From Octopus vulgaris (taxonomy: Eukaryota), in NCBI GenBank assembly GCA_951406725.2, contig OX597820.1:31434001-31498000 (forward strand): a stretch of DNA of 64,000 bases, in the 5' to 3' direction. Below, one piece after another: positions 1-64,000 of this stretch. The translations under genes were made by a program, and so were the position numbers. How positions within the stretch are numbered: position 1 is the first letter of the stretch; each line of letters begins with the position of its first letter. The notes beneath the pieces are model-generated. The model had not been told where the DNA came from. It saw nothing but the letters and a program-made list of their open reading frames with translations, and searched no databases.

Positions 1-1759
1 CATATCACCACCATATTCAACCACCATTTTCACACACCACCATCTGCTTAATTCTTTTGATATCTCGAAAAATCAATCCCGCACTTTGCCCATCCCACCA
101 CCTGCACTCCCTTGCATCCAACACTGTTCACCTCCACCTGAACCCCCCAGCCCCCTTACCATAAAACACGTAGCTCAGAACACATATTTATAATCACTAG
201 CCATCACCATCGTCATCAACATTGCAATCATCATCAGCACTATCATCACTATCAACAACTGAAATACTACCACTATCATTATCAACAGCATCATCGTTAT
301 TAGTTTGCAAATGTCAGTTGTTATATCAAATATTATATGAACATTTTTTTATGCACGTAATAAGACCTCCTCCATTGTGAAAGGGTCTGCCTCACTTGAT
401 TGGAGGATAATTTGGAATATTAAGAACTCTGTTCAAAACGAAGGCTACGTGAATGCTGCGTGTTTTTTGTTTTTCATTTTTTTCTTTCCGTCTTATGTTT
501 TTTTTTTTTACCATGCTAGCATGGGTTAGATGAAAACATATTAGTGAAATAGTGTTTTTACAGCTGGATGCCTTCCTTTTGCTAACCTTTACCTGTTTTT
601 CAAATAAGGGAGTTTCCATTCCACTTGCCTCTGACAGTATGGAAATACCAGATAGTCAGCTGACAGAGAAATATCAACAAACATTGCCTATTGATCAAAG
701 ATCTTTGTTTTTTTAGAGCAATGCAGAGTTTAAACATTCATAGAGACACACACATGCACACTGTCCCAGGGTACCATGCAGTGGGACTGAACCTGGAAAC
801 CATTTGGTTGTGAAGTAAACAACTTGACCACATAGTCATACCAGTGCTTGATTACAATTTTTTTTTATTCCATAAAAGTATTTTTAATCCATTTCAGTTA
901 CATAAAATAATTACACGAAATAATTATGTAAAGTACAAATATAACTTAAAAAGATACAATTGAAAAGCTTACTTCCTAACCACATGGTTCCAAGTTCAGC
1001 CTCAGTGCTTGGCACCTTGAACAATTGCTTTCTACTATAGCCTCAGGTGGACCAAAGTCTTGTGAGTGGATGTGGTAAAGAGAAACTGAAAGAAGACCAT
1101 CATATGTGTGTGTGTGTCTTTGTACCCCACCACTGCTTGACAACCAGTATTGATATGTTTAAGTCCTTGTAACTAAGCAGTTCAGCAAAAGAGACCAATA
1201 AAACAAGTACCAAGTTTAACAAAAAAAATACTGGGGTCAATTCATTTGACTAAAAATTCTTCAAGGCAGTGCCCCAGCATGGTCACAGTTTAATAACTGA
1301 AGTAAGTAAAAGATAAAAGATGAAAGCAAATTGGGAAACCCATCCACACATGAGTAGTCCTCACTTTGGTTAAACCAGGCTCCTTACAACTCGACTCTCT
1401 TTCAGCTTGAATGTCCATGTCCAGGATACTCAAAGTATCTCATATCAAATTACCCTACAAGAGTTTTGGTTTCTGAATAGGTAAAAATGTGTCCACATAC
1501 TTCATGTACAGCAGCCAATAATTCTGCTGGTATGGTGTTAACCATCAATCTAACCTTCAAATGTTCTTCATACTTTTCCTTTACCTCTTCACAAACCAAC
1601 ACCTTTTACAATTCCATTTTTCTTCTGTGTGTAATTCAAGAAGTCCATCAGGTTTTCATTGAATATTCTCACTACTATAAAACCTATGACTTCCAAGGAG
1701 GACATGGTCTTCTTGATTGCTTTTTTCAAGAAGAGGAGTGGAATTCTCTTTGGTTGATT

Positions 1760-2215
1760 AACAGCTGAGCTGCTGATAGAGGTTGAAAGAATTACAACTC
1801 TACTCACTGAAGCAAAGACAAGAGAAATATGCAGTGATATGCATAGGGAAAATACTGGAGGGACTAGCACCAAACTTTAGTTTTGAAAGATATACCAACC
1901 CCCCAAAGGGGGCATTACTACACAGGCCAAAGATCCAGCCACCTATTTTGAGTAAGGACCAAGTACTGCAATAGCTTTGGTTTCACAGCTAATCACACAT
2001 GTTTAATATCTAACTGAAAAACCTGAGAGATCTACATGCAGTGGGGGTAGATCCCAGATAAGCCTATATCAGCAAGAAACTCAAATGAAGGCAGTAATAC
2101 TAAACTCCCTCATTCATCAAAAGCTAACGACCTAAGAATGGCCATTGAAAAGGTGATGAAAATGGTGGTGGCCCAGCATGGGCACAGCCTCTGGGCTGGA
2201 ACGCATAAAGGAAAG
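1760..2215 (+). mobile_element. Older CR1-group LINE 3' fragment
   Basis: LKELQLYSLKQRQEKYAVICIGKILEGLAPNF matches the 59731 element. Ends with the related tail cccagcatgggcacagcctctgggctggaac. Confidence 0.8.
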
Positions 2216-3199
2216 TAAAGGCAACGAAATACCTTTTGCATGAGCCTGTTCTTCATTTTAGCATTCTCTTTCCTCCTTTTGTTTTTACTCTCTCCTGTTA
2301 ATTTTTCTTCTCTTCTGCTGAAGGAGAAAGGGGCCCTGGCTTCATTATCCTTGAGTTCCTGGACAGCTTTCTATTTGTCAGTTCCTGGGATCAAGAATGA
2401 AGTAATTTCTTTAGCCATTTCCAGTGTTTTGACTGGTGGAGCCCTGAAAAAGCAGCTTCTGCAATCTGTTGCTGCCATTGCAATCTCAAGTGATCTCTTC
2501 TCTGTCTTTCAAACTCTTCCATGAAGAAAGTCCTCAAATGGTCTTACTGCTACATGTATACTATCTGGATTTTCTACCCTGTATGCAGCTCCTAACACCT
2601 GTATCTACTTTTTGTTGATTTGGTTTTACTATTGTTTAATCATATTGGAACGTTTTTATAGGTTTATCATTTTTATTTCTATTATTGCTACTTTAATATC
2701 AGGGGTTCTGTGTTATTTATGAATACGGTAGTAAGAAGGTTATTGCAATATCTGCTTTGAGAAAGTTAGGTGCGATGATAATATCATTGGAAATAAAAAA
2801 TACCTATATTAGCTTTACATCATATATTCTCTCATGCTATGTTTAAAGCTTTGTTGTTTTTATGTGGGAAGAAATATTATTCATTGTTATAATGGGGCTA
2901 CACTGCCAATCTCATAACTTTTCTCACAGTTCCCATGATGGAAAACACAGCTCTGAAATGGTTTTTCTGGATCTTCAGGGATCTTTTGGATTTGTATACC
3001 CATAGAGCTCTGTTAGTTACAACAATGAGTGTTCGAGTTGATCCGATCACTGGAACAGCCTGCCAACAAAGAAAGATAAGCTCCACATCAAAAATACTCC
3101 CCACCCCCAGTTTCCTCACTCTCTACGATTTCTGCTACAACTACAAGTACCTCTGTTTTTATGAATTACCCATCTGCGTATCTCCTACACTGAGGCTAA

Positions 3200-3626
3200 C
3201 TCAATCCATCTCAATCTCTCATTCACTATTATTTTAAACGACCAAAACGAACCGCCCCCCCATCCAATGGACGGTGCTGAGTTGTCGAACATTTAAACTA
3301 AATTTTCTCAAAACAACTTGCCCAACCGTCCCATAGGCCTCCCCTTTGAGAAAAACTGATTTAACCTAAATTTGAGACACCAGCAAAAGAAGAAATAAAG
3401 ATAGACTTTTTTCTATTCCAAGAAAAACGATTTTACAAATGCATGTTCCCACGGCTTTATCGATCGCATTCTCACCTGCAATCGATTTTTGCAATTTTTT
3501 CAAGACTTATACATTCCCTGATACCGTTGGTATCTACATATCAAATTTGAGAGCAATCAGATGGAGGATGCCCAAGATCCTAGAAGACACACACACAGAC
3601 AGACAGAACGGATTTTATATAATAGA
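3200..3626 (-). mobile_element. Helitron 5'-end fragment
   Basis: Minus strand begins A|TCtattatataaaatccgttctgtctgtctgtgtgtg, the same 5' architecture as the 46325 element. Left boundary uncertain. Confidence 0.55.
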
Positions 3627-6600
3627 TTTACAAGCTCATAGGGACACAACTGGTACTCTGTTGGTTACGGCAATGAGGGTTCCATTTAATCCAATCAATG
3701 GAATAGCCTGCTCATGAAATTAATACGCAAGTGGCTGAGCACTCCATGGACATGTGTACCCTGTACATAGTTCATGAGGAGATTTAGTGTGACACAAAAT
3801 GTGACAAGACTGGCGGTTTGAAATATAGGTACTACTTATTTTTACCAGCTGAGTGGACTAGAGCAACATGAAATAAAGTGTCTTACTCAAGGGCACAATA
3901 TACTGCCAAGAATCAAACTCATGATTTTATGGTCATAAGCCAAATACCCTAACCACCAAGCCATGTGCCTTCACTCTGTACACCCATATAGATCTCAGTG
4001 ACCACATATAATTCTTGGTTTCAGCAATGTTTACCACTGCCAAACTTCTCTGCAAAAGTATAAATGTAAGCGTCCAGCTAGGTGGGCCATCCTGATCTAT
4101 TTATATAACTTCATTCTTAGTACTGAATACAGTATATATGGTTCTGTAGGCTGCTGGCATTCATATTGCACAACTCCATTTATATATATATTGTTGAATT
4201 GATATATTCATTTAATATCAACACATATGCAGTTGACTTGTTAAGAGTACCATTTTTTAATACCACACTTTAGGGCTTAGTCTAATCACTATCATCTCTA
4301 ACAAAAATATTTAGCATATTACGTTAGACTTATTGAGAATAAAATATTTCTGTCCTTCATATTCAGAACTGCATGGAAGTGAAAGCATTTACTTTCTCAA
4401 AAGAGTTGATTTCCTGGTTCAAAAGAGAAAGTATTTTCTTGCAAAATGAAAGTGATAAAGAATGAAAGTAGAAGAGTTAACCATACCATAAAGGTCATTG
4501 GAAGAGATATTGTTCCACTCACTGGGCAAAACTGTCTGTAATTGCTTTTTCATAGGCATCAGAAAGAACTGTGTGGCTTTTGAAATGCAGAAATGTTATT
4601 TTCTTTTTTCCTTATAGTTCAATAAAGGACTTAAATATGGATGTACCAGCCTTTGTCCTGTAGCTCTGCCAAACAGACCTTTTCACCACCAGATAATTCA
4701 TCTGGGGCCTGTCTTTTGCATGCTAGACTTAGCTAAGGAAGGGAAGACAGAATTATCTTCTTCATTGCTTGAATCAATTTCCTCATTTTTTATTTTTTTC
4801 ACATGACATGTGTGTCGGTATTTATGTTGTTGCTGTTGTTATTATTTGTACCATACTAAGGTGGTGAGCTAGCAGAAATGTTAGCATGCTGGGTAAAATG
4901 CTTAGTGGTATTTCGTCTGTCTTTATGTTCTGAGTTCAAATTCTGCCAAAGTTGACTTTGCCTTTCATCCTTTCGGGGTCAATAAATTAAGTACCAGTTA
5001 CATACTGGGGTCGATCTAATTAACTGGCCCCCTCCCCCAAAATTTCAGGCCTTGTACCTAGGGTAGAAATGATTATTTGTGTCATACTCAGTGAAATAAT
5101 GCTAGTGTCTATAGCAAACTTTTTTTCTTTTGCTGTAAAATATATTCTATAGAGAAACTAATATTAATTTTTTTTTTTCCATTTATAGGCACAGGCAAGG
5201 CTGTGTGGTAAGAAGTTTACTTCCCAGTCACATGGCTCCAAGTTCAGTTCCAATGCAAAGAAACTTGGGCAAGGGTCTTCTATAGCCTTGGGCTGACCAA
5301 AGCCTTGTGAAGGGATTTGGGAGACAGAAGCTGAAAGAAGCCTGTTGTATGTATGTATGTATGTATGTATGTATGTATGTATGCATGCATGCATGCATGC
5401 ATGTATGCATGCACGTACGTATGTATGTATCTATCTATCTATGTGTGTGTTTCCCCCCACCACTGCTTGACAACCAGTGTTGGTGTGTTCACATACCTGT
5501 AACTTAGTGGTTCAGCAAAAGTGACCAATAGAATAAGTAACAGGCTTAAAAAGACAGTAAGTACTGGGATTGATTAGTTCAACTACAGTTCCTCAAGCGG
5601 TGCCTCAGCATGGCCGCATCTAATGACTAAAATACTTGGAAAATAAAAGATATCCATAAAAACATTATTCAAATTTTTTTGGCAAGGAAATGGGTAACAT
5701 TCTTGCTCGACATAAGTATTTTGTGTGTTTTTATGAGTGTAAGATGAAAATATTTTCTCTGTAAATTAAGTTTTCTTTCCTCAAAAAGGATAAAATAATA
5801 CAAATAATTAAATCCCTACCCTACTCTATAAAAGTTCCATATTAAAAAATATTTATCGACCTCACTCTATTTGAGTTCCAAGTCAAAAAAGATAAATATT
5901 TATGTACTTTACTGAATAAGAATTCTGCATTTAAAAAAAAAATTTGCTTTGTAATTTCAATTGCTAACAATTTGTAATATTCTTTTCTACTCTAGGCACA
6001 AGGCCTGAAATTTTTGGGGAGGGGACAGGCGATTAGATCTACCCCAGTACACAACTGGTACTTAGTTTATTGACCACAAAAGGATGAAAGGCAAAGTCAA
6101 CTTTAGCCAAATTTGAACTCAGAACATAAAGACAGACAAAATACCGCTAAGCATTTCGCATGGTATGATAACGTTTCTACCAGCTTGCCACCTTCGTAAT
6201 ATTGAGAGAGCAAGACAAAACATACCTGACCCTCTCAAATTCAAGAATAATAAATTCTAACACAAAGCCCAAAGTCAGAAATTTTGGTTGGAATTGGGTG
6301 GGGAGGAATATGGCCATTTATAACTTTATTTAACCAATCTTGATGAGATGAAAAACAAAGTTCACTTCGGCTGGGAATGAACTCAGAACTTAAGGAGACA
6401 AAACTGCAAGGTATTTTTCTGACACTAACAATTCTGCCAAAAATCCATCACATTAATAATAATAATCCTTTCTACTACAGGCACAAGGCCTGAAATTTTG
6501 GGGGAGGGAACCAGTCAATTACATTGACCTCAGTGTTTCACTGGTACTTAAATTATCAACCCCAAACAGATGAAAGGCAAAGTTGACCTCATTGGAATTT

Positions 6601-6853
6601 GAGCTCAGAACACAGCAGGAGACGAAATACCACTAAGCCCAATGTGCTAACGATTCTACCAGCTCACCACCAGGAGTGGCTATAGGCACAGGAGTAGCTG
6701 TGTGGTAAGTAGCTTGCTTATCAACCACATGGTTCCGGGTTCATTCCCACTGCATGGCACCTTGGGCAAGTGTCTTCTACTATAGCCTCAGGCCGACCAA
6801 AGCCTTGTGAGTGGATTTGATAGATGGAAACTGAAAGAAGCCCATCATATATG

Positions 6854-7099
6854 ATCATCATCATCATCATCATCGTTTAACGTCCGTTTTCCGCGCTAGC
6901 ACGGGTTGGATGGTTTCGACCGGGGTCTGGGGAGCTAGGGACTGCCCCAGGCTCCAGTCTAGTCTGGCAGTGTTTCTACAGCTGGATGCCCTTCCTAACG
7001 CCAACCACTCCGCGAGTGTAGTGGGTGTTTTTACGTGCCACCTGCACAGGTGCCAGAGGGGTCTGGCATCGGCCACGTTCGGATGGTGCTTTTTATGTG
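6854..7099 (-). mobile_element. RTE 3'UTR-only copy inserted into the internal microsatellite of a SINE-A (representative)
   Basis: (cat)n followed by cgtttaacgtccgttttcc...ctggatgcccttcctaacgccaacc. Similar copies near 510-590, 22370-22733, 32598-32655, 40160-40300, 41527-41775, 47808-48004, 53760-53990, 54130-54560, 55781-55975 and 62680-62890. Confidence 0.8.
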
Positions 7100-7469
7100 G
7101 GGGGGGGGGTGCAGAAATATAGGGGAGCACCAGTGGGGAGGGGTGGTTCAGAGAAATGATGACAGGTTCTAGGCAAGTAGAACGTAGGATATCAAGAGAG
7201 GGGTAATGCATGGTGAAATAGCGTATTATGTATATATATATGTGTGTGTGTGTATATGTTTGTGTGTCTGTGTTTGTCCCTCCAACATCACTTGACAACC
7301 AATGGTGGTGTGTTTACGTCCCCGTAACTTAGCAGTTTGGCAAAAGAGACCGAGAGAATAAGTACAAGGCTTCCAAAGAATAAGTCCTGGGGTCAATTTG
7401 CTCAGCTAAAGGCGGTGCCAAGCATGGCCGCAGTCAAATGACTGAAACAAGTAAAAAATGAGTAAAAGA

Positions 7470-7510
<41 letters not shown>

Positions 7511-8021
7511 CCTTTCTACTAAAAGCACAAGGCCTGATATTTTGAGGGTCTACTCGATTACACTGACTCCAGTGCTCATCTGGTACTTATTTTGCTGACT
7601 CGCAGAGGATGGAAGGCAAAATTGGCCTCAGCGGCATTTAAACTCAGAACATAAAGGCAGATGAAATTCCATAAAGCATTTTGTCTGGGATGCTGACAAT
7701 CCTGCCAGCTCACTGCCTTAAACTAATAATAATAATAATAATCAATTCTTTTTTATTGGCCACAAGGGCTGACACGCATGATTACATAAAGGGACAAGAC
7801 AGGACGAAAGGTTACAAAGGGTTTTGTCCGTTTGTTAAAAAAAATCCGTGTAAAAAACTTTATAACAATGATTATTAAAACAATGAAAAACTCCCAAAAG
7901 GGGGAGACGTTTCGAAAGGTTCCTGGTGGAAAAACCCTACAAAAGCCAACGGGAGCCTGGTCAAAAAAAGGGGGTGTAGAGAGTCCCCTTTTTTCTCCTT
8001 TTACATTACCTTTTTTTGAAA

Positions 8022-11000
8022 TCACAGGCGAAACCTGAGAACTGGTCCATTTATACAGGCCAGTCTCGCACAATTCACCCACCTTTCATAAAACTTGCTA
8101 TCGGACAGCACTTTCCTCTCTAAACTCATCTTCCTTTTCAAGTGAAACTTGAAAAAGTTGATGAGGCCTTGACCAAAGAGGAAAGTGTCTGTCTTTAGCC
8201 CTTTCAAACGAGTCCACCACACCACCTCTTTCGCCACAGCCACTAGGCACAAGAAAACGGCCTCGCCCTCCTTGTTAAAGGAGGTCGGTGGGGCAATCTT
8301 CACTATGGATTCGGCTGATAGTCGGATCCGTCCTACACATGACAGTAGCTGTTCGACATAAACCCATATTTCAGCAATACTCGGGCACTGGACGAGTGCG
8401 TGCAGGACGGTTTCGTCGTCCTGGCAACACCTCGGGCAGGCCCGGCTGACGGCACTTCCGTGCCGGTAGAGTTTATCTCGAACAGGCAGAGCCCCTCGGT
8501 AGCACTGCCAGGCGAGAGACCTCTGGAAATTATCCATTGGCCCCGGCCCGAAAGTCCTCCCGAACAGACCGCACAGTTCATCATCTTCAATGCCTAGAGT
8601 TTCCCCGAGAACGTCGTCGCATTTTTCCTCCACTAACCCTCTATAGAACGCTAGAGTGGAGCTGTAACCGATCGCATTGCCCGCCTGATGGAGGGCGGAG
8701 AGGGCTTGACGGCACTCGAGGTGCCAAGCGCCCTTTCTCGGTCTATGTTTGATCCAGGTCTGCAGCTCCGTCAAAGAGACGAGCTGCGGAAAATCGCGTC
8801 TGACAAAAGACGACCACACCTGTTCACCGTCTAGGAAGCGCTTGAGATGCCGCAGCCTGAGCGCATGTCTGCGCAACAGCAACCACGGCATTCCAAGGCC
8901 TCCGTTCAGCGGTCGTTGACAGCAGATGGAACGCCTGACCAGTGGCACCTGACCCTTCCACAAAAAGTCGAAGAGCAGGCGTACCAGCGTGGCCAACCAG
9001 CGGTTGGGACAAGGGACGACGGTCAAGCGGTAATAGATGACGGATGCGATGTATGCATTCGCCACCTCCGCTCGACCTTTCAGGGACAGCTTCCTCTCGG
9101 CCCATTTCTGGGTGAGACGTGCCACCCTGCTCGTCACCTCTTCCCAGTTCTTATCCACCTGGAGGTCCGGACCGAACCAGACCCCGAGCAGTTTAACGGG
9201 TCCGTCTGTCCAGCGCCCTACGACGCTGTTGGACGGCATGGGCTTGCCTCTCCAGGTGCCCAGTTGCAAGCCCACAGACTTTTCCGCGTTAATCTTTGCC
9301 CCTGTCACCGCTTCGTACTGGTTTAGCGTCTCGCCAATCAGGCCAATGTGCCTGTGGCTCGACACCACCACGGTGACGTCGTCGGCATAAGCAGACACGC
9401 TGTTTCCTCCTCCTAGATCGCGCGGGATACCCCTCAAAGCCTCCAACTTGCGCAGTAATGGCTCGAGAGTCAAAATATACAAGAGGGAGGAGAGAGGGCA
9501 TCCTTGGCGGACCGAACGCGAGATGTCGAACGGTTCCGAAAGGTGACCGTTCACCCGTATCACCGAGCAGATGTTGCTGTATAAAGCAGCGATCCACCCG
9601 CGGAAGACTGGACCGAAGCCGGCTGCCCTGAGGACAGTTGCCAGGTACCGATGGTCGACCCTATCGAAGGTTTTACTCTGATCCAAGTTGATCAAATCCC
9701 CACCCGCGCCAGCGTCGTTACCCACCCTCTCTACGATGTAGTGCATGAGATGGAGGTTGTCGTGTATCGACCTGGTCGGCACGGCGCATGTCTGTGTCTT
9801 GCCGACCAGCACGTCCACGACAAGCGCCAATCTCTTGGCTAGCACCTTGGCCAAAATCTTCAACTCTGCATTGAGCAGAGTGATGGGCCGGAAATTCCCT
9901 ATAACGTCCCCCTTGTTTGGGTCCTTCTTTAGCAAAGCCACCACCCCTCGACAGACAAAAGCAGGAATTCTCCCGTTTTGCTGCCAGTTGCAGTAGACGT
10001 TTGCCAACAGGTCCGCAAACAAGTCTGGCATTGAAAAGTAAAGCTCGTAGGGCAGACCATCCAAACCCGGCGATCTACCTCTCGTGCAACTCTTCATCGC
10101 TTCCTGTACTTCCCAGGCAGATATCGGTCCTTTGCAGCACTCTGCCTCGCTGTCCGAGAGTTGCGGCAGTCCGTCCAGGTACACACCGAAGTCTGTACCG
10201 TTGGTGTCCGTTCCACCGCTCGTCCCAAACAGTTGAGCAAAGTGCCGCTGAAGCACCGTACACATCTGCTTCGGTTGGGTAACCTCACGCCCGTTCTGGT
10301 CCACCAAAGACCGAATGGTTGCTCTGTTGCTTCGCTTCGCCTCCGCCACGCGGGCCCATCGAGCGGCTCTAGTCCCCTCCCCGCTTAGCGAACGTGCCTT
10401 AGCTCTGACAACGCAGCCTTCGTGTTTGGCGTCGAAGTGTTGGTCGAGGGCCAACTTTGCCGCCAACACGTCGGTCGCGATGCCAGTGTCAAGAGCCTCG
10501 TCTAGTTTCTTAACTAAATCCCGCTCTCTCTTCCTACGTTCAATAGCTAGAGTCTTACTATACCTAATCGACTCTACTCTAATTGCTCTCTTGAGGGCAA
10601 ACCACCAGTTGTTGTTGATGATTGCCCCCGTGAGCGCCCGCTTAACTAGTAAACTAATCCGGTCTCTGTAAGCTTTGCACGCCATTAACGACGCGTTCAG
10701 CTTCCAGTAGCCGGGTCCCTGTCTATGTAGCCTATCTAAGTCGACCGTACAGATCACTAATTTGTGGTCCGTATATTCGACTAGGTGGAATTGTGGACAC
10801 CCTACGCTGTCCTTATCCGCTGGCCTACAAAACACTCTATCTAAGTACGATCTAGACGACCCGATGCAGTTTGTCCAAGTCCACATTGGCACATTCGGGT
10901 TGTCTAGTCGAAACCTGTCAGACAGCTGAAAGCGGCCGAGTAGGTTGGCGAGGCTCTTGCACCCTCCCCCTCTCCTATCAGACGCTCCCCTGCCCACCCG

Positions 11001-11456
11001 ATCGAAACGTTCGTCTAAGACAGCGTTCCAATCCCCAACTAGCACTAGAGTGCGTGACGTTCCCAGGAAAACTTCCAGACGTTTGAAATAATCCGACTGC
11101 CCTGCTCCTGTCGGAGCGTAGGCAGCCAGCAGTCTGAAAGCACCGCCGTCACTACCGTCCACGTCGAGGACCACCAACTTACCTTCCGGATCCAAGAAGA
11201 CTGTCCTTATTTTCAGGTCCAGGCCCTTCCGAAACAACACCGCAGTACCACCACTGCCCGCTCCCGGCCGACACGGAGATAGAAATATCTCGTATCCGCC
11301 GAAAAGGGCTGCGAGTTCCTGCGGGTCGGAGAGCCTGGTTTCACTGATGGCTGCTACATCCACATCATGAAACCTCAGGTTGTTTAACAGGTGACCCTGT
11401 TTCCAAGGTGACCCGAGGCCTCTCACATTCAAGCAACCGATTCTAAGATTTGCCAT
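8022..11456 (-). CDS. LINE ORF2p: APE endonuclease + reverse transcriptase + C-terminal CCHC finger, 1144 aa, uninterrupted
   Basis: APE motifs LNVRGL, SETRL, GDWNA, YLDRVF, TDH. Tx1-like GPGYWKLN. RT motifs SPGLDG, NFRPITLLN, QGCPLS, YADD. C-terminal CPRCCQDDETVLHALVQC. Confidence 0.95.
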   Translation of the reverse strand: MANLRIGCLNVRGLGSPWKQGHLLNNLRFHDVDVAAISETRLSDPQELAALFGGYEIFLSPCRPGAGSGGTAVLFRKGLDLKIRTVFLDPEGKLVVLDVDGSDGGAFRLLAAYAPTGAGQSDYFKRLEVFLGTSRTLVLVGDWNAVLDERFDRVGRGASDRRGGGCKSLANLLGRFQLSDRFRLDNPNVPMWTWTNCIGSSRSYLDRVFCRPADKDSVGCPQFHLVEYTDHKLVICTVDLDRLHRQGPGYWKLNASLMACKAYRDRISLLVKRALTGAIINNNWWFALKRAIRVESIRYSKTLAIERRKRERDLVKKLDEALDTGIATDVLAAKLALDQHFDAKHEGCVVRAKARSLSGEGTRAARWARVAEAKRSNRATIRSLVDQNGREVTQPKQMCTVLQRHFAQLFGTSGGTDTNGTDFGVYLDGLPQLSDSEAECCKGPISAWEVQEAMKSCTRGRSPGLDGLPYELYFSMPDLFADLLANVYCNWQQNGRIPAFVCRGVVALLKKDPNKGDVIGNFRPITLLNAELKILAKVLAKRLALVVDVLVGKTQTCAVPTRSIHDNLHLMHYIVERVGNDAGAGGDLINLDQSKTFDRVDHRYLATVLRAAGFGPVFRGWIAALYSNICSVIRVNGHLSEPFDISRSVRQGCPLSSLLYILTLEPLLRKLEALRGIPRDLGGGNSVSAYADDVTVVVSSHRHIGLIGETLNQYEAVTGAKINAEKSVGLQLGTWRGKPMPSNSVVGRWTDGPVKLLGVWFGPDLQVDKNWEEVTSRVARLTQKWAERKLSLKGRAEVANAYIASVIYYRLTVVPCPNRWLATLVRLLFDFLWKGQVPLVRRSICCQRPLNGGLGMPWLLLRRHALRLRHLKRFLDGEQVWSSFVRRDFPQLVSLTELQTWIKHRPRKGAWHLECRQALSALHQAGNAIGYSSTLAFYRGLVEEKCDDVLGETLGIEDDELCGLFGRTFGPGPMDNFQRSLAWQCYRGALPVRDKLYRHGSAVSRACPRCCQDDETVLHALVQCPSIAEIWVYVEQLLSCVGRIRLSAESIVKIAPPTSFNKEGEAVFLCLVAVAKEVVWWTRLKGLKTDTFLFGQGLINFFKFHLKRKMSLERKVLSDSKFYERWVNCARLACINGPVLRFRL

Positions 11457-11483
11457 GTTTCAAAAGTTAGGGGAAAAAAGGCT

Positions 11484-13316
11484 CTACTTACTGTTGTTGG
11501 TGGTGGGGGTGGCTCCCTTGTGCTTTTGCACGGGTGCTTCAATAATATTTTTATAAAGTTTCTTAGAGAAACTTTTCCCTAACGATCCCACATCGTTAGG
11601 GAATATATGTTTAATTTCGTTGTATGCTGTATTGTTTATTTTTATTGTGAGAATGTGTGCTGGTGGTGTGTTGTGTGTAGGTATTATGAAATCTGTAATG
11701 TTTGTGCTTGTTTTGTTTTTCAAATACTCAACCAGTTCCTGGTTTCTTGTATTCACTGCTGTAATCGTGTCTGTAATTGTGTCTGTGTTTGTTTGTGTCT
11801 GTGGCAGTGGCAGTAGTGGTGTCGAAAGTGTTGTTGTTGTTGTTTGTTGTTGTGAATGTGTGTTGTTGTTGATGTTGGGAAGTACTATTTGTTCGTGCTT
11901 CCCCTGTAAATCTTTTTGTTTTTTCCTCCTTTTCTTTTTTGGAGGCACTATGTTCCATTCTCCTTTGTTGGAATCAGAGCTCGCACAATCCGAGATCTCT
12001 TCATCCGGCAAAGGAATGGTTGAGGGGTCTGCTTCAGTAGCAGGACGAAAGGTTTTTGGTTCCGCTGGTATCGGTGGTGCCGCTGCTCCTGTTGCTGTTG
12101 ATTTTGCTGCAGTTGATTTTCGAGGTACTGGTGTCGGTGTTGGTTTGGTGGCGGTTGTTGTTGTTGGAGGTGGTGTTGTTCGTCTTGGTGCTGGTGTTGG
12201 TGATGGTGTTGGTGGTGTGGCAGCCTTTGGTGTTTCGTGCTGTTTTTGTTGTTTCTGTTGTTGTTGTTGTTGTTGTTGTTGTTGCTGCCTCTTGCTATAC
12301 TCCTCCATTCTCTTTTTCTGAATGGGGCAGTCCCTTTTCAGGTGGCTTTCGCTACTGCAGAGGAAACATTTTGGCTTTCGCCCCTCTACAGTAACATTTA
12401 GCCTGGTCCCATCCAGTAAGATGACAAAGTCAGGTATGGCATTGATGTTTTCCTGCTGGATCTGTACCAGCAGTTGAATACCCATGCCTGACCAGTTCTT
12501 TTCTCGTACCCTCCGAACATTCAGAATAGTGGCAGTGTCCTCTATGCCATAGAGGACAGCCGCCACTAGCCATGAGATTTTCTGTTCGGTGGGTATTGTG
12601 TTAATGGTTATTTTTTGTACCTTACGCCCGAGGTACGTCGGGACGAGGAACAAATGTTCATTTTGCAAGGGCGAAATGGCGTTCGCCCTTGCAAGCTCCT
12701 CTGTTGGGAAGCGAACCTCCACGGTTCCAAAACGCTTCCCTCTTGTCACATAGCTCTTTTGGCCCCAAATGGGCTTCAGAGCTATTTCTAATTGTTGTGG
12801 TGTGGCGTTAACCAATCTTTTGGTTTACTTTTCGAAAACTTTATAAAAGATTGTTTTTTTATTTGTCTCGTGTATGAGTTGTTGATGTGTGTTAAGGAAA
12901 ACACTATTTCCTTCCTTTCTCAACAAATCTTTTGCCATTTTAATGTCTTCCATTGTTATTTGTACATCTTCCGAAATTTGCTTCGCAGCAGAAGCAAAAT
13001 CGTTAGAGACTTTTACATTTTTTTGTTGGTTCCTGTCTGTGTTTGTGTCTGTAAAAAGTTTCTTTTCCTCCCCCTTCGGTACAGCATCACTTGTTGAAGG
13101 CAGAGGGGGGAAATCAAGAGTGACGTCGAACGCGACGTCCCGACTAGCATTCTCCCTTCGAACGGTGCGCGTGCTTTCCGTTTCGGAAGGAGGAGCTCTG
13201 TTGCCTTTTACGGCCTGAAATGGGTTGTTCGTAACCCGTGACGTTATTTTTTTTTGTTCTTGTGGAGGGGGTGTTGTAAGAAGGAGGGAAGAGCCAGCAG
13301 CTCGTTTCAATGCCAT
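11484..13316 (-). pseudogene. LINE ORF1p (gag-like, CCHC knuckle) interrupted by a single in-frame TAA
   Basis: ATG at 13316 (MALKRAAG). Track ORFs 12825-13415 and 11484-12815 are in the same frame, separated only by TAA at 12827-12825 (..GAA AAG TAA ACC AAA AGA TTG..). Contains CFLCSSESHLKRDC knuckle, polyQ and Pro/Thr-rich linker, and a basic PPKKKRRKK patch. Confidence 0.85.
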
Positions 13317-13534
13317 TTTGTAATGTGTGTGTGCAAAAAATGTCAATTTCAAATGGATAAACAGTAATTTCACCCCGAATGGGGCAAAATTTCGCCCAAC
13401 CAACGAGCTCCGCAAGAAGCCGGTCGGTTTGGCTACAAAAATATTAAAAAATATTCAAACCTATCAATAGATTTCCAATGAAATTGGTGTCAAATTCACG
13501 GAGCTGACTCACGTACGTCCATCGGCGTTGGAAG

Positions 13535-13583
<49 letters not shown>

Positions 13584-13800
13584 CCTTTCTAGTATAGGCA
13601 CAAGGCCTGAAATTTTGGGGGATGGGGCAAATTGATTACATCAACTCCTGTGCATAACTGGTACTCATTTCATCAATCCCTAAAAGCATGAAAGGCAAAG
13701 TCAACCTCGGCTGAAAACTAGAACTCGGAATATAAGGACAAATGAAATGCTACAAAGCATTTTTTTTTCTGGTATTGAAACAATTCTGCCAGATTTCTGC
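13584..13800 (-). mobile_element. SINE family B1 (older subfamily, tail aaatttcaggccttgtgcctatactagaaagg + (ATT)n); representative copy
   Basis: Same head and core as B2. Copies at about 4860-5075 and 18855-19060 (+), and 5985-6195, 6460-6670, 7510-7720, 14968-15176 and 43332-43500 (-). Confidence 0.8.
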
Positions 13801-13944
13801 CCTAATAATAGTAATAATGCTTAACATTTCTCTTTTCCAATAATAATGATTTATTTTCCAATAGTAATGATTTCTGACAATAATAATAATAATAATAATC
13901 ATAAAAATAGCATTAGTAATGATAATAATAACAACAATAACAAC

Positions 13945-13981
<37 letters not shown>

Positions 13982-15302
13982 GAACCTGCTCAATATACTA
14001 ATACAGCTTACCCTGCATGCATTTTGTGAAATTGCCTATCATTCAATAAACGCTTTTATATCAAACAAGACAATGGTATTCTATCGGTTACGATGATGAG
14101 GGTTCCGGTTGATCCAATCAATGGAACAGCCTGCTCAAGAAATTAACATGCAAGTGGCTGAGTACTCCACAGACGCATGTACCCTTAATTTAGTTCTCAG
14201 GGAGATTCAGCATGATAGAGAATGCGACAAGGCTCACTTTTGCCAGCTGAATGAACTGGAGCAATGTGAAATAAAGTGTCTTGCTCAAGGACACAATGCA
14301 ATACTAGGAACTGAACTTGCGACCTTACGATCATAAGCAGGATAACCTATTTCTCTACTACCCACAAGGGGCTAAACACAGAGAGGACAAACAAGGACAG
14401 ACAAACGGATTAAGTCAATTATATCGACCCCAGTGCGTAACTGGTACTTATTTAATCGACCCCGAAAGGATGAAAGGCAAAGTCGACCTCGGTGGAATTT
14501 GAACTCAGAACGTAGCGGCAGACGAAATATCACTAAGCATTTCACCCGCCATGCTAACGTTTCTGCCAGCTCACCGCCTGAGCAGGATAACCTAACCACT
14601 AAGCCACATGCTTTCAGAAGAAGACAGGAGCAATTCTAAAACAACACAGCAAAACCAAAGCAACCCCACCTTACACCATGGCAAATTAGATTACCAACCC
14701 TCACCTCATATTAACCAATGTAATACTAAACAAACCTCAGAAACATGGAAGTACAGAATTATTGCTTGTGTTGTAGAAGATGGTAATGATGTTGTGAAAA
14801 AAACTAATAAGAATCTACAAAAAATACATAATAATAATAATAATGTGCCTCGTGTACCCTTATCAGACGGGTAGTCATGATGGGTATACTGGGCTTCGTA
14901 TATTTTACCCCAGTGTCACTTTGATGGCATGCACTGCTCTCTCACTCAATAATAATAATAATAACAATCCCTTCTACTATAGGCACAAGGCCTGAAATTT
15001 TGGAGTGGGGGTTAAATTGATTACATTGACCACAGTATTCAACTGGTACTTAATTTATCAATTCTGAAAGGATCACAGTCGACTTCAGAGGTATTTGAAC
15101 TCAGAACATAAAGACGGACGAAATGCTGCAAAGCATTTTACCCAGCATGCTAACGATTCTGCCAGCTCACCGCCTTAATAATAATAACAACAATAATAAT
15201 AATAATAATAATAATGATAAAATTAATAATTCCTATTAGCAAATGAAACATGTGTAATGGTGGCTAAATAATACCAAAAAAATTTTCCAAAGTCCTGTTT
15301 TG

Positions 15303-15338
<36 letters not shown>

Positions 15339-15527
15339 AGAATTCACAAAAAAATAATAAAAGGCGAAGACAGGTGGTGTAGACAACAAACAGATGTATT
15401 AGTTTAACAGTCAGGAAATGAAAAAGTGTTTAACATTTCGAGCCTATGCTCTTCCACAGAAAGAAACAGGGAGAGAAAATAAAGAATGTGTAGTGGCTAG
15501 CGATCTATCATGGCGAATATATATATG

Positions 15528-16059
15528 CAACTTATAAATAAGGGCAAAAGAAAAAAAATTCCTATGCCAAATATGCTGAGAATAGACTTTAAATCGTCAA
15601 TAACCACATATAATTCATCACTATAAGCAAGCGTCTTGAAGCAAGCTGACAGAATTTTCTAAAAAATTCCATTATTACCAAATTGGTTTGATTTCTGAGT
15701 TAATTCATAAAGAATTTTCTCATCATCAGAGATAAATACATTAAGAGATAAATGAAATACTTACACCCATGAAATAAGCAGATGCAAAGCATACACATGA
15801 CCTTGTGTCTGCTTATTCCATGGGTGCAAGTATTTCATTTATCTCTTAATGTATTTACTGCTGATGACGAGAAAATTCTTTAAGAATTAACTCAAAAGTT
15901 GGACCGATTTGGTAATAACAGAATTTTTTAGAAATTTCTGTCAGCTTGCTTTGAGACGCGTGTTATAGTGATGAATTATATGCAGTTATTGACAATTTAA
16001 AGTCTGTTTTTGGCATATTTGCCATAGGAATTTTTTCTTTTGCCCTTATTTATAAGTTG
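15528..16059. repeat. Long imperfect inverted repeat (~260-bp arms), each arm with a decayed hammerhead
   Basis: caacttataaataagggcaaaag...cttttgcccttatttataagttg. The arms are homologous to the 35087-35335 element. Confidence 0.9.
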
Positions 16060-16143
16060 TTTATAATTTTCACCTTAATAGGTATTTTTAATATGCTGGC
16101 CGCTGATAAAATTTTTTTTGAAAATTTTATCCCAAATTAGATA

Positions 16144-17805
16144 TCTCTTATTATAAAAGGCAGATTTTATCTGCCTCCCTTTGTAACTTATAGAAATCTA
16201 CAATATAGGATTTCTTCAATTACAATTTACCTAGCATTTTTAAGAGTAGAATGCATCGGGTCATGCCAGGTCCAGTTTTTAAAATTTAAACTCCAATTAA
16301 GCAAAATTTACAGAAAACTCACATTCTGGTGTGTATGTCAAATGCTTTTCTTAATGTGGTTTACACCACACGCACACACACAGTGTGCAACGAATAAAAT
16401 GAAAGTAAATAGCGACAGAGTGATTTGAGGAAGACTAAACTGAAAGTATTTAAACCACTACTCAAAAAATAAAAAAACACAGCAAACAGAAACAAATAAA
16501 TACATAACGATTTACTCCTCACACAATTTCTTCAATTAGAGTTTACCTAAGATTTTTCAAAGTACTCCATTCGGTCATGCCATAATATATTTCTTTCAAT
16601 TTCACCCCCAATTAAGACAAAATTCGAGAAAACTCAATATTTTAACATTTCACTCCGAAAGCATTGATGTACATGTGTGCGTGCGTGAGTGTGTGTGTGT
16701 GTGTGTGTTTGATGGGTTGTGCGATACAGAAAGTGTGGTGTGTAAGTGAAGTGCTTTTGTTAGTGTGTGTAAAGAGACAGACAGAGTGAAAGGCAGAAAT
16801 AACTGAACTTTTTTTATTCACTTTTTGTAGTGAGTGACTGAGAGAGAAAAGAGAGAGAGAGGTTATGTATGTATATATGTATGTATGGCTTCAGTGACAC
16901 ACACACACAAAAACACATACCTACGTACACCTAAAGCACGCACACACACACACACACACACAAGCGGAGCGCGAACTTCAAAATTTTGGTAGTATTAATT
17001 TGCGAGCATACTTCTAAGCGCGCGTAATTGAAAGTTTTCACTATGATATCATCACGTGCGAAAAAATTCGAAGGGTTTTGAACAATTGAGATACACATGT
17101 CACGCCTGTATTGAAACCATTGCTAAGCTGCCGTAATTGCTTAATTAAGACTTTGTTTAAATTGAAAGGGGCAAATATGTGACGAGGTTGAAAAAAAATA
17201 CCCCAGAAAAAAAAATGTACTGCTGGTATTTATATAATTCACTACTATTTTGCTACAATGTCAGGAAAAAGAAAAAATTTAGGTATGTAAATCGAATTCG
17301 CCACCCCCTTTTCCCCGTGCGCGTTTGTGTAAAAAAAAATTTTTATTTAAGTTTTAAAAATTATTTACTTTGTTCAAAAAATATTAATATTAATTAATTT
17401 TCAAGAATTATTTAATTTTATTCTGTAAAATAGTAATTAATTCATTTATCTGTAAATCCGCGAGGTTGTTACTCAGGCACCTAGAATGGTAACCTTCAAC
17501 TAACACTATCTCCTCCGAGACTCTGCGGCGCAAGTTGACCAAAATTGAGAGTATGGTAGAAGAAGGGTTGCTCTTCCTTCCGTAGAACATAAAATTCAAA
17601 TCCGACCATGTTAACACCAAAAATTATTTACATCAAAATGATGCTTTTTTCTATGAAAATCCCTATTTTTTACGATTTTTTCACTGCTGTGTCGCCACTT
17701 TTCGGTGTATTTCGACCAGAAAAATGTTCACAAAATTTTTACTTTTCAAAATTACAATTCCAGTGGGTTGAAACAAACCCGAGCAACGCCGGGCGATACT
17801 GCTAG
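16144..17805 (+). mobile_element. Non-autonomous Helitron
   Basis: 5' A|TCtcttattataaaa. 3' GC-rich hairpin cccgagcaacgccggg followed by CTAG|T at 17802-17806. No TSD. Confidence 0.8.
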
Positions 17806-18594
17806 TATATGTATATATGTGTGTCTGTGTTTATTCCCCATCACTGCTTGACTACCAGTCTTGGTTTGGTTCAATCTTCATAGCTTAGCAATTTGGCAAA
17901 AGAAATCAGCAGAAAAAATACTGGGGTCAATTTGTTCACCTAAACCCTTCAGAGCAGTGCCCCAGAATAGCAGTAGTCCCATGACTGAAACAAGTAAAAG
18001 ATAAAAGATATCTCTATCTATATAACCAAAACACTACACCAGCCCTTACTCACATCACCTACTGCACCTCACACTAATCACCTACTCACACCTCACAGTA
18101 ACCACCTCTCTGGATGAATGAAAAAGAAGCACAACACTGATTTTCCAAGGATTGATAGTCCAGAACCTCTTATCTATAACTCTACTCTATGCCACATTAC
18201 TCATAGATGTCAACTCTAACACAAGAGCACAGTGTATCTTTTATTGGAGTTTCCATGGTGCCAGTCTTGGACCAGCAGCTCAGTTCACTAGCCCAGGTGC
18301 AGGATGTTTTACGAGAGACCTGTTAAGTGGATTGCTTTGACAGGTCTTGTTTTTAGTCCTGCAGAGTGCCCACAACACCTTCCCCACTTGATAAGCCAGC
18401 AGAGGAAGCTGGTTTAGTTGCTGACCACCCAACCATGAAACACTTAGTACTGGATTACACTGTATCTCTTATAATCTGCACTAATTTATGAGCAGGAACT
18501 TCAAATTCCTGCAGTTACCATACTAGTTTACTAGGTGGCTCTGTTTCTAAGAACTTGCACAGAACAGCATTACCAATAAACTAGTATCATTTGA

Positions 18595-18815
18595 CCCTTT
18601 AGCATTCAGATTTCTCTGTCAAATGTGATGTGTATTTATTCACATTGTTGTTTTGAATAAATCATGCATTATCTTGTAGCTTTGAGATTTCAATGAGAGG
18701 ACTTTACTTTTAGAATGACATTTTAAGGTATGTGTGAGAAACCTGATCTGGCCAGTTTGAACATAAAGCAAGGAGGATATTTGGGCTGGATTGGGCCAGT
18801 TTAAATGCTAAAAGG
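18595..18815. mobile_element. piggyBac-like MITE; inverted second copy at 40612-41136 interrupted by a SINE
   Basis: TIRs ccctttagcatt and aatgctaaaagg with TTGA/TTAA flanks. The second copy has TTAA at 40608-11 and 41137-40 and shares internal sequence. Confidence 0.75.
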
Positions 18816-19249
18816 TTAAATATTATAGTGAATTTAATATTTGTTTAAATTAAGGCAGTATGCTGGCAGAATCATTAGCACACTGGGCAAAATGTTTAAT
18901 GATGTTTTGTCTGTCTTTAAATTCAGATCTCAAATGTTGCTGAGGTCAACTTTGCCTTTCATCCTTTCAGGATCAGTAATATAAGTACCAGTTGAGGACA
19001 AGGGTCATTGTTATCAGCTCTCCCCCTCCTCTGAACTTGCTGGCTTTGTGTCAAAATTTGAAACCAATATTTTACTTTAGAGTTGACTACCTCTGGTTCA
19101 GAAAAATCTGGAATCTGGAAAGGCCTTGGAAACAAAGGTTCTGGAAAATCGATGTTCCCATATTTCATTTCTTACACTACATTTTACAACAAAGGAATGA
19201 AATAGAAAGTGTGACAGAGTGAGAATGGGAAGAAGAGAGAAGGAAGGAG

Positions 19250-19382
19250 ATAGATAGATACACAGACAAGCAGACAGATGATAGACAGGTAGACAGGCAA
19301 ACAAATAGATAGATAGACAGATAAACAGATAGATAGATAGATAGACAGATAAACAGATAGATAAATAGATAGACAGATAAAC

Positions 19383-19421
<39 letters not shown>

Positions 19422-19512
19422 CAGATAAGCAGATAGACTGACAAATAGATACATAAACAGACAGACAGACAAACAGATGGATAGATAGACGAACAGACAG
19501 ATAGACAGACAA

Positions 19513-19585
<73 letters not shown>

Positions 19586-19690
19586 TAGATGGATAGATAG
19601 ATAGACAGACAGATAAACCGATTGACAGATAAATAGATAGACAGATAAACAGATGCATAGACAGACAGATAGACAGATAGATAGAGAAAG
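19250..19690. repeat. (GATA/GACA)n microsatellite
   Basis: Direct reading. Confidence 0.95.
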
Positions 19691-20087
19691 AGAGGGTTAC
19701 CTTCTAGTCGCTGTGAATATCAGCTGGTCTGCCTAGTGTATGAGTGGCAACCCACAAATATTTTAATCCCCCATGTAAGCAGATGTCAATGGATGAGAGC
19801 TAACCTCTGTGTTTGGCAAAAGAATATCAATATGGATATCTCTAGCTGCTAGGAAATATAAGGAAGACAACCACAATGGACCGATAAGGGAATCGCACAG
19901 GATGGTCACATCTGATAATATTTTCATAGGTCTGCTATGAATAGGGCTGACTGGAGCCTAAACAACAACAACAATAACAACTATAATAATAATCAAAATA
20001 ACCACAAAGATAAATAAACAAGGCATGGGACAAAAAACTCATTTTCATATTGAACAAAATACCAATATTCATACAGACAATATATTA

Positions 20088-21070
20088 TGGTAGTAGTAGT
20101 GGTGGTGTGGTGGGGGGGCTGGTGGTAGCAGTAGTGGTGGCAGTCATGATGATCGTGGTGGTGGTGGTGGTGGTGGTGGAGGAGGTAAAGGTAGTTGAGG
20201 TGGTGTTGTTGGCAGTAGTAGTGAAGTTAGTAGGGTAATGGTGGTAAAAATGGTGATAGTGATGTTGGTGTGTAATGATAGTAGTGGTGATAATGGTGGT
20301 GGTGGTGGTGGTTGCGGTGGTGGTAGTTGTGGTAATGGTTGTGGTGATGGTGGTGGTAGTGGTGGTGGTGGTTGCGGTGGTAGTAGTTGTGGTAATGGTT
20401 GTGGTGATGGTGGTGGTTGTGGTGATGGTAGTGGTAGTGGTGGTGGTGGTGGTTGTAGTCATGGTGGCTGCAGTGGTGGTGGTGATGCAGTGGTGGTTGT
20501 GGTGATGGTGGTGTGGTAGTGGTGACGGTGGTGGTTGTAGTCATGGTGGCTGCAGTGGTAATGGTTGTGGTGATGGTGGTGGTTGTGATGATGGTGGTAG
20601 TGGTGGTGGTGGTTGTAGTCATGGTGGTTGTGGTGGTGATGGTAGTTGTAGTGGTGGTGGTAATTATGACAATGATGATGATGGTGATGATGACGATGGT
20701 GATGATGATGGTGACAGTGGCAATGATGATAAAGATGATGATGATGATGATGACGATGATGACAAGGACATTACTATCAACGATGAAAAATTATGTTACC
20801 ATGGAAGTAAAAGCGGAGGTAGTGGCAAAGTTTGGGGGAAGGGGGTGACAATGAAAATACAATAATGTACATGTATGTGTGTGCATGTGTGTGTGTAGGG
20901 GGAAGTATGCATCTGTGTGTAGATATGTGCGCATACATGTGTGTGTGTGTGTGTATTTGTGCATGTATGTATTTCCCCTTTGCTCTATGCCTGTCCATGT
21001 GTGCATGTCTATGTGTATGAATATATGCATGCACACATATCTGTTTATGAAGAATGAACATGATGTGAGT

Positions 21071-21122
<52 letters not shown>

Positions 21123-22225
21123 CTGTGTACATATGTATGTATGTCTCTTGCTGTGGTGTATGTCTGCTTGCATATGCATGCATTAGAGTGTGTCTGTGCA
21201 TGCATATGCATTGGTGTATGTGTATATGTGTATGTGTGTGTGTACGTGTATATGTGCATGTATGTGTGTATATACCTATTTGTATGCATATGTGTATATA
21301 TGTATATATATATATATGTGCCTATTTGTACACATATATATATGTATATATATATATATATCATATACATACATATATACATATGCGTACATATATATAT
21401 ATATGCATACATACATATATATATGCATACATACATATATATATATATGTATGCATATATATATATATATATGTATGTTTGTATGCCAATGTGTGTGTAT
21501 ATATATATATTTGTGTCTAAGTGTGTGAATGTTGTGTATATGTGTGCATACATATGTATGACTGTTAGTGCCTGTCTATGTCTGTGTGTGTGATTATAAA
21601 TATGTGTGTATGTGTGTGTTTGGGTATATGAAGAATGCAAGAGGTTATGTTGATGGTGGTGGCGGAGGTGGAGGTGCTGTGGTAAACAGGCTGTGATAAT
21701 CAATAAACATGCTTTATTATAAAATACCAACTAATTTGCAATAGTGGTGACCAAGAGGAAAGAGGAAAGTGTGGAGAGGGGAGGAGTTCAGGAGGTGGGG
21801 GATTGGAAGGGAGCCGTGGAGGGGGCAGAAGGAAGGAATAGTGTCTGGTGAATGGAGAGGGTAGCCAATAGTTGGGACAGGCAGTGTTAGTGTTCCACAA
21901 TCCAAGAGTTGATACTGTTGGTGGTGGTGGCAGTGGTGGTTAGGGTGGTGGTTGTGGCAATGGTTGTGGCGGTGGTAGCGGTGACGGTGATGGTGGTAGT
22001 GGCAGTGGGAGCAGGGATGGACGTGGTGGTGTTGAGGGTAATGGTAATGATGATGGTGGTGGTAGTGGTGATAGCAATGGCCATGGTAGTAGTGGTAGTG
22101 GTGTTGAAGGTAGTGGTAGTAATAGTGATGATGGTGGTAGTGCTGATAGTGGTGATGGTGTTGTGGGCCAGAGGTGGTAGTAGGGGTGGTGTTAGTCGTG
22201 GTGGTAGTAGTAGGAGTGGTTGTTA
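20088..22225. repeat. Compound low-complexity block: (GGT/GAT)n 20088-20765, (TG/TA)n 20870-21620, (GGT)n 21910-22225
   Basis: Direct reading; explains the poly-V/T/H/Y ORFs. Confidence 0.95.
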
Positions 22226-23612
22226 ATATTGTTTAGCCACAAGTCAGCCCAGATTACGATTTTGTATCAATGACCAACCCACTCACACTTTTTATTCATA
22301 GAGTACCTCAGACTACACTTCTTCCAGTTCCTCTCTCTCTTTCAGCTGAGACGTCCTTGTCTTGGAACCTACATGGCAACCCCGTGGGAACTGGTACCAC
22401 ATAAAAAGCATCCATGCTAGTACCATGTAAGAAGCATCTGTGCTGGCACCATGTAAAAAGCACCAGTACTGGTACCACATAAAAAGCATCCATGCCAGTA
22501 CCACATAGAGAGCCCTCATGCTGGTGCCATGTGAAAAGGTACTCATGCCAGCACCATGTGAAAAGCACCCAGTACACTCTGTAAAGTGGTTGGTGTTAGG
22601 AAGGGAAATCCACCCATAGAAACCATGCCAAAACAACAAGAGGAGCCCATACAGCTCTCCAGCTTGCTAGCTCCTGTCAAATTGTCCACCCCATGCCAGC
22701 ATGGAAAATGGACATTAAATGATAACGATGATGTAGGAATAACTAATCAAATGGATCCTTTCCTGCCAGTGTATGCAACAGAGACAATATTTAATTACAA
22801 TAATCATTTATGTGTCATGCTTAAATGCATACATGCTGTTGATAGCTCAGTTCCTTCAATATTTGTCCTGAGGTCCACAAGAGATGTTATCTCAGGACAA
22901 AAACTGTAGTGACTGGCCTACCAACTGTGTATATATACAGTAATTACAATACATCATCATCAAGATCCTTTAACTGATGCAGCCAGTCATTGGGGTGCTA
23001 CTCTAGATGCTTTCATATTCAGCTGTTGCCACTGGTCTCTGTTAATGTAGGCATGTGGCTTAGTGGTTAAGGTGTTTAACTCATGACTGTAAGATTGTGG
23101 TTTCAATTCCTGGACCGGGTGATGTGTTGTGTTCTTGAACAAAACACTTCATTTCACATTTCTACAGTCTACTCAGTAAGCAAAAATGAGCAATCCTGCA
23201 ATGGACTGGTGTCCTGACCAGACGGGGAATATATATGCCATGAAACCAGGAAACTGGCCCTTATGAAGCGGCACCCTAATGACTGGCTGCATCAGTTAAA
23301 TGATCTTGATGATGATGATGATGTATCGTAATTATTGTAATACACTGTTTGTAGGCCAGTCACTCTAGTTTTTGTCCTGAGATAACATCTCTTTGTATTA
23401 TACTTTTACCTTTCTTACTGATCTTAGTTTTGTGTCATTCATAGCAGATTCCCTGTGTTGTGATCTGTCCAGTCTTTGATGTTTGTCAAATCAGTACTTT
23501 CTTTGTCTGTCTCTCTTTCACTTGCCCTCAACTGTGCCCTAGAGAATAGTTTTAGGTAGGGAGTAGTGGTGGAATACATGACCCAACAAAGCAAGCTTTT
23601 GTCTTTTTACCT

Positions 23613-23773
23613 GCGCAGAAGTGGCTGTGTGGTAAGTAGCTTGCTTACCAACCACATGGTTCTAGATTCAGTTCCACTGCATGGCACCTTGGGCAAGTGT
23701 CTTCTACTATAGCCTCGAGCTGACCAAAGCCTTGTGAGTGGATTTGGTAGACGGAAACTGAAAGAAGCCCATC

Positions 23774-23818
<45 letters not shown>

Positions 23819-24016
23819 GTCTGTGTTTGTCCCCCAAAATCACTTGACAACTGATGCTGGTGTGTTTACGTCCCCGTAACTTAGCGGTTTGGCAAAAGAG
23901 ACCGATAGAATAAGTACTAGGCTTACAAAGAATAAGTCCTGGGGTCGATTTGCTCGACTAAAGGTGATGCTCCAGCATGGCCGCAGTCAAATGACTGAAA
24001 CAAGTAAAGAGAGTAA
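23613..24016 (+). mobile_element. SINE family A (tRNA-like head, ccttgggcaagtgtctt body, internal microsatellite, CR1-like tail); representative copy
   Basis: A box tggctgtgtggtaag, B-box-like ttcagttcc, tail ccagcatggccgcagtcaaatgactgaaacaagtaaa. Other copies at about 965-1325, 5188-5650, 6685-7470, 24770-25200 and 30173-30569 (+), and 33085-33448, 50440-50850 and 61080-61410 (-). Confidence 0.85.
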
Positions 24017-25399
24017 GGAGTGGTTCCTGTCTGCTAGTGTATTTGTTGACATGCTACCTGACAAAGTTTTGTGCTCTACATGATACAAAGATGGCTGTTT
24101 AATCCTTTGCTTATTTCAGAATGTCGGCTTTGATTTAAGGTAACAAGCCAGCAGAACTGTTAAGAGTATTGGATAGAATGCCTCCCAATATTTATTCTGA
24201 TTCATGGTGCACTGAACTCAAATTCTGCTGAGGTCAACTTTGCCTTTCATCCTATCAATGTTTATAAAAAAACTAACTGGCCCTAAGCCTTCAAAAATAT
24301 TGGCTAATTGTAGTATTTTATATATAAATATGGATGGTAATTCAAATTAATACACTTGTCAATGTTATCTAGTGGTTGTCTTTTGAGATGTGACATCAAT
24401 CATCGTTTGTTACTGAAAGAATGCTGGTTCACACGTACAAACATTCACATACTTTCCTTGTACACGCACAGACATACACACATATACTCACATAGTGTTG
24501 AAACGCAGTTTGCTTTTTCTTTTCATCATTGAATGTTCACTATCCCACTTCCATTGCACACACACACACACACACAAATATTCACATACCTCCTTTTTAC
24601 ATACACACACATATACTCACACAGAGTTGAAATGCTCTCACTACCAGTATGCCATTACCCCTTCCTTTCTCATTCATATGTTGTGAAGGAGAAAAACACA
24701 AGAGTATTATTATAGTAGAAGATACTAATCCAGGACAGTGGATTGTCAGAATTGCTAGAGGTTCAGGTGTAGGCATGGCTGTGTGGTAAGAAGTTTGCCG
24801 CTTGATCACTATGGTTTCATGTTCAATCCTACTGTATGGCATCTTGGGCAAGTGTCTTCTTCTATAGCCTCAGGCCAGCCAAAGCCTTATGAGTGGATTT
24901 GGTAGATAGAAACTGAAAGAAGCCTGTCTTATATGTGTGTGTGTGTGTGTGTGTGTCTGTGCATGCACATGTGTGTGTCTTCATGTTCATTTGTCCCCAA
25001 CAACTGCTTGAAAACCGGTTTTGGTATGTTTATCTCCTTGTAGCTTAGCAGTTCAGCAAAAGAGGCCGATAGTATCAGACCTAAAAAATAATAAGTCCTG
25101 GGGTCAATTTGTGTGACTGAAATTCTTCAAGGCAGTGCTCCAGCATGGGCACAGTCTTAAAACACATTCTTAAAACTGAAACAAGTAAAAAGATAAAAGC
25201 TACTTTGCGGTCACTAACCTGTCTCTTTGAATTCTGACATCAATGCCTGTGATGGCATTGGTGTCAAGCTGTATCACACCAAATTATTTCAATCTTTTAT
25301 CTTTTACTTGTAGCAACCATCACCACCAAAATGAAGGAACATCTATGTGGTTACTAGGTCTGCTAGAAAAAGCAGCCAAACTCCTATCAAATCCCAGCC

Positions 25400-26465
25400 T
25401 ATAAAGAGCTCTCATTTGTCATTGTCGGCAATGCCTTTACAAATGTATGTACAAGGCAGGACAAGAATATTTTGAGGAAGACTGATCATTAACCATGTAT
25501 ACAATTCTCTTGTCTCCATGTTGCAGATGTTTTACACCAAGGAAATTTGCAGAGTTGCAGGAAATTTGCAGAGTTGGCATAGGATACCTTCTTGGTGTGT
25601 CAATAAAAAAATAACGTGATACCAATTAGATTAGGAAAGCACCAGTCCAAAGCAGCAAAAACTTTTCCAGTGATTTTGGTTGAAACATGCAAACCAAAAA
25701 TCAGGTTGAACCAGAAGACATCCTGATTGCTATATCTGTTGTTAGTCTTATTTGATCGAGTGTGTTGTACAGGATTGGAACAAACATTTGAATTATTATG
25801 TCACATGTGTCTATGAGTTTTCGTTGGTAGTTCATTGATATGACCAATTGTTTCTGTCTTGCATTCTTTATATGAGTGAATTCTCAAATGGTAACATTGT
25901 GTTGGTATACAATGTGCATCACAGTTAGAGGAATTACCAGTGTTGTGTATGTCTGCTTATTGTATATATTGGATTTTTTTCATGATACCCAACCCTAGCT
26001 AGAGCAGCATTATAATAAGATGCATGAGATCCGAAGATTTTATTATTAGCAGGTAATGTAGAGATTCTTGTTGAAATATTCTAAACTAGTCCCCGTATAA
26101 TCGAGGGTGGATGGTTGGATGATACGTTAATGTACTTAATATAATCATTTGGCTTATGAAATGGTTCAAATGATCCAGTATCAAGACAGAAGGTAGCATC
26201 AAGAAAGTTCACTCTATGATAATCTTTACCTATAGTAATGTTGAGACCTAAATTTTTGAAAAGCTTACAGAAATTTTTCCTATTTCTTTCTAACTGTACT
26301 TTAAGGCATCATCCCTATATAGACCCCCTGTTACTTCCGGAAAGGAAGACTAGATTAATGAAAGGATATATATTCCAACTAGGTCACTGGCCTGAGCAGA
26401 ATCATGTGAGCCCATTGCTATATCAAATGCATTCTCCCTATCTAATCTTCTCTATAATCTACCAT
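25400..26465 (-). pseudogene. Penelope-like element remnant (RT + linker + start of GIY-YIG), probably Naiad-type
   Basis: Manual minus-strand translation: FDIAMGSHDSAQASDLVGIYIL, GGLYRDDAL (YRDD at 26319-26308), VNFLDATFCL, FHKPND..YINVSSNHPPSII, VFWFN.., KVSYANSAN, RIVYMV..LYI. Several stops and frameshifts. Confidence 0.8.
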
Positions 26466-27017
26466 CTGAATCTACTTGCATGGCACATGTATGTATATAT
26501 CTGTGTGTGTGTGTGTATGTATATCTATGTATCTGTGTCCTGTCCCACTTATCACCATTTGGCAACTGGTGTTGATGCGTTTATATCCCTGTAACTTAGT
26601 GGCTTGGCAAAAGACACCAATAGAATAAGTACTAGGCTTACAAAGAATAAGTCCTGGCATCGGTTTCTTTGACCAAAACCCTTCCAGGCAGTGCTCCAGC
26701 ATGGCCACAATCAAATGACTGAAACAAGTAAAAGAACAAAAGAATACTGCTTCCCCCTCTGTATACTTGCAATACCATACACACATACACATGCACACAC
26801 ACTTACATGCACACACGCTTGCGTGCATACACTGATTCCAAAATATCACACAGACAAACAATTGCCTGTTCTTGTGCTGCTGTCATCTCTCATTTCCAAA
26901 CCAAACCAATATAGCTGTTTTTTACTGTTGGTGTATTATATTATTATTATTATTATTCATTTATTTATTAATGTTTTTCTGAATGTAAATCCTTTGTGGT
27001 CAATAAAGACGTTGTTG

Positions 27018-27212
27018 TTCTTCTTCTTCTTCTTCTTTTTCTTCTTCTTATTATTTATATTATCATTATTATTATTATCATTATTATTATTATCATTATT
27101 ATCATTATCATTATTATCATTATTATTATTATCATTATTATTATTATCATTATTATTATTATTATTATCATTATTATTATTATCATTATTATTATTATCA
27201 TTATTATTATTA

Positions 27213-27248
<36 letters not shown>
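27018..27248. repeat. (TTC)n then (ATT/ATC)n microsatellite
   Basis: Direct reading. Confidence 0.95.
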
Positions 27249-27249
<1 letters not shown>

Positions 27250-27756
27250 ATCTACATAGAAGCCATGTGACATTTCTCTCTTTCTAAGACCTTTCTATGT
27301 CAGCATAAAACAAATATCTTATTATTAATTTGATTTATAACATGCTCATCTGTATGTATGAGTTATTGTGATTCTCTGGAATGAAATTAAGGACAAGGCT
27401 GTTGTTGTTGTTATTATTTTTGTTTCCATATTTTTAATTTGTTTCGTTTGTGTTTTTTTTTTTAATGTCATGACCTTTTAGTCCACTGGTCACTCAAGCA
27501 ATGAACAGGTAAAAGCACTGAAGCAACAATCGGCTTACCTCAAACACTACCATTGCCATCCACCCTCATACCACCAAGAACAACAATAACAGAAACACAA
27601 AATAAAAAGAAAAAACAGCATCAATCATGTGCAGTTCTAGGTTCATTAATTATATTGCTTGTGACTATGTGTATGTATGTGCATATATATATATGTGCAT
27701 GTGTGAGTGTGTGTATATATTTATGTGTATGTATATATATGTGTGTGTGTGTGTGT

Positions 27757-29030
27757 ATCATCATCATCATCATCATCGTTTAACGTCCGCTTTCCATGCT
27801 AGCATGGGTTGGACGGTTCAACTGGGGTCTGGGGAGCCCGAACGCTGCACCAGGCCAGTCAGATCTGGCAGTGTTTCTACAGCTGGATGCCCTTCCTAAC
27901 GCCAACCACTCCGAGAGTGTAGTGGGTGATTTTATGTGCCACCGACACAGGTGCCAGACAAGGCTGGCGAACGGCCCCGCTCGGATGGGGATTTTATGTG
28001 CCACCGACACAGGTGCCAGACGAGGCTGGCAGACGGCCACGCTCGGATGGTGTTTTTATGTGCCACCGACACAGGTGCCAGACGAGGCTGGCAGACGGCC
28101 ATGCTCGGATGGTGTTTTTATGTGCCACCGACACAGGTGCCAGACGAGGCTGGCAGACGGCCACACTCGAATGGTGTTTTTATGTGCCACCAACACAAGT
28201 GCCAGACGAGGCTGGCAGACGGCCACGCTCGGATGGTGTTTTTATGTGCCACCGACACAGGTGCCAGACGAGGCTGGCAGACGGCCACGCTCGGACGGTG
28301 TTTGTTACGTGCCCACAGCACGGAGGCCAGTCGATGCGGTACTGGCTACGGTCATGTTCGGATGGTTTTCTTATGTGCCACCGGCACTGGTACCACAAGG
28401 ATACAAATTCCATTGATGTTCATCTATTTTGATTTGGTTTGACTTGATTCGATTTGACTTTGATTTGATTTGCCTCAACAGGTCTTCTCAAGTGTCACAA
28501 GCAGGAAAGTATGCACAGGCGGACTGACTACGTCCCAGGTAGGGGCCACGGGTTATGGCTTCACTAGTCTTGCCGGGTCTTCTCACGCACAGCATACTTC
28601 CATAGGTCTCGGTCTCTGGTCATTTCCATGGTGAGACCTAATGTTCGAAGGTCGTGCTTCACCACCTCGTCCCAGGTTTTCCTGGGTCTACCTCTTCCAC
28701 GGGTTCCTTCAACTGCTAGGGATTGGCACTTTCTCACACACCTATCTTCATCCATTCTCGCCACATGACCATACCATCGCAATCGTCTCTCTTGCACGCA
28801 ACAACTGATGCTTCTTAGGTACAACATTTCTCTTAGGGAACTAACACTCTGTCGAGTAAGTACACTGACATTACACATCCATCGGAGCATACTGGCTTCA
28901 TTCCTCATGAGCTTACGCATGTCCTCAGCAGTCACGGCCCATGTTTCACTGCCATGTAGCATGGCAGTTCGAACACATGCATCATACAGTCTGCCCTTTA
29001 CTCTGATGCATCATACAGTCTGCCCTTTAC

Positions 29031-29034
<4 letters not shown>
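27757..29034 (-). mobile_element. RTE LINE 3' fragment (C-terminal ORF + 3'UTR with 62-bp tandem array)
   Basis: ORF 28564-28962 is nearly identical to the C-terminus of the 56948 ORF ([18 protein letters not shown]...REKTRQD). Same 3'UTR and (cat)n tail. Confidence 0.9.
27930..28385. repeat. 62-bp tandem repeat: six near-identical units plus two diverged units
   Basis: 'atgtgcc' recurs at 27934, 27996, 28058, 28120, 28182 and 28244 (spacing 62), then at 28307 (acgtgcc) and 28373. Confidence 0.95.
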
Positions 29035-29070
<36 letters not shown>

Positions 29071-29390
29071 TGTATCTATATATATATATGTAAATATATA
29101 TATATGCATATATATATGTATATATATATATGCATGTATATATATGCATATATGTATGTATATATATATATATGCATGTATATATATGTATGTATATACA
29201 TATATATAGATATATATATATATGTATGCATATACATATATATACACATTTATCTGTATGTATATACATATATATGCATGTGTATATATATATATATATA
29301 TAGGTATATATATATGTATGTGTGTGTGTATATATATATATATGTATATATATGTATGTGTATGCATATATATGTGTGCATGTATATATA

Positions 29391-29423
<33 letters not shown>

Positions 29424-29579
29424 GTAGGTATGTTGATGCAAACAGGAAAAACAGAACTCAAAATATGAGCTTATGTATATTTATATTAATATTTAGCAGA
29501 AGTAACAGATTGACTCAAGGTCCAAGAGTTTTGTGCACATCAAACTATATACATACATTATATATATATATATATAGCT

Positions 29580-29772
29580 TCATTTTTCACGCTCAGGGTT
29601 GCTGAAGCGTGGAATAAACTGCCTGCATCAGTTGTTGACTGCCATGACACTGCATCCTTTAAGGCCCTCATGCTTCCCGAAATCCGTCGAAACTACACCT
29701 GATTATATATACACTTTAGATGAGTTGTAGTGCACCTGAGCACTGTACACAATTATTATTATTATTATTATT
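29580..29772 (+). mobile_element. CR1/L2-group LINE extreme 3' end with (ATT)n tail; related copy at ~63511-63693
   Basis: Translates FFTLRVAEAWNKLPASVVDCHDTASFK..., a typical WN.LP..VV..SFK C-terminus. The tail gttgt.gtgcacctgagcactgta.acaat is shared between both copies. Confidence 0.7.
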
Positions 29773-29897
29773 AGAGGCTACTTGCTAGAGAAGCCATAGG
29801 CCTAGGGTCAGAAGAAACGCTGTGAAGCTAAGCACTTTATGGATGTGAAACCCAGGGTAACCCCATAAACCAGCCATATCTATCTTTATCTAGATAC

Positions 29898-30081
29898 CAG
29901 TGGTTCCCAACCTGGGGTCTGCGAACCCTTGGTGGTCCACGGACCCCTGATTGTCTGCAAAGGTAATACTGGGGGTCTGTGAACTAAATTTTAAATTTCA
30001 TAGATCTTTATACATAAGGATATGCATATTAAAAGGGGTCCATGGGAAAACTCGTTTAAATAAAAGGGTTGTGAACCACTG
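29898..30081. mobile_element. hAT (Charlie-like) MITE
   Basis: TIRs cagtggttcccaacc and ggttgtgaaccactg. Degenerate 8-bp TSD ctagatac / ctatctac. Confidence 0.75.
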
Positions 30082-30569
30082 CTATCTACTCTACTGCACT
30101 ATAACTTGGAGTGTGCTTCTTTTTCAGATTTATGATTTACTGACGATATATATATATGTGTGTGTGTGTATAGGCATAGGAGTGGCTGTGTGTTAAGTAG
30201 CTTGCTTACCAACCACATGGTTCTGGGTTCAGTCCCACTGCATGGCACCTTAGGCAAGTGTCTTCTACTATAGCCTCGAGCTGACCAAAGCTTTGTGAGT
30301 GGATTTGAAAGACAGAAACTGAAAGAAGCCTGTCGTATATATGTATATATATGTATATGTGTGTGTATGTTTCTGTATCTGTGTCTGTCCCTCCAGCATT
30401 GCTTGACAACTGATGCTGGCGTGTTTACGTCCCCGTAACTTAGCGGTTCAGCATAAGAGACCGATAGAATAAGTACTAGGCTTACAAAGAATAAGTCCTG
30501 GGGTTGATTTGCTCGACTAAAGGCGGTGCTCCAGCATGGCCACAGTCAAATGACTGAAACAAGTAAAAG

Positions 30570-30600
<31 letters not shown>

Positions 30601-33600
30601 TGACATGTGTGTGTGGGTGTATGTATATATATTTTTTTATCCATTATTTTATTTTTTTTCTATATATTTATCTACTTATGCTGATCGGTCTTTTAGTCAA
30701 TGTACTGACCAAATTTCTTTCCTTGTCTATATTTTTCACTCTCTTTCCTCCTCCCTGTTTCCCTTTTTTCCTCTCTAATTATTCATCTTTACTTTTTTCT
30801 TTCTCTCTCTCATATTTTTATTTATTTCAATTTTATTTAACTTATTCAGATCCATATTTCTTTTTCTTTTTCTCCAAATCCTTCTCCACTTCTACCATAA
30901 ATAAATGGTGCTAAATTTACGATTCTATAGAACAATAGTTTTATTGTCAACACCAGCAACTACTTTTGAACTTATGTTGATTGAGTTAAATGTCTAATCG
31001 GCGCCAACTGTCTGCAATTTTGGACTGGAACTGCTTTCTCTGCTTTTGTGTCCAAGATTGCTGTGTTTAATAAATCTTATTATATGTAGCTATCATTATA
31101 TTATAAACTCTTCCAGCTTTCTACCCTTTGTGACCGAGAGCTGTGGCACCCCCACCACATTAAACAACTTAAATATTGGTATTCTGATTTGAAATTTCCC
31201 TTGGTGATAACTCAGTAGGTTATTCAGCAAGTCATTGTTCACTTGTTTTAACATGATTGCCTGATGAATTTGGGAGTTATATATAATGTATTGCATAGTC
31301 TAAATACTTGTGTTATGCTCATGTTAAAATATAAGCTCGTTATGAAACAATTGTAGTAAAACTGAAAACCTGTTCATCTGTTTTTATTACATATACATAT
31401 ATGTTTTAGCTTTTTCTTGTTTCAGTCATCAGACCGTGACCATGCTGGGGCATTACCTTGAAGAATTTTAGTTAGATGAATTGACCCTAGTACTTTTATT
31501 TCTTTTTAAACCAGCATGGAAAACAGACACTAAAGGATAAGGATGATGATGATGATGATGTACATATCTATGTATGTATATATATATATATATATATATA
31601 GAGATATTGTTCTTTACGTGATTACTAATGACTAGAAATTCTAAGAATTTTGTAATAAGTAAACACACACACACACAAAAAAAAAAAAAAATCAGGTTAA
31701 ACATGTGAATTCAATGTAATTTTTGTTTTAAAATTCCTTAATTTCCTTAAATTCAGAATACTAATATAATCCAAATATTATAAAGAAATGTTTATCTCAC
31801 TCGTAACATTTGAGGTCACTAGTAAAATGACACGTGTTTGAAAAACTCTAGCTATGGTTTTGGGGAAAATCCATTTAAACTATTCATAATCATTGAGGTG
31901 TTACTTTTATGAACAGATGCCTGTTCCAATACATAACAGAGGATTGCTACTACGAAATAGCAATTCAAAATGAATGTCTACCTCAAGGAATGTATTGCAA
32001 AATGGCATGTGAACTTGTTTATAGTTTAAACTGAAGTTATGGTTACTATACGGTAAAATTCCCTTGAAACAGTTATTATCTTGCATATAAACACTAAGTA
32101 CTTCACTTCTTTGCTCTCAATTCCTAAACTATGACTGTTCTAAGAAGAAAAAAATAAAAATCACACATTTCATGAATTCTATCTAGAGGTAATTATCTTT
32201 TAATTATCTCTTACTTTGATATCACATTTCATAAAATGTTAAATTAATTAATCACAGATTACATCATACTGATGATTTCTAAATGGAATGAAATAGTACT
32301 GTACATGATACCAACAACTGGAAATTTAAAGAGCTAAATTAAAAGAGATAAACATAAAGTGATTACATATGTGAATTCCATTCATCTTTTCCTTTATAAT
32401 TATTTACTTTCCAGTTCAAATCCTGCTAAATACTTTGATTATATATTTTGAAATAACTGCCCCACTAGTGAAACGACATGTACATATGTATACATATACG
32501 CACACACACATGTATATAAGCATATATATATTTATACACATATATATACATACATATATATATATATATACATACATACATACATATATATATATACATC
32601 GTCCAACCCATGCTAGCATGAAAAACGGACGCTAAATGATGATGATGATGATGATATATATATATACTTATAAACATATATACACATAAATATATATACA
32701 CATACATACACAAATATAAAATTGTATATATATATATATACATACATACATTATATATATGTATATATACATGTGTATGTGTACATATGAGAGATAGAGA
32801 GAGAGTGACAGACAGACAGAAATGGGACACAGCTTGCTGTTGGAGGATATGACTGAATTCAATCGGAAATATATAGGGAAAAGAGGTGGTTTTGAATTCA
32901 ATAGATAGCTATAAAGTGTGTGAGAATCACACAGCTTCACAGCTTTCTTTTATTCAATTCTTCTCTTGCCTTGTGTAGTTCTATTTCTTCTTTTTCATCT
33001 CTTCACACAAACGCAAACTTGCACAGATGTATATTTGTGCATATGTATATATATTTGTCTATACACACACATATCCATCAGTATTCTCTTTTACTCTTTT
33101 ACTTGTTTCAGTCATTTGACTGCGGCCATGCTGGAGCACCACCTTTTAGTACTTATTCTATCGGTCTCTTTTTGCCGAACCGCTAAGTGACGGGGACGTT
33201 AACACACCAGCATCGGTTGTCAAGCAATGCTAGGGGGACAAACACAGACACACAAACACACACACACACATATACATATATATACATATATACGACAGGC
33301 TTCTTTCAGTTTCCGTCTACCAAATCCACTCACAAGGCATTGGTCGGCCCGGGGCTATAGCAGAAGACACTTGCCCAAGATGCCACGCAGTGGGACTGAA
33401 CCCGCAACCGTGTGGTTGGTTAGCAAGCTACTTACCACACAGCCACTCATATGTATGTAATACATGTGTGTGTGTATATATACATATCTGTATGCACATA
33501 TATATATATATATATATGTATATACATGCATGAAGAGAGAGAAACGAAAACGTCCCTTGTATTTGAAAACTATAGAATTATTTAAATTAAACCACTTCAT

Positions 33601-34147
33601 TTAATTTTTCCACAATTTAATTGTTTTTCAAGCTTTACTCCAAGTTGAAAAGTCACAAAGACTGAATCTGGTACTAAAATCTTCTTTATGATAAAATTAT
33701 TTTAGCATTTTCTACTTTGACTTATTTTCTTTATACCTATCAACTCATATGTTCCTTTTCAATCTTCCACACACACACACATATGTACACACACACACAC
33801 ATATGTACACACACACACACACATAAACACATACATACATATATGTACACATACACACGTGCACACACACACATACATACATATATGAATTTGTACATGA
33901 GTATCTTTTATCTTGAACTTGTTTCAGTTATTTGACTGTGGCCAAGCTGGGGCACTGCTTGCTTTGAAAGATTTTAGTCAAATGAATCAACCCCACTACT
34001 TATTTTATCAGTCTCTTTTGCTGAACTGTTATGTTATGGAGACGTAAACATACCAACACTTGTTGTTAAGCAATGGTGGAGAACAAAATAAACATAGACA
34101 CAAGACACACATAGACATATATCTATACATGAATACACGTGTGTATA

Positions 34148-34775
34148 TCATCATCATAATCGTTTAATGTCCGCTTTCCATGTTTGTATGGGTTGGACGA
34201 TTTGATTGAGGACTGGCGAACCAGATGCTTGCACCAGGCTCTAATCTGATCTAGCAGAGTTTCTACAGCTGGATGCCCTTCCTAACGCCAACCAATCCAA
34301 GAGTGTAGTGGGTGCTTTTATGTGCCACTGGCACGAGGGCCAGTCAGGCGGTACTGGCAATGGTCATGCTCGCCACCTGTACAGGAGCCAATCCAGCGGC
34401 ACTGGCAACGACCTCACTCAAATGTTTTTCACATGACACCAGCACAAGAGCCAGTAAAGCGACACTGGTAATGATCATATCTGAATGGTGCTTTTTACGT
34501 GCCACCGGCACGGAAGCCAGTCAGCTGCTCTGGCAGCAATCATGCTCGGATGGTGCTCTTAGCACTCCACTAGCACAGGTGCCAGTCATCGAATTTGCAA
34601 ATTTAATTTCATTTCGATTTCACTTGCCTCAAAGGTCTTCGCAAGCAGAGTTTAGTGTCCAATGTAGAAAGGTACGCATAAGTGGGCTGGTTAACCCCTG
34701 GCATAGGCCATGGGTTATGGTCTCACTTGGCTTGTCGAGTCTTCTCACGCACTGCATATTTCCAAAGTTCTCGGT

Positions 34776-34778
<3 letters not shown>
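34148..34778 (-). mobile_element. RTE 3' end fragment (last codons [17 protein letters not shown] + 3'UTR)
   Basis: Shares the ctggatgcccttcctaacgccaacca core, the repeat units and the terminal codons with the long copy. Confidence 0.85.
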
Positions 34779-34819
<41 letters not shown>

Positions 34820-35038
34820 TACATACATGCACACACACATAATGGGTTTCTTTCAGTTTCTATCTGTTAAATCCAGTCACAAGGCTTTGGTTGGCCCAAA
34901 GCTATTGTAGAAGAAACTTGCCCGAGGTGCCACAGAGTGAGACCAAACCCAGAGCCATGTGGTTAGGAAGCAAACTTCTTACCACACAGCCACCCTTGCA
35001 TCTATATATGCATACATACACACACAAACATATATATG

Positions 35039-35089
<51 letters not shown>

Positions 35090-35132
35090 AATGGGTATGA
35101 GTAAGTATCTCATTTATTTCTTTTGCCACATG

Positions 35133-35190
35133 TATCACTGACGAAGAGAGGGCTCTTAGTAGCTAACTCTGAAATCGGTCCGATATGGTA
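35133..35190 (+). ncRNA. Type I hammerhead ribozyme, apparently intact
   Basis: Stem I TATCA, core CTGACGA, stem II AGAG..CTCT, GAAA, stem III (A)TCGG-T-CCGA(T), cleavage triplet AUA (A35185), stem I' TGGTA. Confidence 0.8.
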
Positions 35191-35330
35191 ATAATGGAAT
35201 TTTTAGAAATTTCTGTCGACCTTTTTCGAGTAGCGTGCGTATTGTGAAAAAATTATATGGTTAATGGACAATATGTCCAATTTTTCGGCATATTTGGCAT
35301 TAGAATTTTTTTCCTTTGCCCTCATTTATG

Positions 35331-35378
<48 letters not shown>

Positions 35379-35477
35379 AACCAATGGTAGCTTTAATACA
35401 CAAATAAAGAAATTTTATCCACCATTGTGGTGTTGAGTACTTATTCTCATTGTTCGACATACAGATATATGTATATA

Positions 35478-35922
35478 GAAGTTGTTGTCAACTTACGACC
35501 AATCAACTTTACAATGATTGGTCTGCTAGCTCCTGGCAGCAACAATATATAGTCCAGTTGAAATCTAATGGGTTTAATTTCTACGAAATTAACCTGTCTA
35601 TGGATGATGCCAGCAAACAAACGCTTACCCTAGATTTGGTTTTTGATTGCCACTATAGTTATCCCAAGTGCTGGATGAATATCCTGTTGTGGAGACATCG
35701 AGGCAACCTTATATTTGTTTATTAGATGACTACTTGTGACTCCAAACAAATAACACTGTTGTAGTATATTACAGAATGCTGTGTGACTTTTACTTGAGAA
35801 TGTACCTTAAGAATGTAATAATATAAAACAAAGCTATGTAGGCCAATAGGCCAATTTATGACCAAATCGACTTACGACCAGTCAGTCAGAATCAATTGTG
35901 GTCATAAGTTGATGACAACCTG
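35478..35922. mobile_element. Tigger/pogo-like MITE
   Basis: Imperfect TIRs gaagttgttgtcaacttacgacca and tggtcataagttgatgacaacctg, with an internal gacttacgacca repeat. Confidence 0.55.
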
Positions 35923-35926
35923 TGTA

Positions 35927-35961
<35 letters not shown>

Positions 35962-37943
35962 GTCAGACTCTTGTTCTTGCTTTTGAATGGTACCAATAAA
36001 ATCCTGTTTAAATAGACCAACATCAAAGAAACTCCTGTTTGAAGATGAAGGGTCAAATCAGAGAAGCTGCACATTGGAAAGTGTTGCATACATGTACTTC
36101 ACAACTTGGGTTGTACTCCATTTTTATTGATCCAAGAGTCAAAGGCTGAGTTGGCCTTGAGATGATTTGAACTCAGAACATAGAGGGATCTTACTAAATG
36201 TTACAATTCAACTGTTCAACAACATCTCATCAACCACCAATACCAACATTATCATTAGCAATGCCAACATGCCACACCACCACCACAGCCACCATTACTA
36301 CCACCGCCGCCGCCACAATTATCACCATAGCCATTATGATCTCCAGTGTGACCTACTGCAGAACTACTTCGAACATCAATGCCATCAGTACCACCGTCAA
36401 CACCAACACCATCCTGATTCATGTACATCAATTAACCCTTTTGACACAAATCTTCCTGAAAGCATCGTTGGTTCTGTTACAAAATTCCAAGTTCGATTTC
36501 ACCTCAGAAAATACAGGGATCTGATTAAATATTGCAGTTTGTCTTTGCATAAGCCCAAATTATGTCTGATCTGATAGAAATGATCCAGAGTACTCCGACC
36601 ATCACCAACTTTTTCTTTTCTTCAGGCATAATTTATCTAGAGACAAATTTTTACTTCAGCAATTCCATCACCGCCATCACCACTACCACGCTAGAATAAG
36701 GACACCTCACGTTAGACTGATATAATTATTTCCCTTCGAAATATTTTGTCTTAGAACAGGCGGCGAGCTGGCACAAACCTTTGCACGCCGGGCAAAATGC
36801 TTTGTGGTATTTCGTCCGCCGCTGCATTCTGAGTTCAAATTCCGCCTAGGTCGACTTTACCTTTCATCCTTTCGGGGTCGATAAATGAAGTACCAGTGAC
36901 GCACTGGGGTCGATGTAATCGACTTAATCCGTGTGTCTGTACTTATTTGTCTCCTCTATGTTTAGCCCCTTGTGGGCAATAAAGAAATAAATATTTTGCT
37001 TTGGATTATTTTTTGTTATTATGTTGTGCTTTCCTTCTTTTGTTGTGATATTAAACTAATAAAAAAAAATCAATGAGGGCAGATATATCAGTGAACATCA
37101 ATGAATTACTCATAAACAATGATATATTAGCATATTAGCTGATAACTTAAGTAATATAATGTTAAACCGAAATGAGAATAATCAAAATTCTAAAATAATT
37201 CTAAGCAATTTCGAGGCAAGGGGTAAGGCGATACCATCAATCCCAGTGCTAGATTGGTGTTTTATTTTATCGATCCTGAAAAGATGAAAGGCAAGGTTGA
37301 TCAGCCGCATTTGAACACAAAACGTGAAGAGCCGGAACAAATGCGGACATGCTTTCTTTTCTTTGATGCTACAACAATTCTGCCAGCATTAAGCATTTCT
37401 AAAATAGTGTAGATAAGTTATCTCCCTTACCATAATAGTCAAAGTAGAGTTATTTCCCATGAATTCAGTATGACATGATTTGTACAACTAGAATTTGATA
37501 TAACATCAAAATTACTGTTTCTACTGCCCCCTCTCTATATATCTATGTATGCATGTGTGTGTTTGCGTGCGTGTGTGTGTGTGTGTGTGTGTGCGTGCAT
37601 ATTTTTCCAATTGAATATTTGTGTAATTTTTTGTGCAATTCCACCCAGCTGTTTGATCGCGAATCCTAAGACAAGGAGAAAGAAGGAGAGAGAAAGAGAG
37701 AGAGAGAGAGAGGGGGGAGAGGCACAAGCATGGCCATGTGGTCAAAAAGCTTGTCTTGGAACCACAAGGTTTTGTGCTCGTTCTAAACATCTACTGTAGC
37801 CCAGAATGATGTGTGTGTGTGCATGTTTGTTCCCCACACCACTGCTTGACAACTAGTGTTGGTTTGTTTACATCCCTGTAACTTAGTGGTTTAGCATCAA
37901 AGACCAATAGAATAAGTAGTTTCAGTCCAAAGACTGAAACAAG

Positions 37944-37997
<54 letters not shown>

Positions 37998-38597
37998 AAT
38001 GAGGTAATCAGATCGGATGGTTCATATTTATAGATATTTATTTATATATTACATTTTTTACATATATATCTATCATATCATTCGGATTATTAGCGCTTTC
38101 TCCAAATCCAGTGGGGTTTTCAAATCAAATATATATATATATATATTGTTATATTTGGGGATGGTCATGTTGTCAGTTTAACCAATAAAAACACATGCAG
38201 TATGTATTTGATGTTCACTCACTTCAGCTTTATTTCATATTAAATGTATTTCGGTCAGAGTTCTTTTGTCACACTTCTGTGACCTCATCAGTGGTCCTTT
38301 GCTTTCTTCTTTTTTGCATGTCTCTCCTTACTAGTGATCTCCCATTTTATACTAAGTCAGAAATCCGGGATCTGGATAATAATTTTTTGATAGCTTATTT
38401 TGTCTCTTTGTCTTCTCTCCTAGAGCTGTATGAACATTTAATGTGGTTTTACAGTCAAGTTTTGGCTGCTATTTCCAACATGGTGGTATCTCTTAGATAC
38501 CCTAAATTATAATTTTAATAATAATTATTACCTTTGAAGGTTTTTATTCCCATGCTGGTCACCTGATAAGATTGGTATTTAAATATCGATCTTATCC

Positions 38598-38654
<57 letters not shown>

Positions 38655-38869
38655 ATATCTGGATGGACTCATATTAAACTCTGTTGGACTTTTGGATTTT
38701 ACTCAAAGGATATTGGAATACTACACATATTACACATATATACCATTATGCCTATAAAACGGATTTATGAATTCAATACCCATACATATCTTACATCTAT
38801 TTTTTTCCCTCCACCTCACTATTTCTTTCACATCGAAACTAACTACGACTTAATTTTTCCTCTCACACC

Positions 38870-38921
38870 GTCTCCGATGAAGGGATATTATTAATTAATA
38901 TCCTAGAAACAGCTGTAAGAC
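38870..38921 (+). ncRNA. Type I hammerhead ribozyme with CCGAUGA core variant
   Basis: Stem I GTCT/AGAC, core CCGATGA, stem II GGGATATTA/TAATATCCT, GAAA, palindromic stem III ACAGCTGT, GUA cleavage triplet. Confidence 0.7.
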
Positions 38922-39411
38922 CTTCTATCTATAAATGCTCTAATATCTATACAGCCTTGGTTTTTTATCTCATTACGCAAAAATTCTTATATATGTATGT
39001 ATATATATATGCACACACATACACACAGACAGAAAGATAGACAGATAGATAGACAGTCAGACAATGATTTGCATCTGAAGTACATATTTTGCTTTTAATT
39101 TCTAATTACATTTTCATCCTTAAATGAAAACCAAAACATTTCACATTTTCAGCGTGTGAAACAGTACAACACTAATTACTTTCATTATTGAATTCACATT
39201 ACTTTTGTTCTTATATAAAACTAATTATACATCTATTACAAAATATTTGTGTTCTTCATCCATTTAATAATATAAATACGTTTGTAAAGTATTTGACTGA
39301 AATTCCTGATTATATATATTTAAAAAAAAAACAGTACTTTTTTATTGTCAAAAAACTTCAAATAACTTTTTGCACATTTTATTTTAGATCTATATACAAA
39401 TGTGTGTATGA

Positions 39412-39464
<53 letters not shown>

Positions 39465-39717
39465 AATATTAGAGAGTATAACTCCACAGAAAAACCACTA
39501 TTATGCAATTCAAACAAATGATAGACAATGATAAATATATTTTAAAACATATAACTATATCACAAAAAATAATAAACTTATTACTTATTATATATTGTTT
39601 ATTCATCTTTGTACTTTTTGTGATCTAGTCATATGTTTTAAAATATATTTTATTTTTTATTTATGATTTGATTTATGTCTATCATTGTTTGAATGGCATA
39701 ATAGTGGTTTTTCTCTA

Positions 39718-39765
<48 letters not shown>

Positions 39766-39952
39766 CGTTTTTGGATTTGGTTTGCAAGATTCTTTATATG
39801 AGTTCGTGTGTTGAAGCATATTCTGTTGTGTCATTTTCTTTTTGTACCTTATAACATAACACACTCACTGGTAAAATTTCCATTTATTTCTTATTTTTAT
39901 TTTCCTAAAAATTTCGTTGTGTCTTGCAAACCTTTTCAATAGAGAGTCAAGA

Positions 39953-39989
39953 CTATTGAAAAGGTTGCAAAATGCAACGAAAATTTTAG
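39953..39989 (+). ncRNA. Minimal hammerhead-like motif with U3:A8 core (UUGAAAA); copies at ~39905-39942 (-) and 42572-42608 (+)
   Basis: CTA-TTGAAAA-G-GTTGCA-AAA-TGCAAC-GAAA-AT-T-T-TAG. Confidence 0.55.
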
Positions 39990-40121
39990 GAAAATAAAAA
40001 TAAGAAATAAATGGAAATTTTACCAGTGAGTGTGTTACATTATAAGGAACAAAAAGAAAATTACTCTCCCCAGACACAACAGTATATATATACACACATA
40101 TATGCATATACTTACATGCAT

Positions 40122-40154
<33 letters not shown>

Positions 40155-40765
40155 AAAATCACCCACTGCACTCTGTAAAGTGGCTGGCATTAGAAAGGGC
40201 ACAAGCAGTAGAAACCATGTCAAAACAGACTATGGAACCTGGTGCAGCTCCTGTAAAAAACCATCCAACCCATGCTAGCATGGAAAACAGGAATTCAATG
40301 ATTATGTGTGTGTGTGTGTGTGTGTGCATATGACAGTTTTCTTTTCATGCCTGTCTACCATATTCACTCGTAAAGTTTTGGTCAGCCCAGAGACATAGTA
40401 TTCAATATTTTGCCTAAGGTGCCACACAGTGAGATGGAACCTGAAGCCACATGGTTGAGAAACAAGCTTCTTAACCACATAACTATACATGTGTGCCACG
40501 GCCAATTCTAATATTCTTTTCATGATACGGAATGTAATTTTATTGCAACCAATGAAAGCTATATGAGGATGAAGTTCACTTATAATCATCACAAGATGAG
40601 GGTACACTTAACCCTGTAGCATTTAAACTGGCCATATCCAGCCTCTCACACCTACCCTGTAACATCATTCTAAAAATAAACAATCACATCTTCAAAATCT
40701 CAAAGCTATGAGGTAATACGGGATTAGTTTTATAAAGTGTGAATATATAATACATTTGACAAAGT

Positions 40766-41104
40766 TCTGAAGGTGCATGGCTCAGTGGTTAGAGCGTCAA
40801 GCTTACGATCGTGAGGTTGTGAGTTCGAATCCTGGATCATGCTGTGTGTTGTGTTCTTGAGCAAGACACTTTATTTCACGTTGCTCCAGTTCACACAGCT
40901 GTAGAAACGAGTTACAACGTCACAGGTGCCAAGCTGTGTCAACCCCTTTGCCTTTCCCTTGGATAACATCGGTGGCATGGAGAGGGGACGCTGGAATGCA
41001 TGGGTGACTGCTGGACTTCCATAAACAACCTTGCCCGGACTTGTGCCTGGGAGGGTAACTTTCTAGGTGCAATCCCACGGTCAGTCATGACCAAAGGGGG
41101 TCTC
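40766..41104 (+). mobile_element. tRNA-headed SINE family C with CORE-like gtgttcttgagcaagacacttta block
   Basis: A box tggctcagtgg, B box gagttcgaatcc, exact 14-bp TSD acatttgacaaagt (40752-65 and 41105-18). Related heads with other tails at 3650-3975, 14075-14615 and 53490-53752 (-), and 23048-23325 and 41280-41520 (+). Confidence 0.85.
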
Positions 41105-42441
41105 ACATTTGACAAAGTAATCTGAATGTTAAAGAGTTAAACACACACCTACATAAGACACACACACACACACTCTCCTGAGAAAAGAAATCATGAATCT
41201 TTAAACTTAGGCACAGAGGTCCATGACTACCTGTAAAACAAGCATAGCATGTGAAAAGAGAGGTATTATTGAAATACGTGGAGGCACATGGCTTAGTTGT
41301 AAGGGTGTTGTACTCATGAGCAGAAGATTATGGTTTCAATTCATGGACTGGGCAACACATAGTGTTCTTGAACAAAACACTTCATTTTGCATTGGCCCAG
41401 TCCACTCATCTGACAAATATGAGTAATCCTGTGATAGACCATTGTCCCATCCAGGAGGAGAACATAAACATCACAGAATCCTGGGAACTGGCCTTATGAG
41501 CCTTTGGCTCAGGACGGACCTCTAATCATCATCATCATTGTTTAATGCCAGCTTTCCATGCTAGCATGGGTTGGACGATTTGACTGAAGTCTGGTGAACC
41601 AGATGGCTGCACCAGACTCCAATCTGATCTGGCAGAGTTTCTACACCAACCACTTCCTAACCACTCCGAGAGTGTAGTGGGTGCTTTTACATGCTACCGG
41701 CACGAGGGCCAGTCAGACAGTATTGGCAACGGCCATGCTCAAATGGTGCTTTTTATGTGCCACCTGCACAGGAGCCACTTTTTTAATTACTGGTATGTAT
41801 TTTCATTCATGCCCTTGTTCCATCAATACAGTGAGAGGCAAAAATTGCTTCCCCTCTAACGAAATGTCTTGATATAAACTCATAAATTTGATTAATTAAA
41901 CATTACTGCTGAAGATAACCTAACAATGACAGCCAGGAGAATTTTGTTTTTGATTTTTTTTTGTTTTAGCTATCATTGTTACTTTCGATGTTACCAAACA
42001 ACTTTTAAGTGTACAAGTATTTTGTTTGTATTTGCAATTTGTTTTGGCATGGAGATTATAATCTGATGTTGTTGTTTAGTTCTAGTGAACTCTTTTGGAG
42101 AACTAAGGCTTGTTTTGTTTTATTCATTTACTTAGCATCTGTTTTTCCATGTCACTATGAGTTGGATAAATACTTATTACTGAGGCATTGTTTTTTTTTC
42201 TTTTTTTTTTCTTTACAGTGCAGGTATGACTGTAAGAAATTTGCTTCCCAAATCACATGGTTTTGGGTTTAGTCCCACCACATGGCACCTTGAGTAAGTG
42301 TCTTCTATATCTCTGGAGTCAGCCAAAGCCTTATGATGGATGTGGCAGACAGAAACTGAAAGAAGTCTGTCTTACATACTCACACACAATATATATAAGG
42401 CACAGAATTAAGCATTCATGCAGATGCATACATACACAAAT

Positions 42442-42478
<37 letters not shown>

Positions 42479-44896
42479 TACATACCTACAAACAAACAAA
42501 CAAACAAATACACATGCCTACATATCTATTGATTCACTAGAAGTAATAAATTACAACGGACAGAGTCAAGACTCTTGAAAAGGTTGCAAGACGCAACGGA
42601 AATTTTAGGAAAATAAAAATAAGACATATGTGGAAATTTTACCGGTGTGTGTGTTACATTATAAGGCACAAAAAGAAAATGACTCTCCCCAGACACAACA
42701 GAATATGCTTCAACACACGAACTCATATAAAGAATCTTGCAAACCAAATCCAAAAACGAAATAAGTTACAAGACTCAATACAAATGTAGAGCAGTCATTA
42801 ATACATCATAACTGAAAGGCTCCTATATCCTGTACTCTGAGTTACTCATTTCAGATCAACAGTTAGCAATCCAGGCCTGTTTTTTTATTTTTTTAAAAAT
42901 ATTCATTGTTTGAATATTTTTTGAAATATGAAATGAAATTTTGAAGAAAATGCTTATCTGTAAGTTCTTTTGTTTAAAAAGAACCTTGTGAGCCACATGT
43001 ACAAAAAATGGTTGCTTCAAGCGCATGCTTCTGACTTCATTTCTGGTTCTTGTGGGAATATTCTAAATGTTTTACACTTCATATGAGCAAATTCACTCTA
43101 ATAACTTCTGCCATGAAATTGTGTTGTATAATGCTTTAAGTAATAGGAGCATGTTTTGAAAGTGTGGTAGCCAGAATAAGAACTGAGCTTTTATAAATTG
43201 TATTTTGTCTTAATAACAACAGGGGAAAATACTTACTGCAATATAGCGCTTGTGAAACTAGATTTAGAAGTAAGATATTATAGATCAAAGTATTATAGAT
43301 CAAATTGCGATTCTATTGTGATTTGAATAATTATTTCTACTCTAGGCACAAGGCCTTGAAAATTTTTGGGGAAAGGGGGCTCATTGTTTACATCGACCCC
43401 AGTGCGTAACTGGTACATATTTCATCGACTCTGAAAGGATGAAAGGCAAAGTCAACCTTGGCAGAATTTGAACTCAGAACGTAAAGACAGATGAAATACC
43501 TATTTCTTTACTATCCACAGGGGCTAAACACAGAGAGGACAAACAAGGACAGACAAACGGATTAAGTCGATTACATCAACCCCAGTGCGTAACTGGTACT
43601 TATTTAATCGACCCCGAAAGGATGAAAGGCAAAGTCGACCTCGGCGGAATTTGAACTCAGAACGTAGCGGCAGACAAAATACCGCTAAGCATTTTGCCTA
43701 ACAATTCTGCCAGCTTACCCCTCTTGTGGCCTGAATAATATATCTACTAAATAGGTCTATTTCAACATACCCAACCATCCCTTTGTATATGAACTGGTCA
43801 ATTAAAATATAGGTGTGGGAGGCACTATGCATGAATGACTGAAACAAGTAAAAGGTAAAAAACACCATAGCATTTGTAATACTGTCTCAGATTCTGTTTT
43901 CTCTGGTTCAGAGTAGTACTCTACTCACCCTTCCATCGAATTGCCCTTGTCTTTAATGTTATTACCTTGTTATCGTTTTCCACAGTGCTGTCTTACTCAG
44001 AACTGCATCAAGAGCTTTTTTGCTTCCTTTACACGTTCCCTGAAAGTTAACTATATCAAACGATAGTGAAATGCTTTCACATCATTGTAGTTAGCAGTCA
44101 TTTACACACTACTCAGCTAGTTCCTGAGACTCACTTCTTGCTTCCCTCAGCACATGTAGAGTTGCCTGAGTGGGCCAGTGTTTGTGCTCTAGCACTGTAG
44201 AACACTTTTAACTCAACGACAGCAATGACTTTACTTGAACTCATTTCAAACTAGTCCAGTGACTTCTCCATCCTCCCCCACTACCATTACCACAACCACC
44301 CCAAAGTGTAATGTTGTGGTCAGTATATCTCGCAATTGGCAAGCTGGCAGAAACAGCACGCTGGGCGAAATGCATAGCCGTATTTTGTCTGCCGTTACGT
44401 TCTGAGTTCAAATTCCGTCGAGGTCGATTTTGTCTTTCATCCTTTCGGGGTCGAGTAAATAAGTACCAGTTACGCACTGGGGTCGATATAATCGACTTAA
44501 TCCGTTTGTCTGTCCTTGTTTGTCCCCTATGTGTTTAGCACCTTGAGGGTAGTAAAGAAAAAGGTATTTTGTCTTCCGCTACGGTCGATTTTGCCTTTCA
44601 TCCTTTCGGGGTCGATTAAGTAAGTACCAGTTACGCACTGGGGTCGATATAATCGACTTAATCCGTTTGTCTGTCCTTGTTTGTCCTCTCTGTGTTTAGC
44701 CCCTTGTGGGTAGCAAAGAAATAGGTCAGTATATCTGAGAGTCCCATCTCAGCTGAGTTATCTCCTCCTGGTGAGTCTGCTTGACGAACGTCCTTTAATG
44801 ATGTGACATGATAAACCCCACTGCTTTGTCTGGGTGTTGGTCAGTCACAATGGCGTCAGTGCACTGCTTGCCTGGAGGCTTTGCCATAACCCATAC

Positions 44897-44933
<37 letters not shown>

Positions 44934-44997
44934 ATACATGTGTGTATGTGTGTGTGTGCTCGTGTGTCTCAATACATTTTTATGTGTACATGTGTAC

Positions 44998-45031
<34 letters not shown>

Positions 45032-45469
45032 TTGTATGACTGTATATAAACCATTGCATGGAACATTTAGTCAAAAAAGGAAGTGTAACAATTTACACTA
45101 AGTATATCAGATAAACTCAATCCACACAAATCCTAATTTCATTGCTAATCCAAACACCAAATTTATATACTCATTCCTATGGAAATAAATCGATCTTAAT
45201 GTGTGCACATGTATGGTGGTGAGGGTTGGCATAAGGGGTTGGGTTAATCTACACACACACACATACATACACACACATGCACATTCATATTAATAGTCTT
45301 TCAAGAATTAAAGACTATGTACATATGAATACAGACACAAAAATGTGTGTGTGTGTGCGTATGTGTACGTGTGTGTGCGTATGTGTACGTGTGTGTCTGT
45401 GTGGGTGCATGCATAAGCAAGGAAGATCATAGTTAACATACATCCAAATAGAAACATACATGCATGCAT

Positions 45470-45502
<33 letters not shown>

Positions 45503-45900
45503 TTAAACATCATGTGTGTGTAGGTGCATGTATAAAACAGATATAAGGGTGTGTACATATGCTGCAAGTGAAAGTTAATTTACTTATAGACAGGAACTCT
45601 TTCTCTTTCTATTTCTCTCTCTCACACACACACACTCACACATACACAGACACACTCACAAGTAGTGTCTAAAGAAATAAAATCTACACAGATAATATGC
45701 ACAAAGGTGTGTATATGTGTGCTTACGTTTGAGAGCATGTGTTAAAGTGGGGAGCTAATCCACACACACACACACACAAACATACACATACTCACACAAG
45801 CAATGTAAGGAAGTAAAGACATCGTTTTATGCACCAATGTAACGAGAACCGTGTGTGGTGTGTTGGACAGTGGAGGAGGAGAATAATCCACATGCTCACA

Positions 45901-45931
<31 letters not shown>

Positions 45932-46324
45932 TACACATGCATGCACACACACACACACATTTGTGTCTGTACATATATGCACATAGTTTTTAACTTGCAC
46001 AAACACACACACACACACACAGATGCAGCGGAATCATATAAAAAGTATGCATATGCATGTTAGAGGTTAATCCGCATACTCACTTACGGACAAATGCATG
46101 TGCACACACATACACACACAATATACACACTCACACATCCACTCTAAAAAAAGAGCCACGTGCACACATATAATGTGCACAGACATAAAGATGTGTGTGT
46201 GTGTGTGTAATGACTACATCTATAATTAAAAATGTACAAACAAATTTGAAAACTGGATCATAGTGGGAGGAAAGCAGAGGCAGATACACACACACACACA
46301 CATACATACATATATACAGATATA

Positions 46325-47513
46325 TCTCTCTATATATAAAACTAAGAATGTGTGTCTGTCTGTTTGTGTGTTTCCCTAAAACCTGAGAACTACACAACCA
46401 ATTTCATTCAAATTTTACACATGCCTTACTTGGGGTCCGAGGAGTGTCATCGGCAAAATTTTTTAACTTTTTGCCTAGGGCAAGCCCACAGCAATATCAT
46501 ATCTTCTCCACTATGATTCCCTAAAACTTGAGAACTATACAACCAATTTAATTCAAATTTTACACATGCCTTACTTAGGGTCCATGTACTTTCATGGGCA
46601 AAAAAAAAATGTTCAACTTCTTGCCTAGAACGAGCCCATAGCAATATCATATCTTCTCCACTATTTCAGTATTACGTGTTAAAAGTGAAACAAAAACATT
46701 TCTCTATTCTATGTCAGATACTTTCACTTTAACAATAAAAATAATAACAATTGAATTATATGTAGAAAGTAATAATTAAAATCAAACTAAAGTATAATAT
46801 AATTGTAACATAACAAAAGTAAAAATAGCAATTGGTATAAAATTGCATCAATGACTTGAATTTGAATAAGTGGTTTCACATGAATGGGAATAAATTAAAA
46901 ATAAAATTAGCATGCAGAAATGGAATAGTCCAGATGGATAATAAAAAATTAAATTAAAGAAAAGACTATTGTCTATAAAGTATACAATGTAGAGAAAAAA
47001 GAAGATTTGAACACCTGGAGGAAAGCACCATCGAAAAGTGTCTTGGTGCGACTATGAAAGATATCCAACCAGAGACGGTAAATTTGCCACAATAGAAGTA
47101 AGGTTCGAGTCAACGGAGCGTGTAAGGGAGTACTCGACTCGAACTTGCAAAGTGGAAATATTTTATTTTTACCTTTATATCTGGGACGTAGGATGTGCCG
47201 GATAAAAATTTTAAATGCCCCCCCCCCCCCCACCTCCCCCAGAAGTTGAGGTAGGCTGGATTGTAGCCACACTTCTATACAAGAGGGAGGACAAGATACA
47301 ATTGATCGAAATTGCAAGAGATGGGCTTATAATTCCAGTCTGTTATATATTCTGAGTATTGTTATCTGAGTATTATATCAAGATATAACTTTGTATTTTG
47401 TATTTTATGTGTAGATGTATATATATAGATGTACATGTAATATGTACACATATATATACACATATATACATGCACTAGCACTATGACCCGGCAACGACGG
47501 GTCATAATGCTAG
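46325..47513 (+). mobile_element. Non-autonomous Helitron with internal ~143-bp tandem duplication
   Basis: 5' A|TCtctctatatataaaa + (gtct)n. Duplicated block about 46374-46515 and 46519-46665. 3' hairpin atgacccg-gcaacga-cgggtcat then CTAG|T at 47510-47514. Confidence 0.7.
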
Positions 47514-48120
47514 TATATATATAAAAAGGGAGAGAGACAGAGAGAGAGAGAAGCAGACAGACAGAGATGCAGGGATTGTTTTGATGCATCCTGCATTGAT
47601 CCCACAAGCGTGGGATATTGTATGACCAGCTCTATCATTTCTTATATGCTCAATGAACATCATACATTGAGGAATTCCTGATGTAGATCCAATGATGATT
47701 ATATTGACACCGTGGATGACATCAGGTAAACATGGGCAGTGAATGTGCTTCATCAGCATACTAGGAATAACCCAACACTTGAATATATATACATAGTAAA
47801 TATATGTTATCATCATCATCATCATCATCATCATCGTTTAACGGCCACTTTCCATGCTAGCATGGGTTGAACAGTTTTGACTGAGGGCTGGCAACCAGAT
47901 GGCTGCACCAGGCTCCAGTCTTGATCTGGCAGAGTTTCTACAGCTGGATGCCCTTCCTAACGCCAACCACTCCGAGAGTGTAGTGGGTGCTTTTTACGTG
48001 CCACATATATGCACATAATCTTTAATACAAACACACAAACACAATAATATAGTCATTTGATCTCTTTACTTCTCACATGAACAGGCATACGAGAAGTAAA
48101 GAGATGAAATGACTATATTA

Positions 48121-49403
48121 TTGGGTCATCCGGAAAGTTTGTGCCAATTTTTAAAGGGAAGAAAAAGGTCAATAAATACTTGCCATTACATTTTTAATCA
48201 ACCAAATATGAACCATTTTGTTGCACAATGCCTCTCCATCTTTCCTTTAACTTGAAAATACCCTCTTCCCAGAATTGAGGTGGTTTCATGGCAAAGAATT
48301 CATCAATATATCTTTTTATATCATCCAAGGAATTGAAATTTTTACCATTAAGACTATTCTGCAGAGACCTGAATAAGTGGAAATCCGAAGGAGCAATATC
48401 TGGTAAATATGGAGGGTGGGGCAACACATCCCAGCCAAGCTGTAGCAATTTTTGGCTGGTTCCCAAAGAAACAGGCAGTTTTGCATTATCATGTTGGTAA
48501 ACAACACCCTTCCTGTTGGCCAATACTGAAAGTTTTCTTGAATTGCTGCTTTTAACTCGTCCAGTTGTATGCAGTATTTCTCAGAATTAATTGTCTAGTT
48601 ACTTGGGAGAAGCTCATAGTACAGAATTCCTTTTCAATCCCACCAGACACAAAGCAAGACTTTTTTAGGGTAAAGACCCACTTTTGGGGTGGCTAAGGGT
48701 GGCTCATGTCGCTTACTCCAGGATCGCTTTTTCTGAACATTTCGGTAGATAATCCATTTCTCATCACCGGTCACAATTTGCTTTAAAAAAGGCACGTTTT
48801 CATTCCGTTTATAAAGCGAATCACAGATGGAAATGCAATCCAAAAGGTTCTTCTCACTCAACTCATATGGTACCCAAACATCATAGCGATTTCTGTATCT
48901 AAGCTTTATCAGGTGCTTATGAATGACGGATTTTGATAGGTTAAGGCTTTCTGCCAATTCTCAAGTTGTGCATTGTGGGTTATTCTCAATTAATGACTTG
49001 ATTTGGTCATCATCTGTAGTGGATGGTCTGCCTGATCGCTCTTTATCAATAAGGCTACAATCTCCAGCTTGGAACCTTGTGAACCACTTCCATACAGTTC
49101 TTTCAGATAAAGAAATATTATTGTAAACTGCATATATTTCTTTGGTTGCTTGTGGGGCATTTTTCCCTTTATGGAGAAAGAAAAGCATCAAGTGCCGAAA
49201 ATGAACTTTCATATCTTCCATTTTAAAGGGTTACAGAATTAACACAGATTATAAGAAGATAAACCTTCTTCCACGAAAGAAAAGCTTAAACTGTGCTCTA
49301 AATGGCAGTGTAGTCAAATCCTATTTTATGGACTCAACCATGTTCTGAAATAAATCAAAAGGTAAGCTACTATAAATCGGCACAAACTTTCTGGACAACC
49401 CAA
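48121..49403 (-). mobile_element. Full-length mariner (Tc1/mariner, DD34D type) DNA transposon, transposase disrupted
   Basis: TIRs ttgggtcatccggaaagtttgtgccaattt and aaatcggcacaaactttctggacaacccaa, with TA at 48119-20 and 49404-05. ORF pieces 49221-48194 contain ERSGRP, WVPYEL, IVTGDEKW, HDNA and PPYLPDIAPSDFHLF. Confidence 0.95.
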
Positions 49404-50659
49404 TACATAAATTCACTTATCTATATTAGTTTATAGCTAATATTAGTTTAAATTTTGGTACAAAGCCAGCAATTTTGGGCAAGGGGTTAAGCTGATTACA
49501 TTGACCCAAGTTTGTTAAGGTTATTTCTACAGATATCCCACACAAATTATAGCCAACACTGATTTTTGCTACTATATTTCGTATACAAGATGTCAGATGT
49601 AAACAAACAATGAGATCAAGGATGAAAAATGGGTAATGGGTGTATGTGCCAAATTTTGGTGGGTGTTTGCCCCTTCATCACCCCCATCTAATCCATTAAT
49701 CATCTTCAAATACATTGCTTAAACAGTCACTATATATATAGCAGTGTAATATACTTTATGGTTTATTTTGGTTGCATAACGAAATACCATGTACGTACAA
49801 ATCATTAGTTATTTCTTTACTGCCCACAAGGGGCTAAACATAGAAGGGACAAACAAGGACAGAGGGATTAAGTCGATTACATCAACCCCAGAGCATAACT
49901 GGTACTTAATTTATTGACCCCGAAAGGATGAAAGGCAAAGTCGACCTTGGCGGAATTTGAACTCACAACGTAACAGCAGACGAAATACCGCTAAGCATTT
50001 TGCCTGGCATGCTAACAATTCTGCCAGCTTGCCTACAAATCATTAATATCACCCCAAGTGTTCAATTGGTACTTGTTGTATCAACCCCAAAAGGAGGAAA
50101 GGCAAAATCAACCCTGGTAGAATTTGAACTGAGGATGTGAAGATGGATAAAAAAACAGCAGTTTTTTTCCAGCTGCTAACGATTCTGTCAGTGTTTGAAA
50201 ACATATAAGAATCACAGATATGGTATAGCCTTGAGTTGACATTAAAGGTCATCAAAACCAAGCAGATATGTTCTCAGTTAAGTGAGATAAAAGCAGATAA
50301 ACCTTTTATCTCCTTTTATCTCACTTAACTGACAAAATATCTGCTTGGTCTTGATGCCTCACGAGTGAAACTCAGAGTAGTAAGAGACTCACTTGAACAA
50401 ACTAATACACACACACACTCATATTCGTTTATTTATTCTTTCATTCTTTTATTTGTTTCAGTCATTTGACTGCGGCCATGCTGGAGCACCTTCTTAAAGG
50501 GTTTTAGCCGAAGAAAAGGACTCCAGGACTTATTCTTTGTAAACCAAGTACTTATTCTACCAATCTCTTTTGCTGAACAGCTAATGTTACAGGGATGTAA
50601 ACACACCGATATCGGTTGTCAAGCAATGGTGGTGGGGATAAACACAGACACACATATGA

Positions 50660-50700
<41 letters not shown>

Positions 50701-51421
50701 TGGCTTCTTTCAGTTTCTTTCTACCAAATCCACTCATAAGGCTTAGGTTGGCTCAAGGCTATGGTAGAAGACAGTTGCCTAGGGTGCCATGCAATGGGAC
50801 TGAACCCGGAACCATGTGGTTGGGAAGCAAGCTTCTTACCACAAAGCCACGCAAGCACCTATTTATATATAGGTGAAGGTGTGGTTTGTGGTAAGAAGCT
50901 TACTTCACAATAGCTACATTGTCCTGGGTTCAATTCCACTGCACAGCAACTTGGAACATTGCAGCAGACGAAATACTTATTTCTTTACTACCCACAAGGG
51001 GCTAAACACCTTGGGCCAGTGTCATTTGTTATAGCCTCGGGCCAACCAAAGCCATAAAGCATTATGAATGGATCTAGTAGACAGAAACAGCAAGAAGCCC
51101 AAAATATGTATGTATGTATGTATGTATGTATTCATGTATATATATATATATATGAAAGAAAAAAGGTGTTCAGAATGCTGGATGGTTGTAAAAATATATA
51201 TTTATTTACATATCACATATTATTTCTTCATATTAGCACTTTCAACTACTACTGTAGTTTAATCAGAAACTACAGGAGTAGTTGAAAGTGCTAAAAGAAG
51301 AAATAATATGTGATATGTAAATAAATATATATTTTTACAACCATCCAGCATTCTGAACACCTTTTTTCTTTCATATGTATTAAATCTGTACATCACCCCT
51401 AATACTTCTAACATATATATG

Positions 51422-51467
<46 letters not shown>

Positions 51468-51595
51468 TAAAAAAATGGAGTTAACGCAGGTGTAATCAAA
51501 TATTTTTACTTTCGACACATGTTTCGAAAATTCCACTGATACTATTTATTTATTTTTTCCGTGTTAATTGTTAACAAGGTAAAAATACACTCATC

Positions 51596-51649
<54 letters not shown>

Positions 51650-52950
51650 AGAAGTGTGTGCCTGTGTATGTGTGTTTATACATATATATACACACACAGA
51701 TACATGCATATATATTTACCCACACATACATGCACAGAAAGAGGCATGGAGAGAGAGAGAGAGAGAGAGAGATTAAGACAGAGACAAAGTCAGAGAGTTA
51801 AACATAGGTATAAACCAGTTATGTTTCAATTGGTTGTCAGTGAATGTTTCAATACATTACTAAGAATGAAAAACAGATTTATTGAGTTAAACTGTTAAGA
51901 AGATTTGTTGATCAAGGCTGACATAGCCTCATTAACGATGACAACCTGATGTAGACTATCAATACCTGCATTTGCTTTTTTTGACACCGCCATCACTGCC
52001 ACCACCACCATCACCAATATCCTTCACATGCTGCCACTACACTCAACGTTTTCTTTCTTAATATCACCACCATCAACACCTTCACCACTACCACCACCAC
52101 CATCACCACTACCATCATCCTTAACACTTCCACAAAACATTGAATGAAACACTGACTTGGCCTCTATGTGGCAGATTGACCTTCAAGAAATGGTAGCCAA
52201 ATCTCCATCAAGCTCATGGGTAAGGACACATTGGATAAAGCATTTCTAGATCTGGTAAAGGTTTATAAGTGGATTTGGTAAATGAAAACTGAAAAGAAGC
52301 CCATTGTATATAACAGATAGATAGATAGGTAGGTAGGTAGGTATGAAAGTAATATAGATAGGCAAGTGCGAACATACAAACACACAAAAGGAGACAGAAA
52401 CACATAACCATATATACACACACACACACTCCACACACACAGGCACATACGGATACACATCCATACATAACGGACACATGCACATAATCACACATAGACA
52501 TACTCAAACAGGCACATGCAGGGAAGCAGAGGTATACACACAAATGCACACACATACATACATACACACATACAATCATGTACATACACACACACACAAA
52601 CACAGGAATATACAGAATACACACACACACACATATATATATATGTACATACGTGCAAACATACACACATACACATGCATACATACATACACATGCATAC
52701 ATACATACATGCATGCATACACACATACATACATATGTGCATACACAAGCACACACACGTGCATAACAGGATCTCAAATAAACCAAAGGAATGCAGTTCT
52801 GATAGCAGAGTTGATATCCATTGAAATGGTTGCAAAAGCAATGAAAATTTTAGAAAACACACAAAAAAAAAATTATAATAAATGAGTGGAAACTGAACCA
52901 GTGAGTGTGTTAGATATTAATGCAGTATTACTCTCCCCAGACACAACAAT

Positions 52951-52992
<42 letters not shown>

Positions 52993-53332
52993 GGATAGAT
53001 GGATGGATGGATGGATGGATGGATGGATGGATGGATGGATGTCCTTAAAAATGTTACAGCCTGAAATCTGCGGCCATGCTGGGGCACCACTGTTGAATGA
53101 GCTACACTGGTATGTGAAATCACCTGATACGTGGCACTTGGTCAACAAGGAAGTTCGACGCCGATGCCCGCATCTGTGTTTCCTGCCAAGAGGTAGGTTC
53201 ATCTGGAACCCCTGACAAGAAGAGATCCAGTTTAGTTTTAAAGAAACCCACATATGTATATTCAAAATGTAACATGTGAATCATTGGCAATTTTTTTTCC
53301 TCCGTCTTCCTTTTCTATTGGAGTTTCCTCTA

Positions 53333-53366
53333 TTTCTGAAGAAGAGCTTTGCTCGAAACGTTAAAC
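53333..53366 (+). ncRNA. Minimal type I hammerhead motif; decayed relative at 15428-15462 (-)
   Basis: TTT-CTGAAGA-A-GAGC-TTT-GCTC-GAAA-CG-T-T-AAA, with palindromic ACGT as stem III. Confidence 0.65.
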
Positions 53367-54562
53367 CATCTTTCTTTCCTTCCCTGAATGTCTGCTAAAA
53401 CTTTACATGTACCAAATCCTCACGTTGTTTTTTGCATTTGTTCTTTGTTTTTTGGGGTTTTTTTGGCATTTACTATATATATAATGAGAGCAATCCATTG
53501 GTAATAACAACAAGGGTCTCAGCTGATACAATCAACGGAACAGCTTGCTTGTGAAATTAATCTCAGGGAGGACACAGAGTGTGATAAGGCTGGCCTTTGA
53601 AATACAGGTGGTACACATTTTAACCAGCTGAGTGGACTGGAGCAACGTGAAATAAAGTGTCTTGCTCAAAGACACAATGCATCACCAGAAATTGAACTCA
53701 CAACCTTACAATCGTGAGCCGAATGCCCTAACCACCAAGCCACACACCTTCATATATATAATCATAATCAACATTTAACATCTGTTCTTCATGCTGTCAT
53801 GGGTTAGATGGTTTGACAGAAACTGACCTGCTGGAGTGCTGCCTGGGCTCCAACTGTCTGTTTTGGCCATGATTTCTACACCTGGATGCCCTTCCTAACA
53901 CCAACTATCTTACAGAGTATGCTGGGTGCTTTTATGCAGCACTAGCATGAGCACTTCTATATAGCACTAGCACAGGTGTTTTTACATGGCTCCAGCACCC
54001 ACAAGCCCACAAAAACTAGGACCTCTCAGCTGAGAGAGGGATGTAGAGGATACACCTGTATGTATGGATGGCAACGATTTTATTTAACATTTATATACTT
54101 GAGGAGACCTATTGAGTCAAGTACATCAACATCAAAATAAATATCAAATGGAAATTGTAGTTGTAATACCTGTGCTGGTGGCATATAAAAAGTACCATCT
54201 GAACATAGCCGATGCCAGCGCTGCCTAGACTGGCTTCTGTGCCGGTGGCACGTAAAATGCACCAACCGATCGTGGCCGTTGCCAGTCTCGTCTGGCACCT
54301 GTGCCGGTGGCATGCAAAAAGCACCCACTACACTCATGGAGTAGTTGGCGTTAGGAAGGGCATCCAGCTGTAGAAACACTGCCAGATCAAACTGGAGCCT
54401 GGTGCAGCCATCTGATGGCTGCACCAGGCTCCAATCTGATCTGGCAGAGTTTCTACAGCTTGATGCCCTTCCTAACGCCAACCACTCCGAGAGTGTAGTG
54501 GGTGCTTTTACGTGCCACTGGCACGAGGGCCAGTCAGGCAGTACTGGCAACGGCCTTGCTTG

Positions 54563-54628
<66 letters not shown>

Positions 54629-54967
54629 GTTCATTTATCCATGTGTGTGTGTCTGTATTTATCCTCCACCTTCACTTGACAACTGGTGCTGGTGGCATAT
54701 AACTTAGCAGTTCTGCAAAAGAGATCAATAAAATAAGTACCAGGCTTAAAATCAATAAGTACTGGGGTTGATTCATTTGACAGACAATTCTTCAAGCAGT
54801 GCCCCACTGTGGCACAGTGTAATGATAGAAACAAGTAAAATATATTTATATACATATGTATATATATCCATATATATAAATATATATATATATGTGGTTT
54901 GATGTTTGCAAATTTTTTATGTGTGTAATTTTGGTGTGAATCCCAACTAAGTAGCAAACCTAAGCAC

Positions 54968-55355
54968 GAAACCATTAATCATTAATTAATGAAGTTAACA
55001 TTTCCATTAACAATTTAACTTTTAAGTTAATTTTGGAAATCATTACCGGACTAATCAACAACCGTTACATTTAACTTCCGTTAACTCAAGTCAACTTGAA
55101 CTAGCTTCTGTTAACTTCAATTCATTTGAAGTTAACAGATTTTATAGTTTTGGTACTTTTTAAAGGTGTTTCAAGGTGGTTTTAGAGCAAAGAATGATTT
55201 TTTTTCTATAATAAAAGTTAATGTTAACAGTCTACCGATAACTTCCATTACATTTTTTAAAGAATTAACTAATTAACATTTATGGAAGTTAACTTTTTGG
55301 TTAATGGATTAGCAGTTAATGAAGTTAATTTTTTGATTAATGGTGCCCACCTTTG
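54968..55355. mobile_element. hAT-like MITE with GTTAAC-rich subterminal repeats
   Basis: Flanked by ctaagcac / ctaagcag (7/8 TSD). accattaatca at the left matches the reverse complement of the right end tgattaatggtgcccacctttg. Many gttaac/aagttaa motifs. Confidence 0.6.
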
Positions 55356-55733
55356 CTAAGCAGACCTATCATCAAAGACATTCTGGATGTGAACACCTAG
55401 CATTGTTTTTCTTTCAGACATTGTACATCTTAGACTACGTTATCCAATGTGAAATTCCACTGGGTTTTATTTCCTACTAAAACTGTAGAGATTGACTAGG
55501 GACAAATCTGGGAGCTCATTCTAACAGGTTGAGCAGAAAACCCATTGTAAATATTAGCTATGCACACACACATGCGAGCACACACACACACAAATGTGTG
55601 TGTGTCTATGTATATATTACGTTTCTATGTATATGAATGTTTATACATACGTGTGTGTGTGTGCGTATTAACATATAAATATACATATCCATCTATATAT
55701 GTATTTACACACACATACACAAATACACACACC

Positions 55734-55780
<47 letters not shown>

Positions 55781-55974
55781 GCCAGTGGCACGTAAAAAGC
55801 ACCCACTACACTCACGGAGTGGTTGGCGTTATGAAGGGCATCCAGCCGTAGAAACATTGCCAGATCAGACTGGGCCTGGTGCAGCCTTCTGGCTTCCCAG
55901 ACCCCAGTTGAACCGTCCAACCCATGCTAGCATGGAAAGTGGACGCTAAATGATGATGATGATGATGATGATGA

Positions 55975-56027
<53 letters not shown>

Positions 56028-56212
56028 ATGTATGTATATCAGTCACCTAAAATAACCATGCAATATGCTGCAAAGTATTGACCAGTTCTGCAGAATCAGC
56101 ATCTTACTTTTGTGTCAAGCATAAATCACTCTCCTCTGGCAACAGTACAGCACTGTTTCCTATTGATTATCATAAATCAGAAATAGTGTTGTATTGTGTA
56201 CTCATACACACA

Positions 56213-56334
<122 letters not shown>

Positions 56335-56335
56335 C

Positions 56336-59300
56336 ATCATCATCATCATCATCATCATTTAGCGTCCGTTTTCCATGCTAGCATGGGTTGGACGGTTCTG
56401 CTGGGGTCTGTGAAGCCAGAAGGCTTCATCAGGCCCAGTCAAATCTGGCAGTGTTTCTACGGCTGGATGCCCTTCCTAACGCCAACCACTCCGTGAGTGT
56501 AGTGGGTGCTTTTTACGTGCCACCCGCACTGGTGCCAGCCAGAGCTGGCAAACGGCCACGAACGGATGGTGTTTTTTATGTGCCACCGGCACGAGGGCCA
56601 GGCGAGGCTGGCAACGAACACGAAACGGGGCGGTGCTGGCAACGGTCGCGAAACGGAAGGTTCTCTTACATGCCACCGGCACTGGTAACACATCTGCAAT
56701 TTCCATTGATCGATTTCCATTGATCGATTTCGATTCTGATCCTCACTTGCCTCAATGGGTCTTCACAAGCAGAGTTTCGACATGCCACCGGCACTGGTAG
56801 CACATCCGCAATTTCCATTGATCGATTTCGATTCTGATCCTCACTTGCCTCAACACGTCTTCACAAGTAGAGTTTTGTGTCCCAAGAAGGGAAGGTATGC
56901 ATACGTAGGCTGGCTCCATCCCATGTAGAAGGCCACGGGTTGTGGACTCACTTGTCCTGCCGGGTCTTCTCGCGCACAGCACACTTCCAGAGGTCTCGGT
57001 CTCTAGTCATTTCCTCGGTGAGACCTAAAGTTCGAAGGTCGTGCTTCACCACCTCGTCCCAGGTTTTCCTGGGTCTGCCTCTTCCACAGGTTCCCTCAAC
57101 CGCTAGGGTGTGGCACTTTTTCACACAACTATCTTCATCCATTCTCGCCACATGACCATACCAGCGCAAACGTCTCTCTTGCACACCACAACTGACGCTT
57201 CTTAGGTCCAGCTTTTCTCTCAAGGTACTTACACTCTGCCGAGTGTGAGTACTGGCATTACACATCCATCGGAGCATACTGGCTTCATTTCTAGCGAGCT
57301 TACGCATATCCTCAGCAGTCACGGCCCATGTTTCACTGCCATGTAGCATGGCTGTTCGTACACACGCATCATACAGTCTGCCTTTCACTCTGTGCGAGAG
57401 GCCTTTTGTCACCAGCAGAGGTAAGAGCTCTCTGAACTTTGCCCAAGCTATTCTTACTCTAGCAGTTACACTTTCAGCACACCCGCCCCCGCTGCTGACT
57501 TGGTCACCTAGGTAACGGAAACTATCAACTATTTCTAGTTTTTCTCCCTGGAAAGTGACAGAAGTTGGTCTCAGAGCATTTTCAGTGTTTATTGTTCCTG
57601 AGCATCTGCCACATACAAAAACCATCTTCCTAGTTAGCCTTCCTTTGACATTGCTGCATCTCTTATGTGTCCATAGCTTACACTTGGTGCATCTTATAGA
57701 GTTTCTACCTACACCTTTTCTACAGATCGAGCAGGGCCATCTACCTGAAGGTGTTTGTGATTTGTCTACCTTCCTACTGATTACGACTTTGGTTTTAGCT
57801 AGATTGACTCTGAGGCCCTTCGATTCTAATCCTTGTTTCCACACCTGAAACTTCTCCTCCAGTTCTGATAGCGACTCAGCAATTAGAGCAAGGTCATCAG
57901 CATAGAGGAGCTCCCAAGGGCATCCTGTCTTGAATTCCTCCGTTATTGCCTGGAGGACTATGATAAATAGGAGGGGGCTGAGTACTGAGCCTTGGTGGAC
58001 CCCTACCTCTACCCGGAATTCTTCACTGTACTCATTTCCAACCCTCACCCTACTAGCGGCGTCCCTATACATGGCCCGCACAGCTCTCACTAACCATTCA
58101 TCTATCCCTAGTTTTCTCATTGCCCACCAGATAAGGGATCGGGGGACCCTGTCGAAGGCTTTCTCCATGTCAACAAAAGCCAGGTACAGGGGCTTATCTT
58201 TGGCTAGGTATTTCTCCTGCAGCTGCCTTACCAGGAATATAGCATCAGTAGTACTTTTCCCTGGCACAAACCCAAACTGCATCTCATCTAAACTAACTCT
58301 CTCTCTAATTAGTTGGGCTATGACCCTCTCCGTAACCTTCATCACCTGGTCCAACAGCTTGATACCTCTGTAGTTGTTTGTATCTAGGGCATCACCTTTA
58401 CCTTTGTAGCAGTTGACTATTATACTGCTACACCAGTCATTGGGTATGACCCCTTTGTGTATCACCTGATTAACTATATGGGTGACTAGGCTATAGCCGA
58501 CACTACCAGACATTTTGAGCATCTCTGCAGTGATTCCTGATGGGCCTGGGGCTTTCCCTGTCTTCATGCTTCTAATTGCCTTAGCTACCACAGAACTATC
58601 AACTCGGATAGCTGGTCCCTCTGTTGGGTCAACATTCGGCCGACTCTCTTTATCCCATTCATTTTCTTCATTCAGCAACCTTTCATAGTGGCATCTCCAA
58701 ACCTCTCTCTTTGCATCCTCATTTAGCGCAAGTGAACCATCTTCCATGCGAACACACTTCTCTCCTACCACATCACGATTCTCTCTCACGCACTGTCTTG
58801 CAACACGAAACACCTCCAGTCTTTGGTCCTCACGGCGCAGAACATTGGCAAATTTTTTCTTATCTGCTTCCCCTCTGGCTAAATAAACCTGTCTCCTAGC
58901 TTCTCTTTTGGCAATCTGATACAATTCCCTGCTACCCCCATTTTTCCAGACCTTCCAAGCCTGTCTCTTTTCTCTAATAGCCCTGTCTACAATATTGTTC
59001 CACCACCACGTTATTCTAGGTCGAGAGGGGACTTTGCACCAGCCACAGATCTGGTCAGTGGCTCTCAGCAGGTTGTCCCTTAGAAACGTCCAGCTGTCTT
59101 CTACCCCCTGTGATGCTCTATCCCCTTCTACTTCGTCAGAGGCTTCAAGTAATATGTCCCTAAATCTCTGTCCATTTGCAGGATCTTTAAGCTTCCAGAT
59201 CCTTCTTCTCCATATTTGTCGTCTTCTGGTTGTCCTCCTAGTCCTGATCCTAAAGTCACTAACTACCAGTCTATGTTGTGGGGTACATTCTTCACCTGGG

Positions 59301-59367
59301 AAGGTTTTGGCATTTATAAGCAGCCATCTCTCCCTTTGCCTTGTAAGGATGTAGTCAATTTGGCTGG
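56336..59367 (-). mobile_element. 5'-truncated RTE-clade LINE with 3'UTR and (GAT)n tail
   Basis: ORF ends at 56948. The 3'UTR 56336-56947 ends in (cat)n on the plus strand and contains an internal ~100-bp tandem duplication (about 56669-56770 and 56781-56875). (TA)n tracts on both flanks. Confidence 0.92.
56948..59367 (-). CDS. RTE ORF (end of APE, RT, PHD finger, thumb), open over 2.4 kb but 5'-truncated
   Basis: SQIDYIL and QHRLVV (APE end), [68 protein letters not shown]. The N-terminal ~118 aa of the track ORF are translated microsatellite. Confidence 0.9.
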
Positions 59368-59730
<363 letters not shown>

Positions 59731-60800
59731 TTGGAGTGTGGTTACATGACTTCCTGAAAGATAGGAATCAGGCAGTAGTGGTTAATGGAGCCACCTCTAT
59801 GAAAACACAAATAGTGAGCGGTGTTCCACAGGGCACTGTCTTGGGACCACTGCTTTTTATAGTGGCCCTCTCAGATATGCCTTCAAGTGTCTGGATAGCC
59901 ACCCTTGCAAGTTATGCAGACAATACGAAAGTCTCACAGAAAATACAGAACCCCAGTTCTGCAGCATCCAAAACTGAATACGAAACTTACAGAGTACACT
60001 GGTCCACAGGGAATTTCAATCCCAGAGCCTAATTCAGTGAGGGACCTGGGTATTGACATTAGTGATGATACCTCTTTCCAAGTGCACATTGCCAGGATGG
60101 TGACAAAGTGCAGACGACTGGCTGAATGGGTCCTGAGAACATTCAGAACCAGAGATAAGGAAACCATGATGGTCCTCTGGAGGACATTTGTCCTCAGCCG
60201 CCTGGATTACTGCTCACAGCTATGGTCACCCACCTGTGTGAAATTAACAGCAGGCCTTGAAGCAATCCAGAGAAGATTCACAAAGAATATTGTCTCTTTG
60301 CAACTGCTCAGCTACTGGGAAAGGCTGAAGCAGCTAAGACTCTACTCCTTGGAGAGAAGGCAGGAGAGGTATGCAGTAATATACATCTGGAAGGTCCTGG
60401 AAGGAATTGTGCCAAATTTTGGCACTGAAAGCTACACAAATATCAGAACAGGACAAAACTGTATGGTGCCAAAGATCCCAGCAATGCACTTCAGGACCAG
60501 TTACAGTAACAGCCTGGGTTTCAGGGGCCCATAGCATTTTAATATTCTCCCAAAGAGCCTGAGGAACCTGCACAAAGTAGATGTAGGCGTTTTTAAATCA
60601 AAGCTGGACCTCTTCCTGTCGAGAGTCCTAGATGAACCTACCTCATGGCAAGAGGTGCAAATGAGGGTAGCTACATCAAACTCCATTCTTCACCAAGTAC
60701 CACATATTGGAGGAGGCCCTCAGTAATATCAGTGTAGCAAAACGGCAGTGCATCAGCATGGCCGCAGCTCTGAGCTGAAACTACAGAACAGAAAAGAAAA
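59731..60800 (+). mobile_element. CR1-group LINE 3' fragment (RT C-terminal half, decayed)
   Basis: [84 protein letters not shown]. Frameshift/deletion present. 3' tail cagcatggccgcagctctgagctgaaac. Confidence 0.9.
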
Positions 60801-61470
60801 TATATACCCACCAGTGGTCCAAGACAGTGCCCTGTGGAACATCGCTCACTTAAAATGGCAACCATGTAGCAATTCAACAATGATATCATTGTTGAATTGC
60901 TACATGGTCACCATTTTATATTTTTAATTTTGTGCATGCACATTGTTTGTTTTTGATTTTGTCAATACACAGTATGGTAGGGTCAGTTGGGCAACATCTG
61001 TGAGAAAAATAGTACCATGACGCAATCCACTCTGCCAGAAATTTGGAAACGACATGCTATACTGCTTGGCATTTGTGTCAGGATTTTTAGTCATTAAAAC
61101 TGACTCCAGTGTGTATTTTTTTAAACCCTAGTACTTATTGTATCAGTTTCTTTTGCCAAACCACTAAGTTATAGGGCCAGAAACACACCAACACAAGTTG
61201 TCAAGTGGTGATGGGTGACAAAGACACACACATGCACATACACACAAATAGATATACAGCAGGCTTCTTTCATTTCCAGTCTACCAAATACACTTGCAGG
61301 TTTTGGTCGACCTGAGGCTACAGTAGAAACACTTGCCCAAGGTGCTATGCAGTGGAACTGAACTCAGATCCATGCGGCTGGAAAGCAAACTTCTTACCCC
61401 ACAACTATGCTTGCATTGGTATATGTATGTATATATGTACACACATGTATATATGTACACACATATATAA

Positions 61471-61701
61471 GGCGGCGAGCTGGCAGAAACGTTAGCATGC
61501 TGGGCGAAATGCGTAGCCGTATTTCGTCTGCCATTACGTTCTGAGTTCAAATTCCGTCGAGGTCGACTTTGCCTTTCATCCTTTCGGGGTCGATAAATTA
61601 AGTACCAGTTACACACTGGGATCGATGTAATCGACTTAATCCGTTTGTCTGTCCTTGTTTGTCCCCTCTGTGTTTAGCCCCTTGTGGGTAGTAAAGAAAT
61701 A
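61471..61701 (+). mobile_element. SINE family B2 (ggcggcgagctggcagaa head, gcctttcatcctttcggggtcgat core, Tx1-like tail); representative copy
   Basis: Near-identical copies at 14350-14580 (-, 14-bp TSD agcaggataaccta), 36759-36990 (+), 44338-44723 (+, 13-bp TSD ggtcagtatatct), 43501-43715 (-) and 49811-50033 (-). Confidence 0.85.
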
Positions 61702-61749
61702 TATATGTACACACACACACAAACACACACACACACACATATGGTCAAA

Positions 61750-63450
61750 CAGACTCCAACGAGGCTGGTGCTGATCTGTTGGTAAGACTTATAACATGTA
61801 GAATTGACAAGAGAGGACAGTACAGTTGTTGTGAGGACCAGAAAATTCAATATTTCAGACAGTGTTCTTCTTCAGGGAAAAGTTGAAAGGAGAGAAATTA
61901 ATGAAAGAAAGCAGAGTTGTACATCTTCTAAGTTAGAACAAAACTGGCTGTAACTAATAAGCAACACAGGACCAAAATAGCTCCGTACATGAATAAGAAG
62001 TGGTAGGAGTGACTGTGTGAGAAGGAAGAGAGTAAGAACAATGGAATGAGGAGAAGCAAGTAAAGTCAAGTGTGAGATGAAGGGAAAAGATGCGGTGAGA
62101 GGGAAGTTGATGGACAGGAAAGGGTTGGATGAACTAAGAGGAAGAGTAAGAGTAGAAGGAAAAACATTCATTTAAACCTGACAGTAACATGGTGCCTAGT
62201 TCAAATATGAAATGGTCCTTCCATTTTTTTGAACATGGATCCATGATGTGCAGCATTGCCACACATAGAGTGAGTGGGTGACAGAATGACTTGTGTAGAA
62301 GAGGCTGGTGACAGGTTGGTCTGGCATATATTGTAGTAAGTTTCAAAAATATTCCTCTAAGTGATCAGCAAGGCATCGACTTGTTCCCCCAATGTAAAAG
62401 ATGCCACAAAGTTTGTATATGATGTAATATATAAGGTTAGATGATGTGCAGCAGAAGTTTTCAGTAATAAGATATTGTGGGCTGGTGGGCACAGGTGTCT
62501 CTTGTCCCTGAGAAGAACTGTGAAACCATTAAAGATAGCTGAGACTTTCTTTTAAAGATTGTAATCTGAAGGATATTATAAGCTCATACTTTTCCATATA
62601 CATACACACACTCACACACATACATGCGTTAACACAAAATATACATACATATATATGTATATATCATTCAGCTGTAAAAGAAAAACATGCCAAAATTGAC
62701 CTCACCAGTGCTGATGCCATTTAAAAAGCACAGTCTATTCTGTGGAGTGGTTGGTGTTACGAAGGGCATCCAACGATAAAAACCATACCAAAACAGACAC
62801 AGAAGTATGGTGCAGTCTTCTGCCCGGGCAGCTCCTGTCAAACTGTCCAACCCATGCCAGCATGGAAAGCGGATGTTAAATGATGATAATGAAGCATCTT
62901 AGGCTCATTGATAGTATTAGAATTGTTAATGTAGGGGTAAGGTTGCATCACTGGCAAGCGCATTTAAAAGTGCCTAGTTGTGTGGGGCTGGGAGTTGTGG
63001 AGCTTCTTACTAGATTTCCAGATTTCTTATCTTTTTTAAAGACAAGGAGAAAAGGTGGTACAGGAACGGTAGGATGGTGGTAGGGGTCAGAAAGTACAAT
63101 ATGGAAGTTGCAGCTGAGTTTATCTTTCAATAGGAGCACAGACAGTTGAAAGGTGAGCGAGAGTGCAATATGGTCTGTGGACATGCGTAAAAAGGTTGGA
63201 GAGCTCTGGTATGGTCAATGGCCTAGGCCTAGCATAGTCCACAACTGCAGAGCTGGTGAAGACGAGGGAATTGAGAGGAATGAGATTTAGTGTGTCTAGG
63301 GTGAGAAGAACAGAGGAGACAATAGATTTGTAGTGCACAGAGGTAGTGGGATATTGTTTATGGAGATATTAGAGGAAACTAACAGAAGTATTGGATGTAG
63401 TGAAGATAAATTCCAAGGTAAGGTGAAAGATGTTAAGGAAATAGATAAAA
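61750..63450 (-). pseudogene. Penelope-like element remnant, Neptune-type (RT thumb, Zn linker, GIY-YIG, 3' pLTR), interrupted by an RTE 3'UTR
   Basis: HYK.., PPFLLVFKKDK..NLVRS..GTFKC linker, FCCTSSNLIYYI..CGIFYIGGTSRCLADHL, FIFELGTMLLSGLN. A degenerate hammerhead core lies downstream at 61845-61880. Confidence 0.8.
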
Positions 63451-64000
63451 TGACTGATATATGTATGTATATGAATGTGTGTGTGTATATTTATATATAT
63501 ATATATATATGCTTCCTGAGATTCGCCAACACTACACCTGATCTTCTCCCCTCCATACACACGCAAGCATGTATCTGACTCATATACTGTTTGCTTTCCA
63601 GACATTTGTACATTACTGCATATACTTTATACGCACTTTTGACAAGTTGTGGTGCACCTGAGCACTGTATACAATAATTTCATTATTATTATTATATATA
63701 TATATATATAAGAAAAACGTAAGGGAGATAATCAACATTACACTATTTTGATGTCAAGTAGACATAAACAAGATGTGAATGGTTCACTAAGTGCCTGATG
63801 GTCTATTTCTAAATTCTGACGAGATGTATTTCTTGAAATACAGAAAATATTTCATTGCTGGAATTTCTGTATTTGCTGGAAGTTCTGAAGTTCTTTAAGA
63901 TATATAGTTCTTCAAAAGGACATATGTAGTTCTCAGGGAGATTCAGCATGGCACAAGCTGGCCCATTGCTCAACAAGTAGTGGACTCTTTTGCTGTAAAT

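What the first reader, a model, noticed from the sequence alone, without database searches (positions are those of the whole stretch)
35087..35335. 250-bp (TA)n-flanked element carrying an apparently intact hammerhead
All canonical core nucleotides are present (CUGACGA, GAAA, UA), with a 5-bp stem I, a 4-bp stem II and a near-palindromic stem III AUCGG-U-CCGAU. Its 1-nt loop implies dimeric folding. Diverged homologues at 15676-15734 and 15856-15914 keep the same architecture with different stem II ends (TGAG/CTCA versus AGAG/CTCT), a hint of covariation. This is the best experimental candidate.
Basis: partly seen in the sequence, partly recalled or inferred. Interest (0 to 1): 0.75.

Follow-up and report, generated by a model that had tools for sequence, protein, structure and literature searches.

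The report
Hammerhead passenger of Penelope retrotransposons
This 250-base stretch is a truncated copy of an abundant 500-base non-coding repeat with a hammerhead motif predicted to cut its own RNA; it was likely pasted into a TA microsatellite by a Penelope-type retrotransposon enzyme, so it is likely a new family of a known kind of genomic parasite.

Summary
The hammerhead is real: full type I core at 35138-35185, three helices, 0 such hits in 300 simulated windows. The 250 bp are not the whole element but positions 154-402 of a closed ~500-bp non-coding unit with about 1,000 intact-motif copies in this 2.8-Gb animal genome. Copies sit in (TA)n tracts, are 5'-truncated, often two-armed, and end at two fixed 3' points ~100 nt apart, one per arm (27 of 28): the Penelope 'tail' signature. 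An active Neptune-type Penelope element with the same target and end pattern exists here but shares no significant sequence, so the helper is unidentified. Against 'best experimental candidate': this copy is solo, a fold that hides the catalytic core is predicted to dominate, and 42 of 44 copies run through the cut site. Verdict: new member of the animal retrozyme / non-autonomous Penelope class; cutting and circles untested. The scan noted several other families of this kind on other DNA.

The parts
35030..35087 (.). (TA)n target tract, left
35087..35093 (-). 7-nt piece identical to the reverse complement of the unit's long 3' end; likely a minimal inverted arm, joined to the main arm through a shared ATG (35091-35093)
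   Evidence: junction print; only 3 of the 7 letters are not explained by the TA run or the main arm, so weak on its own
35091..35334 (+). Main arm: unit positions 154-402, 5'-truncated, ending at the family's short 3' end
   Evidence: 97.6% to natural full copy L014:1348-1852; 98-99% to the best other copies
35133..35190 (+). Type I hammerhead motif; predicted cut after A35185 (unit 248); 68-nt sequence identical to the commonest young variant (32 of 114 copies)
35137..35179 (+). Predicted alternative (off) helix pairing 35137-35141, which includes core CUGA, with 35175-35179
   Evidence: prediction only
35334..35376 (.). (TA)n target tract, right
15519..15789 (-). Old-subfamily copy, left arm of an inverted pair, ends at the short 3' end; helix III broken
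15796..16145 (+). Old-subfamily copy, right arm, runs on to a long-type 3' end; catalytic core damaged

Best explanation
The stretch is a solo, 5'-truncated copy of a ~500-bp non-coding hammerhead repeat that is likely copied into (TA)n tracts by the reverse transcriptase/GIY-YIG endonuclease of a Penelope-like element. Steps: (1) shown: the family is a closed head-to-tail unit without an ORF, about 1,000 copies, young; (2) inferred: a more-than-unit RNA (uncut multimer or ligated circle) is bound by a Penelope protein, which nicks both strands of a TA tract and starts copying at two fixed internal sites ~100 nt apart (unit ~403 and ~502), one for each strand, giving two-armed insertions with one short and one long end; (3) inferred: this copy is such an event with a 244-nt arm and a ~7-nt inverted arm; (4) inferred: the hammerhead is kept by selection during family turnover and cuts after unit 248, but poorly as a naked monomer, needing a second copy or protein; (5) inferred: with one ribozyme and no unit 5' part, this copy cannot release a unit-length RNA and is probably a dead end.
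For: Copy number: 1,081 exact matches to the 14-nt GAAA+helix III pattern vs 38 for the reversed control. Closed unit: of 30 loci found with the unit's 5' end, 27 are preceded by the unit's own 3' end, 3 by TA-rich DNA, none by other sequence; hammerhead spacing 472-509 in 16 same-strand pairs; longest Met-ORF 58 aa in a natural 3-unit tandem. Penelope signature: among 59 insertions, 28 have two defined outer 3' ends; 27 are long+short and inverted, 1 long+long, 0 short+short; matches the tail and two RT start sites of PMC11167929 and the tail/inverted/microsatellite pattern of PMC8557442. Arms of one insertion share rare variants (tandem 44 of 222, inverted 41 of 221) far more than unrelated copies (646 of 56,988). 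A helper type exists: a tandem element with a 784-aa RT + GIY-YIG frame, coding segments median 99.8% identical (33 segments), all 33 scored 3' ends in TA runs at two points 34 nt apart. Hammerhead: 93.6% of 1,134 cells paired, double changes A-U/G-C, A-U/G-C, G-C/A-U, C-G/U-A between subfamilies; slid controls 21-42% paired.
Against: No significant sequence link between the unit and the active Penelope element (best E 0.038 in A/T-rich sequence), and a second Penelope family ends differently, so the helper is not identified. The tail (95-110 nt) is about three times the published 30-40 bp. The covariation is about four subfamily events, not 78 independent ones; 'pairs with a change on both sides' was reached by 68 of 500 shuffles. 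The base of helix II is A-U or C-A, not the usual G10.1-C11.1. The active monomer fold is 5e-6 of the predicted ensemble for this copy and never the minimum in 4 of 4 copies; the swapped dimer (-28.5) is below two misfolded monomers (-26.0) but above the dimer minimum (-32.4 kcal/mol). No genomic footprint of cutting: 42 of 44 segments cross the site, 0 of 95 internal 5' ends fall at 247-251. Genome searches return only the best 40 candidates, so samples lean to young, long copies.
Confidence: 0.82

Rival explanations
1. The unit is the pseudo-LTR of an autonomous Penelope element whose coding copies were not sampled; the window copy is an ordinary 5'-truncated 3' stump.
For: Most Penelope hammerheads occur as solo truncated motifs (PMC4209133); two loci have a Penelope RT fragment just downstream (L014, L042).
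Against: 0 of 30 loci with unit position 1 continue into other sequence; old copies are also head-to-tail (L038, L049, L053); both RT fragments belong to elements with other 3' ends; the one 2.9-kb direct pair has no RT between the copies.
Confidence: 0.08
2. The family moves as described, but the hammerhead is a decaying or non-cutting relic inherited from a parent pseudo-LTR, acting at most as a structural element.
For: Off fold is the predicted minimum in 4 of 4 copies; copies run through the site; non-standard helix II base; cleavage was dispensable for insertion in vitro in PMC11167929.
Against: Core and helix III are the same in the majority forms of subfamilies only ~73% identical overall, with compensatory changes in both other helices; 56 of 73 young, 8 of 10 middle and 11 of 31 old copies pass the intactness filter.
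Confidence: 0.2
3. A SINE-like, RNA polymerase III element carried by a LINE.
For: A B-box-like 9-mer (consensus recalled) at unit 57 in most young copies.
Against: The motif is lost in most old copies; runs of 4 T at unit 98 and 184 lie before the hammerhead; no poly(A) or single fixed 3' tail, but two ends and inverted arms.
Confidence: 0.03

Closest known systems
Metazoan non-LTR retrozymes (Cervera and de la Pena 2020, PMC7229834, passages read; Li, Clavereau and Pollet 2026, bioRxiv 10.64898/2026.07.22.740005, parts 1-3 of 5 read)
   Same: Non-coding, low-GC (34%) head-to-tail unit with one type I hammerhead per unit; many solo monomers; co-occurs with Penelope elements, proposed there as the helpers.
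   Different: Unit ~500 bp (above the 150-450 bp of the 2020 paper, inside the 51-972 bp of the preprint); mostly dispersed 1-2 unit, two-armed insertions rather than long arrays; 5-bp palindromic helix III; no homologous pseudo-LTR found; RNA circles and cutting untested.
Hammerheads in pseudo-LTRs of EN+ Penelope-like elements (Cervera and de la Pena 2014, PMC4209133, parts 1-2 of 4 read; Frangieh 2024, PMC11167929, parts 1-2 of 4 read; Craig 2021, PMC8557442, passages)
   Same: Type I, short helix I, long helix II, palindromic helix III; inverted 5'-truncated arms; tail at one end; AT/microsatellite targets.
   Different: No RT/EN frame in the unit; helix III longer; helix II base A-U or C-A with the G-C pair one step out; tail ~100 nt; both 3' ends lie at TA-like words of the unit, whereas the Anolis element started at a site not homologous to the cut DNA.

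Membership tests
Type I hammerhead ribozyme | Core C3-A9, G12-A14, A15.1-U16.1, H17 | tested here: met
Type I hammerhead ribozyme | Three helices, helix I open, supported by covariation | tested here: met
   93.6% paired, four subfamily-level double changes; helix III nearly invariant so uninformative
Type I hammerhead ribozyme | Usual G10.1-C11.1 pair (typical, not universal) | tested here: not met
   A-U in 75 of 76 scored young/middle copies, C-A in 22 and U-A in 5 of 27 old; G-C is the next pair
Type I hammerhead ribozyme | Match to an Rfam hammerhead model | tested here: not met
   (none at E<=10); one search lists 6 RF00163 matches of 73 scored, none at this place
Type I hammerhead ribozyme | Site-specific self-cleavage | not testable with these tools
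   predicted off fold dominates in the monomer
Non-LTR retrozyme | Head-to-tail units, one type I hammerhead each | tested here: met
   family level: 16 same-strand pairs 472-509 apart, 27 of 30 junctions; this copy alone is a partial monomer
Non-LTR retrozyme | No protein coding, low GC, no LTR | tested here: met
Non-LTR retrozyme | Expressed as unit-length linear and circular RNA | not testable with these tools
   no run on record as RNA was listed; contigs cannot show ends or circles
Autonomous Penelope-like element | RT + GIY-YIG open reading frame | tested here: not met
Penelope-type insertion | 5' truncation, inverted arms, tail at one end only, AT-rich target | tested here: met
Penelope-type insertion | Homology to the pseudo-LTR of a helper element | tested here: inconclusive
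   not found for two families examined; other families not examined

The most novel reading that the evidence does not exclude
The hammerhead is a two-state switch: every subfamily keeps a 5-bp helix that locks the catalytic CUGA strand to the palindromic helix III strand (young: A2.1 with the loop U; old: U7 with A15.1), so the RNA stays uncut or circular until a second copy or the Penelope protein opens it. A non-coding passenger with no homology to its helper would then carry its own pair of reverse-transcription start sites ~100 nt apart at TA-like words, making it a compact natural cargo signal for Penelope-mediated insertion into (TA)n.
Probability: 0.2. Interest if true: 0.6.

Novelty: new member of a known kind. 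Interest (0 to 1): 0.27.

Why it matters
It adds a young, ~1,000-copy family to the evidence that animal retrozymes ride Penelope enzymes: the preprint argues this from co-occurrence and homology, while these copies show the insertion fingerprint (two 3' ends, one per arm) directly, next to a Penelope element that looks active in the same genome. That offers a cargo/helper pair for an in vitro insertion assay. The single locus itself is ordinary. I found no description of this family in searches for Penelope+hammerhead+octopus, hammerhead ribozyme+cephalopod, retrozyme+octopus and octopus+Penelope+transposable elements (listings only, plus a term search of PMC13282606 with 0 hits for hammerhead or ribozyme); repeat libraries and supplements were not seen and may hold it unnamed.

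Tried and rejected
Rfam scan of the whole window gave only microsatellite and inverted-repeat noise in the 150 rows shown of 187. The 2.9-kb direct pair on C1 looked like a full Penelope element but holds no RT; it is a local duplication. The RT next to L014 and the one next to L042 belong to separate elements in the same TA tracts. Expression: no RNA holder listed; four runs guessed to be RNA hold contigs over the unit, none bridges the head-to-tail junction with 31 letters on both sides, and the 53-nt skip has no GT-AG ends: no evidence either way. A donor-like GTAAGT at 35101 has no acceptor before helix I (sequence), so no Penelope-style intron is claimed. Clustering of 5' ends at the cut site: not seen. 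A constrained dimer fold with longer flanks gave no output, so dimer energies are for the 58-nt core only; in a natural tandem the inter-copy helix III had pairing probability 0. Rows dropped: 15 of 78 distinct hammerhead sequences (truncated, gapped, misaligned or near-redundant) were left out of the alignment; two rows (assembly gap, locus edge) were left out of the 33 helper ends. The host was not identified; 'octopus-like' is recall plus earlier AI notes.

Full report
Observation. The sequence at 35133-35190 reads as a complete type I hammerhead: helix I (5 bp), CUGACGA, helix II (4 bp, a 2x2 loop, 4 more bp), GAA, a 5-bp palindromic helix III around one U, and A35185 as the cleavage nucleotide. 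It lies between TA tracts at 35030-35087 and 35334-35376. A strict descriptor gives this one hit in the window and none in 300 simulated windows. Rfam does not recognise it.

What the element is. The window lies in a 2.80-Gb genome of 227 contigs; the 244-bp query had 2,515 first-look candidates, and the best 40 scored were mostly 98-99% identical. The 14-nt GAAA+helix III pattern occurs 1,081 times against 38 for the reversed control. The copies extend on both sides to a unit of about 500 bp; the window copy is positions 154-402 of the natural full copy L014:1348-1852. The unit is closed: 27 of 30 loci found with its 5' end are preceded by its own 3' end, 3 by TA-rich DNA, none by a coding body. 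Same-strand hammerheads are 472-509 apart in 16 pairs and the longest Met-ORF in a natural three-unit tandem is 58 aa.

How it inserts. 3' ends are fixed at two points, unit ~403 and ~502, both at TA-like words and followed by TA runs (38 short and 42 long junctions; tail 95-110 nt); 5' ends are scattered. Of 59 insertions, 28 have two defined outer 3' ends: 27 are inverted with one long and one short end, one is long+long, none short+short. In the 95 matches listed for contig C1, 12 inverted pairs within 700 bp all have their 5' ends facing (my count). The window copy fits in miniature: its right end is the short end, and its left 7 nt equal the reverse complement of the long end, weak evidence alone. 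The old pair at 15519-16145 also has a short and a long end. Arms of one insertion share rare variants at about 19-20% against 1.1% between insertions (pairs are not independent, one locus gives 10 of 58), so they come from one template. This is the published Penelope pattern: inverted 5'-truncated copies, a tail at one end and microsatellite bias (PMC8557442), the tail being the stretch between two internal reverse-transcription starts of an enzyme that cuts both strands of AT-rich DNA (PMC11167929).

Candidate helper. An RT fragment beside one copy led to a tandem element of ~4.43 kb with a 446-aa frame and a 784-aa frame holding RVT_1 (above cut-off) and GIY-YIG (E 4e-4, just below cut-off), with a CX4CX2C linker as described for Neptune/Nematis (no tree was built). 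Its coding segments are median 99.8% identical, and all 33 scored 3' ends fall in TA runs at two points 34 nt apart; where both ends of an insertion were seen, 5 were long+short and 1 long+long. It has its own minimal hammerhead with the U3-A8 core variant known from Schistosoma (PMC4209133). It shares no significant sequence with the unit, nor does a second family. The enzyme class is therefore well supported and the particular helper is not.

Is the hammerhead under selection? Young, middle and old subfamilies (old ~73% identical to young) keep the core and helix III and differ by double changes at 2.1/1.1 (A-U/G-C), in lower helix II (A-U/G-C) and twice in upper helix II (G-C/A-U, C-G/U-A), plus G-U/A-U and U-G/C-G (63 of 78 distinct sequences aligned). 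These are about four events, not independent counts, and relatedness inflates the shuffle test; the slid controls (21-42% paired against 93.6%) agree with the structure. Both window homologues are damaged.

Does it cut? Untested. A 4-bp helix III with a 3-nt loop is possible, so a dimer is not forced. Folding predicts instead a helix between the core CUGA and the 5' strand of helix III as the minimum in 4 of 4 copies from all three subfamilies; the active fold is 5e-6 of the ensemble for the window copy (tertiary contacts and magnesium are not modelled). For the 58-nt core the swapped dimer is -28.5 against -26.0 for two misfolded monomers and -32.4 for the best dimer. In the genome, 42 of 44 segments found with a query wholly downstream of the cut run through the site and none of 95 internal 5' ends lies at 247-251: the copied RNA is an uncut multimer or a religated circle, and these data cannot tell which. 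This fits the Anolis element, whose hammerhead needed protein and was dispensable for insertion, and the low activity of Penelope minimal hammerheads.

Verdict. A real, conserved hammerhead in a solo stump of a young non-coding unit that bears the Penelope insertion fingerprint: a new family of the animal retrozyme / non-autonomous Penelope class. The class is published. Earlier notes of this scan describe units of 361-659 bp with the same reading; look-ups by this sequence and place returned nothing. I had reached this reading before seeing them, and count them as no support. Interest is modest; the off-fold switch and the ~100-nt tail are the only points a specialist might find new.

Noticed in passing
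L096 (G000:C9:10669500-10679400), minus strand: Very young Penelope-like element in ~4.43-kb tandem units with two overlapping frames (446 aa without Pfam match; 784 aa RT + GIY-YIG) instead of one, a U3-A8 minimal hammerhead, and strict (TA)n targeting; 150 of 150 scored endonuclease matches are 99-100% identical.
   Followed up: partly
   Followed up: no
L136:2700-3560: Internally deleted derivative of a second Penelope family (58% RT identity to the first; 1,483 candidates), ending in a TA run.
   Followed up: partly
window 8022-12824 (minus): Two long open frames (446 aa and 1,145 aa with endonuclease and RT motifs, read by eye): an apparently intact L1/Tx1-like LINE (name recalled).
   Followed up: no
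window 56948-59400 (minus): Long RT-bearing frame of an RTE-like LINE (name recalled) next to a TA-rich tract; a 3' fragment of the same family at 28564-29010.
   Followed up: no
window 27925-28313 and 56505-56624: 62-63 bp tandem minisatellite (6.3 and 1.9 copies); 26-bp related array at 22394-22571.
   Followed up: no
L014:1404-1420 (unit 57-73): B-box-like 9-mer next to a CACGTG word; CACGTG is kept in most old copies, the B-box-like word is not. A similar 16-mer lies in the helper's end repeat in opposite orientation (E 5.4, not significant).
   Followed up: partly
   Followed up: no
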